From Planctomycetota bacterium (GTDB lineage: Bacteria; Planctomycetota; B15-G4; SIAN01), in the NCBI GenBank assembly GCA_031409275.1, contig JANNXA010000050.1:1-64000 (forward strand): a stretch of 64,000 nt of DNA. Reading direction: 5' to 3'. The translations under genes were made by a program, and so were the position numbers. Position 1 is the first letter of the stretch, and each line of letters starts with the position of its first letter. The notes under the pieces are model-generated. The model saw only the letters and a program-made list of their open reading frames with translations, was not told the origin of the DNA and ran no database searches. This document shows positions 1 through 64,000 of the stretch, piece after piece.

Positions 1-128
1 GTGTGCGGCACCGGCCGCTTATCTACCGCTTTCAACGACGGGGGGCGTGGCGTGCGAACCCACTCCCCCCCCCGCTCCACTTTCAACAGCCTGCTGCCGG
101 TCGCGGCAAAGCGCGTCCGATCGACGAG

Positions 129-3100
129 TCACTTCACGAAGAGCGTCGCGAAGCTCCGCTCGTTCGAGGACTCGTCGTAGAAGAAGTCCTGGTCGGTCAG
201 CGCCTGCGTGCCCGGGTACCAGCGCTCGCCGAAGGAGGCGCTCCCCAGCGTGACCGGCGACAGCGTCACCGCCACGCCGCTGTCGGGCGTCACCACCCAC
301 TTCTCGAAGAAGGCGACGCCGTCGCTGTCGGTCATGCTGAAGGCGAACGCATCGAACCAGTCGCCGAGCGCGGCGAAGCCCTCGGCATCCCAGGCCGCGC
401 TGACCGGAATCCCCACGACGGGTGCACCGTCCTGATCGACGATCGTCACCTTGCCGTGAACCAGGGCGAGCCCGTCGCGCTGCTCCGCCACTTCGACGGA
501 GATCTCGCTCACGTGCAGGAACGGCGTGAATGTCGACAGCTCGCCTTGATCGAAGCTCCCCGTGTTGCCGTTGCGATCGATCGCGGTGATCGAGTAGGTG
601 AGCGAGGCGCCGGCGGGAAGCCCATCGACGACCACGCCGTGGAGGACGCGTAGCTCATCGGAGCGCGCGACCGCCACCTCGGTCCCCGCCTCGTCACGAA
701 CGCTGATGAGCAGCGTCGCCGGCTCGTCGACCACTGCCCAGATCGTCGCGCTCTCGACGAAGCTGAACAGCACGCCCTGGCCCGTCACCGTCGGCTTCAC
801 GCTGTCGGCGAGTCGCGCGTCGGCGATCAGCGGATCGCCACTCAACACGAAGAGCTCGGCGAAGTCGCTGTAACCATCGTCATCACTGTCGGGGTCGCTC
901 GGATCGGTCCGGTAGCCCGCCCATTCGAGGTAGTCGAGCAGCCCATCCTCATCCTGGTCGATCCCGAGCCGGCGTCCGTGAGTAGGCAGCACGCACGTGA
1001 ACTGCACCTCCGCGCCACCCGGCTCGACATAGAGCGCGAGCAGGTCGTCGCGGGTGAGCACTCCCCCGTTGTCGATCCACCACTGCGGCGAGCCGTCCGG
1101 CGACGGTGAGAAGAGGCCGCCATGCGGTTCACGGCCGCTGGCGCTCCACACCCAGCCCTTGCCGATCACGTCGCACTCGCCGCGCAACGCCGCCGCCTCG
1201 GCGCGATCGAGCCACGCCTTCGCCTCCGGCAAGTGGCCGGCGGTGGCGAGGAACTGCTCCCCGACGATCGGGGCGACGCCAGTATCGAACTGGTTGGTGA
1301 ACTCGATCATCGCGGCGAACTTCTGCGGGTCGGAGTTCACCAGGTCGAACACCGGTTCGCTGAGGAAACCGCGGACCCCCGCCATCGAGCCCTCGTGCAG
1401 CGTGCCGAAGCCGGTCAGTTCCGGGTGGTTCTTCTCGTAGATCGAACGCAACAACGACGGGTTGAACAGCGAATCACCGCCATCCTCCACCACGAAGAGC
1501 GCGCTGCCCGTGAAGTTGCCGCGCGCGAAATCGGCGAAGTGGCACGTATCGCAGCGCAGCCCCGGCAGAGCGCTCGAATAGGCGTCACCCGGAGCATCGC
1601 CCTCGCCGAACGCGAGGCGCCCGGCGTCCGCCACGGGCCCGTAGACGCGCTCCTTGGGCTGGAACGGATTGGGCCGATGCGCCAGCGTGCCGACGAACGT
1701 CGTGTAGGCCTGCATCTCGGCGGAGGAGATGCCGTTGCCACCGAGCAGCGATCGGAACGCGCCGCGGAAAGCCTGGAACGCTCGGCGGTCGCCACGCCAG
1801 TGGAGCGGCTCATCGCCGGCGATCCCGCGCAGCGACTGCGTCACCATCGGCCCCTTCATCGGATGGACGATCGACACCAGCGGGCTGTGGACCGGCAACA
1901 TCGGTTCGGCCGGGAAATGCGAGTCGGGATAGATCGGGCTCAACCCGCCTTCCGGGTTGCCGAGGTCCCACGCCATCTGGTCCTGATGGCCGAAGAGATG
2001 GCATGACGCGCACGACGCGTTGCCGGTGCCGCGTCCGGAAGCGGTCGTCGCGCCGTAGAGCGTGCGTCGTCCGGCTGCGATCAGCGGGGGTTCCGGGTTG
2101 TAGTCGAGCGGCTGCACCAGGAGTTCCGTGCCGCCATGGTCGACGTCGAACGCGCGCAGCGTCGAGTCGCCCCGGCAGTAGGCGAACAGCACGCCGCGCG
2201 TCGCATCGAACGCGAGCCCCATCGGCAGGTCGCCGGCGGCAAACGCCTGGCCCACGCCGCTGGCCGGATCGAGCGCGACGATGCTCGAAGAGCCGAGCGT
2301 CGCCACGAAGACGCGACCGGTCGCCTTGCGTTCATCGAAGGCGATCGCCACGGGCTGCGCGTGCTCGGCGGAAGTGACGGGCGGCGCGAGTTCGAAGGTC
2401 TGCTGAACCGTCATGGCGCCCGCGCCGGACAGCTTGACGACGACGTTGCGCATCGGCGTGCCGCGCAGCTCCGGCTCGAAACGAACGAGGTTCCGGCCGA
2501 TCGTGCCGGCGACCCACAGCTCATCCGTGGCTCCCGGGCGCCGTTCCAGCGCGAGGATCGAGCCGGCCACGCCTCTGGCGTGCGCCACGGCGGCCAGCGT
2601 CGCCGTGTCGATGGCGATCACGTCGTGGTCGTCGGGGTGGAAGCTCGCGTCCGGGTGGCTCGACGGCACGATGCGGCCGGCACCAGGGATGCGCCATCCA
2701 TCGAAGAGCGGCCGGTTGAGGAGGAGCTGCAGGAAGTTCGAGAGCTCGTTCCAGATCGGGCTGGTCAGGATCGGGTTGACGGTGAACGTCTCGCCGGGCT
2801 CCGCGACCTCCTGGCGCAATCCCATCGAGACCGCGCGATCGATGCGGATCACCGACGTGTCGTTGCCGGAATTCTGCGGCGCCACGAAGAGGCGCGAGCC
2901 ATCGGCGCTCACGGCGAGCGAGCGCGGCGTGTGGCCGTGGATCGGGACGACATGGAGCTGCGGCGCGTTCGCCGGCGAAGCGAGGTCCCACACGACGACG
3001 ACGTTCTCGGGCGTCGTTTCCGATGTCCCGCCAGGGACCCAGTCGATCTGGGCGCGCGCGCACCCGACGAAGAGTCGACCGGCCGCGACGGCGACATCGT

Positions 3101-3506
3101 GCGGCTCATCGCCGACCCGGACACTGCCGGTCACGACGCGATCGTCGAGATCGACGACACTGATCGAATCGGAGAGTTCATTGGCGACGTAGGCGATGGC
3201 GGGATCGGCGGGATCGAGCGCGATGGCGACCGGATCGAGGCCGGTGAAGACCGACCCCTCGAACGTCAGCGCCACCGCCGTGCCAGCGCCGCCGACCGCC
3301 CAGATCTCGAGTCGATCGTCGCCCGGATTGACCACCAGCAGACGTCGCCCATCGGGGGTCAGCCGAAGCGGAGCGACCGGCCCCGATTCGAAATGGAAGT
3401 ACGGCACGGCGCTCGTCGAGACCACCTGCGCTCGCGTCGGCGCCGCGAAGGCTGCGCAGGCGAACAGCACCGAGAGGCTCGCGAAACAGCCCTTGGATCG
3501 ATTCAT
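129..3506 (-). CDS. Secreted beta-propeller (YncE-like) plus di-heme cytochrome c (peroxidase/MauG-like) multidomain protein
   Basis: Signal peptide (SLSVLFACAAFA). N-terminal YVTN-type blades (YVANELSDSISVVDL, VGDEPHDVAV). Two CxxCH motifs (CASCH, CDTCH) and a PLHWRGDR motif. Acidic Ca-binding-like repeats (DQDEDGLLD, DPDSDDDGYSD). C-terminal beta-sandwich-like regions. Confidence 0.75.
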   Translation of the reverse strand: MNRSKGCFASLSVLFACAAFAAPTRAQVVSTSAVPYFHFESGPVAPLRLTPDGRRLLVVNPGDDRLEIWAVGGAGTAVALTFEGSVFTGLDPVAIALDPADPAIAYVANELSDSISVVDLDDRVVTGSVRVGDEPHDVAVAAGRLFVGCARAQIDWVPGGTSETTPENVVVVWDLASPANAPQLHVVPIHGHTPRSLAVSADGSRLFVAPQNSGNDTSVIRIDRAVSMGLRQEVAEPGETFTVNPILTSPIWNELSNFLQLLLNRPLFDGWRIPGAGRIVPSSHPDASFHPDDHDVIAIDTATLAAVAHARGVAGSILALERRPGATDELWVAGTIGRNLVRFEPELRGTPMRNVVVKLSGAGAMTVQQTFELAPPVTSAEHAQPVAIAFDERKATGRVFVATLGSSSIVALDPASGVGQAFAAGDLPMGLAFDATRGVLFAYCRGDSTLRAFDVDHGGTELLVQPLDYNPEPPLIAAGRRTLYGATTASGRGTGNASCASCHLFGHQDQMAWDLGNPEGGLSPIYPDSHFPAEPMLPVHSPLVSIVHPMKGPMVTQSLRGIAGDEPLHWRGDRRAFQAFRGAFRSLLGGNGISSAEMQAYTTFVGTLAHRPNPFQPKERVYGPVADAGRLAFGEGDAPGDAYSSALPGLRCDTCHFADFARGNFTGSALFVVEDGGDSLFNPSLLRSIYEKNHPELTGFGTLHEGSMAGVRGFLSEPVFDLVNSDPQKFAAMIEFTNQFDTGVAPIVGEQFLATAGHLPEAKAWLDRAEAAALRGECDVIGKGWVWSASGREPHGGLFSPSPDGSPQWWIDNGGVLTRDDLLALYVEPGGAEVQFTCVLPTHGRRLGIDQDEDGLLDYLEWAGYRTDPSDPDSDDDGYSDFAELFVLSGDPLIADARLADSVKPTVTGQGVLFSFVESATIWAVVDEPATLLISVRDEAGTEVAVARSDELRVLHGVVVDGLPAGASLTYSITAIDRNGNTGSFDQGELSTFTPFLHVSEISVEVAEQRDGLALVHGKVTIVDQDGAPVVGIPVSAAWDAEGFAALGDWFDAFAFSMTDSDGVAFFEKWVVTPDSGVAVTLSPVTLGSASFGERWYPGTQALTDQDFFYDESSNERSFATLFVK

Positions 3507-3928
3507 GGAACGACTCCGCGCGGGGTCAGGGAGAAGATCGAGGCGTCGGAGCCATTGGCGTCGGCGAGGGCCGGTTGCGTTTCAGAACGCTGAACCGAAT
3601 GGACGCGTCACGTCGAGACCGAGAGCGGACGCCCAGGACGAGGAGGCCGAAGCAGGCGACTCCGAAGAGTCGCCGATGGAGGCCGACGAGGTCATGGGTC
3701 GCCGCGGCCGGTCGAACGCTGCGGACATTCCGTGAGGCGCTCTCGATCCCCGGGCGCCATTTCGATGAAACGCCTCGAACGAGCTGCGACGTGAATTCAT
3801 TTCGGGCACGCCACCGCGTGCCCTCGCCAGCGGACGGCCAGGCGTTGCGCGTTCTCCGGACGCCAGCTACATCCATCGCACCGGCTGCGTCGCCCGCCGC
3901 ACCTCGCCATCCACTACGGAGCTCCTCG

Positions 3929-5602
3929 ATGGTTCGCGCGCTGCTCTCCACCTCGGTCGCGCTGCTTGCCGCCGCGACGGTCGCGCACGCGCAAGCGACC
4001 TACTACGGACCGAGCGAACTGCGCGTGTACGACGACGCGATCGGCACCCTCTCCGGTTTCACTCGCTGCGAGCCCGGCCAGATCGACCGCGACTGCGCCG
4101 TCGATTTCGTGACGCTGCGCGATCGCACGCTCTTCGTCACGCTCTCGCCCGAATTCTTCGGGAACGTCGCGCTGACCGTCCATGAGGACGCCACGGACTT
4201 CGCCGTGCTCCCCTCCGGCCGCACCGACGTCGCCGACTCGCTGCTCGTCGCCGCGCCGGATGGCCTCTTCCTCGCAACGCTGCCGGAACTCGAGGAGTCG
4301 TTCCGACTCGATCGGATCGCGTTCGATCGCGAGCTGTTGCGCCTTCGAGTGGCCGACTTCGACGGTGATGGCGACCTCGAACTCTTCGCGCTGCGCGTCG
4401 GCGGGCGCGTTGACGTCAGCGATCCCAGCTCCGGAGCCTTCGTCGCCGCCTTCGAAGTTCCCGTCGACAGCGACGACTTCGTGGTGCTCCGCTTCGAGCC
4501 GGCATGCGCGCTCGCGCAGGTCGCCGCTCGCCATCCCGACGGCGTCGAGGTGCGCGCGGTCGACCGCGCGACGCCGCTCCTCGTCATCGAGGATGAGCCC
4601 GACCTCTCACTCCTCGCCCGGACGCGCAGCGTCGATGGCCGCGATGGGCTCGTGCGCGTGATCCAGCGCCAGCTCCCCGACGAGCCCTACGCCCATCAGT
4701 GGCTCAGCGTCCACTGGAGCGACCGCAGCGAGCCGCCGATCGACCTCGGATGGACCGAGTGCTCGAGCCTGGTGCCGGTCGACATCGAGCGCGATGGTGA
4801 CGACGATCTCATGGTCGGCGTGCACTGGTCGTACGACGCGCTGCTGCTCGTGAACGAGAGCCGCGCGGGAGCGAACGACGACGCGACCTTCTCCGCCAGC
4901 TTCTGCAGCTACATCATCGCTCCGCTCGGGTTGTCGGGCCCGGCCACCGACAACAATGCGATGCCCGCCTTCGGCGACATCGACGGCGACGGCGACCTCG
5001 ACCTCTTCATGAACCTCGAAGCGATCGACGGCTACATGACGATGAAGAGCCCGATCGCCGGCAACGAAGCCGAGCTCGCGCTGATGCCGGCGGCGTCGAC
5101 CTTCCGCCAGCTCGACGATGGCAGCTGGCTGCTCGAGCTGTCGTTGATGGCGCCGCAGCGACTCGACCCGCGCTGCGACTCGCTCGAGATCGCGATGTGG
5201 CGGCAACCCGCCCTCGATGAACTGATCACCCCGGGCACGGTGGAGCGACGCATCGTGCCGATGCCGGCGTTCGACGCCACCGGACACGCGCAGCTCGACT
5301 TCGCCTTCGCGGAAGGCGGCTGGATGGCGGAGATCTCCCACTTCGTCGTGCGCGCCGTCGCCACCGAGGATCGCGCGATCGTCGGCGCCGTGTCGGCCGC
5401 CAACTTCGCCTTCACCACGGATGAGGCGACGCGTACCGAGCTGTGCCGTCGCATGGGCGAGACCGAGTGGACGGAGGTGATCATCGACGGCGCCACCAGC
5501 GCAGGGGGCAAGGGACCGCGCCTCGACGCCTGCGGCGGAACGCTCGGCGGCGGGATCATCTGCTTCCCGTCGCTCTTCCCCTTCGGCGGCCGTCGCCCCT
5601 GA
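3929..5602 (+). CDS. Secreted FG-GAP/VCBS-repeat protein
   Basis: ATG at 3929 gives a signal peptide (MVRALLSTSVALLAAATVAHAQ). Repeats ADFDGDGDLEL, DIERDGDDDL, GDIDGDGDLDL. The track start at 3575 looks over-extended. Confidence 0.75.
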   Translation: MVRALLSTSVALLAAATVAHAQATYYGPSELRVYDDAIGTLSGFTRCEPGQIDRDCAVDFVTLRDRTLFVTLSPEFFGNVALTVHEDATDFAVLPSGRTDVADSLLVAAPDGLFLATLPELEESFRLDRIAFDRELLRLRVADFDGDGDLELFALRVGGRVDVSDPSSGAFVAAFEVPVDSDDFVVLRFEPACALAQVAARHPDGVEVRAVDRATPLLVIEDEPDLSLLARTRSVDGRDGLVRVIQRQLPDEPYAHQWLSVHWSDRSEPPIDLGWTECSSLVPVDIERDGDDDLMVGVHWSYDALLLVNESRAGANDDATFSASFCSYIIAPLGLSGPATDNNAMPAFGDIDGDGDLDLFMNLEAIDGYMTMKSPIAGNEAELALMPAASTFRQLDDGSWLLELSLMAPQRLDPRCDSLEIAMWRQPALDELITPGTVERRIVPMPAFDATGHAQLDFAFAEGGWMAEISHFVVRAVATEDRAIVGAVSAANFAFTTDEATRTELCRRMGETEWTEVIIDGATSAGGKGPRLDACGGTLGGGIICFPSLFPFGGRRP

Positions 5603-5622
5603 GCGTGATCCCGCGCACCGGG

Positions 5623-8600
5623 TCAACGGCGGTTGCCGCTCCGCCGCCTGACCATCGCGACGATCAGGGCGATGACGATCGCGCTTCCGAGCGCGAGCAC
5701 CGCCGCCGCGCCCGGCGCGCGGCCGCTCGCTAACACGCGAGTCGCGGTTGGCGTTGCGGGAGCGAAGCGACCGCGCTCGAACAGCGGCTCGTGGCCGAGG
5801 CCCACCACGCGGAACAGCGCGGCCACGCGGCGCGCTTCGGGGTCGACGCTGCTCGACGCCGTCGCGAGCGCTCCAGCGAGACTGGCACCGCGTGCCAGCT
5901 CTCCATGCACGGCCGCCATCAGGCGCGCCGTCGCGGCGGCCGGAACCGAGGCATGCGTCAGCAAGACGCTGCGAGCCCCGCGCGCAAGGAACGCTCCTCC
6001 GAGATCGCTGATGCCCTCATCCCCGATCCGGCGTGGCCCGCGACCGGCGTTGCACGTGGCGAGGATCACCGCATCGACCGCGCCATCCAAGGGCGCAAGC
6101 TGATCGCACCAAAGCACCTCGAGCCCGCCGCGACCGTCGGTGAGCTGCAATCCAGCGGGACGACGGCGCGCCGCATCGAAACTGCCGTGCGTGAAACAGT
6201 GCAGCAGCGTCACGCCCTGACCGAGCGCCGCCGCGAGCGCGGTGCGAGTTGCCGCCGGCCCCTCGAGCGCCAGGAGGCGGCCGCCGGCGAACTCGTCGCG
6301 CAGTCGCAGCTGCGCCACGAGTCCGGGCGAGAGCTCGCGCGGATCGCTGGCAATCGCTGGCGCAGCGATCCATGCGACGTCGAGCGCCGCGCGCACGCGT
6401 GGCCTGGCCTCGATCGCGGCACCGACCACGGCGGAAGGCAGCCAGCTCACGGGCAGCTTGGGGCCAAGCAGGAGTCCCATCGGGAGCGCCGCCAGCGGCT
6501 CCCCGACCACGACGTCCACCGCGCTCCAGCCACGAACTCTCGCCGCCAACGGCTCGGGCAGGAGCGCCGCGCGCGCGGCCTCGACCTGCGCCGCGAACTC
6601 CGCCTCGAACTCCGCCGTCGGCGCGGTCGTGACCGCGAGCTGCAGGCTCACATCGAGTTCATCGGCCAACGCCACGAGCCGAAGTTCGTTCGCGATCGGT
6701 GCGAGCGCGGCGCCGTCGCCATCGATCACGACGACCTGCGATCCGATCCAGCTCGGCAGGTAGAGGAGCAAGCCGCGACCCGGCGCGAGCGGGCGATCGG
6801 CGGGAACGGGTGCCGAGGAGATCGCGCGCGCCACCGAACCGAGCGCGCCGATCTCGTCGAGTCGCGCCAGTGCCGAGCGGCCGTCGGGTTCGAGGCGAAG
6901 CTCGAGCGCGACCAGAGCGCCGACCAGCATGCGACGGCTGGCGAGCTGCAGGAAACCGACGCCCCCCTCGCGCGGTGCGATGCGCCGCCATTCGTCGCTC
7001 CAGGCGGAAAGCGCCGCCCGCGCTCCATTGCGTCGTTCACGCAGTTCCGAGTCGGAGGCTTCGAGTCGCAAGGCCGCATGCGCCAGGAGCGTCTCGCGCA
7101 GCGGACGCGCCAGCACGCCGAGCCCAGACGCGCGACTTCCCGTCAGGCTCGCGTCGACTCTCGCGACCGCGGCGCGCGCGCCGACGGGGTCGCCGTCCAG
7201 CAACGCGATCAGCGCCAGCAGCAACTCGCCGTCGACGCGATCGGGAGCACGCAGGCGCGGATCGGCAAGCGCCAGTTCCAACGTCGCGCGCGAGGCGCGG
7301 GCGGATGGCGTCGCCGAGCTCTCTTCCTGCAACAGCTTCACGTGGGCGAGACGAATCAACAGCCGCGCCCGCGCGAACGGCGCTTGCGACGTCAGGGTCG
7401 GCCGCGCCAGCGTCTCCTCCAGCAGCGCCGCGGCGCCCGCAAGATCGCGCGTTCGTTCCAGGAGATCGGCGCGGTGGAACGAGGCGGCCACGCGCGAAGC
7501 GACCGCCAGTGTCTTCGTCCCGCTCCACTCGCGCTCGATCCACTCGGCTGCCAGCTCGAGCATCCCAAGGTCGCCGTACGCGATGCCGAGCTCTCCCGCC
7601 GCCCGCGCCTCGATCTCCGGGTCGCCGTGCGGCGCAGCGGCTCGCGTCAGCAGTTCGAGGCACTCCTCCCAGCGTCCGAGGCGGCGCAACGCCACGGCGG
7701 CCATGAGATGCGCGCCGTCGGCGACAACGCCTTCTTCGGCGAGCATGGGCAACAGCGAGTCGAGCAGCGATCCGGCGGCCACGAGGTCGCCGCGCTGGAT
7801 CTGGGCATCGACGAGGCTGGCGAGCACGCGCCGACGAAGCGCGGGATCGGCCAGCGACGCGCCGAGTTCGGCGGCGCCTTCGAGCGCGCCCAGCAGGTCC
7901 GCCTCGTCGTGCCGACTCGCGAAGGTGAAGCGCAACGCGAGGTCGCTCGCTTGCGCGAGGCTCGCCACCAACGCGGGCGAAGCGCCTCGCCGCGCGCGCT
8001 GAGCGAGTTCCGGCCACTCGCTCGCACCACGCGCTCGCGCCGCCGCGCGGAGGGCCGCGCGCCGCGCGATCGGCAGCGCGTGTTGCTCGGCGAACAGGTC
8101 GATTCGCCACGGCAGCGCTTCCGGCGCGAGGTCGCTCCACGGCGTGGCGCGATCCCACGCCGACAGCGCCTCGTCGACCACCGGCTCGGGATCGAGCAGC
8201 GGCGGCAGCTGAGGGTCACGCCGCGCCGCCGCGGCCGCTCGCTGGAGCGTGCGTGCCGCGAGGAGCTGCAGCGCCGCCGCAACCTCGTCCGTGCACGCTT
8301 CACGCGCGACATGCGCCTCCACGAGCGCCCGACGGTCGGGCACGCGCGCCGGCAGGCGATCGCCCTGGCACTCCTCGAACATCACCTCCAGATGCGCGAG
8401 CAACGTGTCGCGATCGAACTCCGGCAGATCGCGATCGGCGACGAGCGCGCTCCACTCCTCGGCGAACGGCGGGGCGAACGCGGACGCGGGGGGCGACTCG
8501 AACAGCCACGCGAACGCGACGTCGGCGAGCTCGTCGGCGGCGCGGCGCACCGACGCAGCCTCTTCGCTCCGCAGTTCCTTCTCGAGCTGCGCGACCCGCT

Positions 8601-8682
8601 CGAACGCGAACTCGGTCGACGGCGGCGGCGGCGACTGCGCCACGCCGCGGCTCGACGCCAACGCGGCGACCAGTCCGATCAA
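5623..8682 (-). CDS. TPR-like/CHAT (caspase-like) protease with C-terminal membrane anchor
   Basis: CHAT dyad motifs LHCFTHG (His codon 6187-6189) and VILATCNAG (Cys codon 6052-6054), plus EGISDLGGAFLARGARSVL. Long helical Ala/Leu-rich N-terminal part. C-terminal hydrophobic helix followed by RRR. Proposed TTG start overlaps the upstream stop (TTGA); start uncertain. Confidence 0.8.
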   Translation of the reverse strand: MIGLVAALASSRGVAQSPPPPSTEFAFERVAQLEKELRSEEAASVRRAADELADVAFAWLFESPPASAFAPPFAEEWSALVADRDLPEFDRDTLLAHLEVMFEECQGDRLPARVPDRRALVEAHVAREACTDEVAAALQLLAARTLQRAAAAARRDPQLPPLLDPEPVVDEALSAWDRATPWSDLAPEALPWRIDLFAEQHALPIARRAALRAAARARGASEWPELAQRARRGASPALVASLAQASDLALRFTFASRHDEADLLGALEGAAELGASLADPALRRRVLASLVDAQIQRGDLVAAGSLLDSLLPMLAEEGVVADGAHLMAAVALRRLGRWEECLELLTRAAAPHGDPEIEARAAGELGIAYGDLGMLELAAEWIEREWSGTKTLAVASRVAASFHRADLLERTRDLAGAAALLEETLARPTLTSQAPFARARLLIRLAHVKLLQEESSATPSARASRATLELALADPRLRAPDRVDGELLLALIALLDGDPVGARAAVARVDASLTGSRASGLGVLARPLRETLLAHAALRLEASDSELRERRNGARAALSAWSDEWRRIAPREGGVGFLQLASRRMLVGALVALELRLEPDGRSALARLDEIGALGSVARAISSAPVPADRPLAPGRGLLLYLPSWIGSQVVVIDGDGAALAPIANELRLVALADELDVSLQLAVTTAPTAEFEAEFAAQVEAARAALLPEPLAARVRGWSAVDVVVGEPLAALPMGLLLGPKLPVSWLPSAVVGAAIEARPRVRAALDVAWIAAPAIASDPRELSPGLVAQLRLRDEFAGGRLLALEGPAATRTALAAALGQGVTLLHCFTHGSFDAARRRPAGLQLTDGRGGLEVLWCDQLAPLDGAVDAVILATCNAGRGPRRIGDEGISDLGGAFLARGARSVLLTHASVPAAATARLMAAVHGELARGASLAGALATASSSVDPEARRVAALFRVVGLGHEPLFERGRFAPATPTATRVLASGRAPGAAAVLALGSAIVIALIVAMVRRRSGNRR

Positions 8683-9344
8683 CGCGGGCGCGCGCAGCGC
8701 AGCACTCCGACGGCGAGCACACGGCGGTCCGCGGAGTACGCAACCACCCGCAACGCGACCGCCTCGACTTCGGGCGGCAAGGCGGCGATCTCGGCGGTGC
8801 TTGGCGCGAAGCTCGCGTCTTCCACCCGACGCTCGACCCACGGCGCCGCTCCAGTCGACTCGGGCGCGCGCAACGACACGACGTACCAGCCGTTGGCAGG
8901 CAACTCGAAGCGCCAGCGAAGCGCGACGTCGGCGCCCCATGACGACGGAGCCGGATCGAACTCGACCTTCGCGGCGCCGAGGAAGGTCGGGTCGACCTCC
9001 GAAGGGGTGGACGGTCGCGATTCCGGCCAGAAATGGCGCGCGACGAAGAAGAGCGCGCTGGCAGCCAGCACGGCCGCCGCCCATCGCCAGCGGCGCAGCG
9101 CCACCGGCGGGCGGGTCGGCGCGGCCCACTCGGCGAGCGTGGCTTGCGCGAGTTGACCGAACTGATCGAGCGTCGCCTGCAGCGCGAGCGTCTCCGCGAG
9201 CGCGGCGCGAAAGCTCGGTGATGCCGTTGCACGCGCGGCGACCCGAGGCGCGTCGGGACGCAGTTCCCCCACGGCGACCTGCTCGAGCAACTGGAGGTCG
9301 TCGGCGTCGAGCCCATCCGCTTCATCGGGAGGAACGGCGCTCAC
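8679..9344 (-). CDS. Putative single-pass membrane anti-sigma factor
   Basis: GTG overlaps the sigma stop (GTGA), with GAGGAG upstream. About 80-aa helical N-terminus, TM segment WRWAAAVLAASALFFVA, C-terminal beta-rich domain. Lies directly downstream of an ECF sigma gene. Confidence 0.65.
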   Translation of the reverse strand: MSAVPPDEADGLDADDLQLLEQVAVGELRPDAPRVAARATASPSFRAALAETLALQATLDQFGQLAQATLAEWAAPTRPPVALRRWRWAAAVLAASALFFVARHFWPESRPSTPSEVDPTFLGAAKVEFDPAPSSWGADVALRWRFELPANGWYVVSLRAPESTGAAPWVERRVEDASFAPSTAEIAALPPEVEAVALRVVAYSADRRVLAVGVLRCARPR

Positions 9345-9934
9345 GACGACTCCTCGCGGGGAACGTCTGCCGGCGGCGCGACCTGAAGCCAGTAACGCAA
9401 CTTGAGCAGCGCTCGGTGATAGCGCGTCTTCACGGTGTTGGTGGGTCGCCCGCAGCGCCGACCGATCGCCTCGAAATCGAGTCCCTCGAAATGGCGCAGC
9501 CGGATCAGCGCGGCGTCCTCCTCGGCGAGGCGATCGAGGAGCGACAAGACCTTCTCGACGTCGAAGGGCAGTTCGGTCAGTGCGACGACCGGAGCCTCCG
9601 CCGCGTCGACCAACGGCCGCTCGCGCTCGGCGCGCCGGCGGCCGCGACGCATCGCATTCCTCAGTTCGAGGAAGCAGAACTGGAACACCCAGGTCTCGAG
9701 GCGAGACGCTCCGCTGAACGTGTCGAGCTTCTGCCACACCTTGAGGAGCGTCTCCTGGGCGAGATCGTGGAGGTCGACATCGCTCAGCGGACGGCCGTAG
9801 CGACGATTCAGCGACCCGAGCATCGTCGATACGCACTCCATGCGCGCCGTGAACGCGGCCCGCGCGGCGCCATCGCCCTGGCGGACCGCAGCCACGAGCA
9901 AGGCGTCGTCGCGGTGAGTCGTGTCGCTGCTCAT
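9341..9934 (-). CDS. ECF RNA polymerase sigma factor
   Basis: Region 2 DLAQETLLKVWQKLDTFSGASRLETWVF and region 4 LRHFEGLDFEAIG...NTVKTRYHRA. It is the last 197 aa of the over-extended track ORF 9341..13141. Confidence 0.9.
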   Translation of the reverse strand: MSSDTTHRDDALLVAAVRQGDGAARAAFTARMECVSTMLGSLNRRYGRPLSDVDLHDLAQETLLKVWQKLDTFSGASRLETWVFQFCFLELRNAMRRGRRRAERERPLVDAAEAPVVALTELPFDVEKVLSLLDRLAEEDAALIRLRHFEGLDFEAIGRRCGRPTNTVKTRYHRALLKLRYWLQVAPPADVPREESS

Positions 9935-9988
9935 CGATGCACGTTCGAAGAACCGCTCTCCGTTTCGGGCGAATCGCTCGCCGGCAGG

Positions 9989-9995
9989 AAGTTCC
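9989..9995 (-). promoter_or_regulatory. Possible ECF -35 element (GGAACTT) upstream of the ECF sigma gene
   Basis: Exact GGAACTT on the minus strand about 55 nt before the ATG. No canonical -10 element recognised. Confidence 0.3.
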
Positions 9996-10074
9996 CGACG
10001 CCTGGCGAAACCTCGGGTCGGCGAGGGGCGCACCATAACGGCGGCTCCCGACGACGGCATGGCGGGAGCGGCGC

Positions 10075-11811
10075 TCAGCGAACGCGCGGGAACGGCGGCG
10101 GCCGAGGGGTGAGGGCGCCGAGCCTGGTGCCGCGCGCCAACGGCGGACGTTGGTCGACGATCTCGGACTGGGCGTAGCCGAGCTGCTCGAGCCGTTTCAG
10201 CTCGACCTTGGAGAGCGGCGGCGGCGGCGGACCGCATTCCACGTTCGCGAGCCAGCGGCCCAGGCGACCGCCATTCGAGTAGGCGGCGTCGTAGCGCGCG
10301 ATCGCCCGCTGCACCTCGAGCTCCTGGCTGCGGGCGAGGTCGCGCTGTTCGTTCGGGTCGGCGATCAGGTCGTAGACGCGGCCGCGCACTTCGCCCGGCA
10401 CCTTTCGCATCACGCCATCGCTCCCCGGCTGCTGCGAATAGACCTGCGTCACCACGACCTTGAAACGGTCGGTGACCAGCGCGAACGAATAGACCGGGTG
10501 CGCTGGGTCCTGCCACTGGTTGGCGAGGAAGGCGAGCGATTCGCGGTCGTCGCTCGCGGCACCTTCGAGCTGCGGACGCAGCGAACTGCCCCACATGCCA
10601 TGGATGCGATCGCCGGGCTCGAGGCCGGGAATCTCCTTCTCGAAGAAGTCGACTTGATCGACCACTCCGCACAGGTCGACGAGCGTCGGCGCGACGTCTG
10701 CCATCGAAACGCGACCCGGGATCCGTCGCCCGGCTTCGAGCATGCCGGGCCAGCGCATGATCCATCCCATCGACAGCGTCGACTGGAACAAGTTCTGTCG
10801 ATGGCCCTTGGCCCCGTGATCGAAGAACTCGTCGCCATGGTCGCTGACGATGCACACGATCGTGTCGCGCTCGAGTCCGAGCGCCGCAAGCTTCTCGAGC
10901 ACGCGCCCGACCTGCGAATCGACCCAGCGAATCTCGCCGTCGTAGTAGCTCTGAACCCCGTCGAGCTCCTCGCGCTTCATCGCCGAGTGGATCGCGGGGT
11001 TTTCGAAGAAGTGATCGCCATTCAGCCGCGGCTTGCCATCGCTCCAGAAGGCGCGCGCGTAGCTCTCCTCGGGCGGCGCGAAGTCGTAGTGGACGTCGAA
11101 GTAGTGCAGGAACAAGAAGAACGGTTGCTCGGGCTTCCGTTTCTGCTGCGCGTCGAGGAAGTCGCGACCCGCATCGCTGACGCGCTTTGCGGACGCCGTC
11201 ACGTGGTAGCTCTGCTCCACCGCGCCGGCGACCTTCGACGCCGCCTGCTGAAGGCCGCTGGGGTCGTGGCTCGCCGCGGGGTCGCCCGCTTCCTCGGCTC
11301 CGGCGGCGATCAACGCCTCCTCGACGCCGGAGGCGTTGCGCCACTCGTCGAAGCCGTCGCCAAAACCGTAATGGTCGCCGAGGTAGGGGCCCGAGTAGTA
11401 GCCCGCCGTCGCGTAGCCGGCGTTGGCCAACAGTTGGGCGATCTGCACGCGAGAAAGCGTCGGCCCGTAGCCGTCCGACAGCACGCCGTGCGCGAGGTCG
11501 GGCAACCCACTCATCAGTGCGTGGTGCGACGGCAACGTCCAGGTCGTCGTCGAGACCGCGTGCTCGAACAGGACGCCCTGCTGCGCCACGGCATCGATGT
11601 TGGCGCTCGTCCTGGCGCCCGTTCGCGTCGCATAGCCGTAGCAACCGAGGTGGTCGGGCCGCGTGCTGTCGAGCGAGATCAGCAGGACGTTGGGGTGCTT
11701 GGGCCGTGGCTTGGGCGGCGCTTCCTTCGAGCATGCGGCCAACCACGCCACCGCCAGCGCGCCGACGAGCACGCTGCGCCGACGCGCGTACGATGGTGGA
11801 ATCGTGGTCAT
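10075..11811 (-). CDS. Sulfatase-like / alkaline-phosphatase-superfamily lipoprotein
   Basis: Lipobox LAAC after an RRR-containing leader. Motifs PNVLLISLDSTRPDHLGCYG, WTLPSH, PFFLFLHYFDVH, SDHGDEFFDHG, YDLIADPNEQRDL. Confidence 0.85.
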   Translation of the reverse strand: MTTIPPSYARRRSVLVGALAVAWLAACSKEAPPKPRPKHPNVLLISLDSTRPDHLGCYGYATRTGARTSANIDAVAQQGVLFEHAVSTTTWTLPSHHALMSGLPDLAHGVLSDGYGPTLSRVQIAQLLANAGYATAGYYSGPYLGDHYGFGDGFDEWRNASGVEEALIAAGAEEAGDPAASHDPSGLQQAASKVAGAVEQSYHVTASAKRVSDAGRDFLDAQQKRKPEQPFFLFLHYFDVHYDFAPPEESYARAFWSDGKPRLNGDHFFENPAIHSAMKREELDGVQSYYDGEIRWVDSQVGRVLEKLAALGLERDTIVCIVSDHGDEFFDHGAKGHRQNLFQSTLSMGWIMRWPGMLEAGRRIPGRVSMADVAPTLVDLCGVVDQVDFFEKEIPGLEPGDRIHGMWGSSLRPQLEGAASDDRESLAFLANQWQDPAHPVYSFALVTDRFKVVVTQVYSQQPGSDGVMRKVPGEVRGRVYDLIADPNEQRDLARSQELEVQRAIARYDAAYSNGGRLGRWLANVECGPPPPPLSKVELKRLEQLGYAQSEIVDQRPPLARGTRLGALTPRPPPFPRVR

Positions 11812-13603
11812 GGAGAGGGTCGCCGATTCTGCGGAGGGCACGGGGGCGTCGCAAGGCGCGTTCCTGCGCCGTCCTCTCGCGCGCCTGCTCCCTTGGCTCG
11901 CGCTGCCCTACTCGTTCGTGCTGATCGTGATGCTGGCGCGACAGGCCGACCTGCCGGGGCTGCTCCACGACGACGGCGTCTACGTCGCGATGGCGCGCGG
12001 GATCGAACAGGGAATCGGACCGGTCGACACCCATCTGGGCGCAGACGCGCGCACCGCCCGCTTCCCGCCGCTCTATCCCGCGCTCCTGGCGGCGACGCGC
12101 ACGCCGCTGCACGTCGATGCGGGAGGCGTCGTCGGCAGCCACCGTTGGGTCGCGCTGAACGGCGCGCTGCTCGGCCTCGCGTGGTTCGCGTTCGTCCACT
12201 GGGCGATCCGCTGGCGCAACGTCGCGCCGCTGGTGGCCCTCGCCGTCGCCACGTTGGGCTTCACGCTCCCCCACCTGCTCGGCCTGGCGCAGCACCTGAT
12301 GAGCGAGAGCCTCTTCCTCGCGCTGCTGTGCGTCGCGCTGCTGCTGCACGACCGCGCCGCCGAGCGGCCGACCGCCCTGCGCCTCGTCGCCGCCGGCTTC
12401 GTGGCGGGCCTCCTGCCCGCCACGCGCACCCTCGGCGCCGCGGCGGTGGCCGCGCTGCTGCTGGGGCAATGGCTCGCGGCGCGCCGCGCGACACCGCGCT
12501 CGTGGCGACCGGTCGCCCTCTGCTCGGCGGCGGCCGCGCTGCCATGGCTCGCCGCGACGCTTTGGAGCGCCGCTTCCGCGAATGACGCTACGTCGCCGCT
12601 CTACGGCCCCGACTACGGCGATCTGCTGGCGCCGCTGCGCGAGATGCCGTTCATCGCATGGGTGAACGCGGTGCGCTTCGCCGACTGGCTCGCCTACGCA
12701 TTCGCGCCGCGCTGGCCGCTGGCAGATGGAAGCAGTCTGGTGCGAGCGCTGCTGCGACTGCTGCCGGGCACGCTGCTCGCCCTCGCGGCGCTGCTCGCGA
12801 CGCTGCGCGCATGGCGCCGCCGCGAGCCGCTGCCGGCCCACCGCCTCGCGATCGTCGCGCTGGTCGCGCTGCTGCTCTTCTGGCCGTTCCACGACCTGCG
12901 CTTCGTGTTGCCGCTCGCGCCCTTTGCCGCGCTGGCGACGGCGAGCGTGCTGAACGGAATGGTCGTGACCGTCGCCGGTGCACGCCTCAGCGCTCGAGCG
13001 CGCGCCGCGCTGGTCGCCGCGCCGCTGCTCGCGCTGGCCGCGTGGAACGCTCCGCTCAGCTGGCAGTTCCTCTGCGCTGCCAACCGCGGCGGCGAACGCG
13101 CGGCGTTCTTCGGCCTTTCGCTCCCGACCGAACCGTTCCACCTCGCCGCCGCCGAACTGCGCCGCCTCGCCGAGGCAGAACGCGCCAGCAGCGCGGCCAT
13201 CGCGGCGTCAACTTCGAGCGAACCAGCGGCGGCGTGCACCCTCGACTCGGGCCTCGCGCTGTGGAGCGGCGTGCGCTGCGTCTCCGCGTGGCGCAACGAC
13301 CGACCGCTCGACGAGGGTTACGTCGGGCGCGAGGGTGACTTGAAGCGCCTCTACTTCCGAGCCCTGCCGCCACCGATCGCGGAAGAGCGGATGGCCGCCG
13401 AAGCGGGATCGGTCCTCGCCGAATACGGGCGCCTCGACGTGCACTGGCTCGTGATGCCGCGACTCGACGGAGCCGGCATGCCGTCGCACCACGTCCAGCT
13501 CGATCGGCTGCTGCGCCACCAGAGGAGTCGCGCGCAACCGCTCCTACGCCCGCTCTGGCGCACGCCGCAAGGCGAGTTCGAGCTGTGGACGTTCACTCCG
13601 TAG
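11810..13603 (+). CDS. Polytopic GT-C fold glycosyltransferase-like membrane protein (ArnT/PMT-like)
   Basis: HDDGVYVAMARGI after the first TM helix; FPPLYPALLA; MSESLF; RFVLPLAPF; many TM helices. Start uncertain. Confidence 0.65.
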   Translation: MERVADSAEGTGASQGAFLRRPLARLLPWLALPYSFVLIVMLARQADLPGLLHDDGVYVAMARGIEQGIGPVDTHLGADARTARFPPLYPALLAATRTPLHVDAGGVVGSHRWVALNGALLGLAWFAFVHWAIRWRNVAPLVALAVATLGFTLPHLLGLAQHLMSESLFLALLCVALLLHDRAAERPTALRLVAAGFVAGLLPATRTLGAAAVAALLLGQWLAARRATPRSWRPVALCSAAAALPWLAATLWSAASANDATSPLYGPDYGDLLAPLREMPFIAWVNAVRFADWLAYAFAPRWPLADGSSLVRALLRLLPGTLLALAALLATLRAWRRREPLPAHRLAIVALVALLLFWPFHDLRFVLPLAPFAALATASVLNGMVVTVAGARLSARARAALVAAPLLALAAWNAPLSWQFLCAANRGGERAAFFGLSLPTEPFHLAAAELRRLAEAERASSAAIAASTSSEPAAACTLDSGLALWSGVRCVSAWRNDRPLDEGYVGREGDLKRLYFRALPPPIAEERMAAEAGSVLAEYGRLDVHWLVMPRLDGAGMPSHHVQLDRLLRHQRSRAQPLLRPLWRTPQGEFELWTFTP

Positions 13604-13634
13604 CGGAGCCGGACGATCCGCGGGACCGAAGGTC

Positions 13635-13845
13635 CCCGCGCCCGAGCCGCGTCGCTTCGCGACGCGCTCCTCACCACTCTCCCCGCTTCCCGTCCCGCGC
13701 CCGAGCCGCGTCGCTTCGCGACGCGCTCCTAACTACCTCCCCCCCGTTCACGCTCGCGAGCCGTGCCGCCCTGCGGCACGCTCCCCACCACCCCGCCCCC
13801 GCTTCCCGTCCAGCCCCCGCGCCGCGTCGCCATGCGACGCGCTCC
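13635..13845. repeat. Tandem array of four hairpin units (~55-62 bp period), REP-like
   Basis: Identical 37-mers at 13635-13671 and 13694-13730 (core CGCGTCGC-TTC-GCGACGCG). Variants CGTGCCGC-CCT-GCGGCACG (~13762-13780) and CGCGTCGC-CAT-GCGACGCG (~13823-13841). C-rich linkers. Confidence 0.85.
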
Positions 13846-13947
13846 CCACCACCTCGCCCCCTCTTCCCGCGTGATGCGCTGCGACGGGCGCGCCGCGCCC
13901 GCTCGTCAGCTCCATCTCGCGGTTCGGCGGCAAGGTCCGCCGAACGG

Positions 13948-13994
13948 TGATTGACCTGCGAACGGCGCACAGCGCCGTTCGTCAGGTCCAATCA
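13948..13994 (-). terminator. Long stem-loop covering the rho stop codon (terminator- or stabiliser-like)
   Basis: TGATTGACCTG-CGAACGGCGC / GCGCCGTTCG-T-CAGGTC-C-AATCA. A second hairpin lies at 13922-13945. No U-tract. Confidence 0.5.
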
Positions 13995-15461
13995 CTCTTT
14001 GATGATGAACTTGCTCAGGAACTCCGCATTCGTCTCGGTCTTCTCGAGCTTCTGCATCAGCAGTTCCATGCCCTCGACCGGGTTCATCTTGTTCAGCACC
14101 CGGCGCAGCGTCCACATGCGCTCGAGGACATCCGCCTTGAGCAGACGCTCCTCGCGACGCGTACCCGATTTGTTGATCTCGATGGCGGGGAAGATGCGCC
14201 GCTCGGCGAGCTTGCGGTCGAGCACCAGTTCCATGTTGCCGGTGCCCTTGAACTCCTCGAAGATCACCTCGTCCATGCGGCTGCCGGTATCGACGAGCGC
14301 CGTGGCGCAGATGGTCAGCGAGCCGCCGCCTTCGACGTTGCGCGCCGAACCGAACAGTGCGCGCGGGCGCTCCATGGTGCGCGAATCGAGACCGCCCGAC
14401 ATCGTGCGTCCGCCCGCCTTCATCTCGGCGTTGTAGTTGCGGCCGAGACGCGTCAGCGAGTCGAGCAGGATGAAGACGTCGCGTCCGCTCTCGAGCAGCC
14501 GTTTGGCGCGCTCGGCGGCGAGTTCCGCGACGCGCACGCCGTTGCTCGGCGGCTCGTCGTTCGTCGAGTAGATCACTTCGCCGTGCGTGATGACGCGCGA
14601 GAAGTCGGTCGCCTCTTCGGGCCGCTCGTCGATCAACAGCACCATCAGGTGCGTGTCGGGGTACCCCTCCATGATCCGCTTGGCGATCTTCTGCAAGATG
14701 ATCGTCTTGCCGGATCGCGGCGACGCGGTGATGAGCGCGCGTTGTCCCTTGCCGATCGGGCAGAGCAGATCGATCGCGCGCAGCGTCAGATCGCCCGATC
14801 CATCCTCCATCACGTACTGCTCGGTCGGGTCGATCGACACGAGCGACTTGTAGGCCGGACGCGTGATCGCGAGTTCAGGGTCGAGGCCGTCGATCCGATC
14901 GATCCGCTCCACGGCGAAGTTGCCGCCGCGGCCGCGCGGAGGCCCGACCGTTCCTTCGACGAAGGAGCCGAGCCGCAACCCGTAGCGGCGCACCAGCGCC
15001 GTCGGGACGAAGAGGTCGTCCGGACTCGGCTCGAAGTTGCGCTCGATCGAACGCAGGAAGCCGTAGCCATCGGGGTTGAGGTCGAGGACGCCGCCACCCA
15101 CCACGCCGACGCGACCCGCGGGCGCCGCAGCCATCGGCACGCTCGCATGCGGCGCGTGCGCTGGAGCATGCGGCGGGAACGGGCGCTGGCCGCCACCGTT
15201 CGTGCCGAGTTGCGGAACGGGTCCCGGGCCGACCGGCCCGCCGTATCCCGCTTGGCCGCCGAATCCACCCGGTCCCGGTCCGCCGCCGTGGCCGCCATCG
15301 GCCGGTGCACCGAAAGGAGGGCCGCCTTGCGTCCGGAAGCCACCTTCGAAGCCGCCACCTGGACGTGGCCCTCGACCGCGTCCACGCCGCCGCCGCTTGT
15401 TGCGCAAGAAGCGGCCGCGATCGTCATTCGGACGCGGCTGGAACTCGTTCCCGTCGTTCAA
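13992..15461 (-). CDS. rho: Transcription termination factor Rho with a low-complexity N-terminus
   Basis: Motifs DGYGFLRS, PIGKGQRALI, GKT, LLIDERPEE, DSLTRL, FEEFKGTGNMEL, INKSGTRREE. TTG 15461 follows GGGAGAG; the alternative start is GTG 15488. Confidence 0.97.
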   Translation of the reverse strand: MNDGNEFQPRPNDDRGRFLRNKRRRRGRGRGPRPGGGFEGGFRTQGGPPFGAPADGGHGGGPGPGGFGGQAGYGGPVGPGPVPQLGTNGGGQRPFPPHAPAHAPHASVPMAAAPAGRVGVVGGGVLDLNPDGYGFLRSIERNFEPSPDDLFVPTALVRRYGLRLGSFVEGTVGPPRGRGGNFAVERIDRIDGLDPELAITRPAYKSLVSIDPTEQYVMEDGSGDLTLRAIDLLCPIGKGQRALITASPRSGKTIILQKIAKRIMEGYPDTHLMVLLIDERPEEATDFSRVITHGEVIYSTNDEPPSNGVRVAELAAERAKRLLESGRDVFILLDSLTRLGRNYNAEMKAGGRTMSGGLDSRTMERPRALFGSARNVEGGGSLTICATALVDTGSRMDEVIFEEFKGTGNMELVLDRKLAERRIFPAIEINKSGTRREERLLKADVLERMWTLRRVLNKMNPVEGMELLMQKLEKTETNAEFLSKFIIKE

Positions 15462-15772
15462 AGCGTCACTCTCCCAATCCCTCGGCACCGACGCTCAAGA
15501 CGGCCCGCGGTCGACGCGATGTCACGCGCCCCTGCGGGCCAAGCGGGTGCCGGCTGTAGGTCCGACACGGCGATCCAACACGACCGATCGAACTCGGCCG
15601 CTAGAACTCTGCGAGGAGTCAGAAGGGCTGCGGCGCCACGACGGCGAAACGGTCGGCGCGCCGGCCCCTCGGAACTCATCCCTTGGCGAGCGGACGTCGC
15701 AACTTGTCCACCCGACCCGATTCATCGACTCGTCCGCCGTCGCGCGATCCGCGACGGCCACACGACCCATCC

Positions 15773-16939
15773 ATGACGCGCGTACGGTTGAACGCGCCGG
15801 CGGGAACGCCACCTGCGGGCGTCACTGCCCTTCTCCATCGACCAAAGGCGGGCGCGGCTTCAATCCCACCCTGCCCACGCGCTGCCGATCGCCAGCGCCA
15901 CCCACAGGCTCTCCGTCATGGGCTCGCTGGATGTCTCGGGGCCCTGATCGCCGTCGCGATGGTCGCCTGCAAAACGGCGCCTCCGCAAACAGGACAGGAT
16001 TCCGAGCATCTTCCCGAGTCGACCCCACCCGTCGTGGCGCCCGACCTGCGGCCGACCGCAGCCGGACCGAGCCAAGTGCGCTTCTTGATCGCCGCCGGGG
16101 ACACCGCCGTCGCCGCAGGTCGCCTCGAAAAGGCGAAACGCCACTACGAAGATGCGCTGTCCTTGGCTCGCGACACTTCCGCCGACGCGGAGGAGATCCT
16201 CGCGCGAAACCAACTGGGCGTCCTGGCCGAGCGGCTCGGAGCCCTGGAAGACGCTCGGGATCATTACCGGCGCGCCCTGGAGTTGCAACAGGTCGCTCCA
16301 GGGGCGGTCCCGGAGGCGCGCCTGCGCGCGAACCTCGCCGGAACGCTCGCGCGCCTGGGCGATTCGACGGCCGCCGAGCGCGAGTTCACGCTGGCGCTCG
16401 CGGCCGTCGAGCTCGATCGCGACCCCGCTTCCGCTGGCGCGGTCTACCGCCAGCTCGGTCGCGCACGCGGCGCGAGCGGACAACATGCGGAAGAAAAAAG
16501 CGCGCTCGCGTCCGCGGTCACCCTGTTCGAGCGCGCCGGTTTCGCGCTCGAGGCGGCGCGCACTCGACTGGAACTCGGGATCGCGTTGCTCGCGGCGGAC
16601 GACCCGCGTGATGCGATCCGCGAGCTGTCGCGCGCGCTCCAGGGGCTCGAGACCGCGATGGCGCGCGGCAGCGACGAGCGGCGCGCGCGGGTCGATGCGC
16701 TGACCGCGCTCGCCACCTGTTACGAGCAGTTGCAGCAGCCGAAGTACGGCCTCACCTTCCATGAACGCGCCGTCGAGCAGGCGCGCGGCCTCGACGACCG
16801 CGCGGCGCGGACCGCCGTCCTGACGCGAGCCGCAGCCGCCGCTCGCGCCGCCGATCGCATCGAGCTCGCGCTCCAGTTCGAGGCCGAGCGGACGCAGCTC
16901 GCGGCGGAGAACGGCGCGGCGGACGGCTCGCGCTACTGA
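15773..16939 (+). CDS. TPR-repeat lipoprotein
   Basis: Lipobox-like [12 protein letters not shown] motifs ([39 protein letters not shown]). Start uncertain. Confidence 0.7.
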
Positions 16940-17034
16940 ACGACGGCGGCGCGCCGTTGGCGCCGTCGCGACCGAGACCTACCATCGCCCGCTCGCTGCG
17001 CCGCGTGCGCAGCACCGCACGACAAGGAGTCCCT

Positions 17035-17796
17035 GTGGCGCGGAACAAAGTCGTCTCCAGCGCTGCCGAGGCGATCGCTGACATCCCCGACGGCGCAACG
17101 CTCATGGTCGGAGGCTTCGGGCTGTGCGGCATCCCGGAGCATCTCATCGCGGCGTTGCGCGCGCGCGGCACCAAGTCGCTCACCGTCATCAGCAACAACT
17201 GCGGCGTCGACGACTTCGGCCTCGGATTGCTGCTCGGCAACCGGCAGATCAGGAAGATGGTCTCCACGTACGTCGGCGAGAACCACGCCTTCGAGCAGCA
17301 GTTCCTCACCGGCGAACTCGAGGTCGAGCTCGTGCCGCAGGGCACCTTCGCCGAGCGCATCCGTGCCGGCGGCGCCGGCATTCCCGCCTTCTTCACGCCA
17401 ACCGGCGTCGGCACGCAGGTGAGCGAGGGCGGCCTGCCGCAGCGCTACGGCCCCGGCGGAACGGTGGCGCAGGCGTCGCCGAAGAAGGAGGTGCGCGAGT
17501 TCGACGGGCGCAAGTTCGTGCTCGAGACCGCGTTGCGCGCCGACTTCGCGCTGATCAAGGCGTGGCGGGCCGACGCGCTCGGCAACCTGCTCTTCCGCAA
17601 GACGACCCGCAACTTCAGCCCGATGATGGCGACCGCGGCGCGCTGCACGATCGTCGAGGTCGAGGAGCTCGTCCCGGCCGGAACCATCGATCCCGACGCG
17701 GTCCACGTGCCGTGCGTCTACGTCGATCGGCTGCTGGTCGGCGGCAAGTACGAGAAGCGCATCGAACAGCGCACCGTGCGCGCGAAAGGGAGCTGA
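17035..17796 (+). CDS. scoA: 3-oxoacid CoA-transferase subunit A
   Basis: [47 protein letters not shown] precedes GTG 17035. Confidence 0.95.
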
Positions 17797-17798
17797 CC

Positions 17799-18467
<669 letters not shown>

Positions 18468-18511
18468 ACACCAGGGCTCGGCGCGAGGGAACGGCCGGTC
18501 AGGGCCGCGAC

Positions 18512-20896
18512 TCACCCGCCGCCAAGCGACTTCATGCGCGCTTCGAGGCGGCGGCACGTGGAACCGAGATCGGTCGGCAACACCTCGGCGGACGGGAGGC
18601 GCGCGAAAAGCAGCGCCGCCTCACGCTCGCGCCCGCCGTCGAGGAGCAACTCGACGAGCTGGACTTCGAGCGCGGTCCGCTCGGGTGCGTCTTCGGCCAG
18701 CGCCCCGCCGCCGAGACCGCCCTTGCCGAGCAGCAGCTCATGCAGTCGGGTCGCGTCGCGCGGCGCGTTCACGTCGCCGCGCCGCGTCGCCGCTCGCGTC
18801 TTCAAGAGCAGCGCGTCGAGCGGCATCGTCGCTTCGTCCGCTCCGCCGTCGAGCCAGCGATAGGCCGCTTCCCAATCGCCATCGGCGAAGAGGAGGCGCG
18901 CCACTCGCAACGACAGCGCCGCGCGCTCGGGCGCGGTCGCCAAGGTCGGCAGCAGCTCCTCCGCGTACAAAGCCGCGTCCGCCGAATGCTCGGTGAAGAT
19001 CGCTTCGGCGAGCTCGAGCAGCAGCCAGCGCGCCTCGATTCCGCGCGGAGCCCCCACCAACGCCTGGAGCACCACCCACTCGCACTGCTCGAAGCCGCTC
19101 TCGTACTTGCTTGGATCGCGCAGGCCGAGGACCGCTCGCGCGTACGCAAAGCGGATGGCGTGCTGCGGCTCCGCCTCGTCGTAGGTCTCGAGATCGCCGA
19201 GCAGCGGCGCGGCGAGGTAGTAGCCCCATGCCGCTTCGCCGCGCGCGAGGCACTGTTCCACCGCCGCGAGTTCGACCGCGAGTCGCGCGACTCCTTCGGG
19301 TGCTGAACGGAGCACGGCCAGCAGCGCGGCGTAGGCGGCCTTTCCGACCGCGGTGGGCTCCACCGATGGGCCGCCGCGCGGCAAGGCGCCGATGATGGCG
19401 GGCAACCCCGCCGGATCGCGAAGCTCCTTCAATCCATCGATCAACACCTCGCGGACCGGCGCGGACTCCGGTGCCGCGAGCAGGACATCCGAGATCACCT
19501 GCGCCGCCGTCTGCGCGCGGCCAGGAACGCGGCACAGGGCGCGGCAGCACGGCTCGGCGAGCACGCGACTCGTGATCGTCGACGGCAGCGCGCGTCGCAT
19601 CGCGTCGAAGATCTGGCCGAGATTCTCCTGGTCGACCGTCGCGCCGGCCGAGTCGGGCCCGAGACGCGCCGCCACCGCTTCGAGCAGCTGCGAAAGGCCG
19701 AGCGCCGCGGCGAAACGCACCTCGTCCGATTCCGCGTCGACGAGCGCCGGCGCCAACCGGTCGATCACACGGCGGGTCGTCTCCGGCGATGCGTCGCGGC
19801 GCGCCAGCTCGCTCGCGGCCGCGAACGCTCGCCCCCACGCCGCGGGAGCGAACGGCGGCGCCATGCACGCCTCGATCGCCGGCAACGCGCGCGCATCGGC
19901 GAGTGCGCGCAACGCATCGAGGACGACTTCGAGGTAGCCGATCGAGGATTGCGGCGTCCTCGAATCGAGCAGCGTCGCCGCGATGGCGCTCGCGGCATCG
20001 CCGCCGCCTCGCTGCGGCGGCAGCCGTCGCAGCGCCGGCAACAATGCCGTCCGACGCGCCTCGCTCGACTGCGCCACGAACTCCGCCGTCAACCGCTCCC
20101 CCACGCCGCTCCCTGGATCGAGCAGCACCGCCAGTTCGGCGACGCGGCGCAGTTCTTCCTGGTTGCTGGCGGTTGCGTCGCGTGCCAGCAGCGCCGGCAG
20201 ACGATTCGCGAGCCACCCGCTGACTCGCTCGAAGACTTCGCGGGGCACCGGCTCATTGCGCTGCGCGAACTCGATCAGGCGACCGAGCGTGACGCGACGC
20301 AGGAGCGCCTCCGGATGGTCGAGCGCAGCGACCAGCGCCTCCGGTGCGGCACGCAACAGCTGCGCTTCCTCGAGGTCGAGCCAGCGGCGGCGTGTCGCTT
20401 CATGGACCGCACGCAGGGCGGAGGCGAGCGACGCATCGACTGGCCCGCCGAGTTCGGCCTCGCGATCGAGCAGGACGAAGAGCGTCGCCGCCAACTGCGG
20501 ATCCGGCAACTGCGCCGCGACTTCCAGCACGAACCGGCGCGAGGAGGGCGTGGTCGCCGGATCGAGCAGCAGGCGATCGAGGAGCGCGACCGCTTCTCGA
20601 CGACCGCGCTCCGCGAAAGCCTTCGCAAGCGCGGGAACGAGCGTCGGTTCGCGGGCGGCGTCGCGCGGCTCGACCAGCAGCGACTCGAGGGCGGCCACCC
20701 GCTCGGCGAGCGGCAGCTGAAGATCGAGCGCCGGTGCCACGCGCCCGTCCGTGAAGACCGCGGCCGGCGGCGTCGAACTGTCATCGCGCGGAACCGCCAA
20801 TGGATTGGACTGGGCGGCAGACTGCCCCGACGCCACCGGAAGCAATGCCGGAGCGAGCAGGAGCGAGCGAACGAGGAAGTCGAGTGCGTGGCGCAA
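18512..20896 (-). CDS. Large exported all-helical (HEAT/TPR-like) protein of unknown function
   Basis: Signal-like LLLAPALLPVASG. HEAT-like segments (LVDAESDEVRFAAALGL). Proposed TTG start follows AGGGAAG. The track ORF to 23098 runs through the tRNA and is over-extended. Confidence 0.6.
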   Translation of the reverse strand: MRHALDFLVRSLLLAPALLPVASGQSAAQSNPLAVPRDDSSTPPAAVFTDGRVAPALDLQLPLAERVAALESLLVEPRDAAREPTLVPALAKAFAERGRREAVALLDRLLLDPATTPSSRRFVLEVAAQLPDPQLAATLFVLLDREAELGGPVDASLASALRAVHEATRRRWLDLEEAQLLRAAPEALVAALDHPEALLRRVTLGRLIEFAQRNEPVPREVFERVSGWLANRLPALLARDATASNQEELRRVAELAVLLDPGSGVGERLTAEFVAQSSEARRTALLPALRRLPPQRGGGDAASAIAATLLDSRTPQSSIGYLEVVLDALRALADARALPAIEACMAPPFAPAAWGRAFAAASELARRDASPETTRRVIDRLAPALVDAESDEVRFAAALGLSQLLEAVAARLGPDSAGATVDQENLGQIFDAMRRALPSTITSRVLAEPCCRALCRVPGRAQTAAQVISDVLLAAPESAPVREVLIDGLKELRDPAGLPAIIGALPRGGPSVEPTAVGKAAYAALLAVLRSAPEGVARLAVELAAVEQCLARGEAAWGYYLAAPLLGDLETYDEAEPQHAIRFAYARAVLGLRDPSKYESGFEQCEWVVLQALVGAPRGIEARWLLLELAEAIFTEHSADAALYAEELLPTLATAPERAALSLRVARLLFADGDWEAAYRWLDGGADEATMPLDALLLKTRAATRRGDVNAPRDATRLHELLLGKGGLGGGALAEDAPERTALEVQLVELLLDGGREREAALLFARLPSAEVLPTDLGSTCRRLEARMKSLGGG

Positions 20897-20952
20897 GGAC
20901 TTCCCTACGCGACTCGAGCGAGGTCGTTGGGCCGCGCGCACAGCGAGCGACT

Positions 20953-21030
20953 TGGTAGCCCCAACGGGATTCGAACCCGTGCTTGATGGCTGAGAACCAC
21001 CCGTCCTAGACCGGACTAGACTATGGGGCC
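20953..21030 (-). tRNA. tRNA-Glu (anticodon CTC)
   Basis: Acceptor stem GGCCCCA/TGGGGCT followed by A-CCA. Anticodon arm GGTGG-TTCTCAG-CCATC. T arm ACGGG-TTCGAAT-CCCGT. Confidence 0.97.
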
Positions 21031-21136
21031 ATTGCGCTCGTTCGGACTCTCCGTCAGACCGGCCGTTCCGCGCGCGCTGCAAGCGAGAAACCGTCGCTCT
21101 GAAAGAGGGCGGGGAAGATACTGGCGCCCCATCCCC

Positions 21137-23068
21137 ATGCCAAGCCCCCTCACCACGAAATGTGCGGCGCGTCGACGCCGATCCGCCGGCCGACTGTTCA
21201 CGGTCGTCGCCCTCGGCGGCGTGCTGCTGGCGCTCGGCGTCGCGACCGCGCTGGTGCTGCGGCGCACGCCTGGCGCGGCGACTCCACCCGCCACGCCACG
21301 CGCTGCGACGAGAGGAACCGCCACCCTCGCCTTGCAGACGCCGCTGCCCCTCGAAGCGCGGATCCGCGCCGCGGTGGCGCGACTGGCCGCGACGAAAACG
21401 GTGACCCTGCCGCTGATCGACGGAGACGATCTCCCGGTGACGGCGGCAACCGTCGCCGTCGCGTCGCGCTTCCTGACACGCGACCCCACCGGCGCGCTGC
21501 CTCCGGACGCCTCGACCGTCGAGGCCACCGTTTCTGCGGCCGGCGTGCTTTTGCGCGTCGCTGCGCGCTGGCCCGACCTCGAACTGCTGTCCGTCGGTGC
21601 GCGCGACGTCGCGGCACGGCAACTCCCGCCGCTCATCCTTCCGGACGGGGATGTCGAGCTCGACCCGCTGCGCCTCGTCGCGGGGGCGCGGTTGCGCGGC
21701 CGCCTGATCGGTCCAGAGCAGCGCCCGGTCAGCGGCGCGCGCGTCGTCCTCGTCCCGCTCGCGAGCGATGCACTCGCCCGTGCCGTCCACACCGCAGCGC
21801 CACTGGCCGAGACGACTAGCAACGACCGCGGCGAGTTCGAGTTCCCGCAAGTCGGGCCAAGCGTCGTGCGGCTTGAAGTCGAGTCCTCGGAGGGGAGCGC
21901 CAACGGCGGCGTGCCCGAAGTGACGCCCGGGCCCGCGCCGGCCACGATCGAGCTGGCCAGTCGCGCGGCGGCGATGTCGGGAGTGGTCGTCGACTCGGCA
22001 GGCGCGCCGATCCCGGGAGCCACGCTCGTCGCCAACAATGTCTCGCTGCGGCGTCCAAGCAGTCAGGCGGCGGTGAGCGACGCCGATGGCGGCTTCACCT
22101 TTGATCGACTGGCCGCCGGCTACTACACCGTCGACGCCGAGGCGCCGGGCTTTGCGCGCGCGCAGATCCGGCGCGCCCACTCCGGCACGGTGGGAGTCAC
22201 GGTCACCCTGATTCCGTTGGCGATGGCCCAACTCGAGATCGTCGGCGCGCCGCGCGACCTCGCGATTCCGGTGCTGTGGCAGACGCTCGCTCCCGACGGC
22301 AAGTGGCGCCGCCCCACCAGCCGCCTCCTGTTCGGCGAACTGCGCGACGGCAAGCTGCGGTTGCGCGACGTCCCGATCGGGCGCCACTCGCTCGAAGTAC
22401 GAATTCCTGGCGCAGCACCCTTCGAGTGCGCGGCCGTCGAATTCGCGCCCGGGTCGACGACCGAGCTCGGCAGCTTCACACTCGAGGCCGGCGCGACGCT
22501 GATCGCGCGGGTCACGGGCCCCGACGGCCAGCCGCGGCGCGCCCGCGCGACACTGGCCGCTCGCTACCAGGCGGGCCGCATGGCTGCGCGCGACCTCTTC
22601 GCGCTCGACGATCGTGAGGAGCGGTCGCTTCGCGCCGACGGCTCGCTGCAGTGGGAGGCGCTGCCCGCGGGCACTCGCACGCTCGCGCTGCGTGCCGCAG
22701 GCTGCGCCGATCGCAACCTCGTGGTCGAGCTGCCCGCGAGCGGCCTCCTCGACCTCGGAACGATCGCGCTCGACGGTGCCGGCGCCATCGAAGGGGTCGT
22801 GCGCCGAATGAACGGCGTTCCCCTTGGCGATGCGGCGGTGCAAGCGGAACAGGTCGGTGGTGTGCTCCGTGAAGCGCTCACCGGAGCCGATGGCCGCTAC
22901 CGCTTCGACCGTCTGCCGGCCGGCCGCTACGAAGTGAGGCTGCTGCCGATCGACGACCTCCTGCCCACCCGCCTCGATCCGAGCGCGCCGCCGCGCGAAC
23001 CGCAGTCGGCGCGGCTCGACGTCGCGCCGGGCGACGTGACGCGGCGCGACTTCACGCTCGATCCTTGA
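21137..23068 (+). CDS. Membrane-anchored carboxypeptidase-regulatory-like (prealbumin-fold) repeat protein
   Basis: One N-terminal TM helix. Repeats such as GVVVDSAGAPIPGATL...SDADGGFTFDRLAAGYY and TGADGRYRFDRLPAGRY. Confidence 0.8.
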   Translation: MPSPLTTKCAARRRRSAGRLFTVVALGGVLLALGVATALVLRRTPGAATPPATPRAATRGTATLALQTPLPLEARIRAAVARLAATKTVTLPLIDGDDLPVTAATVAVASRFLTRDPTGALPPDASTVEATVSAAGVLLRVAARWPDLELLSVGARDVAARQLPPLILPDGDVELDPLRLVAGARLRGRLIGPEQRPVSGARVVLVPLASDALARAVHTAAPLAETTSNDRGEFEFPQVGPSVVRLEVESSEGSANGGVPEVTPGPAPATIELASRAAAMSGVVVDSAGAPIPGATLVANNVSLRRPSSQAAVSDADGGFTFDRLAAGYYTVDAEAPGFARAQIRRAHSGTVGVTVTLIPLAMAQLEIVGAPRDLAIPVLWQTLAPDGKWRRPTSRLLFGELRDGKLRLRDVPIGRHSLEVRIPGAAPFECAAVEFAPGSTTELGSFTLEAGATLIARVTGPDGQPRRARATLAARYQAGRMAARDLFALDDREERSLRADGSLQWEALPAGTRTLALRAAGCADRNLVVELPASGLLDLGTIALDGAGAIEGVVRRMNGVPLGDAAVQAEQVGGVLREALTGADGRYRFDRLPAGRYEVRLLPIDDLLPTRLDPSAPPREPQSARLDVAPGDVTRRDFTLDP

Positions 23069-23122
23069 GGCGCACCGTCCGTCGCTGTGCGCCATCACGA
23101 CGCGCCACGGATCAGCCGCCGA

Positions 23123-25630
23123 TCAGCCGCCGATCAGCAACTCCGCGCCGTTGCTGAGCGCGAGCTTCTTCTGCGCCGCAGGGTCGGCGACCAACACTTG
23201 GAAGTCGACCAGCACGCCGACGATCGCCGGGTCGTCCGGAATCGTGTCGGTGAGGTCCAGCGTGCCGGCGCCGCCGACGCCAGCCGCGCCACCCAGGACG
23301 AGGTTCACCAGGATCCACGGGGTCGCCACCAACAGATCGCCGCCCGCAAACGGAATGGTGGCGCGGGCGAAGCCGGTGATGAGGAGCGCCGGCGCACCGC
23401 CGAGCCCGTTGCGGATCTCGAGGGTCACGTCCTCGTTGAGGTACCACGAGCCGGAGAGCGTCGCGCTCGGCACGAAGCCGCCGGTGCCAGCGGTGCCGAC
23501 GCCGTAGGTTGTGAAGCTGCCGTCCACCCGATCGAGATCGAAGACGTAGGCCGCGCCCGCGCCGGCCGCGCTGTTGTCCGCCTCGTTGCCGTCGACGTTG
23601 ATGGCGGAGCTGTCCTCCTGGCACGCCCCGATCACCGCGGTGTCGCCGGAGATGCCGACGGCCAGGCCGAAGTTGTCGCCGGCGCCGGTATTCGAGGCTT
23701 TCGCGTACGCGAGCTGGCTCCAGGTGACTCCGGTGCGCGCGAAGAAGTAGGCGGCACCGGCGTCGCCCGAGCTGTTGTTGCCCTGATTGCCGTCGATCCC
23801 GGTCGCTTTGCTGTCTTCGCCGTACGCCCCGACCACGAGCCGATCGCCCGAGACGGAGACGGTCGCGCCGAAGATGTCGTCTTTGCCGCTGTTCGAGGCC
23901 TTCAGATACGCCTGCTGGCTCCACGTCGCCGCGCTGCGCACGAAGACGTAGGCCGCGCCCGCGGAGCGCAGGCTGTTGTCCGACTGGTTGCCGTTCACCC
24001 CCGTCGCCTTGCTGTCTTCGGCGAACGCCCCCACCACCGCGGTATCACCGTCGAGCGCCAGCACTGCGCCGAAGGAGTCGTTGCTGTCGGTGTTCGAGGC
24101 CTTCACGTAGGCCTCCTGGCTCCAGGTCGAGCCGCTGCGCGTGAAGACGTAGGCGGCGCCCGAGAAGGGCGCGCTGTTGTCCGCCTGGTTGCCGCCGACG
24201 CCAGTCGCGCCGCTGCTCTCGAGCGATGCGCCCACCAGCAGCGATTCACCCGACAACGCGGCCGCGGCTCCGAACGAATCGCCTGACTCGGCGTTCGACG
24301 CCTTGAGGTACTCCTGCTGCGTCCAGGTCGAGCCGCTGCGAACGAAGACGTAAGCCGCGCCCGCTCCGGCCGCGCTGTTGTCGGCCTGGTTGCCGCCGAT
24401 GCCCGTCGCGTTGCTGCTCTCGCCGATCGCCCCGACCGCGACGGTGTCACCCGCGATCGCGACCGCGACGCCGAAGGAGTCGAACGCCTCGCTGTTGGAG
24501 GCCTTCAAGTAGGCCTGTTGCGTCCAGGTCGAGCCCGTGCGGACGAAGACGTAAGCCGCTCCAGCGCTTTGCGCGCTGTTGTCGCTGCCGTCGCCATCGA
24601 CACCGGTGGCGTTGCTCGCCTCCCCGTTGGCGCCGACCACGATCGTGTCGCCCGAGATGGCGACCGAGACCCCGAAGAAGTCGCTGCTCCCCGCGTTCGA
24701 CGCTTTCAGGTAGGCCTGCGCGCTCCAGGTCGTTCCGTTGCGAACGAAGACGTAGGCGGCCCCAGCTTCGGGCGCGCTGTCGTCCGACTCGGGATCGGGC
24801 AAGGCGCCGTCGCTGTCCTCGCCGGTGGCGCCGATGACGACGGTGTCGCCGTCGATCGCGACCGCACCACCGAGGAGGTCGCCGGCACCGGTATTCGAGG
24901 CCTTGAGGTAGGCCTGCTGCACGACCGGGTCGATCGTGATCGGATAGGTGGCCGCGCGATCGTCGACCGCCAGCCGCAAGCGGCCCGCCTCGGCGCGCCA
25001 CGCGGCGGCGAGCGGGAGTCCCGTCGCGTCGAAGACCGCGAGCCCGGCGTAGCGCAGCACCGTCGTGCCATCGCCAGCGAGCAGCGCGACCTCGCGGCCG
25101 GCTGCCGCCACGTCCGGCCGCAGATCGCCGCGAATCGCCAGTTCGAGTTCGAGCAGGCCGACCGCGGCGTCGGCGCGGTCGCGCACCGTGTAGCCATGTT
25201 CAAGGCCACTCGGGCCGTTGACGTACCACTCCTCGAGTCGTTCATCCCACTCATAGGTGAGGCGCTCCCCCACCGCCGTGACCGCACGAGGAAGGGTGAC
25301 GGCGCAGTTCGCGCCCAACCAGCCATAGCGTGCGAGTTCGAGACCGAACGTGTGGTCGCCCGAGTCGAGCGACGTCGTGAAGCCGCAACCGTCAAAGCGC
25401 GTCGTGTATTGCTGCTCACGACTGCGCGCGAGGTAGCCCTCCTCCGCGGCGACGACCGCTCGAGCCGCGGTCGCGTGCGCCGCGGCGATCGCCGCGCGGT
25501 CGGCAGCCGAGAGCGGCGCGACCGCCGCAGAATCGCCAGGTCGCTCGCCAGGTAGCGGAGACGCGAACGCTGACGCGGCGAACAGGGGAGCGAGGCACCA
25601 GGAGGCGAGGTTCAACTGCACGGTCCGCAT
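23123..25630 (-). CDS. Secreted FG-GAP (integrin-alpha-like) repeat protein
   Basis: Signal peptide. About 7 repeats of YLKASN...FG..VAISGDT.VVGA..E.S.ATGV.G...DNS...AGAAYVF. Gly-rich C-terminal domain. Confidence 0.9.
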   Translation of the reverse strand: MRTVQLNLASWCLAPLFAASAFASPLPGERPGDSAAVAPLSAADRAAIAAAHATAARAVVAAEEGYLARSREQQYTTRFDGCGFTTSLDSGDHTFGLELARYGWLGANCAVTLPRAVTAVGERLTYEWDERLEEWYVNGPSGLEHGYTVRDRADAAVGLLELELAIRGDLRPDVAAAGREVALLAGDGTTVLRYAGLAVFDATGLPLAAAWRAEAGRLRLAVDDRAATYPITIDPVVQQAYLKASNTGAGDLLGGAVAIDGDTVVIGATGEDSDGALPDPESDDSAPEAGAAYVFVRNGTTWSAQAYLKASNAGSSDFFGVSVAISGDTIVVGANGEASNATGVDGDGSDNSAQSAGAAYVFVRTGSTWTQQAYLKASNSEAFDSFGVAVAIAGDTVAVGAIGESSNATGIGGNQADNSAAGAGAAYVFVRSGSTWTQQEYLKASNAESGDSFGAAAALSGESLLVGASLESSGATGVGGNQADNSAPFSGAAYVFTRSGSTWSQEAYVKASNTDSNDSFGAVLALDGDTAVVGAFAEDSKATGVNGNQSDNSLRSAGAAYVFVRSAATWSQQAYLKASNSGKDDIFGATVSVSGDRLVVGAYGEDSKATGIDGNQGNNSSGDAGAAYFFARTGVTWSQLAYAKASNTGAGDNFGLAVGISGDTAVIGACQEDSSAINVDGNEADNSAAGAGAAYVFDLDRVDGSFTTYGVGTAGTGGFVPSATLSGSWYLNEDVTLEIRNGLGGAPALLITGFARATIPFAGGDLLVATPWILVNLVLGGAAGVGGAGTLDLTDTIPDDPAIVGVLVDFQVLVADPAAQKKLALSNGAELLIGG

Positions 25631-25748
25631 GGCGATTCTCCGCGGGCACGGAGAGAGCGTTCGGCAACGGGCGGAATCGTAGGCGCGGCGCAGCGTCCTC
25701 GGGAGACTTCACCTGTCACAACCAGGAGCGACGCGGGCGGCACATCCG

Positions 25749-25801
25749 GAAACGAAAGCGCCCGGAGCAGACGAATGGTCCACCCCGGGCGCTTGCGTTT
25801 C
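25749..25801 (-). terminator. Probable intrinsic terminator of the glyA-gcvT fusion gene
   Basis: AAGCGCCCGG/CCGGGCGCTT stem followed by a T-rich tract on the minus strand, about 30 bp after the stop at 25831. Confidence 0.6.
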
Positions 25802-25830
25802 GATCGAGCGCCGCCGTTGCGGCGCGTCGC

Positions 25831-28800
25831 TCACTTCGTGTAACTGCGCTTGCCCTTCTCCGCGTTGCCGAGGAAGCGCGTGGTGATCTCGGCGGGCACT
25901 GGCAGCAGCACCTTGTCGCCGCTCTTCAGCGCGTCCTTGGCCGGCTCGGGCGGCAGCTTCTTGTGGTCGCGCGGGAGCTGGAAGATGCCGATGCGGTCAC
26001 CCTTCTTGAGCGCGTCCTTGCTGCACCAGACCAGCACGATCTGATCGACACCGGCGTAGACCGCGGAAGTCACCTTGCCGAGGTAGGTGCCGCGCGCATC
26101 GACCACCGCATCGCCCGGCTTGACTGCGCGCGCCGCCGGATCGGTGATGCGCGCCCGGAAGATCTTGTGGGTGCGCGCCGCCTCGCGCTGCAGCAACGCC
26201 TCGCGGCCGATGAAGAACGGTTTGTGGAACTTGACGAAGCTCGGGTAGCCGGCGCCGTGCGGCCCGATGTCGAACTCGCCGGCGAGCTCGTGTCCGTACA
26301 GCGGGAAGCCCGCTTCGGTGCGCGTCGAGTCGCGCGAGCCGAGCGCAGTCGCCATCACGCCGCGCGACCTGCCGGCGGCGAGGATCGCCTCCCAGTGCTT
26401 CACGAGGCGATCGGGATGGAGGTAGAGCTCGAAGCCGATCTCCTCGCCGGTGTAGCCGGTGCGAGCGGCCAGCACGTGATCGCCCCCCATGCGAATCTCG
26501 CAGAGACCGAAGCGCTTCAGGTGGGAGAGCGCGAAGCGGCTGGCATCGTCGTCGCAGAGATCGCGCAACGTCGGCAGCGAGGCCGGCCCCTGGAACGCGA
26601 TGTCGACCCGCATCTGATCGCCCGCCGCCGCGCGATCCTTCAGGTTGATCAGCTCGACGTCGACGTCGCAGCGGACCGACGGTCGCGCCGCGTCGAGCGC
26701 ATAGCGGCCGGCCAGCACTCCACGCCACCACGCCTCGACTTTCGGCGCGTTGCTGGCGTTGACGATCACGAGGAAGCGTTCCGCCGTGCGGCGGTAGACG
26801 ATGAGGTCATCGAGCACATGGCCGTCGGGCGCCAGCGTGTAGCTGTACTGCCCCTCGCCATCCTTCAGCTTGCCGACGTAGTTCGTCGTGACGAGGTCGA
26901 GAAAGCGGCCGGCACCGGCGCCACGCACCTCGTAGCAGCCCATGTGGCTCACGTCGAAAAGGCCGGCGGCGGTGCGCACCGCGCGATGCTCTTCGAGGAT
27001 CGAGCTGTAGTGGGTCGGCATCTCCCAGCCGGCGAAGTCGACGATGCGCGACTTCTTGGCCAGAGCGAAGTGCCAGTCGTAGAGCGCGGTGCGCTGCAGG
27101 CCGCCGCCCGTGGGAGCGGTGAACGCCTCTTTCTGCGCCGCGAAGCCGTCCGCCCCGATCAGCGCCTGCTGGCCGATGAAGTAGGGCTTCTGCGCGTCCT
27201 TCGGCAGCGCTGCGGGAATCGCGCCCACTTTCGGCGCTCCGCGCTTCTCGCGCCAGGCGAGGTAGGCGCGCTCGCTGACCGGTTTGGCGACCGTGGCGAG
27301 CTTCTTCGCCAGCTCGTTGGCGAACGCCACCTCGGCGACGATCTCGTAGACCGTCGCGCCGCCGACCACGTGCGCCACGATGGCGGCCACGTCGTTCTCG
27401 CCGCCCGTCTTGAGGCGCGCGATCGTGCCGGGCACGACGTTCGTCGGCAGGCCCGCGGCCGCCAGAGCCGCCGTCGCCTTCGGCCCGGCGACGGTCAACA
27501 CGACCGCCGCGCGCGCGTGCGACGCCACGCCGTGATCCTCGACCACGATCGGACCATCGATCTTGCGCATCAGGTCGGCATCGAAGCCGACGACGCCATC
27601 CGAGAGGTCGCGCAGCCACTGCACCAGATCGAGCCCCGACTCGCTGTCGCCGGTCAGCAGCCACTGCTCGAAGCCGCGCCGCTCCTTGCCCAGTCGCGCC
27701 ACCCGGAACTCGCCGATCAGGCGCCCCTCGGCATCGAGCGCTCGCGCGACCTCGGAGCCGTCGACGCGCAGCCGCAGCAGGTCGCCGCTCAACGCGAGCT
27801 GCAACGCTTCAGCCGAACGCTCGCCGGTCACGACGATCGCCGGTGCACGCGTCGTGTCGACGAGCGCGGCGCCGCTGTCGAGCGCGCTCGCATCGTCGGC
27901 GCCATTCGCCAGCGCCGCCACCTTCACGCGCGCGACTCCCGCCGGCCCGTCGGGCTCGTAGTGCGGGTAGCTGAAGGCGCCGAACTGCGCCCCTTCGCGT
28001 CGCTCGATCATCTTCTTCACGCGCCGCTGCGCATCGCGCATCACGGAAGCCGGCAGGCGCACGCGACCGATCAGACCGGCCGCGGCATGCACCTGGAACG
28101 GTTTCATCGACGTGAGCGTGTCGACCACCGTCGCGGCGATCTCGCCCATGTCGTCGACGTCCATCCCGCGCTGCGAGACCCAGCAGGTACCAAAGCGCAG
28201 CCCGCTCGGGTGCAGCGGACGCGTGTCGCCGTGGATCGAGTTCTTGTTGCAGGTGATGCCGACGAGGTCGAGCACGCGCGCCGCAACGTCCGCCGCGACC
28301 GCCTCGCCGCTCGCCGCGACCAACGTGCGCAGGTCGACGCAGCAGAGATGGGTGTCGGTGCCACCGTAGGCCAGCGTGAGGCCGCCCTTCGCAAAACCCG
28401 CCGCCAGCGCGGCCGCGTTCTCGCGCACCCGCTTCATCAGGCGCTTGAAGTCGTCGCCTTGCGCGAGCTGGAACGCGACCGCCTTGCCGGCGATCGCGTT
28501 GATGTGCGGCCCGCCCTGCTCGCCCGGGAAAACGGCGAGGTCGATCTTGCGCGCGAGGTCGCCGTCGGTGCTGAGGATCACCGCGCCGCGCGGACCGCAC
28601 AGGGTCTTGTGGGTCGTGAAGGAGACGACGTGCGCATGGTCGATCGGATTGGGGAACTCGCCGGCGGCGACGAGGCCGGCCGGATGGGCGATGTCGGCCA
28701 GCAAGTAGGCGCCGACTTCGTCTGCGATCGCGCGAAAGCGCGCCCAATCGATCGTCCACGGGTAGGCGGAGTAGCCGGCGATGATGAGCCGCGGCTTCTC

Positions 28801-29412
28801 CTTCAGCGCATCGGCGCGCAGCTTCTCGAAGTCGATGCGGCCGGTCGCGGGATCGACGACGTACGGCACGATCCGGAAGTGCTTGCCGGAGCGATTCACC
28901 GGCGAACCGTGGGTGAGGTGGCCACCGGTCGACAGGTGCATCCCCATCACCGTCGACTCGGCCGGGATCAGCGCTTCGTAGACCGCGTTGTTGGCGGCGG
29001 CCCCTGACAACGACTGCACGTTGCAGTAGATCGCGCGCGACGGCGTCTTCGAGGTGGCGAAGAGATCGGCGAGGCGGCGGATCGCCTCCGACTCGATCAG
29101 GTTCACGTAGTCGCAGCCCTTGTAGTAGCGGCGATCGCCGTAGCGTCGGTAGTAGGCGAGGTTGCGCGCGTCGAAGTCGAGCAGGTCGCGCTCGCTGAAG
29201 GCGTTGCGCGTCGAGGGGTAGCCCTCGGCGTAGAGGTTCGAGAGCGTCGAGCCGACCGCCTCGCGCACCGGCTTCGGGCACATGCTCTCGGAAGCGATGA
29301 AGATCAGCTTCTGCTGCTGCCGCTGCGTCTCAGCAGCGATCAATCCGGCGATGCGCGGATCGATGAGATCGAGGGTCGTGGCGGCGGAGGGGGTGGTGTG
29401 GGTGGGGTTCAT
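25831..29412 (-). CDS. glyA-gcvT: Serine hydroxymethyltransferase fused to a degenerate and an intact GcvT aminomethyltransferase domain
   Basis: SHMT motifs YAEGYP, GGHLTHG, TTHKTLCGPRG (PLP Lys), QGGP, NKN. GcvT motifs RTALYDWH, FAGWEMP, GLFDVSHMG, RTGYTGE, RTEAGFPLYGHEL. One uninterrupted frame. Confidence 0.92.
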   Translation of the reverse strand: MNPTHTTPSAATTLDLIDPRIAGLIAAETQRQQQKLIFIASESMCPKPVREAVGSTLSNLYAEGYPSTRNAFSERDLLDFDARNLAYYRRYGDRRYYKGCDYVNLIESEAIRRLADLFATSKTPSRAIYCNVQSLSGAAANNAVYEALIPAESTVMGMHLSTGGHLTHGSPVNRSGKHFRIVPYVVDPATGRIDFEKLRADALKEKPRLIIAGYSAYPWTIDWARFRAIADEVGAYLLADIAHPAGLVAAGEFPNPIDHAHVVSFTTHKTLCGPRGAVILSTDGDLARKIDLAVFPGEQGGPHINAIAGKAVAFQLAQGDDFKRLMKRVRENAAALAAGFAKGGLTLAYGGTDTHLCCVDLRTLVAASGEAVAADVAARVLDLVGITCNKNSIHGDTRPLHPSGLRFGTCWVSQRGMDVDDMGEIAATVVDTLTSMKPFQVHAAAGLIGRVRLPASVMRDAQRRVKKMIERREGAQFGAFSYPHYEPDGPAGVARVKVAALANGADDASALDSGAALVDTTRAPAIVVTGERSAEALQLALSGDLLRLRVDGSEVARALDAEGRLIGEFRVARLGKERRGFEQWLLTGDSESGLDLVQWLRDLSDGVVGFDADLMRKIDGPIVVEDHGVASHARAAVVLTVAGPKATAALAAAGLPTNVVPGTIARLKTGGENDVAAIVAHVVGGATVYEIVAEVAFANELAKKLATVAKPVSERAYLAWREKRGAPKVGAIPAALPKDAQKPYFIGQQALIGADGFAAQKEAFTAPTGGGLQRTALYDWHFALAKKSRIVDFAGWEMPTHYSSILEEHRAVRTAAGLFDVSHMGCYEVRGAGAGRFLDLVTTNYVGKLKDGEGQYSYTLAPDGHVLDDLIVYRRTAERFLVIVNASNAPKVEAWWRGVLAGRYALDAARPSVRCDVDVELINLKDRAAAGDQMRVDIAFQGPASLPTLRDLCDDDASRFALSHLKRFGLCEIRMGGDHVLAARTGYTGEEIGFELYLHPDRLVKHWEAILAAGRSRGVMATALGSRDSTRTEAGFPLYGHELAGEFDIGPHGAGYPSFVKFHKPFFIGREALLQREAARTHKIFRARITDPAARAVKPGDAVVDARGTYLGKVTSAVYAGVDQIVLVWCSKDALKKGDRIGIFQLPRDHKKLPPEPAKDALKSGDKVLLPVPAEITTRFLGNAEKGKRSYTK

Positions 29413-29548
29413 GGGGCCGCAGAGCTTAGCCGGGGGCGCATCGAGCAAGCGGCGATGTGAACGAACGCTCGCGGCGGCATTCCTCCGCGCGGGACGGTAG
29501 AAATCGTTCACGCGTCCCACGAACCGCCTGAGTCGGAGGGGGAAGTCG

Positions 29549-30361
29549 ATGCCGGCCAAGCGCCCGCCACGCTGCGAGCAGGAGCCCTGCGCGATCGACG
29601 CGACGGCGGTGCCGGCCTCTGGTTCGGCCGGGACGACGTTGCGCGTGGTCTGGAACCACGACTTCGACCGACGCGCGGCGAGCCTCTTCGCCGAGTTCCG
29701 CGTCCACCACCGCCCCGAGACCTTCCGCACGCTCGTCGAAGAGCTCGCCCCGCGACTCGTGCCGATGGTCCGGGCCCGGCTACGTCGCGGGATCGGACGC
29801 GGCGACGCGCGTGAAGTGGTCGACGACACCTTCGCGCAGGTCTTTCGACGCCGCGACTCCTTCTGCGATCGCGGCCCCGGCTCATTCGTGAAGTGGTTCC
29901 TCGCCATCGCGGAGAACCTCGTGCGCCAGGAGGCGCGGGCGACCCAGCGGCGCCATCGCCGCGAGAGGCTCGCCGCCAGACCCGAGGTCGACCGCGGCGC
30001 CGATCCGTTCGCGCTACTGCTCGGAAACGAAGAGCAGTGGATCGCCGGCGCGACGTGGGCGCAGTTGCGACGACTGGCGCTCGAGGCGGTCGCCGAGATG
30101 CCCTCCGACCATTGGCGATTGCTGGTCGACTTCGCGCGCGGCGGACTGACCTACACGCAACTCGCGCAGCGCGAGGGAATCCCGCGCAGCGCGCTGGTCA
30201 TGCGCATCCAGCGCGCGCGCGAGCGGGTCGTGGCGCACGTGCGCCGACGGCTCGACGCCATCGACGCGCGCGCCGCTCAACCGCCGTCCGGCCCCGGATC
30301 GGCCAGCAGCTCGAGCGGCTGCTCGCTCACCACGCCGGCCGCAATGAGGCGCACGGTGTAG
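29549..30361 (+). CDS. ECF-type sigma factor
   Basis: Region 2-like DAREVVDDTFAQVFRRRDSF...SFVKWFLAIAENL. Region 4-like GLTYTQLAQREGIPRSALVMRIQRARER. Start uncertain. Confidence 0.75.
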   Translation: MPAKRPPRCEQEPCAIDATAVPASGSAGTTLRVVWNHDFDRRAASLFAEFRVHHRPETFRTLVEELAPRLVPMVRARLRRGIGRGDAREVVDDTFAQVFRRRDSFCDRGPGSFVKWFLAIAENLVRQEARATQRRHRRERLAARPEVDRGADPFALLLGNEEQWIAGATWAQLRRLALEAVAEMPSDHWRLLVDFARGGLTYTQLAQREGIPRSALVMRIQRARERVVAHVRRRLDAIDARAAQPPSGPGSASSSSGCSLTTPAAMRRTV

Positions 30362-30389
30362 CGACCGGGCGTCGCGCTGCCGCCGCCGC
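30273..30389. repeat. Direct repeat copy 1 (117 bp): orphaned 3' end of the 35284..38076 gene
   Basis: 112/117 identical to 35280..35396 by manual alignment. Encodes ...ATPGRYTVRLIAAGVVSEQPLELLADPGPDGG* on the minus strand. Confidence 0.95.
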
Positions 30390-30451
30390 TCGGCATGACA
30401 GCGAATGGACTCCGTCCTCCCAGGCTGGATCGCAAGATGCGTTTGCCAGGG

Positions 30452-32229
30452 TCACTGGAGGTGAACCCACTTGGCGACCGAGGGCACCCCGGTGTTGCTG
30501 ATGAGGAACATCAAGTAGAAACCTGGCGGCGCCACGATGGAGCCCTGCGTCGTGCCGAACGGGTTCGGCGTCGGAGGCGTCTTGATCACGATGGTGTCCG
30601 GCGGCGCCGTTGCCGAAAGTTCCTCCAACTCAACGTAGCGCTGGTCCATGTCGCTGTGGTGGGTGATGGAGCAAGGGCGCATCAGCACGACCCGATCCAC
30701 CGACATGCCGATCGGCATCGGAGCGTACTGGATCGAGTAGGTGGTGTCGTAGTCAAGGAAAGGCCCGCTGCTCGTGGGCACGAAGACCGGTCGCGTTGAC
30801 GCACCGGTTGCAGGAAGATAATCGGGAGCAAAGACCTCGTAATCGTGCGATCGGACATCTCCACCCGCCGAGACCACCTTGCCACTCGGCAGCAGGGCCG
30901 CCGTCGAGTGGTACATCCGAGCGGAAACTTGCGGATTCTGCAGCACCCACTGATTGGTGGACCTGCGGTAGACCTCAGGTCGAGTTTCCGGAACCGGGGT
31001 GATCCCGAAATTGAAGTAATCGGATCCGTTGGTGCTGCCGCCGATCACGAGAACCGCCCCGTCCGGCAATAGGACGGCGTTCGCGACCATCCGACCCACG
31101 TTCATCGACGGGAATGACGACCACGCCGTGCTTCCCGTACCGCTGAAGGCATTACAGACTTGAACAGTGGGGCTGGCGTTCAGGGCAGTGTTACTGCTCC
31201 CACCCAGGATCATGACCCTGTCTTGCTGGTTCGCACGCCGCCCGACGTTCGGGAGAAGGACCGACGATCCGTAATTCCGGAACATGCCGTTGCCGAGAAT
31301 ACTCACAAGCGGCAACCACGCACCGTGACTCTGAGGATGAACGCGGTTCCCTCCAGTGTACATTCCCGCGACGAAGAGATGACCCGACGACAACAGGTGC
31401 TGCCGGGGGTATTCGCCGAACAAGCTGTAGCAGTGAGTACTCTGCCTGGCGTAGTCCGGGCCTTCATGGACACCGGGAGAAACCGGGCCACTGATCCAGT
31501 TTCCCGTGGCGATGTCCCAGATCTCGTACGTATCCGCCGCCGGATCAAGCGTCCCTCCATAGATCGCTGTCTCACAGTGGCGATTGTCAGTATCGACCAC
31601 CCCACCCGACACCATGATCGTGTTGTCGCCGAGAAGCGTCACGGTGGGATACCAGCGTTGGAGCGCCATCGGTTGGACGTACGTCCAACCCCAATTGTTA
31701 GCGGCGTTGACCAGCGTCGGATCCCAGATTCCAGCGAACGCGCTGCCCAGGTAATTCTGCGGACCGGCGGGATCGTCATCTGGGTACTTTATTGTTCCGC
31801 CAGCGACGAACAGGCGCCCATCTGGCATCCAGGTGTGCCCAGCACAGAAGAGGTCGCCGAGCCCCGCCGGAATCACGATCGAGTAGTTATCAAAGTAGGG
31901 AGGAGTCGCCTCGGGAGCCCCGACCGAGAAGCGCTGATCCCAAGGGCCCGGGCCGAAGTGTGTAGTATCGCTTTGCTTGTCCCATACGATCACCTTGCCC
32001 AACGGGCCGTCCGGGCCAACGACTTCGGCCAACGGGATCACCGCCATGTTGATCGCCTCGAACGACGTCAGCGCCGGGTCCCACGTCGCAGGACCGTTCT
32101 GCACCGGATGGCCGAATCCCGTGCCCACGAACCCCACGAGCCCTGCCCAGGAGGTGACTGCCGCGCGCCAGCCGTAGCATTTGCGAGCGTCATCACCAGC
32201 CAGATTCCTCCGGCAGATCGAATTCTCAT
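30452..32229 (-). CDS. Galactose-oxidase-like copper radical oxidase (AA5/DUF1929 type), probably frameshifted near the 5' end
   Basis: Cofactor and Cu-ligand motifs DLFCAGH, RWYPT, RMYHS, SITHH. C-terminal APPGFYLMFL. The signal peptide from ATG 32229 is in a different frame from the catalytic body. Confidence 0.85.
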
Positions 32230-32384
32230 GACCCACGCCCCTCCTCTTGACTCGGGTAGTCCCGTGGCAGATCCACTCTCCACGAGTAAGAAGCGACTCA
32301 AGGCGCCCCGAAGAGCGAGAACTCCGATGGCCCGCCGCGAACAGCCGTCGTGGAAATTCGACGGCTCATCATTGCCTACTTCCA

Positions 32385-35177
32385 TCACTTCGTGAGCGCA
32401 AAACCTTGTCCGGCGCCTGGCTTCGTCATCTTCGACAACAACAATGGAGAGCCGGCAAGCGAACTCCCACCCTCCCAAAGATAGAGCGCGCCGACATCGA
32501 CTGCGGCGAGATCCGCCCAAGGAGTTCCACTCACGATGTCGAGCAGTCCGTCGCCAGTGACGTCGGCGAGGTAGTACCCCTGTGAAGCAGCTCGACACAT
32601 GAAATCGAGTTGCTTCGCACTCGGGTCGATCAACTCGGCCAGCGGCTTGGGCGTGCCTTGCAGCACAACACCTCCCTCCCAAAGATACATCGCGCCCACA
32701 TCCTGCTTGCCGCTGAGGTCCTTGTACTGCGCGCTGGCCACGACATCAGGCAGGCCGTCACCCGTGACGTCGGCAATCTGGATCGACTGTCCAGTTGCCA
32801 AGCCGAGGAAATCGGACGCTCGGCGATTCGATGCCCTCAGCTCGGCGCGTGGAGCGGGCGTCCCAGAGAGCGTGCCTCCACCCGTCCAAACGAACAGCGC
32901 CCCGGTGTCCAAGGTGCCGCCGACGTCGAACCGGATCGAGCCGGTCACCACATCGAGAACATCGTCACCGCTCAGATCGACGAGCTGCACTCCTTGCGCG
33001 AACCCTCCGAGGTCACCGAGGATGTCGTTCGTATTGCCGTTGGGGGCGTAGAGTTCTGCGCGCGGCGCAAGCGAGCCAGTCAGCAGGGGGCCCCCGGCCC
33101 AGACATAGACCGCGCCCACATCCGACTTGCCCGGGAGCACGTCTGCAACGATCGTCCCAGCGACGACATCGATGTAGTCGTCCCCCGTGACGTCGGCGAG
33201 CTGGATCGAGACCCCTGCCTTGATGAAGAAGATCCCCCCTCCCGTCGACCCCAGCGCATCATTCGCCTGCGCTCCGGGGACCGAGAGCGTGGCAAGCGGG
33301 GCGGGCGTCCCGACCAGCGACGCGCCGCCGCTCCAGACGTAGATCGCGCCGACGTCCACCAATCCCGCGAGGTCCGCGAAGCGACTGCCGACCACCAGAT
33401 CGCGCACGCCATCTCCTGTCACGTCGTCGACCAGCACGCCCTGGCCGTGTGCGTCGCTGAGCCAGTCGTAAGCGACTGCACCGGCGATCGTGAGCGTCGC
33501 GAGCGGCGGCGGCGTCCCGGTCAGCGCCGCGCCGTCCCAGACGTAGACCGCGCCTGCGTCGATCACGCCACCGACGTTGGCGTCGCTGGCCGCCGCGATG
33601 ACGTCGACCCGGCCATCGCCGGTCACGTCGTCGAGGATCACCCCGCGACCGCTCACCCCGCCGATGTCGATCAGGCCGAGCTGGTCGGAGGCTTGGCCCC
33701 CCGGCACCGAAAGCGTCGCGATCGGTGTCGGGGCTCCGGTCAGGGCGCCGCCGCCTCTCCAGATGTAGATCGCGCCCGCCGCGGATGCGCCGCCGGCGGT
33801 CGCCCAAATCGTATTGACGACGAGGTCGGCGATGCCGTCGCCCGTCACGTCAACGATCTGCCCGACCGTGCCGGGATAGAGCAGCGACACCAGGTCGTAA
33901 GCGTCGCCGGTGTAGCCCAGCATGCTTGTGGTCGCGGCTCCCGCGATCGTCAGCGTCGCGCGCGGCGCGGGCGTTCCCTGGAGTGACGCTCCACCCTTCC
34001 AGACGTAGATCGCGCCGGCATCGACGACGCCATTCACGTCGATGTAGTTCGAGCCGGCGATGACGTCCAGCACCGAGTCGCCTGTCACGTCGACGAGCTG
34101 CGTGACCGACATCCCCAGTCCGTCGTCGGCCACCGCGGTCGGCGCCGTGAGCGTGGCGAACGGCGCAGGGGTGCCGCTCAACGTCGGCCCGCCTCTCCAG
34201 ACGTAGAGAGCGCCCGCCGATCGGACGCCACTGATGGTGACCGCGATCGACCCTGAAACGATGTCGATCAGACCGTCTCCAGAGACATCCGCGAGCTGGA
34301 TCCCCTGACCGCTGCGCTTCGTGAGAGTGTCGGAGGTCGTCGCGCCCGAAATTGTCAGCGTGGCGAGCGGCGCGGGCGTACCAGTGAGCGGTGCGCCGCC
34401 TTGCCAAACGTAGATTGCACCTGCATTGGAGACTCCCGCCACGTCCGCTAGGTACGTGCCCACCACGATGTCGAGCACGCCATCTCCCGTGACGTCAGCG
34501 AGCTGGATGCCTTGCCCCTTCCACGCGATTCCAAGTTGGTCGTACGGTTTCGCGCCCGGAATCGCGAGCGTCGCATCGGGCACGCCTGAGGGAGTGGGCA
34601 CCCCGTTCCAGACAAGAACACGGCCGGCTTGCGTGCCTCCCCCGTACTGCGCTCCCGCCACCGTGTCGAGCACGCCATCACCCGTGACGTCGCCGATCTG
34701 GATCGTCGCAGCCACGGTCTCGCCCTCGGCACGCACGTCGACTGTCGTGAAGAGCGGGACCTCCGGTTGGGCAAGGTCGGTCGCCCGGAAGGTCAGGTGT
34801 TGCAGCCCGCCGACGTTTTTGGGCACGAGCCATCGCACCTTGCCGATCGCAGTCACCCAGTCGCCGGTGCCGGACTTGCCGAGCCTGCCGACCGACGACT
34901 GCTGGCGATCCTGCACAAACACGCATCCCGGCGGCGGATTCAAGAGCGCCAGCGTCACCTTCGCTGGCTGCGGGCTGGTCGCCCGCACGGTGAATTCCAC
35001 CTGATCGCCCGCCATGACCACCGTGCCGGGCGGCAGCGTCGTCGTGAGCGTGGGACCGGGTGATGGCGCGCTCGGCGTCCACTTGCCGCTCGGCCCCGAT
35101 TGCGGGAACGCCGCTGCCAGCGAAAGCGCGGCCACCACTACGAGCAGCAGCAACCCGGGAACCTGCTTCATCGCCAT
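32385..35177 (-). CDS. Secreted FG-GAP/integrin-alpha-like repeat protein with an N-terminal Ig-like domain
   Basis: Signal peptide. About 11 repeats of DVTGDG..D.V.G...AGA.YVW.GG..L.GTPAP.ATL. Confidence 0.9.
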   Translation of the reverse strand: MAMKQVPGLLLLVVVAALSLAAAFPQSGPSGKWTPSAPSPGPTLTTTLPPGTVVMAGDQVEFTVRATSPQPAKVTLALLNPPPGCVFVQDRQQSSVGRLGKSGTGDWVTAIGKVRWLVPKNVGGLQHLTFRATDLAQPEVPLFTTVDVRAEGETVAATIQIGDVTGDGVLDTVAGAQYGGGTQAGRVLVWNGVPTPSGVPDATLAIPGAKPYDQLGIAWKGQGIQLADVTGDGVLDIVVGTYLADVAGVSNAGAIYVWQGGAPLTGTPAPLATLTISGATTSDTLTKRSGQGIQLADVSGDGLIDIVSGSIAVTISGVRSAGALYVWRGGPTLSGTPAPFATLTAPTAVADDGLGMSVTQLVDVTGDSVLDVIAGSNYIDVNGVVDAGAIYVWKGGASLQGTPAPRATLTIAGAATTSMLGYTGDAYDLVSLLYPGTVGQIVDVTGDGIADLVVNTIWATAGGASAAGAIYIWRGGGALTGAPTPIATLSVPGGQASDQLGLIDIGGVSGRGVILDDVTGDGRVDVIAAASDANVGGVIDAGAVYVWDGAALTGTPPPLATLTIAGAVAYDWLSDAHGQGVLVDDVTGDGVRDLVVGSRFADLAGLVDVGAIYVWSGGASLVGTPAPLATLSVPGAQANDALGSTGGGIFFIKAGVSIQLADVTGDDYIDVVAGTIVADVLPGKSDVGAVYVWAGGPLLTGSLAPRAELYAPNGNTNDILGDLGGFAQGVQLVDLSGDDVLDVVTGSIRFDVGGTLDTGALFVWTGGGTLSGTPAPRAELRASNRRASDFLGLATGQSIQIADVTGDGLPDVVASAQYKDLSGKQDVGAMYLWEGGVVLQGTPKPLAELIDPSAKQLDFMCRAASQGYYLADVTGDGLLDIVSGTPWADLAAVDVGALYLWEGGSSLAGSPLLLSKMTKPGAGQGFALTK

Positions 35178-35279
35178 CGAATCACTCCACGAAGTGCGAA
35201 GACAGGCCTCGGCGGCGAATGGCGACCGTAGATAGCGCGGGACAGGCAGAGCCGCCAGAGACCCGGCGCAGAGCCCCCC

Positions 35280-35396
35280 CCGCTCAACCGCCGTCGGGCC
35301 CCGGATCGGCCACCACCTCGAGCGGCTGCTCGCTCACCACGCCGGCCGCGCTGAGGCGCACGGTGTAGCGACCGGGCGTCGCGCTGCCGCCGCCGC
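35280..35396. repeat. Direct repeat copy 2 (current 3' end of the BNR/VPS10-like gene)
   Basis: Matches 30273..30389 with 5 mismatches. Confidence 0.95.
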
Positions 35397-38076
35397 GGCG
35401 CCGTCCACCACCACCGGCGTCTTGCGCGAACGGTGCGTCGAACTCCGACGGGTCGACCTCGGCGCTCTCCGGAAGCGCTTCGTAGCGACGGCGCGCGCGT
35501 TTGGCTGGCGGCTTCGCGCCCGCTTCCGTCGCGTCCGCGGCCTTCGGCGGCGGATCGAGCTGCAAGTCCCACGCAAGCCGCTGCAAGCCCACCTGCTTGG
35601 CCACCGCGACCGTTCGCACCACCTTGCCCGCCGCATCGACGATCTCGACCTTGGCCTCCTCGCTCGCCGACTGCATCCAGATCCACAGCGGCGCGCCAGG
35701 CGGCGGATTCGCGGCGCGGAAGTTCCGATCGCCGCTCCAGCCGCCGCCCGATCCGAAACCGCCGCGCCACAGCGTCGCCGGCGCGGGGGCGAAGAGCATC
35801 GCCGCGGCCGCCAACGACTCGGCGTTCAACTGCTCGTGCGCGGAAACTTCAACGACGAAGAGGCCGCGGCCGTGCGTCGCGACCACCACCTCCGGTTCGC
35901 GCGGATGGATCGTGAGGTCGAGCACCGAGACGAGCGGCAGATCGCTGGCGAGCGGCTGCCAGTGGTCGCCGCGATCGATCGAGAAGAAGGCGCCTGCATC
36001 GCTCCCGAGGAAGAGCGTGCCGGCGCGGCGCGGGCTTTCGTGGATCACGTTGACCGGCCCGTCGGGCAGCCCATTCGTGATCGCCTCGAAGGTGGCGCCG
36101 CCGTCGCTCGTCCGGAAGACGTAAGGGGCGAAATCATCGTCGCGAAAGCCGCTGACCGTGACCCACGCCACCGCCCGATCGTGCGGCGAGAGTTCGACGC
36201 GGGTGACCCAGCGCGCGGCGGGCAAGTCGGGCAGTCGCGCTTCGATCGACTCGAAGGTGCGTCCGCCGTCGCGGCTCCACTGCACGCGACCGTCGTCGCT
36301 GCCGACCAGCAGGAGGTCAGGGTCGAGCGGCGACTCGCTGATCGTCGTGAGCGTGCAATGCGGCACGTTGCCGGCGACTTTCGCGGGGTCGTTCGTGGTG
36401 AGGTCGCCGCTGATCGCCTTCCAATGGTCGCCACGATCGAGCGAGCGCCACAACCGCTGCGAGCCGAAGTAGACCACCTGCGAGTTGTGGCTCGACAGCA
36501 GCAACGGCGAGCACCAGTTGAAGCGGTCGCTCTCCCCCTCGGCGCCGCGCGGCTGGATCCACGCCGACTCGCGGCGTCGCGTGTCGGTGCGTGAGAGCGC
36601 TCCGAACTGCGACTCGAGGTAGACGGTGTCGGGGTCCTTGGGATCGGCCAGCACGTACATCCCGTCGCCGCCGCCGATGAAGCGCCAGTCGGCGCTGGTC
36701 GCGCCGCCATAGCCACGCGTGCGCGACGGCCCCATCCAGACGCCGTTGTCCTGCAGCCCGCCATAGACGCGATACGGCCGGCGACGGTCGACGCTGACCG
36801 TATAGAACTGCGCCAGCGAGAGGTTCTGGTAGTAGTCGAACGTCGCGCCGTCGTCGTAGCTCTGTGCCAGCCCGCCGTCGTTGCCGAGCAGCACGCGGCC
36901 GCGCGTCGCCGGATCGATCCAGAGCGCATGGTGATCGGAGTGGAGCGAGCCGGCGACCTCGCTGGCGAAGCTCTTGCCACCGTCCTTCGAGACGAAGACC
37001 TCGATGCCCAGCAGCCAGACGTGGTCGGAGTCGTGCGGATCGACGCGGATCTGGCCGTAGTAGTAGGGCGGCTGGCCGCTCACTGGCTTCTCGTTGCGCT
37101 TCTCCCACGTGTTGCCGCCATCCGCGCTGCGCCAGACTTCGCCGCCGATGGCGCGCTTCGTCGGCGGGTCGCCTTTCTTCTCCGCCGGCACGTCGATCTG
37201 GTTCTGATTGTCGATGCAGGCGTAGAGGAGCCCCGCCTCGGCGGCACTGAACGCGACGCCGATGCGGCCGAGCTTGCCGCCGGGCAAGCCGCCCGCGAGC
37301 CGCCGCCAGCTCGTGCCCCCATCGATCGAGCGGTAGATCGCCGAATCGCCGACGTCATCGAAGTTCCACGCGCGCCGGAGGCGCTGATAGGTCGCGGCGT
37401 AAAGGGTGTCGGGGTCGCGTGGATCGAACACGACGTCGGCCACGCCGATCTGATCGCCGCGTCCGAGCACCAGCTCCCAGGTCGCGCCGCCATCGGTCGT
37501 CTTGTAGAGCCCGCGCTGCGCATTCGCGGTGTAGAGGTGGCCCAGTGCCGCGACATACGCGGTCGCGGCGTCGCGCGGATCGACGACGACGCGGCCGATG
37601 TGGTGCGAATCGTCGAGGCCGACGTGCGCGAAGGTCTTGCCGCCATTCGTCGAGCGCCAGACGCCGTTGCCGGCGTAGCTGCTGCGTTGGTTGTTGCCCT
37701 CGCCGCTGCCGATCCAGACGACGTCGGGGTCGCTTGGCGCGACCGCGATGTCGCCGATCGAAAGCGCGTCGGCGAAGAGGCAGCTCCAGGTCGTGCCGTT
37801 GTTGACCGACTTCCACACTCCGCCGGAAGCCGACGCCGCCCACAGCTCGTAGGGTCGCTGCGCGGGTACGTCGACATCGACGATGCGCCCGCCCGGTGCC
37901 GCCGGCCCGAGCGGCCGCGCCGTGCTGGCGCCCAGCTGTGCCGGATCGATCGACTGCGCGAAGAGCGGTGCGGCCGCGAGCGCGGACACCACCAGCAGCC
38001 AACGCAGCTCACGCACGGATCGGGACGACGCCAAGGCGATCTCCTGTTGCACCGATGGCTCAGAGCACGCGTTCAT
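35284..38076 (-). CDS. Secreted BNR/Asp-box (sortilin/VPS10-like) beta-propeller glycosyl-hydrolase-like protein
   Basis: Many SxDGGxTW Asp-boxes; GGLQDNG; GGDG; RFNWCSP; ATHGRG; signal-like LLVVSALAAAPLFAQ. Alternative start GTG 38016. Confidence 0.85.
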   Translation of the reverse strand: MNACSEPSVQQEIALASSRSVRELRWLLVVSALAAAPLFAQSIDPAQLGASTARPLGPAAPGGRIVDVDVPAQRPYELWAASASGGVWKSVNNGTTWSCLFADALSIGDIAVAPSDPDVVWIGSGEGNNQRSSYAGNGVWRSTNGGKTFAHVGLDDSHHIGRVVVDPRDAATAYVAALGHLYTANAQRGLYKTTDGGATWELVLGRGDQIGVADVVFDPRDPDTLYAATYQRLRRAWNFDDVGDSAIYRSIDGGTSWRRLAGGLPGGKLGRIGVAFSAAEAGLLYACIDNQNQIDVPAEKKGDPPTKRAIGGEVWRSADGGNTWEKRNEKPVSGQPPYYYGQIRVDPHDSDHVWLLGIEVFVSKDGGKSFASEVAGSLHSDHHALWIDPATRGRVLLGNDGGLAQSYDDGATFDYYQNLSLAQFYTVSVDRRRPYRVYGGLQDNGVWMGPSRTRGYGGATSADWRFIGGGDGMYVLADPKDPDTVYLESQFGALSRTDTRRRESAWIQPRGAEGESDRFNWCSPLLLSSHNSQVVYFGSQRLWRSLDRGDHWKAISGDLTTNDPAKVAGNVPHCTLTTISESPLDPDLLLVGSDDGRVQWSRDGGRTFESIEARLPDLPAARWVTRVELSPHDRAVAWVTVSGFRDDDFAPYVFRTSDGGATFEAITNGLPDGPVNVIHESPRRAGTLFLGSDAGAFFSIDRGDHWQPLASDLPLVSVLDLTIHPREPEVVVATHGRGLFVVEVSAHEQLNAESLAAAAMLFAPAPATLWRGGFGSGGGWSGDRNFRAANPPPGAPLWIWMQSASEEAKVEIVDAAGKVVRTVAVAKQVGLQRLAWDLQLDPPPKAADATEAGAKPPAKRARRRYEALPESAEVDPSEFDAPFAQDAGGGGRRRGGGSATPGRYTVRLSAAGVVSEQPLEVVADPGPDGG

Positions 38077-38090
38077 TCCGTCAGGCGCTC

Positions 38091-40272
<2,182 letters not shown>

Positions 40273-40280
<8 letters not shown>

Positions 40281-41715
40281 TCGCAAGTTCCGTCCGCGAG
40301 ATGCCCAGTTCCTTCAGCTTCAACTGCAGCCCCTTGCGCGACAGACCGAGCGCGGTCGCCGCGTGCGTCACGTTGCCCGATTGCTCGCGCAGCGTGCGCG
40401 TGATGATGTCGCGCTCGAGGTGGGCGACGGCGTCGCGCACCACATCCTTCAGCGGACCGGCGCCGACCCGCAGCGGTGCCGCTTGCGCGGGCGCGCCATC
40501 GAAGGCTGCCACGGGCGCCGGCGCGTCCCCGCTGCGCAGCGCCTGCGGCAAATCGCTTTCGCGCAGCTCGCGATCGGCCAGTACCACCAGCGACTCGATC
40601 ACGTTCTCGAGCTCGCGCACGTTGCCCGGCCAATCGTGCGCCACCAGGCGAGCGAGCAGTGCGCCGCTCGCCGGCGCCACCGACTTCTTCGAGCGCGCGC
40701 CGTGCTTCTTGCGGAAGTGCTCGACGAGCTCGGGGATGTCCTCGCGCCGGTCGCGCAGCGGCGGCAGCTCGATGGTCAGCACCGCGAGCCGAAACCAGAG
40801 GTCGCGGCGGAACGCGCCGCTCTCGACCTTCTGCGCGAGGTCAGGATGGGTGGCCGCGACCAGCCGCACGTCGACCTTGCGGGTCGTCGCCGCGCCGACG
40901 CGCTGGATCTCGCGCTGCTCGAGCGCGCGCAGGACCTTCGGCTGCACCTTCAAGTCCATGTCCCCCACCTCGTCGAGGAAGAGGGTGCCGCCATCGGCGA
41001 GCTCGAAGCGGCCGGGCCGCGTCGCGACCGCGCCGGTGAAAGCGCCACGCTCGTGGCCGAAGAGCTCCGCCTCGACCATCGTCTCGGGGATCGCGGCGCA
41101 ATTGGTGGCAACGAAGCTCGCGGACGCGCGCGGCGAAAGTTCATGCAGCGCGCGCGCGACGAGCTCCTTGCCGGTGCCCGTCTCGCCCAGGATCAGCACG
41201 TTGGTCGGCGCGCCCGCGACCTTCTGGATGCGCTCGCGAACGCGCGCCATCGCGGCGCCCGAGCCGACTAGCGCTTGCAAGGCGGGTTGCGCTTCGTGCA
41301 CTTCGCGCCGACGCGTCATCCGCGTTGCGAGCGCGCGCTCGAGCACCTGCGCGAGCTCGTCCTTGTCGAACGGCTTGGTGAGGAAGTCGAACGCGCCGCG
41401 TCGCATCGCATCGACGGCGGTGGCGACGTTTCCATGCGCCGTCAGCATCACCACCGGCGTCTCGGGTTGTTCTCGGCGCAGCTGATCGAGCAGTTGCGCG
41501 CCGTCCATCCCCGGCATCCGCAGGTCGGTCAGCACCGCGCCGTACGCCCGTTCGCGGGCGCGCGCGAGTCCTTCCGCGCCATCGGCGGCCTCGTCGACCG
41601 AGTAGCCCTCGCGTTCGAGCAACCCCTTCAAGACCGCGCGCAAGTTGACCTCGTCGTCGACGAGCAGCAGACGGCACGGATCCTCAAGCGGGCGGCGCGG
41701 CGGCATCGGCGACAT
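40273..41715 (-). CDS. Sigma-54-dependent response regulator (NtrC/AtoC family)
   Basis: Receiver domain (LLVDDE, TDLRMPGMDG); GETGTGKE; GAFTGA; LFLDE; WPGNVREL; Fis-type HTH. Confidence 0.95.
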
Positions 41716-43561
41716 GGGCTCCTCCGCGTGGGGTCGCCGTCGAGTCCGCGGCGACGGGGATCGGGATGGTCAGGACGAAGTGGGCGCCACGGTAGCCACC
41801 ATCGGACGCGGCGAGTGCGAGCGTCCCGCCGTGCGCCAACGCGACCCGCTGCGCCACCGCCAACCCCAGTCCGCTGCCGGTCGGCCGCGTCGTGAAGAAG
41901 GGCAGGAAGACCTGCGCTTGCTGCTCGACCGGGATGCCGGGCCCATCGTCGCGCACGTGCCAGACGATGGCGCGGTCGTTCGCCTCCAACGTCAGCTCGA
42001 CCCGGCCCCCACTCGGTTGCACCGCGATTGCATTCAGCAGCAGATTGAGCAGCGCGTGGCGCACTTGATCGCCGTCGAGCGCGAGCGGCGCCACCGTCTC
42101 GCCACCGACCAGCGAGTGCGTCACGCGGAAAGCGGCCGCGCGCTCCGAAGCGAGCAGCAGCGCCGCCTGCGCGACGGCGCGGGGCGACTGCAGCTGCCGC
42201 TCGAGCCGCGGCTCGCGACCGAGCGCCAAGGCGTCGGTGACGACGCGATCGAGGCGGCGCGCCTCGGCTCGCAAGATCGAGAGCCACTTCTCCGCGTCGG
42301 GTCCCGCCCGCGATTCGGGCGTGTCGAGCAGATCGAGCGCGCCCAGGATCGCCCCCAGCGGGTTCTTGATCTCGTGGGCGATGCCGGCCGCCAGCGCGCC
42401 AAGCTGCGCCAACCGTTGCGCGCGCTGCCGCTCCTCCTGCGCCTCGATCGCGCGCAACGCGACCGCGATGCGACCGGCGAGGCGGCGCAGGGCACGGCGC
42501 AGCACGCGCGCTTCGAGCAGCCGCGGCTCGCGCAGTTCGAGCCGCAGCCAGCCCAGTCGCACGCCCCCCACCTTCACGGCGAGCACGACCGTCCCCTCGA
42601 CGCCACCGCGACGCGGCCGCACCGTCAGCAGCTCCGCGTGGCGCACGTCGCCATCGACCGGAGCCGTCAGCGATCGCGCCAGCTCGGCGCCGAGTTCGGC
42701 GCGCGAGGTCGCCTGCGCCAGCACTTCGTCCTGCGCCTCGAAATGGGCCAGCAGCGCGCGCCGACGCCGTTCGCGCTCGCGCGCCGACGGTGAGCGCAGG
42801 AAGCGGGCGAGCGGCGCTCGCAACAAGAGCAGCGTGAGCAGCGCGAACCAGACCAGCACCAGCCGCAGCGGTGTCGCATCGACCCGTTCGAGCACGAGGA
42901 CGAGCGGGTAGGCGGCGACCAGCGCCGCAACCGCCAGCGCCGCCGCGCGACCGAACAGGGGCTTGAGTTCGAACAGTCCATGGCGCGCCACGGCCGAGCC
43001 GAGCAGCGCCACGAGCGCCACGCTGCCGATGCCGGCCAACCGCGGCAACTGCGGCAGCGGCTCGAACAATCCGAGCACATCGACGAGCGCCGCGACCACC
43101 GCGAACAACGCCGCCACCAGGAACGCACGCATCGGCTCGCGCCGTGCACGCGCGGCGCGAGCCAGCGCGACCAGCACCACCAGGAGGCCGGGGAAGAGGA
43201 GCCACGCCGCAGCATCGATCGCTCGATCGCCGATCAACGCGAGCGGCACCGCCGCGACCAGCACGATCCACCAGGTGAAGCGCGCCAGACGCAGCCGTTG
43301 CGGTCCGGCTTGCGCGATCTGCGCGGCGAGCTCGAGTCCGAGCGGCAACAGGGCGAGCGCGATGATCCAGAGCAGCTCGGATCCGACGTGCGGAGCGAAC
43401 AGGTCGTGGAAGAAGAGCGCCGCGCTCCAGACGGAAAGCGTCAGCGCGACGCGACCGAACGCGCGTGGCACTGGATGGCCGGAACGGCGCGCGGCGAGCG
43501 CGAAGAGCAGATGGCCCAGCGCCGCAACGGCGCTCGCGAGCAGTGGCAGGGCGCGTTCCAT
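41684..43561 (-). CDS. Multi-TM sensor histidine kinase
   Basis: Several N-terminal TM helices. H-box AHEIKNPL, N-box NLLLNA, DDGPG, FLPFFTT, GSGLGL. Confidence 0.92.
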   Translation of the reverse strand: MERALPLLASAVAALGHLLFALAARRSGHPVPRAFGRVALTLSVWSAALFFHDLFAPHVGSELLWIIALALLPLGLELAAQIAQAGPQRLRLARFTWWIVLVAAVPLALIGDRAIDAAAWLLFPGLLVVLVALARAARARREPMRAFLVAALFAVVAALVDVLGLFEPLPQLPRLAGIGSVALVALLGSAVARHGLFELKPLFGRAAALAVAALVAAYPLVLVLERVDATPLRLVLVWFALLTLLLLRAPLARFLRSPSARERERRRRALLAHFEAQDEVLAQATSRAELGAELARSLTAPVDGDVRHAELLTVRPRRGGVEGTVVLAVKVGGVRLGWLRLELREPRLLEARVLRRALRRLAGRIAVALRAIEAQEERQRAQRLAQLGALAAGIAHEIKNPLGAILGALDLLDTPESRAGPDAEKWLSILRAEARRLDRVVTDALALGREPRLERQLQSPRAVAQAALLLASERAAAFRVTHSLVGGETVAPLALDGDQVRHALLNLLLNAIAVQPSGGRVELTLEANDRAIVWHVRDDGPGIPVEQQAQVFLPFFTTRPTGSGLGLAVAQRVALAHGGTLALAASDGGYRGAHFVLTIPIPVAADSTATPRGGAHVADAAAPPA

Positions 43562-43599
43562 CGCCGGCGAGACCTAACGCCGCTGCCGGCGCGTCAACG

Positions 43600-44307
43600 T
43601 CACGCGGCCGCCGCTTCGGCTTGCTTCAGCAGTCGATCGTTCAGTTGCCGGAGCTCTTCGCAGAGCGCCTCGTCCTTGCCGCCCACCGCGCGCAAGAAGT
43701 CGTCGAGGTCTTGAGCGCCGCGCGCCTGCAGGACCCCTTCGGCCACCTGATAGAAGGTCGCGTACTCGTGCTCGTCGAGCGGCCGCGCCAGCGTCTGCAC
43801 GATGCGGACGCGATCCTTCTCGTAGGCCTCGCGCGCGGGCTTCACCGCAGCGGTGGGGTCGAGCTGGGCCAGCGCGATCAGCGCCGCATGCCGGCGCGCA
43901 GGGTCGCGAAGGGCCGCCTCGACGACCGGGCGACCCGGCTCGAAGCGACGCCCACCGATCGCGAGCAGCAGCGACAGATGGGCTTCGAGGTCGTTTTTGA
44001 TCCGCTTCTCGTTGGCCACGGCCACCGCCAGGTCGAAGGGGCGATTGCACGCGCCGAGGATGGCGAGCGCCTGCGCCTGCGCCTTGGCATCGTCGCCAGC
44101 GACCATCTCGGCGAGCGTCTGGTCGAAGGTCGGCAGATGCTCGGGATCGACCTCGGCGAGGAAGTCGTCAAGATCTCCGAAGGGATCCTCCGCCAGCAGC
44201 GAAGCATCCCCCTGTTCGAGCTCGAAGAAGAAGTCCCGCCAACTCTGACGGCAGCGGAAGAAGAGCACTTCGAGTTCGCGCAATCGCCCGGTCGTAGACC
44301 GCTTCAT
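43600..44307 (-). CDS. Hypothetical helical protein
   Basis: Protein-like composition. Fills the gap co-directionally upstream of the kinase. No family recognised. Confidence 0.65.
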   Translation of the reverse strand: MKRSTTGRLRELEVLFFRCRQSWRDFFFELEQGDASLLAEDPFGDLDDFLAEVDPEHLPTFDQTLAEMVAGDDAKAQAQALAILGACNRPFDLAVAVANEKRIKNDLEAHLSLLLAIGGRRFEPGRPVVEAALRDPARRHAALIALAQLDPTAAVKPAREAYEKDRVRIVQTLARPLDEHEYATFYQVAEGVLQARGAQDLDDFLRAVGGKDEALCEELRQLNDRLLKQAEAAAA

Positions 44308-44458
44308 GGCCCCAAGCTTGAATCGAAAAGCCGGCGCGAGCACCGTCCTCCGGAGCGGCGACACGCAGCAGGCGGAACGGACGCGGAGTAGAACCACCCC
44401 CCCGGATGCCCGTCAAGTCCCGCGCCCCGCCTCCGGCACCGGATGAGAGTCGTCGCCC

Positions 44459-45514
44459 ATGAGCCGCGCCCTGACCGACCGCCCTCGCAGCCTCTTCGCG
44501 CCGACGCTCGCCGATTTCACGGCGGCGGTCGCGGCGCAGGGCGGCAAGGCGGCGCACGCGCGCGAACTGCGCCGCGGCGTGCTGCGCCACGGCGGGAGGC
44601 CGCTGGCCGCGATCGAGGTGCGCCGCGTGGCGCTGCCGCACGGGCTGATCGAGCGGCTCGACGCGCAGGCGTGGCGCGCCACCGAATCGAGCGTCGCGCT
44701 GGCGGCGCCGTCGGGCGACGGCTCGACCAAGCTCGTCCTCGCGTTGGCCGATGGCAAGAGCGTCGAGGCGGTGGTGATGCCGGCCGAGAAGGGGCACTTC
44801 GCCGTCTGCATCTCGAGCCAGGTGGGCTGCCCGGTCGGCTGCCCCTTCTGCGCCAGCGGCATCGGCGGCCTGGTGCGCCACCTCGCGGCGCACGAGATCG
44901 TCGAGCAGGTGGTCCATGCGCGCGCGATCGCCGACGTGCGGCGCATCGTGGTCATGGGGATCGGCGAGCCGCTGCTCAACTTCGACGCGCTGCTGCCGGC
45001 GCTCGACGTGCTGGTGGCGGAGGGCGGCTTCGCGGAGCCGCGCATCGTCGTCTCGTCGGTCGGCTTCCCGGAACGGGTGCGTCGCCTCGCCGCGAGCGGT
45101 CGGCGCTTCGGCCTCGCCATCTCGCTCCACTCGATCGACGACGCGCAACGCGATCAGCTGGTGCCAGCGATGCGCGGCGTGAAGGTCGCCGAGGTGATCG
45201 CGGCCGCGGCCGCGTGGGCCGACGCAACCGGCGGCCGCATCCAATTCGAGTACGTGGTGCTGCGCGGCGTGAACGACGAGATCGCCGCCTGCGATGAGCT
45301 GGTGCGACAACTCAAGGGGCTGCCGGCCTACGTGAATTTCATCGCGTGGAACGACGTGCCCGGACTGCCCTTCACGCGCCCCGAAGACGAGCGTGTCGCC
45401 GTGATGGTGCGCCGTTGCCGCGATGGCGGCCTGCTGGCCACGCGGCGTCGAACCCTGGGCGGCGACGCGACGGCGGCGTGCGGTCAGCTGCGCCGCAGCC
45501 TCGGCGCGCGCTGA
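44459..45514 (+). CDS. rlmN: RlmN/Cfr-family radical SAM RNA methyltransferase
   Basis: CISSQVGCPVGCPFC, MGIGEP, ISLH, EYVVLRGVND, AACGQL. May be a paralog rather than the main RlmN. Confidence 0.8.
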   Translation: MSRALTDRPRSLFAPTLADFTAAVAAQGGKAAHARELRRGVLRHGGRPLAAIEVRRVALPHGLIERLDAQAWRATESSVALAAPSGDGSTKLVLALADGKSVEAVVMPAEKGHFAVCISSQVGCPVGCPFCASGIGGLVRHLAAHEIVEQVVHARAIADVRRIVVMGIGEPLLNFDALLPALDVLVAEGGFAEPRIVVSSVGFPERVRRLAASGRRFGLAISLHSIDDAQRDQLVPAMRGVKVAEVIAAAAAWADATGGRIQFEYVVLRGVNDEIAACDELVRQLKGLPAYVNFIAWNDVPGLPFTRPEDERVAVMVRRCRDGGLLATRRRTLGGDATAACGQLRRSLGAR

Positions 45515-45523
45515 GCGGCCGCG

Positions 45524-47764
45524 TCACGAACCGGCGGCGGGCGGTGGCGGCAACGTGAAGAGCGCGTCATCGAGCGCGACGTTCACCTCCGCTTGCTCGA
45601 ACTGGAGGATCATCTTGCCGATGTCGGGAGACTGCGACTCGCGGTGGAACGCGAGCTTCATGCCACCGACGTTGCGAACGTCGCTGAGGAGCGCGATGGG
45701 TAACGCGACCGGAAGCGCCGGGAACGCGACGCCGCCCTCGATCGCCACCGTACGGAAGTCCTTGGCCGACACGTAGAAGCCGGACGGGTTGCCGCCGGCG
45801 GTCGTCACCTTGACGGCGTAGCAACGTTCACCGAGCGCCACGCCGATCCCGCTGTTGAAGACGGTGCCTTGCAACTCGACTTCGTCGGCGACATCGAGCC
45901 AGGAGCCCGCCATCGCCAGCGGGTTGGCCAGCAGGTTGGCGGCGACCTCTTCCGCGTTCAGCTCCGGCTTGCTTCCGAGGTGCGCGGCGAAGGTGCCGCG
46001 GCCGCCGGCAACGATCAGCGTCGACTTGCCAAACGGCGAGGCGTCGAAGTCGATGCGCAGATCGTCGGGCCCGCGCGCCAGCAGGGTGTAGCGGCCGACG
46101 ACGCCCGCCTGCGGGTAGCGCATCGTGCCGGTCATGCGCAGCGTGCGAATCGCGGTCGCCGCGTCGCTGCCCACCGCGAGCGAGCGCTTCTCGAAGAACT
46201 CATCGAGCGTCAGGTCGGAGCTGGTCGTGGCCACGACGCTGTTCACCGCCTTCATCCGGCGGACGGCGTAGCCCTGCGTCAGCGTCAAGGCCAGCGCGTG
46301 CCCTTCACTGTCCTGCTGGATCGAGATCCACGAATCGGGCTCCTCCTTCAGCCAGCAGCGCCCTTGCGCATCGGGCCACCCCAACGTGTAGGCGGTCGTC
46401 GCCCACTGTCCGAGGCCCGGAGGAATCACCAGCACGAGGCGGCCGTTGATGACGACCAGTTGATTGTTGGGGCGTCCATCGATGCCGCCGGTGAAAGCGC
46501 CTTCGAGCTTCTCGCACGCTTCCTTGGTGAGCGGCGCCCCTTCGACCAGCGGACGGCGCTCCTTCCACGGGCCGAACAGTGCATCGAAGACCAGCGGGAA
46601 GATGCCCGACTGCAGTTGCGTCTGGCTCGTGTTCGACAGCATCACGAGGCCGCAGTCGCGATCGTGCAGCATCCCGACCGCCGTGGCGTAACCCGGCACG
46701 TTGCCGCCGTGCTCGATCACCCTGTGCTTGCCGCCGTCGGCGTCGCGCCACTCCTGGCCGTCGTCGGTGTGGAGGAACCAGCCGCGGCCGTAGGAGGGCT
46801 TGAGGTCGTCGTCATCGCTCCAGAGGTGGTCGATCTGCGCATCGCTGACCAGCCGCGAATCGCCCCACGCGCCGCGCTTCAGCAGGAAGCGCACCCACTG
46901 CGCCATGTCGACCACGTCACCGTAGATGCCGCCCGCCGCGGCCATGTTGTCGAGGTCGAGCCAGTCGACCGGGGTGAACGTCTGCTTCGCGGAATTCCAG
47001 TCGTAGCGCTTGGAGAGCAGCGGATCGGCGAACGCCACGTCCGCCGACGACGTGACGCGCTTCATCTCGAGCGGCTGGAAGATGCGCTCGGCCAGCAGTT
47101 CGTCGTAGCTCTTGCCGGTGACTTCGGCCGCGCACTCGCCGGCCAGCAGGAACATGGCGTTGTTGTATTGCCACGCCCCCTTGAAGGGCGTCTGCTTGTC
47201 GGTTCCGGCCAGCAGTTGCAGCAGCTCGCGGCGGGTCGCCGGCGTTCCGAGCCAGGCGACGTCGGTGCGCGTCAACCCGGTGCGATGCGAGAGGATGTCA
47301 TCCAGCGTCGCCTGCGCATCGATGTCCGAGTCCTTGAATCGGAAGTCGGGCAGCCACGTCGCCGGCCGCGCCTTCCAATCGAGCTTGCCCTCGTCGACCA
47401 GCATCGCGCACAGCATCGACGTGAACGCCTTGCTGGCCGAGCCGATGGCGTAGCGCGTGCGCTCGGTCGCGGCGACCTTCGCCTCGCGATCCGCGAGCCC
47501 GAAACCGCGCGCGAAGATCAGCTGATCGCCCTTCACGATCGCGAGCGAGAGGCCGCTGATGTGGAGCATCTCGCACCGCGCGTCGAGATCCTCGCTCAGT
47601 CGCGACAGCCGCATCTCGAGCGTCGGCTCGTCTCCAACCGGCGCGGCCAGCGGGGCCGACGCGACCGCGGCGAACCATGGCAAAGCGAAGGCAGCGATCA
47701 CGCGAAGGCTCCGTGGCGGGAAGAAATTGGCCCTGGCTGCAGATGCCGCGGTTGGACGCAACAC
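45524..47764 (-). CDS. Secreted serine hydrolase (beta-lactamase class C/PBP-like) with C-terminal extension
   Basis: SxxK (GSASK), LSHRTG, YNN, HGG. Signal peptide; the true start may be GTG ~47702. Confidence 0.85.
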   Translation of the reverse strand: MLRPTAASAARANFFPPRSLRVIAAFALPWFAAVASAPLAAPVGDEPTLEMRLSRLSEDLDARCEMLHISGLSLAIVKGDQLIFARGFGLADREAKVAATERTRYAIGSASKAFTSMLCAMLVDEGKLDWKARPATWLPDFRFKDSDIDAQATLDDILSHRTGLTRTDVAWLGTPATRRELLQLLAGTDKQTPFKGAWQYNNAMFLLAGECAAEVTGKSYDELLAERIFQPLEMKRVTSSADVAFADPLLSKRYDWNSAKQTFTPVDWLDLDNMAAAGGIYGDVVDMAQWVRFLLKRGAWGDSRLVSDAQIDHLWSDDDDLKPSYGRGWFLHTDDGQEWRDADGGKHRVIEHGGNVPGYATAVGMLHDRDCGLVMLSNTSQTQLQSGIFPLVFDALFGPWKERRPLVEGAPLTKEACEKLEGAFTGGIDGRPNNQLVVINGRLVLVIPPGLGQWATTAYTLGWPDAQGRCWLKEEPDSWISIQQDSEGHALALTLTQGYAVRRMKAVNSVVATTSSDLTLDEFFEKRSLAVGSDAATAIRTLRMTGTMRYPQAGVVGRYTLLARGPDDLRIDFDASPFGKSTLIVAGGRGTFAAHLGSKPELNAEEVAANLLANPLAMAGSWLDVADEVELQGTVFNSGIGVALGERCYAVKVTTAGGNPSGFYVSAKDFRTVAIEGGVAFPALPVALPIALLSDVRNVGGMKLAFHRESQSPDIGKMILQFEQAEVNVALDDALFTLPPPPAAGS

Positions 47765-47822
47765 GGTACGACGGGGACCTCGATCCGTTGCGGCGACGGA
47801 CTCTCAGCGGATCGTCTGCCCC

Positions 47823-48617
47823 TCACCGCGGCACGTCGAGCGCGCGCAGCTGCTCCAACGCGACTTCGCCGTGGAGCCGCTTGCGCCAGTTCTCGGTGAG
47901 GAAGGTCCCGCCGAGGTGGCCGGCGCGATCGAAGAAGAGGATCGCCGGCCGCGCGAGGTCGCCGCCGCGATGGACGTCGGCGCCGGCATGGCGCAACCCG
48001 AACTCATCCACCAGCTTCAACTCAGGATCGGAGAGCAGCAGGAAGGTGATCCCCTCCTGCTTCGCCAACGCGGCAAGTTCGCCCGGCGAGTCCTTGGAGA
48101 CGACGACGACCGTGCCGCCTTCCGCCTCGATCGCGGCGAGAGAGAGCTGCAACACGCGCAGCTCGCGCACGCAGAAGGGTCACCAGAAGCCGCGAACGAA
48201 CGCCAGCACCACCTTCCGGCCGGCGAGGCGGCCGCTGCGCTGCTCCTCCGCGAGATCGAAGGTCGAGCCGTCGGCGGCGGTGCAAGCGATCGCGGGCAGC
48301 GAGCGGCCCGTCACGAGCTTCGCCGCGACGGCGGGCGGCAGCGCATAGGTCGCATCGCGAGTGAAGAGGAAGAAGAGGCCTGTCACTCCCGCGGCGAGCG
48401 TGAGGCAGAGGCCGGCGATGAAGCGATCGGCGCGCAGCGCGCCGGCCGGCGGCCTCAACACCGCGTGCGTGGCCACGGCGAGGCCGACCAGCTGCATCAC
48501 CCACAGCGGCAGGTCGTGCTCGCCGAAGCCTGGGTTCTTCGCCCACCAGCTGAAGTAGCCGAACGTCGCGAGCGCACAGAGCGCAACACCGAAGAGAGCG
48601 CGACCGGTCGCCTTCAT
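47823..48617 (-). CDS. Membrane-anchored AhpC/TSA-type redoxin selenoprotein (UxxC); single gene read through TGA 48180-48182
   Basis: Track ORFs 48180..48617 and 47823..48170 are in the same frame and join as VVLAFVRGFW-TGA-PFCVREL. Downstream VVVVSKD, FLLLSDP, ARPAILFFD. About three N-terminal TM helices. Confidence 0.85.
48144..48164 (-). promoter_or_regulatory. Candidate bacterial SECIS element
   Basis: GAGCTGC-GCGTGTT-GCAGCTC hairpin starting 15 nt 3' of the TGA. The loop begins with G, 22 nt from the TGA. Confidence 0.6.
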
Positions 48618-48627
48618 CGACGGCGGC

Positions 48628-50044
<1,417 letters not shown>

Positions 50045-50052
<8 letters not shown>

Positions 50053-51295
50053 GGTGGCGTTCCTTGCTGACGGTCGGAGGGGCGCCAAGGACCGCATCGC
50101 GCTGCTCGCGCAACTGCGGCGTCATCTCGGCGAAGACGTCGGTGAAGAGCGATTCGAGCGGCGGCTCCTGCCCCGCTTCGGCCGCGCGGATCCCATCCGA
50201 GATCGTCGACTGCAGCTCTTCCTCGATCGCCTCTTCCTTCTCCTTGGTGAGGAGGCCGAGCGCGTGGAGGTGCTTGCGCAGTCGATCGATCGGGTCCTGC
50301 GCTTCCCACTTCTCGACTTCGCAGGCGTCGCGATAGCGGGTCGGATCGTCGGAGGAGGAGTGGCCGAGGCGTCGGTAGGTCAGCGCCTCGATCAGCGTCG
50401 GCCCGCCGCCGCTGCGCGCGCGCTCGACCGCTTTCCTGGTCACGGCCAGCACGGCGAGCACGTCGTTGCCGTCGACGCGCACGCCCGGCATGCCGTAGGC
50501 CGAGGCCTTCGCGGCGATCGAACGGGCCGCGGTCTGCTTGCTGACCGGCACCGAGATCGCCCACTGGTTGTTCTGGCAGAAGAAGACGACCGGCGCCTTG
50601 CGCACGCCGGCGAGGTTGAGCGCGCAGTGGAAGTCATGCTCCGAGGTCGCGCCGTCGCCGAGGTAGCCCATCGCGACGATCGGATCCTTCTTCAGCTGCG
50701 CCGCCATGGCGACGCCGACGGCGTGCATCAGCTGCGTCGCGATGACGCTCGACATGGAAATGAAGTTGGCCGCGCGGAAGCTGTGGTGGCAGGGCATCTG
50801 GCGCCCCTGGCTCACTTCGCTGCCCTTGCCCATGCACTGCGCGATCAGCCGCTCGATCGGCAATCCGCGCCACAGCGCGACGCCCGCCTCGCGCAACGCC
50901 GGCGCCACCCAATCGCGCGCTTCGAGCGCCGCGGCGCTGCCGATGATCGCCGCCTCCTGACCGGTGCACTGGCCGAAGAAGCCGATGCGCCCTTGGCGCT
51001 GCAGGTTCAGCATGCGGCCATCGAGCGCACGGATGCGCAGCATGCCGCGGAAGAGTTCGATCATCTGCTCGGGAGGAACGGACGAACCGCCGGGACCGCC
51101 GACCCACTCGCCATCGGGCGCGAGCAGGCGCAGCGGCGTGTCATCGACCGCGGCGGCGCTCGCGGGCGGCGCTTCGGCGGCGATCGGCGAGCGATCGATC
51201 ACGGGGCCGCCATCGCCACCGTCGCCGGGGTCGTGGCGGCCCGTATCGGACACCGTCTTCTTGGGGTTGCGGCCGCTCACGATCGGCTCGTTCAC
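50045..51295 (-). CDS. 2-oxoacid dehydrogenase E1 alpha subunit (second copy)
   Basis: LQRQGRIGFF, GQEA, GRQMPCH, GDGATSE...NNQWAIS, GHSSSDDP. Confidence 0.93.
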
Positions 51296-52638
51296 AGCGT
51301 GCCGAGCAGGAGGCGGCGCGGATCTTCGAGCAGCGCGAGGATCTCGTTCATGAAGCGCGCGCCGTCAGCTCCGTCGACGATGCGATGGTCGATCGAGACC
51401 GACAGGTTCATCATCTTGCGGATGACGATCGAGCCGTTCCGAACCATCGCGCGATCGGCGATCTTGTGGACGCCGAGGATCGCCACTTCGGGGAAGTTGA
51501 TCACCGGAGTCGCGAGGATGCCGCCGATGTTGCCGGCGTTGGTGATGGTGAAGGTCGAGCCGGTCACTTCGTCGAGCGTGAGCTTGCCTTCACGAGCGCG
51601 TCCGGCGAGGTCCTGCAGCGCGGCGCCGAGGTTCAGCAGCGAGCGCTGACCGGCGTCCTTGATGACCGGCACCACGAGCCCCTGATCCGTGTCGCAGGCG
51701 AAGCCGATGTGGTGGTAGTGCTTGACGACGATTTCCTGGCGCTCTTCGTCGAGCGTCGAGTTCAGCATCGGGAACTTGCGCAGCGCCGCGATGGTCGCCT
51801 GCACGATGAAGGGCATGTAGGTCAGCTTGACGCCGTGCTCGAGCGCGGAGGCCTTCAGCGACTCGCGCGTCTCGACCAACTGCGTCACGTCGCACTCATC
51901 GACGTAGGTGAAGTGCGCCGCGGTGCGCTTGCTCTTCTGCATGCGCTCGAGGATCTTCTTGCGGATGCCTCGCAGCGGCAGGCGCTCCTCGACGGCGGCG
52001 CCAGCGACCGGCGCTGGCGCGCGCGGCGGCGCGGCGCTCTTCGTCGACGCGGCAGCAGGTGCAGCAGCGGACGCCGCCAAAGGCGTGGCGATCGGAGCGG
52101 CGGCGACGGCGGCGATCGGTGCGACCACCGGCGCGCTGCGAGTCCGCGTGAAGGTCTCGAGGTCGGCGCGCGAGACGCGGCCGGCCGGGCCGCTGCCCGG
52201 AACGCTGCGCAGGTCGACGCCAAGCTCGCGCGCGCGGCGACGTACCGCCGGAGCGGCGAGCACGCGCCCGGCAATCAACTGCGCGACCGCGCCGTGGCCG
52301 TTGCTGGCCGCCTGCGCCGCGACGGGCGCGGCCGCTGCGCTGACGGCGGAAGCGGCGGCAGGAGCGGCGGCTTTGCCGTGCGCGCCCACCGGCGCCGCGA
52401 CCTGGGTCGCGATGACGGCGATCACCGTTCCGATCGGGACCGTCGTGCCGGCCGCGACCTTGAGCGACTTGATCGCTCCGCTCACCGGCGCCGTGATCTC
52501 GACGGTCGCCTTGTCGGTCATCACTTCGACGAAGGGGTCGTTCTCCTTCACCGACTGTCCTTCCTGGACCAGCCAGCGCGTGATCTCGCCCTCCGCGAGC
52601 CCTTCGCCGATGTCAGGAAGCTTGAACTCGTAATCCAC
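51292..52638 (-). CDS. Dihydrolipoamide acyltransferase (E2)
   Basis: Lipoyl domain (EVMTDKA), Ala/Pro linkers, subunit-binding domain (APAVRRRARELGVDL), DHRIVDG. Confidence 0.96.
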   Translation of the reverse strand: MDYEFKLPDIGEGLAEGEITRWLVQEGQSVKENDPFVEVMTDKATVEITAPVSGAIKSLKVAAGTTVPIGTVIAVIATQVAAPVGAHGKAAAPAAASAVSAAAAPVAAQAASNGHGAVAQLIAGRVLAAPAVRRRARELGVDLRSVPGSGPAGRVSRADLETFTRTRSAPVVAPIAAVAAAPIATPLAASAAAPAAASTKSAAPPRAPAPVAGAAVEERLPLRGIRKKILERMQKSKRTAAHFTYVDECDVTQLVETRESLKASALEHGVKLTYMPFIVQATIAALRKFPMLNSTLDEERQEIVVKHYHHIGFACDTDQGLVVPVIKDAGQRSLLNLGAALQDLAGRAREGKLTLDEVTGSTFTITNAGNIGGILATPVINFPEVAILGVHKIADRAMVRNGSIVIRKMMNLSVSIDHRIVDGADGARFMNEILALLEDPRRLLLGTL

Positions 52639-52700
52639 GGCAGTCGCTCCATTGCAGGACCGCAGGCGCGCGCGGTCCGATTTCAGATTTCAGAGGTCGA

Positions 52701-53675
52701 TCAGAAGCGGACCACCTTCAGCACCGCCTCGCGGATGCGTCCCGGCTCCGGCAGATAGACGCTTTCGAGCGTGTAGGGGAACGGGGTGTCGAAGCCGGCG
52801 ACCCGCACGATCGGAGCCTCGAGCCACTCGATCGCCTTCTCGGCGAGGATCGCGCTGATCTCGCCGCCGAAGCCGCCGGTCTTCGGCGCCTCGTAGACGA
52901 TGACCGCGCGCCCTGTCTTCTTCACCGATTCGAGGATCGTCTCCTCATCGAGCGGCACGAGCGTGCGCACGTCGATGATTTCGCACTCGATGCCCTCTTC
53001 GGCGCACTTGGCCGCCGCCTTCTCGCACATGCCGACCATGCCGCCCCACGCGATCAGCGTGACGTCCTTGCCGGGCCGCACGAGGCGCGCCTTGCCGAGT
53101 TCGACGACGTACTCGCCCGCGGCGACCTCCTCTTTCAAGGTGCGATAGACCAGCTTCGGTTCCATGAAGAGGACCGGGTCGGGATCGCGGATCGACGCGA
53201 GCAGCAGCCCCTTCGCATCCGACGGCGTCGACGGCACGACGACCTTCAAGCCGGGAGTGTGGGCGAAGTAGGCCTCGGGGCTCTGCGAGTGGTAGTGGCC
53301 GCCGCGAATGCCGCCGCCGATGGGCGTGCGAATCGTCATCGGGACGGTGTACTCGCCGCCCGAGCGGTAGCGCATCTTCGCCGCCTCCGACACGATCTGG
53401 TCGAAGGCGGGATAGATGAAGTCGCCGAACTGGATCTCGGCGATCGGCACGAGGCCGTAGAGCGCCATGCCGATGGCGGCGCCGACGATCCCCGACTCGG
53501 CGAGCGGCGTGTCCATCACGCGGTCGCCGCCGAACTCCTTCCAAAGTCCGGCCGAGCAGCCGAAGACGCCGCCCTTGATGCCGACGTCTTCGCCGAGCAG
53601 CACCACGCGCGGATCACGGCGCATCTCGACGCGCAGCGCGTCGTTGATCGCCTCCACCATCGTCATCACGGCCAT
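52701..53675 (-). CDS. 2-oxoacid dehydrogenase E1 beta subunit
   Basis: GEDVG..GGVF, DTPLAE, EIQF, HSQSPE. Confidence 0.96.
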   Translation of the reverse strand: MAVMTMVEAINDALRVEMRRDPRVVLLGEDVGIKGGVFGCSAGLWKEFGGDRVMDTPLAESGIVGAAIGMALYGLVPIAEIQFGDFIYPAFDQIVSEAAKMRYRSGGEYTVPMTIRTPIGGGIRGGHYHSQSPEAYFAHTPGLKVVVPSTPSDAKGLLLASIRDPDPVLFMEPKLVYRTLKEEVAAGEYVVELGKARLVRPGKDVTLIAWGGMVGMCEKAAAKCAEEGIECEIIDVRTLVPLDEETILESVKKTGRAVIVYEAPKTGGFGGEISAILAEKAIEWLEAPIVRVAGFDTPFPYTLESVYLPEPGRIREAVLKVVRF

Positions 53676-53757
53676 CTTCGTTCGCTCCTGCCATCTGCGG
53701 TCGCGTTCGCCGCGCCCCGCCTCGACTCACCGTTGATCGCGATCCACGATCCGTCCG

Positions 53758-54873
53758 TCAGAGCGGGAACTCGCCGTGATGGCCCTTGCTCATCACGCCG
53801 CGCTGCAGCGCATCCTTCAGCTCTTCCCACTGCGCCTCGAGCTGTTGCGAGCGCTTGGCGAAGACGTCGTCGAACATCGTCGAGACGGCCGGCGGACCGA
53901 CCTTCTCCGCGGCCTCGATCGCGGCCTGCAGTTCCGCCTCGCCGCGCGCGCGGATCTCCTGCTCCTGCGCGGGCGAGAGCATCTTCTGCTGCTCGAGCCA
54001 CGCCTTGAAGCGGTCGATCGGATCGCGCTTCTTCCAGACCTCGCACACCTTCGGGTCGCGGTAGCGCGAAGGATCGTCGGAGGAAGAGTGGCCGCCCATG
54101 CGGAAGGTCACCGTCTCGATCAGCGTCGGGCCCTGGCCGGCGCGCGCGCGCTCGACCGCCTGCTTGGTTGCGGCGTAGACGGCGAGGACGTCATTGCCGT
54201 CGACGCGCACGCCCGGCATCCCGTACGCCTCCGCCTTCGCGGCCATCGTCGCCGACGCGGTCTGCCCTTCGAGCGGCACCGAGATCGCCCAGCCGTTGTT
54301 CTCGCAGACGAAGATGCACGGAGCGGCGTAGACGCCGGCGAAGTTCATGCCGGTGTGGAAGTCGTTCGAGGAGGTCGAGCCATCACCGAAGTAGGTGATC
54401 GCGACGTGCGGCTCCTTGCGGATCTTCATCGCCATCGCCGCGCCGACCGCCTGGATGATCTGCGTGCCGATCGGCGAGGAGATGCTGACGAAGTTCTTCT
54501 TCTTGTAGCTGTAGTGCACCGGCATCTGGCGGCCGCGCGTGTTGTCGGCGGCGTTGCCGTAGCACTGGTGCATCATCTCGGCGACCGAGACACCGCGCAG
54601 CAGGGCGATGCCGGGATCGCGGTAGGACGGGAAGACCCAGTCGGCGGCTTCGAGCGCCGCGGCCGAGCCGATGTGCGACGCCTCCTGGCCCAGCGCCGGA
54701 ACGTAGAAGCCGATGCGTCCCTGCCGCTGCAGCTTCATCGCCCGCTCGTCGAGCTGGCGCGTCAGCACCATCACTCGATAGATCTCGAGCAACTGCTCCT
54801 TCTTCAACGCGGGCGCGGCGTGGTTCGCGGCCGTGCCGCTCTCGGCCATGACCTGGACCAACTCGAGGGTCAT
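53758..54873 (-). CDS. 2-oxoacid dehydrogenase E1 alpha subunit (branched-chain/pyruvate type)
   Basis: LQRQGRIGFY, PSYRD, GRQMPVHY, GDGSTSS...NNGWAIS, GHSSSDDP. Confidence 0.95.
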   Translation of the reverse strand: MTLELVQVMAESGTAANHAAPALKKEQLLEIYRVMVLTRQLDERAMKLQRQGRIGFYVPALGQEASHIGSAAALEAADWVFPSYRDPGIALLRGVSVAEMMHQCYGNAADNTRGRQMPVHYSYKKKNFVSISSPIGTQIIQAVGAAMAMKIRKEPHVAITYFGDGSTSSNDFHTGMNFAGVYAAPCIFVCENNGWAISVPLEGQTASATMAAKAEAYGMPGVRVDGNDVLAVYAATKQAVERARAGQGPTLIETVTFRMGGHSSSDDPSRYRDPKVCEVWKKRDPIDRFKAWLEQQKMLSPAQEQEIRARGEAELQAAIEAAEKVGPPAVSTMFDDVFAKRSQQLEAQWEELKDALQRGVMSKGHHGEFPL

Positions 54874-55841
54874 GCAGACGCTCCTGGAACTTGCGTCGAA
54901 GGGGCGGAAACGGGCACGGGCTGGCCGAGGACCGGCAGCAGCGCACCGCGCGCGCGAAGATGCGATTCAGCAAACAGCTCGCCCGCTTTGTACGAACTGC
55001 GAACGAACGGTCCGGAGGCGACGTGGAGGAACCCGCAGCTCAACGCGAGCTGGCCGAGCACCTCGAAACGGTCCGGCGGCACGAACTCGACGACCGCGCG
55101 ATGCTTCTCGCTCGGTCGCAAGTATTGGCCGAGGGTGAGCAGATCGACGCCGACGGCGCGCAGGTCGCGGAACGTCGCGACGAGTTCGTCCTCGCGTTCG
55201 CCGTGACCGATCATGATCGACGACTTGGTCAGCGCGGCGGGCTGCAGCTCCTTCAGCCGTCGCAGCACCTGCAGCGACTGGTCGTAGCCAGCGCGCGGAT
55301 CGCGGACCGAAGGGGTCAGTCGACGCACCGTCTCGACGTTGTGCGCGAGGACATCGGCACCGCAACCCGCAATCGTCGCGAGCGCGGCCTCGTCGGCCCG
55401 GAAATCAGGGATCAGCGTTTCGACCAGCAGGCCCGGCACATGCGTTTTCACGTGCGCCACCGTGGCCGCGAAGTGACCGGCGCCCTGGTCGGGCAGGTCG
55501 TCGCGATCGACCGACGTCAGGACGATGTAGCGCAACGCCATCTGCTGCACCGCTTCGAGGACCTTCTGCGGCTCCTCGACATCGACCGGTTCGCCGCGCC
55601 GCGCCGTCTTCACCGAGCAGAAGGAGCAGCCGCGCGTGCAGAGTTCGCCGAGCAACATGAACGTGGCGGTGCCGCCGCTCCAGCACTCGGAAAGGTTGGG
55701 GCAGCGCGCCTCTTCGCAGACGGTGGTCAGGCGCAACCCCTCGACCAGCGAACGGAGCTTCCGGTAGCGCTCGCCGGTGGGCGGGCGGATCTTCAACCAC
55801 TCCGGCAGCGTCGCGTGAGTCGCCAGGAATTCCTCGCCCAA
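54870..55841 (-). CDS. lipA: Lipoyl synthase
   Basis: CEEARCPNLSEC (CX4CX5C), CTRGCSFC, HNVETV, GQYLRP, RSSY. Stop overlaps the E1-alpha ATG. Start uncertain (no ATG). Confidence 0.95.
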   Translation of the reverse strand: MGEEFLATHATLPEWLKIRPPTGERYRKLRSLVEGLRLTTVCEEARCPNLSECWSGGTATFMLLGELCTRGCSFCSVKTARRGEPVDVEEPQKVLEAVQQMALRYIVLTSVDRDDLPDQGAGHFAATVAHVKTHVPGLLVETLIPDFRADEAALATIAGCGADVLAHNVETVRRLTPSVRDPRAGYDQSLQVLRRLKELQPAALTKSSIMIGHGEREDELVATFRDLRAVGVDLLTLGQYLRPSEKHRAVVEFVPPDRFEVLGQLALSCGFLHVASGPFVRSSYKAGELFAESHLRARGALLPVLGQPVPVSAPSTQVPGASA

Positions 55842-56256
55842 CCCCCGGCCGCAGCACGCCCTTCGATCGGGGCGCCGGAAAACCGCGTCGTTCTTCCAGA
55901 AAGTGTTATCCAGCAACCACTTACGTAAATGCTGGAAGGGCGCGGCAGTTTACCGACCGAGCCCCGGGATTCAAGGTGAGCGCGGCCACCGCCAGCCCGC
56001 TCCGAGGCGGCACGGTAACCCCTCGAGGGAGCGATCCGCGCGCTCCGCCATTCCGAGATGCGCAAAGCCGCACAATCAGGGTCGCGTGAACCCTTGACGC
56101 CGCGGGCCCTCCCCGGGGGAAGTTCCGTTCCAGGAACCGCTCGCGAAACCTCCAATCGGTGGTACGGCATTCGTACAGCAGTTCACGCGTCGGCTTGGCG
56201 CCGACCCGGGGGATTGGAAAGAAGACGAGGAGTGGAAGGAAGACGGGGAGAACGCC

Positions 56257-57360
56257 GTGTCTGCGCTCACTGTCCGAAGCGGGCTCTCCAACGAGCTCTG
56301 CGCACGACTTGAAGTCGCACTCGCTCACGGCTGCGTCGGCCGCGACGAGCTCGATGGCTGGTTGGCCAGCCTCCATGAGGAACGCTTCGAGAGCGAGCTC
56401 TCAGATCTGGTCGAAGCGCTCGGGACCGTGGCCGTCGCGATGACGGTGCCGAACCTCGACGGTGCACCGCCCCACGGGCTGCCCGGACAGGGCCGCATCT
56501 CGCGGCGCTATCTCAATGAGCTCGACCGCTATCCGACCATGGACCGAGCGCAGGAGGTTGCGGGCGCCAAGCGGCTCGAGTTCGCGCTCGAGCGCTGCGC
56601 CGCTGCCGACTTCCGTCCGCCCTCGATCCGCGCGGCGCGCCGCACCGAGTACCAGCTCGCGTTCAACGAATTCGTCGAGCGCAACCTGCACATCGTCGTG
56701 TCGGAGGTCTACAGCTACCGAACCTACGCGGTCCCGCTCGATGACCTCGTGCAGGAAGGCAACGCGGCGCTGATGCACGCCGTTGAGAAGTTCGATTGGC
56801 GCAAGGGGGTCCGCTTCCGGACCTATGTCGCCTGGTGGATCCGCCAGGCCGTCGAGCGCCACCTCGCCTCGGCAAAGGGCGCCGTCCGCGTTCCCCACCA
56901 CCTGCAACAGAAGCTTCGCCGTCTGAAGCGGCAGGGACGCCTTCCCGGCGGCTTCGATCAATCGACCAGCGTCGCCGACGTTGCCGCCGCGTTCGAGGTC
57001 GACCACGAACAGGCGGGCCACCTCGTCGAGTCGAGCCGCGCCAGCATGTCGCTCGAACAGGAGGTCGACGACGGCGGTGAACGGTTCCGCGACCTGCTCG
57101 CCGCCGATTGGGAGCCGCGCGATTCCGACCGCGACCAGAACCTGAAGAACCGCATCTCCCATCTGCTGACCGAACTCGAGCCGCGCGAGCAGACGGTGCT
57201 GCGACTCCGTTTCGGGCTCGACGGGACGAAGGCGAAGACGTTGGAAGAGATCGGCAGCGCGCTCCACCTGAGCCGCGAACGCAGCCGGCAGATTCAGCAA
57301 GCCGCGCTGATCAAGCTGAGGGCGCGTGCCGGCTCGACTTGCCTCGAAGACGAGATCTAG
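56257..57360 (+). CDS. Sigma-70 family (RpoD/RpoS-like) alternative sigma factor
   Basis: DLVQEGN..LM.AVEKFD, TYVAWWIRQA, VRVP, LRLRFGL, TLEEIG..LSRER.RQI. Confidence 0.9.
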   Translation: MSALTVRSGLSNELCARLEVALAHGCVGRDELDGWLASLHEERFESELSDLVEALGTVAVAMTVPNLDGAPPHGLPGQGRISRRYLNELDRYPTMDRAQEVAGAKRLEFALERCAAADFRPPSIRAARRTEYQLAFNEFVERNLHIVVSEVYSYRTYAVPLDDLVQEGNAALMHAVEKFDWRKGVRFRTYVAWWIRQAVERHLASAKGAVRVPHHLQQKLRRLKRQGRLPGGFDQSTSVADVAAAFEVDHEQAGHLVESSRASMSLEQEVDDGGERFRDLLAADWEPRDSDRDQNLKNRISHLLTELEPREQTVLRLRFGLDGTKAKTLEEIGSALHLSRERSRQIQQAALIKLRARAGSTCLEDEI

Positions 57361-57449
57361 CCTCGACGCCAACGCCCGCCCTCGACTCACCGACGTGCGC
57401 CGGGCATCTTGTCGGCCCCCGCTTCTCGTGGGGCCGGGAGCTGCCAGGC

Positions 57450-58283
57450 GTGCCTCTCACCCAAGTCTCCGCCCGCTTCTTCCTCGAACTGGCGCTTGGC
57501 CTGTTCGTCGCGTTGGCCGTGATCGATCGCAAGGCGATCGGTCCCGGATTTACGCGCCTCATGACGGCGTTCGTGCTCGCGACGCTGATTCCGGCGTGGC
57601 TGCTGGCGCGAGCGGGCGCGACGCCGCCGCCCGCCGCGTGCACCTGGCTCAGCGCGGGGCTGCTTGCCGCGACGCTGCTGCTCCTGGTGGGCGCGGGACG
57701 ATTGGGGCCCCTGATCGAGCGACTCGTGGTCGCGGGCGGCGTCGCAGCCGGCGGCGGCGCGATGTTGCTCGCCGTGCAGCACGGATTGCACCTCGAAGCG
57801 GCGAGTCACTCCGCGCTGCAGCTCGCCTCGAGCGCGGCTTCGATGGCGGTCCTCGGCGGCGTGACGGGCGCCATGATCTTCGGCCACTGGTATCTGGTGA
57901 CGCCCGATCTGCCCGTGGCTCACCTCAGTCGGTTGACGGCTTTCGCCACCGTCGCCGCCTACGTGAAGCTCGGCCTGTTGCTCGCGACGATCGCGCTCTT
58001 CCCCGATCGGTTCGGCGGTGCCGGCCGCTCGCTCCTGGCCATCGTCGGCATCGGCGACGCGGACGGTGCGCCGTTCCAGACTCAGCTCGACTTCCTGTGG
58101 CTCCTGGCACGCATCTTCATCGGCCTGATCGGACCGGCCATCCTCGGCCACATGACGCTCGCCACCCTTCGTCTCAAGGCGACGCAGCCGGCCACCGGCA
58201 TCCTCTACGCCGCGACGGTCATGGTGCTGATGGGCGAGCTCTTCGCTTTCGTCGGCGAGCGCAGCTTCGGCGTCGTGGTCTGA
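57450..58283 (+). CDS. Polytopic membrane protein of unknown function (GHWYL motif)
   Basis: About 8 TM helices; AMIFGHWYLVTP and QPATGILY motifs. Confidence 0.75.
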   Translation: MPLTQVSARFFLELALGLFVALAVIDRKAIGPGFTRLMTAFVLATLIPAWLLARAGATPPPAACTWLSAGLLAATLLLLVGAGRLGPLIERLVVAGGVAAGGGAMLLAVQHGLHLEAASHSALQLASSAASMAVLGGVTGAMIFGHWYLVTPDLPVAHLSRLTAFATVAAYVKLGLLLATIALFPDRFGGAGRSLLAIVGIGDADGAPFQTQLDFLWLLARIFIGLIGPAILGHMTLATLRLKATQPATGILYAATVMVLMGELFAFVGERSFGVVV

Positions 58284-58299
58284 ACGGAGGCGCGCGTCG

Positions 58300-58803
58300 A
58301 TGGCGGCCACGGTCTCCTTCCCCTGCCCGAAGTGCCAGGCGCCGATCGAGCGGCCATTGCCCGATCCCGCCCCTACGCCGTGCGCTGGATGCGGCCACGC
58401 GATCGAGCTCCATCGCGAAGCGATCGTCGACGACGCGGTCCACGCCTGTCCGGCGTGCGGCGAACCGCTGCTCTACAAGCAGAAGGATTTCCGCCAGGCG
58501 ATCGGCTGCCTCGTCGTCGTGGTCGCGGCGATCCTCGCGCCCTTCACCTACTACGTGAGCCTCGGCGTCGCGGCGCTGATCGACCTCGCGCTCTATCGGC
58601 TCTCGGACGAGGTCGTCATCTGCTACCGCATCCCGTGCAAGGCGCACGTACGCGGCATCGCGGCGGGCAGCAAGGTGGGCGCCTTCGACCTGTCGATCCA
58701 CGACTACTACCGCATGCTGGCACGCCGCGCCGAGCAGGGCCTTGCGGGGCCCGACGACGCCACCGGCCCGCCGCTCGACGCCGCCTCGCACCACCGCCAC
58801 TGA
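58300..58803 (+). CDS. Zinc-ribbon membrane protein
   Basis: CPKC, CAGC, CPAC, then two TM helices, then CYRIPC. GGAGG RBS. Confidence 0.75.
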   Translation: MAATVSFPCPKCQAPIERPLPDPAPTPCAGCGHAIELHREAIVDDAVHACPACGEPLLYKQKDFRQAIGCLVVVVAAILAPFTYYVSLGVAALIDLALYRLSDEVVICYRIPCKAHVRGIAAGSKVGAFDLSIHDYYRMLARRAEQGLAGPDDATGPPLDAASHHRH

Positions 58804-58918
58804 CCCATCGTCGCGGTTCCGTTCCGTGGCGGGCGGCAGAGCCGATCGGTCGCCGATACCATTCCGCGGCACCGCGAGCGGCACACCGCCGCCGCCTTCC
58901 GCTCGGAGCTGCTCTCGC

Positions 58919-59986
58919 ATGCGATCGTCGGGCCTTGCCGAGGAACTCGTCCGCCACCACGCCGTGATCGATGCCGGCGCCCCGCTTCCGAAAGTGCTCC
59001 ACTTCGGAAACCCCGCCGCCGAAGCGCGCGCCGCGTTCGCGCACGGCGTCGTTCGCGATCAGTCGGCGCGTGCGCGCCTGCTGGTGCGCGGCAAGGATCG
59101 CCACGACTTCGTGCAGCGCATGTGCACCAACGACGTGAAACGCGTGACCGACGGCGTCGGCATCGCCGCCGCGTTCACGAATGCGAAGGGGCGCCTCCTC
59201 GACCTCGTGCGGATCGGCGAGCGCGGCGAAGAGCTGCTGCTGCTCGGCAGCGACGGTCAGGCGGCACCCTTCAAGCTGTGGCTCGAGAAGCACGTCGTGA
59301 TGGAGGAGCTCGCCATCGAGGACGCCGCCGATCGCGACGCCTCGCTGATGGCGTTCGGGCCGCAGGCCGAGGCCGCGGTGACCAGCGTGCTGGGATCGGT
59401 GCCGGCGCACGTCGAAGGCGCGTTCCGCGTCCTTCATCGGCCCTTCGAAGGAGCCGAGGTGATGGTGCTCGGCGCCGGTGCGCCGCCGCTCCAGACGATC
59501 GAACTGATCGCGCCGGCGGCGATCGCCGGAAAGCTCTTCGCGCGTCTCGTCGCGGCGGGACTCGCGCCGATGGGCGAAGAGGCGTGGAGCCAGGTGCGGA
59601 TCGAGGCCGGCATCCCGCTGCACGGGCGTGAGATCCAGGAGAACGCCAATCCGCTCGAAGCCGCGCTGCTTGGCGCCGTCTCGTTCCAGAAGGGGTGCTA
59701 CATCGGCCAGGAGGTCGTTGCGCGCCTCAACAGCTACGCCAAGGTGCAGCGCCACCTCGTGGGAGTGCGCTTCCCGGAGAGCGTCGACCCCGCCTCGGTG
59801 AACGAGATCTTCTGGGACCTGCTTCGAATCGGCAACGCGACCAGCGCCACGCGCTCGCCACGCCTCGGTGCGACGGTCGCACTGGCCTTCGTGAAGAGCG
59901 AGTATTCGAAGCCGGGGACGCCGGTCTACACCGTCCGCGCCGGCGAGCACCTGCCAGGCACGCTATGCGAGGTACCGTTTCACTGA
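58919..59986 (+). CDS. ygfZ: YgfZ/GcvT-family folate-binding Fe-S assembly/repair protein
   Basis: Signature KGCYIGQEVVAR; RIEAGIP. Confidence 0.9.
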   Translation: MRSSGLAEELVRHHAVIDAGAPLPKVLHFGNPAAEARAAFAHGVVRDQSARARLLVRGKDRHDFVQRMCTNDVKRVTDGVGIAAAFTNAKGRLLDLVRIGERGEELLLLGSDGQAAPFKLWLEKHVVMEELAIEDAADRDASLMAFGPQAEAAVTSVLGSVPAHVEGAFRVLHRPFEGAEVMVLGAGAPPLQTIELIAPAAIAGKLFARLVAAGLAPMGEEAWSQVRIEAGIPLHGREIQENANPLEAALLGAVSFQKGCYIGQEVVARLNSYAKVQRHLVGVRFPESVDPASVNEIFWDLLRIGNATSATRSPRLGATVALAFVKSEYSKPGTPVYTVRAGEHLPGTLCEVPFH

Positions 59987-60015
59987 GCGCCGCGCGCGCT
60001 CCGAAGGAGTTCCCC

Positions 60016-60888
60016 GTGCCTCGTCGCCAGGTCATCGCGAGTTGGATCCTGGGCAGCTGGTGCGCCGCCATGCCGATTGGCGTCGGCGCAACGGGTCATG
60101 GGGGCGCGCACGGCGGTCCGCACGGTGGGCCGCACGGCGGTCCGCAAGATGGCGGCGCACCGCCGCATCGCGGAGGGGAAGGTCCAGAACGGCGCGAGAA
60201 GCACGACGCCGCGCCCGCCGCCCGTTTCGTGGTCGACAGCGGAAGCGACGCCGCCCGGCGACTGCGCGAGTCGGAGAAGGGGCTCACCCAGCGCGAGCCG
60301 CGCCTGCGCGCCGAAGCGCTCGTCCCGTTCCTGACGCATCGTCACGAGTCGTACGTGAAGCGTCTCGTCGCGCTGCTCAAGGATCCGAGTGAAGAGGTCG
60401 CCGTGCAGGCGGCGCGCGCGCTGGCAAATCAGCCCTTCGAAAGCTGCACCGAAGAGTTGCTCGACTTCGTGACCCACGAGAAGAACCTCGCGGCTCGCGG
60501 CGCCGCGGTCGCCGCCGCAACGCGCACGCTCGGCACCATCGGTTTCGGGAAGAAGGGCTTCGATCGACTGCGTGCCGCGTTCGAGGTTGGCGAGGGCGAC
60601 GTGAAGGTGGCGATCTGCCAGACCTTCACGCAGCAGAAGGAGAAGCGCGCCTTCTCCTTCTTCGTCGACCGCCTCGACGCGCCGGCGCCCGAGAACCCCG
60701 ACTCGGCGAGCAACCCACCGGAGGCGTACTGGCGCGCGCGTCACGAAGAGTGGACGACCTACAAGCAGCACGTCTCGAAAGGGCTGCGCGAGCTCACCGG
60801 CGAGAAGTTCACCACCGCGGCGCAGTGGCGCGAGTGGGCCGCAGGCCCCGGCAAGAAGCTCGGCTTCACCTACTCCAAAGGGTCGTAG
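60016..60888 (+). CDS. Exported HEAT-repeat protein
   Basis: AAGGAG before GTG. Signal-like leader, short HGGP repeats, LLKDPSEEVAVQAARAL, LRELTGEKF...W..W. Confidence 0.7.
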   Translation: MPRRQVIASWILGSWCAAMPIGVGATGHGGAHGGPHGGPHGGPQDGGAPPHRGGEGPERREKHDAAPAARFVVDSGSDAARRLRESEKGLTQREPRLRAEALVPFLTHRHESYVKRLVALLKDPSEEVAVQAARALANQPFESCTEELLDFVTHEKNLAARGAAVAAATRTLGTIGFGKKGFDRLRAAFEVGEGDVKVAICQTFTQQKEKRAFSFFVDRLDAPAPENPDSASNPPEAYWRARHEEWTTYKQHVSKGLRELTGEKFTTAAQWREWAAGPGKKLGFTYSKGS

Positions 60889-61331
60889 TCGTCCCCCGCG
60901 CCAGCACGCGGCGGACCGCCGCCGCGAGTTCGCTTCGCGCCGCCGCGGCGCTTCTTGCTGGCGATGCGCCGCTCCTGCGATCCGCGCGTCGGCTTGGTGG
61001 CCTTGCGCGCCTTCTTCGGGATCAGCGCCGCGCGCAGCATCTCGCCGAGCCGCGCGATCGCCGCGGCGAGGTTCTGGCCACGCTCGCGATGGCGCTCGCT
61101 GGCGACGATCAGCACGCCGTCCTTGGTGAGGCGAGTGGCCAGCACCTCGAGCAAGCGCGGCCGCACCCACTCGGGCAACGCGGGAGTGCGCACGAGATCG
61201 AGGCGCACCGTCGCCTTCGTCTCCACCTTGTTGACGTTTTGCCCACCGGGCCCACCCGAGCGGCTGTAGCGGATCTCCAAGGCGCGCACCGGCAGCCGCA
61301 CGCCGAATCCGAGGTCGAGGTCGTCCATCAT
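60870..61331 (-). CDS. arfB: Alternative ribosome-rescue peptidyl-tRNA hydrolase
   Basis: RSGGPGGQNVNKV; basic tail RKATKPTRGSQERRIASKKRR. Confidence 0.93.
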   Translation of the reverse strand: MMDDLDLGFGVRLPVRALEIRYSRSGGPGGQNVNKVETKATVRLDLVRTPALPEWVRPRLLEVLATRLTKDGVLIVASERHRERGQNLAAAIARLGEMLRAALIPKKARKATKPTRGSQERRIASKKRRGGAKRTRGGGPPRAGAGDDYDPLE

Positions 61332-61909
61332 CGAGTGAGATCCTCCGGTCGGTCGAAGTCGTCCACCACCATTCGATCGTCCACCGTCACGTCGAGCACG
61401 CGTGACGGATCGCGTCGAACGACCTGGTGGCCGGGCGCGTCCACGGCGAGAGCACGGAACTCGGCCGCCGCAACGGCGCTGGCGAACAGCGGATGGCCGC
61501 GCCGCCCACCGTAGCGCGGAACGACCAACTCCATGCCCGGCGGGCGCGCGCGAAAGGCCGCATGCAACGTCGCGAGCGTCGCGCCGCTGACGCGCGCATG
61601 GTCGACCGGCCACAACACCAACGGAGCCGCGATCGGCAGCGCCGCCGCACCGCAACGCATCGAACTCGACATGCCGCGTTGCGGATCGGGGTTGTCGACG
61701 ACTTCCACCGCGCGCAGATCGACTGCGGCGCGCACGCGATCGCCGTCATGACCGAGCACCACGACGACGTGCAGCGACTCCTCGCGCGCGAGGCGGATCA
61801 CGCGTGCGAGCGCGTGTTCGCCAGCGAGATCGATCAGCGATTTCGGCGAGCCCATGCGACTCGAGCGACCCGCTGCAAGCACGACGACGATCGGGGAAGT
61901 TGCGTCCAT
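61328..61909 (-). CDS. Nucleotidyltransferase (MocA/MobA-like)
   Basis: LAAGRSSRMGSPK, NPDPQRGMSSS, PVDH, GHP, DDFDRPED. Stop overlaps the arfB ATG. Confidence 0.85.
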   Translation of the reverse strand: MDATSPIVVVLAAGRSSRMGSPKSLIDLAGEHALARVIRLAREESLHVVVVLGHDGDRVRAAVDLRAVEVVDNPDPQRGMSSSMRCGAAALPIAAPLVLWPVDHARVSGATLATLHAAFRARPPGMELVVPRYGGRRGHPLFASAVAAAEFRALAVDAPGHQVVRRDPSRVLDVTVDDRMVVDDFDRPEDLTR

Positions 61910-62103
61910 CGTTGGGTCCACGCTCCGTACATCGACCGCTTCGCGTTACAATCCCGCGCCTCGGTCGAACCGCTGCTCGCGCCGCGTCGTCTCATTCCTG
62001 ACGAGCCGACCTGACCTCGGCGCGAGAAGCGAGGCGCCCCTGCCCGCAGGGAGGCATCCGTCCGGTGAGCGCGCGTCCGTGCGCGACTCGGTCGGGTGCC
62101 TCC

Positions 62104-62712
62104 CTAAGGGTTTCTAGCGCGTCTTCGCCACCGGATCGCCCATTCCAGCACGTTCGCCGCGAGTCGCTCGCCGCGCGGCGAACCGACCGACACGGGATGG
62201 AACTGCACCGCGCACGCGTCGCCATCCACCCGCTCGATCGCCATCACGTCATGCTCGGCGGTCGTCGCCACCACGCGCAAGGTCGATGGCAGCGACCCGC
62301 GCTCGGCGACCAGCGAGTGGTAGCGCATCATCGAAACCGGGCTTGGCAGTCCGGAAAAAAGAAAATGGCCGTCGTGCAAGATCGGCCACGTGCGACCGTG
62401 TCGCGGCGTCGTGCGCACGACGCGGCCGCCCGCTTCGACCACCATCAACTGCAGGCCGAAGCAGACGCCGAACAACGGCGCGCGGCCGCGCAGCGCACCG
62501 ATGGCGGCGAGCGAGCGGCCCGCATCGATCGACAGCTCGGGATGACCCGGACCGGGCCCGAGCACCACGAGGTCGGGTGGCGCAGCGACCAGACCGGCGA
62601 CATCGAGCGTCGCGCTCTGCACCACCTCGGGCAGAACCCCCGTCAGCGCGCCGAACTGGTGGGCGAGGTTGAACGTGAACGAGTCGAGGTGGTCGACCAG
62701 GACGATCCTCAC
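62104..62712 (-). CDS. pabA: Glutamine amidotransferase subunit (PabA/TrpG), with HPE motif changed to HPV
   Basis: DHLDSFTFNL, GPGPG, GVCFG, RYHSL, QFHPVS. GTG overlaps the pabB stop. Confidence 0.88.
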   Translation of the reverse strand: MRIVLVDHLDSFTFNLAHQFGALTGVLPEVVQSATLDVAGLVAAPPDLVVLGPGPGHPELSIDAGRSLAAIGALRGRAPLFGVCFGLQLMVVEAGGRVVRTTPRHGRTWPILHDGHFLFSGLPSPVSMMRYHSLVAERGSLPSTLRVVATTAEHDVMAIERVDGDACAVQFHPVSVGSPRGERLAANVLEWAIRWRRRARNP

Positions 62713-64000
62713 GGTGCAGCTCGCGTCGACGCGGGGTCCGTCCCGGTGTCAGCGGCCGCCGCCAGCGCGCGCAGCAGCGGCTCCGCCTTGGCGCGGCTCT
62801 CCGCCCACTCTTCGTCCGGTTGCGAGTCCCAGACGAGACCGCCGCCGACCTGGACGCGCGCCTTTCCGTGGGCGCACAGCGCCGTGCGAATCACGACCGA
62901 CCAGTCGCAGCGGCCGTCGACCGCGAGGTAGCCGAGGATCCCGGAATAGGGGCCGCGCGGCTCCGCCTCGAGGAGGCGCAACTGCTCGATCGCGCGCACC
63001 TTCGGCGCGCCCGTCATCGAGCCGGGCGGGAACGCCGCGGCCAGCAGGTCGGCGACGCTCTTGCCGTCGGCGAGCTCTGCTTCGAGCACCGAGACCATCT
63101 GCAGCAAGGTGGCGTGCTCCTCGACCAGCGCCGGCTGCGCGGCGCGCACGCTCCCGAGCGCCGCCACGCGACCGAGGTCGTTGCGCAGGAGATCGGCGAT
63201 CATCAGGTTCTCGGCCAGCGCTTTCTGGGAGTTCGCCAGTTCGAGCGTGGCGGCCGCGCGCGCGACCGCTCCGGCCGGTTTCGCGGCGGTTCCCTTCATC
63301 GGCCGCGCCTCGATTCGACCGCCGCGCTCGACGCGGACGAAGCGCTCGGGCGAGCAGGAGACGAGCGTCACCGCGCCATCCTCGAAGTAGGCCGAGAACG
63401 GGGCCTTGTGATCGCGCCTCAGCCGCAGCCACAGCGCGAACGGATCGCCCGCGAGTTCGCGCCGCAGTGGATAGGTGAAGCAGAGCTGGTAGCTGTCGCC
63501 GGCCGCCAGCGCGCACCGCGCCTGCGCGAACGAGCGCGAGTAGTCGGCCAGCGAAAGGTCGCCCTCGACGAACGGCTCGCGCTGCGCCGCGTGCGCGCGC
63601 GACGGTTCCGGCGGCTCGCTCACCGGCGGCTCCGCGACCAGCTCGGCCATCAGCTCGGACGCAAGCGCGTCGTCGCGTGCCCACAACTCGGGCGCCCCGC
63701 CCGCTTCGCGCCAGCGCACCACCACATCGGTCAGCACGAAGGCGCCGTCGACGAACGGCGCCAACCGCGCCAGCGAAGGCGGCGCGAGGCACTCGTATCC
63801 GAAGTATCCGTAGGCGCCCAGTGGCGGCGCGTCGGCCGCGAGGCTCTCTCCGCACGCAAGCGCGGCGACGCAGCGCTCGAGCGCATGGAACGGAGTGGGC
63901 GCCGCCGCAAGCGCTTCGGCCGACGGGAAGTCGGGCGCGGCGCGCAGTCGCCTGCACTCGATGGCCCCCCGCTCGACCTGCCATCGCGCGAGCGGGACGC
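62709..64000 (-). CDS. pabB: Aminodeoxychorismate synthase component I (5' end beyond the window)
   Basis: GYFGYE, APFSAY, SPERF, PMKGT, ENLMIADLLRNDLGR, FPPGSMTGAPK. Frame stays open to the window edge. Confidence 0.9.
   Translation of the reverse strand, partial: VPLARWQVERGAIECRRLRAAPDFPSAEALAAAPTPFHALERCVAALACGESLAADAPPLGAYGYFGYECLAPPSLARLAPFVDGAFVLTDVVVRWREAGGAPELWARDDALASELMAELVAEPPVSEPPEPSRAHAAQREPFVEGDLSLADYSRSFAQARCALAAGDSYQLCFTYPLRRELAGDPFALWLRLRRDHKAPFSAYFEDGAVTLVSCSPERFVRVERGGRIEARPMKGTAAKPAGAVARAAATLELANSQKALAENLMIADLLRNDLGRVAALGSVRAAQPALVEEHATLLQMVSVLEAELADGKSVADLLAAAFPPGSMTGAPKVRAIEQLRLLEAEPRGPYSGILGYLAVDGRCDWSVVIRTALCAHGKARVQVGGGLVWDSQPDEEWAESRAKAEPLLRALAAAADTGTDPASTRAAP

Follow-up and report, generated by a model that had tools for sequence, protein, structure and literature searches.

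A single minus-strand gene in the 64,000-nucleotide stretch of DNA that we analysed (the window) probably encodes a bifunctional chain, in which SHMT and GcvT are joined through a decayed GcvT-fold duplicate that is predicted to dock on the side of SHMT and to act there as a structural spacer. The open reading frame (P0001; 25831..29412, minus strand) translates from 29412 down to 25831 into 1193 amino acids plus a stop, with no internal stops. Translation, Pfam, homologues and the AlphaFold model define, in order, a complete SHMT, a degenerate GcvT-fold middle module that lacks the C-terminal barrel, and a complete GcvT. A Pfam scan of the frame returned SHMT (PF00464, 401 bits, cut-off 27) and GCV_T (249 bits), and the full-length AlphaFold model (pLDDT 90.2, pTM 0.88) suggests that the predicted modules pack in a fixed arrangement. 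An earlier note had proposed this three-module SHMT-GcvT*-GcvT architecture in one frame, which translation, Pfam, and profile and fold matches bear out; the four motifs that it quoted (VTGERSAEALQ, DAEGRLI, VAGPKA and KPYFIGQ) are all found in the translation, and gcvH and gcvP, which it had correctly stated to be absent from the window, are both on another contig. The ATG at 29412 is favoured by the lengths of homologues and by a database protein of 1193 amino acids. The frame is open upstream, and a longer start at 29907 was rejected for overlapping a divergent sigma-factor gene and having no homologue support; a reading on the plus strand is interrupted by a stop and makes no family sense. 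An Rfam scan near the gene returned no riboswitch and no other family, with one tRNA alone in the window, and no RNA data set was listed as containing the gene.

The fused frame recurs independently. Of the 119 other proteins listed as matches, 118 align over 96-100% of the query; within the order, 22 further genomes have the same frame; and GC3 is uniform across all modules (0.91-0.95). One contig, possibly the source, covers the gene from end to end, and another sample from its study bridges the SHMT-middle junction with no differences. An assembly or frameshift artefact joining separate genes, a risk raised in the earlier note, could be argued from the division of the genome into 55 contigs and from the middle-GcvT junction, which is bridged by none of the pieces listed from three other runs; it is nevertheless ruled out for practical purposes because more than 100 independent homologues are full-length.

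The SHMT module (residues 14-475; 27988..29373, minus strand; delimited by Pfam, alignment and Foldseek) scored 424 bits against NF000586 (cut-off 335) and superimposed on 1kkj with a TM score (target) of 0.95, rmsd of 2.4 and 44% identity. Alignment to 1kkj showed the PLP lysine motif, with K269 at 28606-28608 (minus strand), and the active-site Tyr, Glu, His, Asp and Arg to be present. S41, Y61, E63, Y97, H165, D240, H243, K269 and R406 are invariant in 117/117 aligned proteins (alignments A1 and A2 used 117 of 120 proteins, leaving out P0008, P0013 and P0018; from A3, 4 of 15 duplicate loci were left out), and presumably have the catalytic roles usual in SHMTs, which the titles of mutant PDB entries partly echo. 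Fold, PLP lysine motif and active-site residues are thus those of bacterial GlyA (PF00464, NF000586; 1kkj, 1dfo, 2dkj), to which the fusion adds about 720 C-terminal residues and an insertion of 26-27 residues. This family-specific insertion (residues 67-93; 29134..29214, minus strand) lies between Y65/P66 and R94, is flanked by active-site Y61/E63 on one side and Y96/Y97 on the other, and is predicted by AlphaFold to form helices at 68-73 and 81-91. The corresponding spacing is 27-28 residues in 85/85 fusion-type frames that fitted the pattern vs. 1-2 residues in 15/15 canonical SHMT loci. The insertion went unmentioned in the earlier note. Fluorothreonine transaldolase (TIGR04506) also carries an SHMT-like domain with a fused C-terminal domain, which we take not to be GcvT-like, but the 79 bits scored by the fusion fall far below the cut-off of 650.

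The C-terminal module (residues 772-1193; 25834..27099, minus strand; profiles, alignment and model) has the features of a complete GcvT. M824, D868, D869, N885, Y987, E995 and R1027 are invariant in 117/117 aligned proteins. The accessible text of PMC9551070 gives M56, D101, Y197, E204 and R233 as five folate contacts of human GcvT; by alignment to 1woo and by spacing, these would correspond to M824, D869, Y987, E995 and R1027. The all-beta C-terminal domain begins at about residue 1082 (26169, minus strand), where the model has six predicted strands (1082-1177, pLDDT mostly 75-95) and the alignment to 1woo extends to residue 339; a scan for the PF08669 barrel found no match in P0001 and matches in several homologues. 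The module is slightly below two whole-protein cut-offs (TIGR00528, 222 vs. 235.85 bits; NF001567, 262 vs. 300 bits), the first of which is passed by the same module in 15 of 22 other fusion genomes of the order. With stand-alone GcvT (PF01571, TIGR00528, NF001567; 1woo/1wos, 3a8i, 1yx2) it shares the five folate/catalytic contacts and the three-domain layout, but it is fused behind SHMT outside a gcvH-gcvP cluster, has two lineage-specific insertions, and is preceded by a barrel-less dead copy. A GcvT-fold domain and a second catalytic domain are likewise combined per chain in dimethylglycine oxidase/dehydrogenase (1pj5, 5l46), sarcosine oxidase alpha (1vrq) and TMAO demethylase (9q59). Dimethylglycine oxidase channels its one-carbon intermediate internally, and in fusions of this type the folate site receives an iminium/formaldehyde unit made by the partner. 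In the present fusion GcvT is joined to a PLP enzyme, SHMT and GcvT each have a folate site, and a dead extra copy separates them.

Between the two enzymes, a linker (residues 476-495; 27928..27987, minus strand; pLDDT about 67-69 at 471-490) with conserved Y482-P483 leads into the middle module (residues 496-762; 27127..27927, minus strand; profile and fold). Sequence comparison of the latter with PDB entries gave at best E 0.15 to a T-protein, so that profiles and folds were required. The region alone matched PF01571 at 35-36 bits (cut-off 25.6), aligned by profile-profile comparison with the fusion's own C-terminal GcvT over 262 columns (probability 100, E 1.7e-53), and, folded alone (pLDDT 92.5), matched T-protein 3gir (Z 23.6, rmsd 2.7, 232 aligned), T-protein 1wos residues 4-277 (Z 22.5, rmsd 2.9, 235 aligned) and YgfZ 1nrk (Z 21.9, rmsd 2.7, 228 aligned). 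A middle region lacking a GcvT fold, which would have undone the earlier description of it as a degenerate GcvT, is therefore not what we found. The module comprises only the two N-terminal GcvT domains and ends at the equivalent of residue 277 of the 361 in 1wos, the next GcvT beginning ten residues further on.

The sites of the middle module have decayed. Its folate/catalytic positions read A523, G567, E568, V683, E690 and Y717, so that four of the five canonical contacts are altered (A523, E568, V683 and Y717); only E690, equivalent to the pteridine-binding Glu and kept in 87/117 proteins, remains. P0001 and its 14 closest aligned relatives have lost the Met, Tyr and Arg contacts in 15/15 and the catalytic Asp in 13/15. 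Contacts persist more often in the middle copies of distant long forms (n = 102: Asp 90, Arg 84, Glu 73, Tyr 58, Met 33), where folate binding may therefore occur. Columns conserved at ≥90% number 23/260 in the middle module vs. 155/427 in SHMT and 100/304 in the N-terminal part of GcvT, and the middle-module branch between P0001 and P0007 is longer (0.58 vs. 0.18).

Relatives show how far this reduction has gone. In 50 of 60 near-complete GTDB relatives (60 ORFs from 80 loci were complete enough to be counted), the deletions comprise about 115 residues following P621 and about 45 preceding G530, with 521-630 kept, which removes the half of the cleft with the Tyr, Glu and Arg contacts. The spacers of short and long forms differ in length by ~160 residues. 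Judged from the alignments, the middle module of most Chloroflexota relatives is a single predicted subdomain incapable of forming a folate cleft. The part retained in short and split relatives (residues 524-627; 27532..27843, minus strand; column occupancy, anchor spacing and split proteins) includes a motif at residues 599-626 (27535..27618, minus strand), a candidate docking surface with R601, S604, D605, G606, F610, D611, D613, G620 and P621, which is conserved in the middle module and at most matching positions variable in the active GcvT. Anchor spacing was read from the 293 proteins with all anchors. R601/D605/G620 are kept in 124/126/129 of 129 long forms and in 161/158/165 of 171 short forms, the latter including 120 close neighbours of one query and so not independent, and in 20/20/20 of 21 short proteins without GcvT. 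Ten split proteins have a separate GcvT and keep the middle remnant on SHMT; they form one clade and thus represent one event of splitting. Retention of the motif after GcvT had split off suggests a structural role for the remnant. In two of four split loci gcvT is the next gene, so that the motif and GcvT may still interact in trans, and in the other two it is outside the neighbourhood.

The middle module probably arose inside the gene as a copy of the GcvT to which it is joined: both share two insertions that are absent from five stand-alone GcvTs, 1woo and 3a8i, and both have a motif spacing of 60 residues vs. 40 in stand-alone GcvTs. The tree alone cannot prove duplication because the YgfZ root falls among the fast-evolving middle copies; the YgfZ-rooted tree is distorted by long branches, and we did not draw the order of events from it. 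YgfZ/Iba57 (1nrk, 7z3h) offers a precedent for a GcvT-fold protein without canonical folate binding, the fold having been repurposed away from folate chemistry (PMC9551070, accessible text), but the middle module differs from YgfZ in lacking the barrel and in having insertions common to the neighbouring GcvT.

We examined whether stand-alone glyA and gcvT genes exist, as the earlier note had proposed. The fusion is the sole SHMT and the sole canonical GcvT found in this genome: tblastn with each module matched only the fusion itself, PF00464 hit only the fusion gene, and PF01571 hit only its two modules and a separate YgfZ-like gene. This does not hold throughout the order, where the fused type occurs in 23/41 genomes; 22 of these 23 have no other full SHMT match and 16 no canonical stand-alone gcvT, but in seven a canonical gcvT is retained next to gcvH, and the fused GcvT need not be the sole one. 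Of 15 genomes of family f4, 14 have canonical SHMT alone. In the present genome gcvH and gcvP are adjacent on contig C27 with no gcvT there, the H, P and L proteins are encoded outside the fusion gene, and genes for Lpd, FolD and SerA are present. Across 80 GTDB loci, gcvH is within the retrieved flank of only six and gcvP of eight. The family was matched by 68/301 sampled genomes of the phylum, and the fusion is common in uncultured bacteria across many phyla (Chloroflexota, Planctomycetota and others).

A bifunctional enzyme with a structural spacer is the best reading of these data, and is preferred over a middle copy that binds folate or H-protein. The chain would dimerise through SHMT, as SHMTs do, and the C-terminal GcvT would work with separate lipoyl-H, P and L proteins. 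Fusion fixes a 1:1 stoichiometry and the proximity of SHMT and GcvT, which would carry out ordinary serine-glycine interconversion and glycine cleavage. In this organism they would most likely provide methylene-THF from serine and glycine, as SerA and FolD are present and the formate-THF ligase Fhs was not found. Historically, a tandem GcvT duplication behind SHMT may have been followed by loss of the barrel from the first copy and later, lineage by lineage, by loss of folate contacts and half of the cleft, while new selection would have acted on the helix-loop motif as a surface for packing.

For this protein, the earlier suggestion of a scaffold that binds folate or H-protein is not supported; a scaffold whose role is structural alone is plausible. 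THF sits where the two N-terminal GcvT domains form a cleft (PMC9551070, accessible text). A middle copy that binds folate or regulates, as sensor or reservoir, or that provides a second docking site for H-protein, would fit the retained fold, the Glu kept at E690 and the contacts that persist in most distant long forms; we consider it distinctly unlikely given the four altered contacts, the losses in the 14 closest relatives, the missing barrel, and the 50/60 relatives without half of the cleft; of these 50 short forms, 46 lack the Tyr position, 45 the Glu position and 43 the Arg position. True channelling is a rather doubtful alternative. The dead copy and the SHMT insertion would bring the GcvT cleft near the SHMT folate site of the same or the partner subunit, so that methylene-THF passes directly and drives 2 Gly to Ser or Ser + CO2 + NH3 to 2 Gly. 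SHMT and GcvT do share one labile carrier, the whole-chain packing is predicted with confidence, the insertion sits in an active-site loop and accompanies the fusion in every matched frame, and the fusion has been kept over many phyla; however, GcvT has become a separate protein in one clade and is outside the neighbourhood at two of its loci, the spacer is of such variable length, and the usual one-carbon supply and the reductive glycine pathway run both sites alike, which makes a hand-over unneeded. Direct hand-over is possible only if one site makes and the other uses the carrier, in 2 Gly to Ser or its reverse. A specific version, in which the dead T-protein duplicate, whittled down to one motif-bearing subdomain, clamps the SHMT insertion and holds the live T-protein for direct passage of methylene-THF, is offered as speculation.

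The link to the reductive glycine pathway drawn earlier is weak. In the conversion of 2 Gly to Ser, GcvT makes 5,10-methylene-THF and SHMT uses it, and in the reductive glycine pathway SHMT consumes it. GcvT likewise consumes methylene-THF there, according to the accessible part of PMC12844395, and with both enzymes as consumers there is nothing to hand between them. We regard it as very unlikely that the fusion is a core enzyme of formate/CO2-assimilating reductive glycine metabolism, even though both activities belong to the pathway (same source), FolD, glycine cleavage system and SHMT genes are all present, and Fhs occurs in most fusion-bearing genomes of families f2 (11/12) and f5 (5/5). 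Fhs is as common in fusion-less f4 (11/15) and was not found in this 93%-complete genome or in 4/4 same-genus and 2/2 genus-g2 genomes (70-94% complete); counted by family, 6/7 genomes gave no match, although in incomplete genomes the gene may have been missed. No Fe-S serine dehydratase was found in this genome, and gcvH and gcvP are rarely near the fusion.

The chemistry of the fusion itself is ordinary. In databases these proteins carry a GcvT label or an SHMT label but not both, so that one of the two activities is overlooked when the metabolism of many uncultured lineages, Chloroflexota and Planctomycetota among them, is reconstructed. The accessible parts of PMC10327494 and PMC12844395 make no mention of the fusion, and our literature search, with most subscription papers and all supplements outside its scope, found no paper on it; supplements of genome papers may list it. 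Direct carrier hand-over between SHMT and glycine cleavage is hard to test in loose multi-protein systems, and a single chain with natural long, short and split forms would allow a simple test, these forms being a ready series if channelling is true. The fusion could also be used as a component in engineered glycine/serine one-carbon routes, and it illustrates clearly how an enzyme, once duplicated, can decay step by step to a structural subdomain.

Covariation, from an alignment too shallow for the purpose (335 sequences, effective number 144), gave mainly within-module pairs, the top 200 containing 22 SHMT-middle pairs vs. 23 expected from the number of pairs and 19 SHMT-GcvT pairs vs. 75 expected on that basis. 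A few covarying pairs in this shallow alignment join residues 531-533 with SHMT residues 70, 74, 174, 182 and 205.

The fusion gene (window 25831-29412, minus strand) is a single uninterrupted frame of 1193 codons and, as the earlier note had proposed, carries three modules: Pfam assigns residues 87-428 and a small N-terminal segment to SHMT and residues 783-1055 to GCV_T, and the middle region passes the PF01571 cut-off when scored by itself. With NCBIfam the protein lies above the cut-off for GlyA and slightly below that for GcvT. The middle region aligned by profile with the protein's own C-terminal GcvT (E = 1.7e-53), and, modelled alone from 118 aligned rows (pLDDT 92.5), had T-proteins as its best fold matches (3gir: Z = 23.6; 1wos residues 4-277: Z = 22.5; in a Foldseek search, E = 1e-12), which bears out its description as a degenerate GcvT fold. 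The module thus consists of the two N-terminal GcvT domains, with the barrel absent. The full chain was predicted with pLDDT 90.2 and pTM 0.88.

An assembly or frameshift artefact was ruled out by full-length homologues, since 118 of 119 other proteins among the matches listed cover 96-100% of the fusion (identity 40-82%). Sources among the matches listed included Planctomycetes/Planctomycetota (the closest named source, 77%), Anaerolineae, Aerophobetes, Poribacteria, Brocadiae, and Eremiobacteraeota; GTDB loci extend the fusion to many Chloroflexota, Bipolaricaulota, Deltaproteobacteria, and Myxococcota. A middle-module profile matched 68 of 301 genomes sampled from Planctomycetota, some of these matches being only to the C-terminal module. 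The junctions were checked in public-run contigs: one contig covers the whole gene and is possibly the gene's own source, a contig from a second sample runs across the junction of SHMT and the middle module, and no contig among those listed from three other runs bridges the middle-GcvT junction. SHMT and GcvT are both known enzymes and fusions of GcvT-fold modules are known too, and the present architecture sits in databases under single-enzyme names, its homologues being labelled either GcvT or SHMT; a literature search on SHMT-GcvT fusion found no paper describing it. The present analysis adds that the remnant maps to one subdomain with a conserved motif, and describes a clade of split forms, the insertion in SHMT, and how the fusion replaces the canonical type within the order.

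Both catalytic ends look active. Placed by alignment to 1kkj, S41, Y61, E63, Y97, H165, D240, H243, K269, and R406, all SHMT active-site residues, are invariant in 117/117 aligned proteins. Between the tyrosines Y61 and Y97 lies an insertion of 26-27 residues, found in 85/85 fusion-type frames matching the pattern vs. 0/15 canonical loci. According to the Iba57 paper (PMC9551070), human GcvT contacts THF through M56, D101, Y197, E204, and R233, and the two N-terminal domains form the cleft that holds THF; drawn through 1woo, their putative equivalents in the C-terminal GcvT are M824, D869, Y987, E995, and R1027, likewise invariant (117/117).

The middle module has decayed at these positions. 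Its equivalents in the fusion protein are A523, E568, V683, E690, and Y717, and the Met, Tyr, and Arg contacts are kept in 0/15 closest proteins. By contrast, of 102 distant long forms, 90 retain Asp, 84 Arg, 73 Glu, 58 Tyr, and 33 Met. Among near-complete GTDB proteins, 50 of 60 are short forms of about 1040 aa, in which columns 491-520 and 631-735 are missing and 521-630 and 741-770 are retained. Anchor spacing in 293 proteins was 92 (long) vs. 84 residues (short) for G530-P621 and 170 vs. 55 for P621-L777. The part kept matches residues about 52-139 and 241-280 of the T. maritima T-protein, one of its three domains. Where the Iba57 paper (PMC9551070) treats the N-terminal domains, it has one contiguous and one discontinuous, the same layout. 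Having lost the other N-terminal domain, short forms cannot make the folate cleft. On the midpoint-rooted SHMT-module tree of 148 tips, proteins switch six times between the long, short, and split types, and shortening probably occurred more than once, since short forms sit at several places. One Ardenticatenaceae short form (L074:6001-10600, plus strand) has a frame of about 1567 aa, reaching some 550 residues past GcvT, and protein P0008 is similarly long (1492 aa); these are possibly further fusions or lost stops.

Long, short, and split forms all retain a motif at residues 599-626, whereas the corresponding positions of active GcvT are mostly variable. This suggests that the motif has taken on a new function, a role as packing surface being the simplest candidate. 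The chain terminates immediately behind the motif, so that the remnant stays attached to SHMT, at four GTDB loci and in additional database proteins of 586-596 aa; two of the GTDB loci have gcvT as the next gene and the other two have none. Ten split proteins tested form one clade on the SHMT-module tree, so the split was one event. As to origin, two insertions, of about 15 and about 7 residues, lie ahead of the QGP motif in both the middle and the C-terminal module and are absent from five stand-alone GcvTs compared; the YgfZ alignment lacks the first, 16/21 stand-alone GcvT matches break at the insertion site, and motif spacing is 60 in the fusion modules vs. 40 in the stand-alone GcvTs measured. 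Middle-copy sub-clades largely mirror C-terminal-copy sub-clades, on longer branches. Internal duplication of the fusion's GcvT is the simplest reading of these sequences, of which the rooted tree is no proof.

The fusion holds the only SHMT and the only canonical GcvT found in the genome. Each module matched only itself by tblastn, PF00464 occurs only in the fusion gene, and PF01571 occurs in its two modules and a YgfZ-like GcvT-fold gene (58742-59986, plus strand; with PF08669). In three same-family genomes, too, that gene shares a contig with the fusion, at a distance of about 27-30 kb, probably plain synteny. The gcvH and gcvP genes, which the earlier note had stated to be outside the window, are on contig C27, where gcvH adjoins a single-chain gcvP with no gcvT beside them; judged from translations, within C27:119805-125146 this minus-strand pair converges on transaldolase-like and lipoate-ligase/octanoyltransferase-like genes. 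Lpd, FolD, and SerA are encoded, one of two dihydrolipoamide dehydrogenase genes above the TIGR01350 cut-off lying at 48652-50034 (minus strand; candidate L-protein); neither Fhs nor an Fe-S serine dehydratase was found in this 93%-complete genome. Among 41 genomes of the order, which are kin rather than independent samples, 23 have the fused type and one a broken fused type; canonical SHMT alone is present in 14 of the 15 genomes from family f4, one has both types, and neither type was found in three incomplete genomes. Canonical gcvT beside gcvH is also present in 7/23 fusion genomes and was not found in 16/23, less certainly in one of these, where the contigs are short. In four f4 genomes (G027, G035, G038, G040) a further canonical-type SHMT, more divergent than the first, scores about 400 bits, and several genomes have another GcvT-like family (165-186 bits).

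We consider it probable that the protein is a bifunctional SHMT/T-protein, in which the two ends would run ordinary serine-glycine one-carbon metabolism in one chain, the middle copy would be a structural spacer, and H, P, and L proteins would be supplied separately. That methylene-THF is channelled between the two sites, as the earlier note suggested, is unlikely; chemically it would make sense only if methylene-THF formed at one site were consumed at the other. The note's link to the reductive glycine pathway is weak. There, according to PMC12844395, methylene-THF is taken up by the glycine cleavage system, and the glycine is afterwards turned into serine by SHMT; the SHMT step uses a second methylene-THF, so both consume it and there is no hand-over. 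Fhs was not found in the four same-genus genomes searched and is equally common in family f4, which lacks the fusion. Less probable still is a middle domain binding folate or H-protein: the scaffold role is doubtful for this protein given its lost contacts, and may apply in distant long forms.

The fusion's direct neighbours, a divergent sigma-70 region 2 gene (29549-30361, plus strand) and an FG-GAP repeat protein gene (23123-25630), have no evident link to it. A 23-codon minus-strand frame (29409-29480; start 29480), whose stop overlaps the fusion ATG, is probably chance; its purine-rich stretch is too near its start for a usual ribosome site. Similar short sequences with similar peptide tails, possibly a small repeat, trail the 3' ends of the sigma-70 gene and of a second FG-GAP repeat gene (32385-35177). 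Between the two FG-GAP genes lies a galactose-oxidase-like Kelch protein gene (30452-32236, minus strand), whose codon use looks like about 55-60% GC and differs from that of its neighbours. Across the window, Rfam matches a single tRNA gene (20956-21030, minus strand) and nothing else.

Follow-up and report, generated by a model that had tools for sequence, protein, structure and literature searches.

A class of peroxiredoxin (Prx)-like selenoproteins is already known. Table 1 of a 2026 review (PMC13188914, section 7, parts 1 and 2 of 3) lists a Prx-like thiol:disulfide oxidoreductase (PF00578, UxxC/UxxU) that is "predicted with high confidence", together with a cd02970 selenoprotein (UxxS) and a redoxin (PF08534, UxxC), both predicted; those parts hold no separate row for a form with three membrane helices. 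In 2008, 225 "Prx-like 1" selenoproteins were counted in the GOS data (PMC2398784, Table 2), and in Dataset S1 of that paper RGFWU occurs 32 times and RGHWU 30 times. One of its entries under "#Prx-like 1", JCVI_READ_1095467476295, is hydrophobic in its N-terminal region, carries RGFWUPFCVSEL after it and matches, by eye, the three-helix locus L040 of our collection. The membrane-anchored form has thus been publicly available since 2008. We found no description of the anchor: the word "transmembrane" occurs zero times in the main text of PMC2398784, and a description of a three-helix selenocysteine (Sec) form was not found in the literature searched, a scope outside which most subscription journals and other supplements fall. 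A further relative is PRX-like2, which according to PMC3514251 combines a Prx-like sequence with a thioredoxin CXXC motif, lacks the Prx catalytic trait and acts by a mechanism that is called unclear.

The gene analyzed here lies in a window of 64,000 nucleotides, by which we mean the whole stretch of DNA that was studied. Its features are as follows.

47823..48617, minus strand: whole gene, 264 amino acids and a terminal TGA stop
48617-48615, minus strand: start codon ATG, 10 bases past the lpdA stop codon
48543..48599, minus strand: predicted membrane helix 1, residues 7-25 (hydropathy; AlphaFold helix 3-23)
48456..48512, minus strand: predicted membrane helix 2, residues 36-54 (hydropathy; AlphaFold helix 36-54), with a likely cytoplasmic, Arg-rich loop after it
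48366..48422, minus strand: predicted membrane helix 3, residues 66-84 (hydropathy; AlphaFold helix 62-86)
47901..48308, minus strand: AhpC/TSA-Redoxin domain, residues 104-239, peroxiredoxin-type thioredoxin fold (Pfam and fold match)
48180..48182, minus strand: in-frame TGA, read as putative Sec146 from the frame translation and the conserved TGA, first position of UxxC
48171..48173, minus strand: Cys149 (TGC), the second residue of UxxC, unchanged in 68/68 members and aligned with the peroxidatic Cys of peroxiredoxins
48144..48164, minus strand: bacterial SECIS-type hairpin with an 8-bp stem and a 5-nt loop CGUGU, G second, the loop starting 23 nt past the TGA
47946..47948, minus strand: Pro224, at the position of the catalytic Arg of true peroxiredoxins, Pro in 59/68 members
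48628..50097, minus strand: dihydrolipoamide dehydrogenase (lpdA-type), upstream neighbor and the final gene in a cluster for lipoyl synthase and 2-oxoacid dehydrogenase

A preliminary description of this DNA had proposed that an internal TGA, placed exactly at the first Cys of an RGxWCPFC motif on the minus strand, hides a selenoprotein that gene callers split in two. The minus strand indeed reads ttc tgg tga ccc ttc tgc at 48188-48171 and, with TGA translated as U, 48617-47823 yields 264 residues with U146 within RGFW-U-PFC and a terminal TGA. The frame runs on through a complete redoxin fold, as had been claimed: the match to PF00578 (AhpC-TSA; residues 104-234, E 7e-17, 61.9 bits against a cut-off of 26) spans the TGA, and PF08534 is matched with E 1e-12. 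ORF calling with table 11 divides the gene into 48180-48617 (145 aa) and 47823-48170 (115 aa). The same split is real in public gene calls, where all four matches of a protein search are 145-aa N-terminal halves that end in RG[F/H]W and where the 110-aa C-terminal half of a relative, P0029, is also present. The start position (ATG/GTG, MKATGRAL) is common to L009, L010, L028 and P0003-P0005, and the terminal TGA is a true stop, because an orthologue in G003 has TAG at the equivalent place.

The genome (92.9% complete) contains selA (E 5e-145), selB (2e-99), the tRNA-Sec gene selC (76 bits) and selD (6e-101), all above the curated cut-offs, so that all four genes for which a search had been suggested were found. 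The selD gene has an in-frame TGA of its own. It lies directly downstream of selA on the same strand (G000:C40:252211-254558), the tRNA-Sec gene is located on this contig too, about 47 kb from selA/selD, and selB on a different one. Furthermore, 10 of the 20 redoxin-fold matches of this genome, including the present gene, have TGA at a redox Cys column, and Sec use in this fold is therefore routine here. The nine other frames, on G000 contigs C34, C45, C27, C7 (two), C16, C23, C47 and C9, comprise two true Sec-peroxiredoxins (TPGU), one ATUPTC, five W-U-GPC and one TUHNC type; four of the five W-U-GPC frames have an identical hairpin score and loop.

The TGA is conserved in relatives. Among four congeners that were searched, three contain an orthologue (77, 61 and 55% identical), and all three have TGA at column 146 together with the same stem; the congener without a match is 78% complete. 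The pattern RGFW-U-xx-CV-x-EL, applied to genome DNA, recovered 44 loci with titles from Planctomycetota, Verrucomicrobiota and one Dehalococcoidia, 35 of which have a hydrophobic N-terminal region and nine of which are of a soluble Prx-like type. In metagenomes, a pattern that permitted TGA, TGC or TGT, although drawn from Sec-type sequences, gave TGA in 116/120 among the matches listed, the four Cys rows among them being without helices. In L026 and L036, two loci of the same order, a YRAFW-U-PYC redoxin is joined to an exported N-terminal domain, and in L036 the redoxin is followed by an additional C-terminal domain.

These data bear on whether the TGA might instead be a true stop, resulting from a nonsense mutation, a pseudogene or an assembly error, and the gene encode a membrane protein of 145 aa. 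That form is indeed what gene callers record. However, the TGA stands at the same Cys column, between intact flanking frames, in orthologues as little as 55% identical and in well above 100 distinct loci; the letters at the TGA recur unchanged in contigs from X2 and X3, runs of the same study, so that a second run has it too; and its presence is linked to Sec genes. The sequencing runs listed as containing the sequence include no RNA run. A contig of another study, X8, was left out of this support, the TGA lying near its end and one unlisted difference being present. We consider a true stop extremely improbable, and a nonsense mutation or read error as the source of the TGA can for practical purposes be excluded.

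A different possibility is an altered genetic code in which TGA specifies Trp, Gly or Cys. The database protein P0069 has Trp at this column (RGNWWPYC), possibly through translation with code 4 or 25. On the other hand, TGA closes this gene and many of its homologues at a place where others have TAG or TAA; the internal TGA coincides with a redox Cys column both here and in the nine other redoxin-fold matches of this genome; and tRNA-Sec and selB are present. There is thus scarcely any probability left for a reassigned codon.

The hairpin that follows the TGA was examined separately. The published bacterial SECIS model asks for a loop of 3-9 nt, an upper stem of 4-16 bp and a G among the first two loop positions, and further for a distance of 16-37 nt from the UGA and an energy of <= -7.5 kcal/mol (PMC13188914, section 5 and legend to Fig. 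2A). Nucleotides 48164-48144 can form either seven Watson-Crick pairs with the loop GCGUGUU or eight pairs, closed by G-U, with the loop CGUGU; the 7-bp hairpin with a G-led loop that had been reported is therefore present, and has 8 bp if the closing G-U is counted. The eight-pair form has an energy of -12.8 kcal/mol, its loop G lies 24 nt past the TGA, and it falls within all four limits of the model (5-nt loop, 8 bp, 23-nt spacing and the energy). By itself the hairpin proves little, because its stability does not exceed that of shuffled sequences in DNA so rich in GC (z -0.4 to -0.8 for folds of 31-63 nt and +1.0 for the 83-nt fold). When 3489 TGA ends were sampled from the long open frames of this genome, only 52 had an equally strong hairpin at the same distance. 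The published model is passed by 34/36 distinct TGA genes, versus 62/175 control positions in the same genes.

Comparison between relatives (35 distinct rows) gave stem pairing of 64%, versus 55% after shuffling and 30-42% in slid controls, a figure depressed by the roughly one-quarter of rows in which the hairpin takes a second register, closer to the TGA by three bases. Changes on both sides of the stem number 36 versus 13, a level reached in 0/500 shuffles; these covariation figures overstate the effect, because the paired columns were derived from Sec sequences and lie within conserved codons (E-L-x-x-L-Q) and the sequences are related. A strict register test, which is partly circular since the register and the paired columns were shaped on Sec sequences, was passed by 36/36 TGA rows of the phylum and 98/108 of the metagenomes, by 1/4, 0/4 and 2/9 Cys rows (3/17 in all) and by 230/3386 random TGC/TGT sites; two further TGA rows (L250 and L251) failed it. 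The loci L093, L133, L144, L155, L178, L096, L152 and L193 use another register, with the loop AGUU[G/A] 16 nt past the TGA, which brings the SECIS registers of the family to at least three (16, 20-21 and 23-24 nt). The SECIS search that the preliminary description had recommended thus found a hairpin that fits the model and is conserved and covarying across the family.

The association with Sec genes was followed in a sample of 301 genomes taken evenly from the phylum, using a profile of 68 sequences and counting as full-length those matches that start at model position <=14. There were 52 full-length matches in 51 of the genomes, 47 with TGA and five without a stop. The codon at the Sec column could be read in 44 of the 48 loci fetched, being TGA in 40 and TGC in four; some of these loci repeat earlier ones, and L231, L234, L242 and L248 were left out as having no motif match. 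A selB gene was detected in 45/47 TGA genomes versus 212/301 overall, numbers that are given as counts and not as a test, kin not being independent; likewise, 32/36 genomes behind the TGA loci (the 35 with a hydrophobic N-terminus plus G001) yielded selB. That 212 of 301 evenly sampled genomes have selB is in itself a high rate of Sec use. One TGA genome in which selB was not found, G015, has a split selA and tRNA-Sec. Counting against the Sec-gene rule is G165 (locus L230), a 90% complete assembly with the TGA form, a strong hairpin and a weak tRNA-Sec match (50.6 bits), in which selA and selB were not found; incompleteness of the assembly may or may not be the reason. In a second phylum sample (centered on G058, 251 genomes), two genomes have the three-helix form, both with TGA, and no additional Cys three-helix DNA was found.

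Pairing of Sec with Cys at column 146 is seen in full-length three-helix homologues: U146 aligns to TGC in L215, L225, L232 and L233, and the column is Cys in many database proteins. Two genomes of one genus differ at this site. G235 has the TGA, the hairpin, selA, selB and tRNA-Sec; in G254 (91% complete) the codon is TGC, there is no hairpin, and selA, selB and tRNA-Sec were not found. The Cys forms of G280, G157 and G141, as well as the unread match without a stop in G126, are all in selB-positive genomes, and G141 carries both a Sec and a Cys form. A motif search of genome contigs for the Cys form (RGFWC[PTS][SF]CV) matched seven stretches, none of which was confirmed. When 1.84 billion representatives were searched with the profile, many full-length RGxWCxxC proteins with two to four hydrophobic segments were recovered, as well as N-terminal halves ending in RGFW and orphan C-terminal halves. 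The two named ones that have a taxon come from Myxococcota and Acidobacteriota. As a lead only, an ESM Atlas look-up with the Cys homologue P0014 led to AhpC/TSA-Redoxin clusters of comparable length that are most frequent in Acidobacteriota and Binatota. A quick tree built from 108 redoxin domains requires 21 changes between Sec and Cys, at least eight of them forced by well-supported branches, with their direction unstated and with the database rows biased towards Cys because Sec forms are cut. These repeated switches and the pair G235/G254 offer natural test pairs for the contribution of selenium to a membrane redoxin.

Taken together, the Sec machinery, the TGA in all three same-genus orthologues, the Cys/TGA pairing and the covarying hairpin bear out the proposal of a single 264-aa protein with Sec146; the genome does not lack Sec genes and the relatives do not all have TGC or TGT, either of which would have spoken against it. 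The internal TGA is almost certainly read as Sec in a real selenoprotein gene. With the frame, motif, hairpin, Sec genes and TGA conservation observed here, it is just as close to certain that SelB, bound to the hairpin, would bring Sec-tRNA to UGA146.

The preliminary description further held that the domain is fused to about three transmembrane helices, and that this is unusual. Three helices are indeed predicted, with 19-residue Kyte-Doolittle values of about 1.5 for helix 1 and about 1.3 for helix 2 (both only moderate) and about 2.2 for helix 3, and three hydrophobic segments occur in 66/68 family members. The second part of the claim was overstated: the architecture, found at 35/44 genome loci and in the 52 full-length matches of the phylum sample, is the normal one of a widespread subfamily. 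The N-terminal 96 residues match no Pfam family, and their single-sequence model (pLDDT 70) gives only generic helical-bundle matches (best Z 8.1). No Cys is conserved in the helices, where any column has Cys in at most 5/68 members, and the helices therefore likely anchor and position the domain rather than forming a thiol electron relay. Loop 2, which joins helices 2 and 3, has the most basic residues of all segments (mean of 2.6 K/R across members), and this would place the catalytic domain outside. In this protein, the four segments contain 2, 1, 3 and 1 K/R, again favoring an outward domain. By a crude count, the charge bias indicates a cytoplasmic N-terminus in 42/66 members; against an outward topology, the bias is opposite in 18/66 and absent in 6/66. 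We regard it as likely that the N-terminus and the Arg-rich loop 2 are inside and the catalytic domain is outside.

The opposite charge bias in those 18 members would suit another arrangement, modeled by analogy on the mycobacterial Lpd/DlaT/AhpD/AhpC chain, in which the domain of the same selenoprotein would be cytoplasmic and receive electrons from the neighboring dihydrolipoamide dehydrogenase and lipoyl proteins. The lpdA stop codon lies 10 bases before the start of the gene, and lpdA adjoins it in 4/4 same-genus genomes with the gene. However, among the loci fetched, which were checked by tblastn and of which 140 distinct ones were clustered, lpdA was seen beside the gene only in this genus, and the charge bias, in this protein included, favors an outward domain; the cytoplasmic arrangement is therefore improbable. 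As to the neighborhood itself, the window contains at 48628-55916 (minus strand) a lipoyl synthase-type radical SAM gene, E1-alpha, E1-beta, E2, a second E1-alpha and E3, the 2-oxoacid dehydrogenase cluster thus having two E1-alpha genes, one of them after E2. At 45524-47764 (minus strand) is an ORF of 746 aa that contains a beta-lactamase/serine hydrolase domain (PF00144, residues 66-383) and whose C-terminal half is unannotated; this ORF is also downstream of the gene in two congeners. The 336 crude ORF calls around the 140 distinct loci cluster only within lineages, and no conserved neighbor pointing to a substrate or electron donor was found among them; the largest neighbor set consists of 26 metagenome loci with one upstream gene, of which the fragment tested had no Pfam match.

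The AlphaFold model made with 68 sequences (pLDDT 95, pTM 0.90) consists of three N-terminal helices and a peroxiredoxin-type thioredoxin fold, whose best matches are AhpE/BCP (Z 22.5, rmsd 1.8 A, 152 residues aligned). This raises the main rival reading, namely that the same selenoprotein is chiefly a peroxidase for H2O2 or lipid hydroperoxides with Sec146 as the peroxidatic residue. Selenolates reduce peroxides well. The nearest folds and sequences are those of BCP/PrxQ/AhpE peroxidases, with Z 21-22 compared with Z 14-18 for ResA/TlpA oxidoreductases, which also counts against an oxidoreductase. The human prostamide/PGF synthase (9us9), a CXXC relative, is matched with Z 16.2 and rmsd 2.3 over 139 aligned residues; it converts PGH2 to PGF2-alpha (PMC12938796). 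Moreover, Arg142, which in 67/68 members occupies the position of the Prx Pro, and Arg247 (63/68) could stand in for the missing Prx Arg. On the other hand, the Prx triad is absent: the signature PxxxT/SxxC is replaced by RxxxUxxC, with Arg142 for Pro and Sec146 for Thr/Ser, and the catalytic Arg is replaced by Pro224. Likewise, the PRX-like2 proteins of PMC3514251 do without the Prx catalytic trait and have a thioredoxin CXXC. A peroxidase is thus possible, but unlikely.

Because the Prx catalytic set is absent and the description of PRX-like2 is matched, thioredoxin-type exchange is favored. On balance, our joint reading leans towards a membrane-anchored Sec-x-x-Cys protein that acts as a thioredoxin-type selenol/thiol oxidoreductase at the periplasmic face of the inner membrane. 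After delivery of Sec-tRNA to UGA146 by SelB on the hairpin, the three helices would hold the domain at the membrane with its catalytic side in the periplasm, where the Sec146 selenolate would attack a substrate disulfide (or peroxide). Cys149 would then resolve the Sec146 adduct to give a selenenylsulfide, which would be re-reduced by an electron carrier in the membrane, of the type of DsbD/CcdA.

We may also speculate, from the model, that the three-helix UxxC redoxins form a distinct, mostly selenium-using, membrane-integral class, in which the bundle would pack on the catalytic domain (pTM 0.90) and feed it a membrane substrate, e.g., lipid hydroperoxides or quinone. This is quite unlikely; if true, the class would be a widespread bacterial counterpart of membrane-protecting selenoperoxidases, and one that has stayed hidden because gene callers cut most of its members in two. 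The value of the finding lies chiefly in annotation, the gene being truncated by automatic gene calls, and not in a new recoding mechanism, fold or chemistry. In public records, the Sec forms are membrane halves of 126-145 aa ending in RGxW plus orphan C-terminal halves, which is why the family appears Cys-based in protein databases; in DNA, unlike in those databases, it is about nine-tenths TGA within the phylum sample (47/52).

Compared with known systems, the protein resembles "Prx-like 1" in its PF00578 domain, its UxxC motif (U146-P-F-C149) and its in-gene SECIS. It is 22% identical to L040, and both fall into one group of 17 rows in the quick tree of redoxin domains (SH-aLRT 86). It is like PRX_like2 (CDD cd02970), matched by description and not by profile, in having a thioredoxin-type motif and no Prx triad, and differs from the listed cd02970 selenoprotein (UxxS) in being UxxC. 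All ten members of alignment A1 match NF040769 (SelL-related redox protein) and ResA (NF002854), whereas the present protein is far below both cut-offs (41.2 versus 120 bits and 17 versus 170, respectively). With BCP/PrxQ and AhpE (5id2, 5epf, 3drn and 3hjp) it shares the fold (Z 21-22.5, rmsd 1.8-2.4 A, about 150 residues). Unlike true peroxiredoxins, it has neither PxxxT/SxxC nor the catalytic Arg and is attached to a three-helix anchor, and unlike Sec-peroxiredoxins (PxxxTxxU), it has Sec at the Thr/Ser position and not at the peroxidatic one. Finally, it follows the plan of the membrane-anchored CxxC-type oxidoreductases ResA/TlpA/CcmG, of which ResA and TlpA have one anchor helix and Cys instead of Sec.
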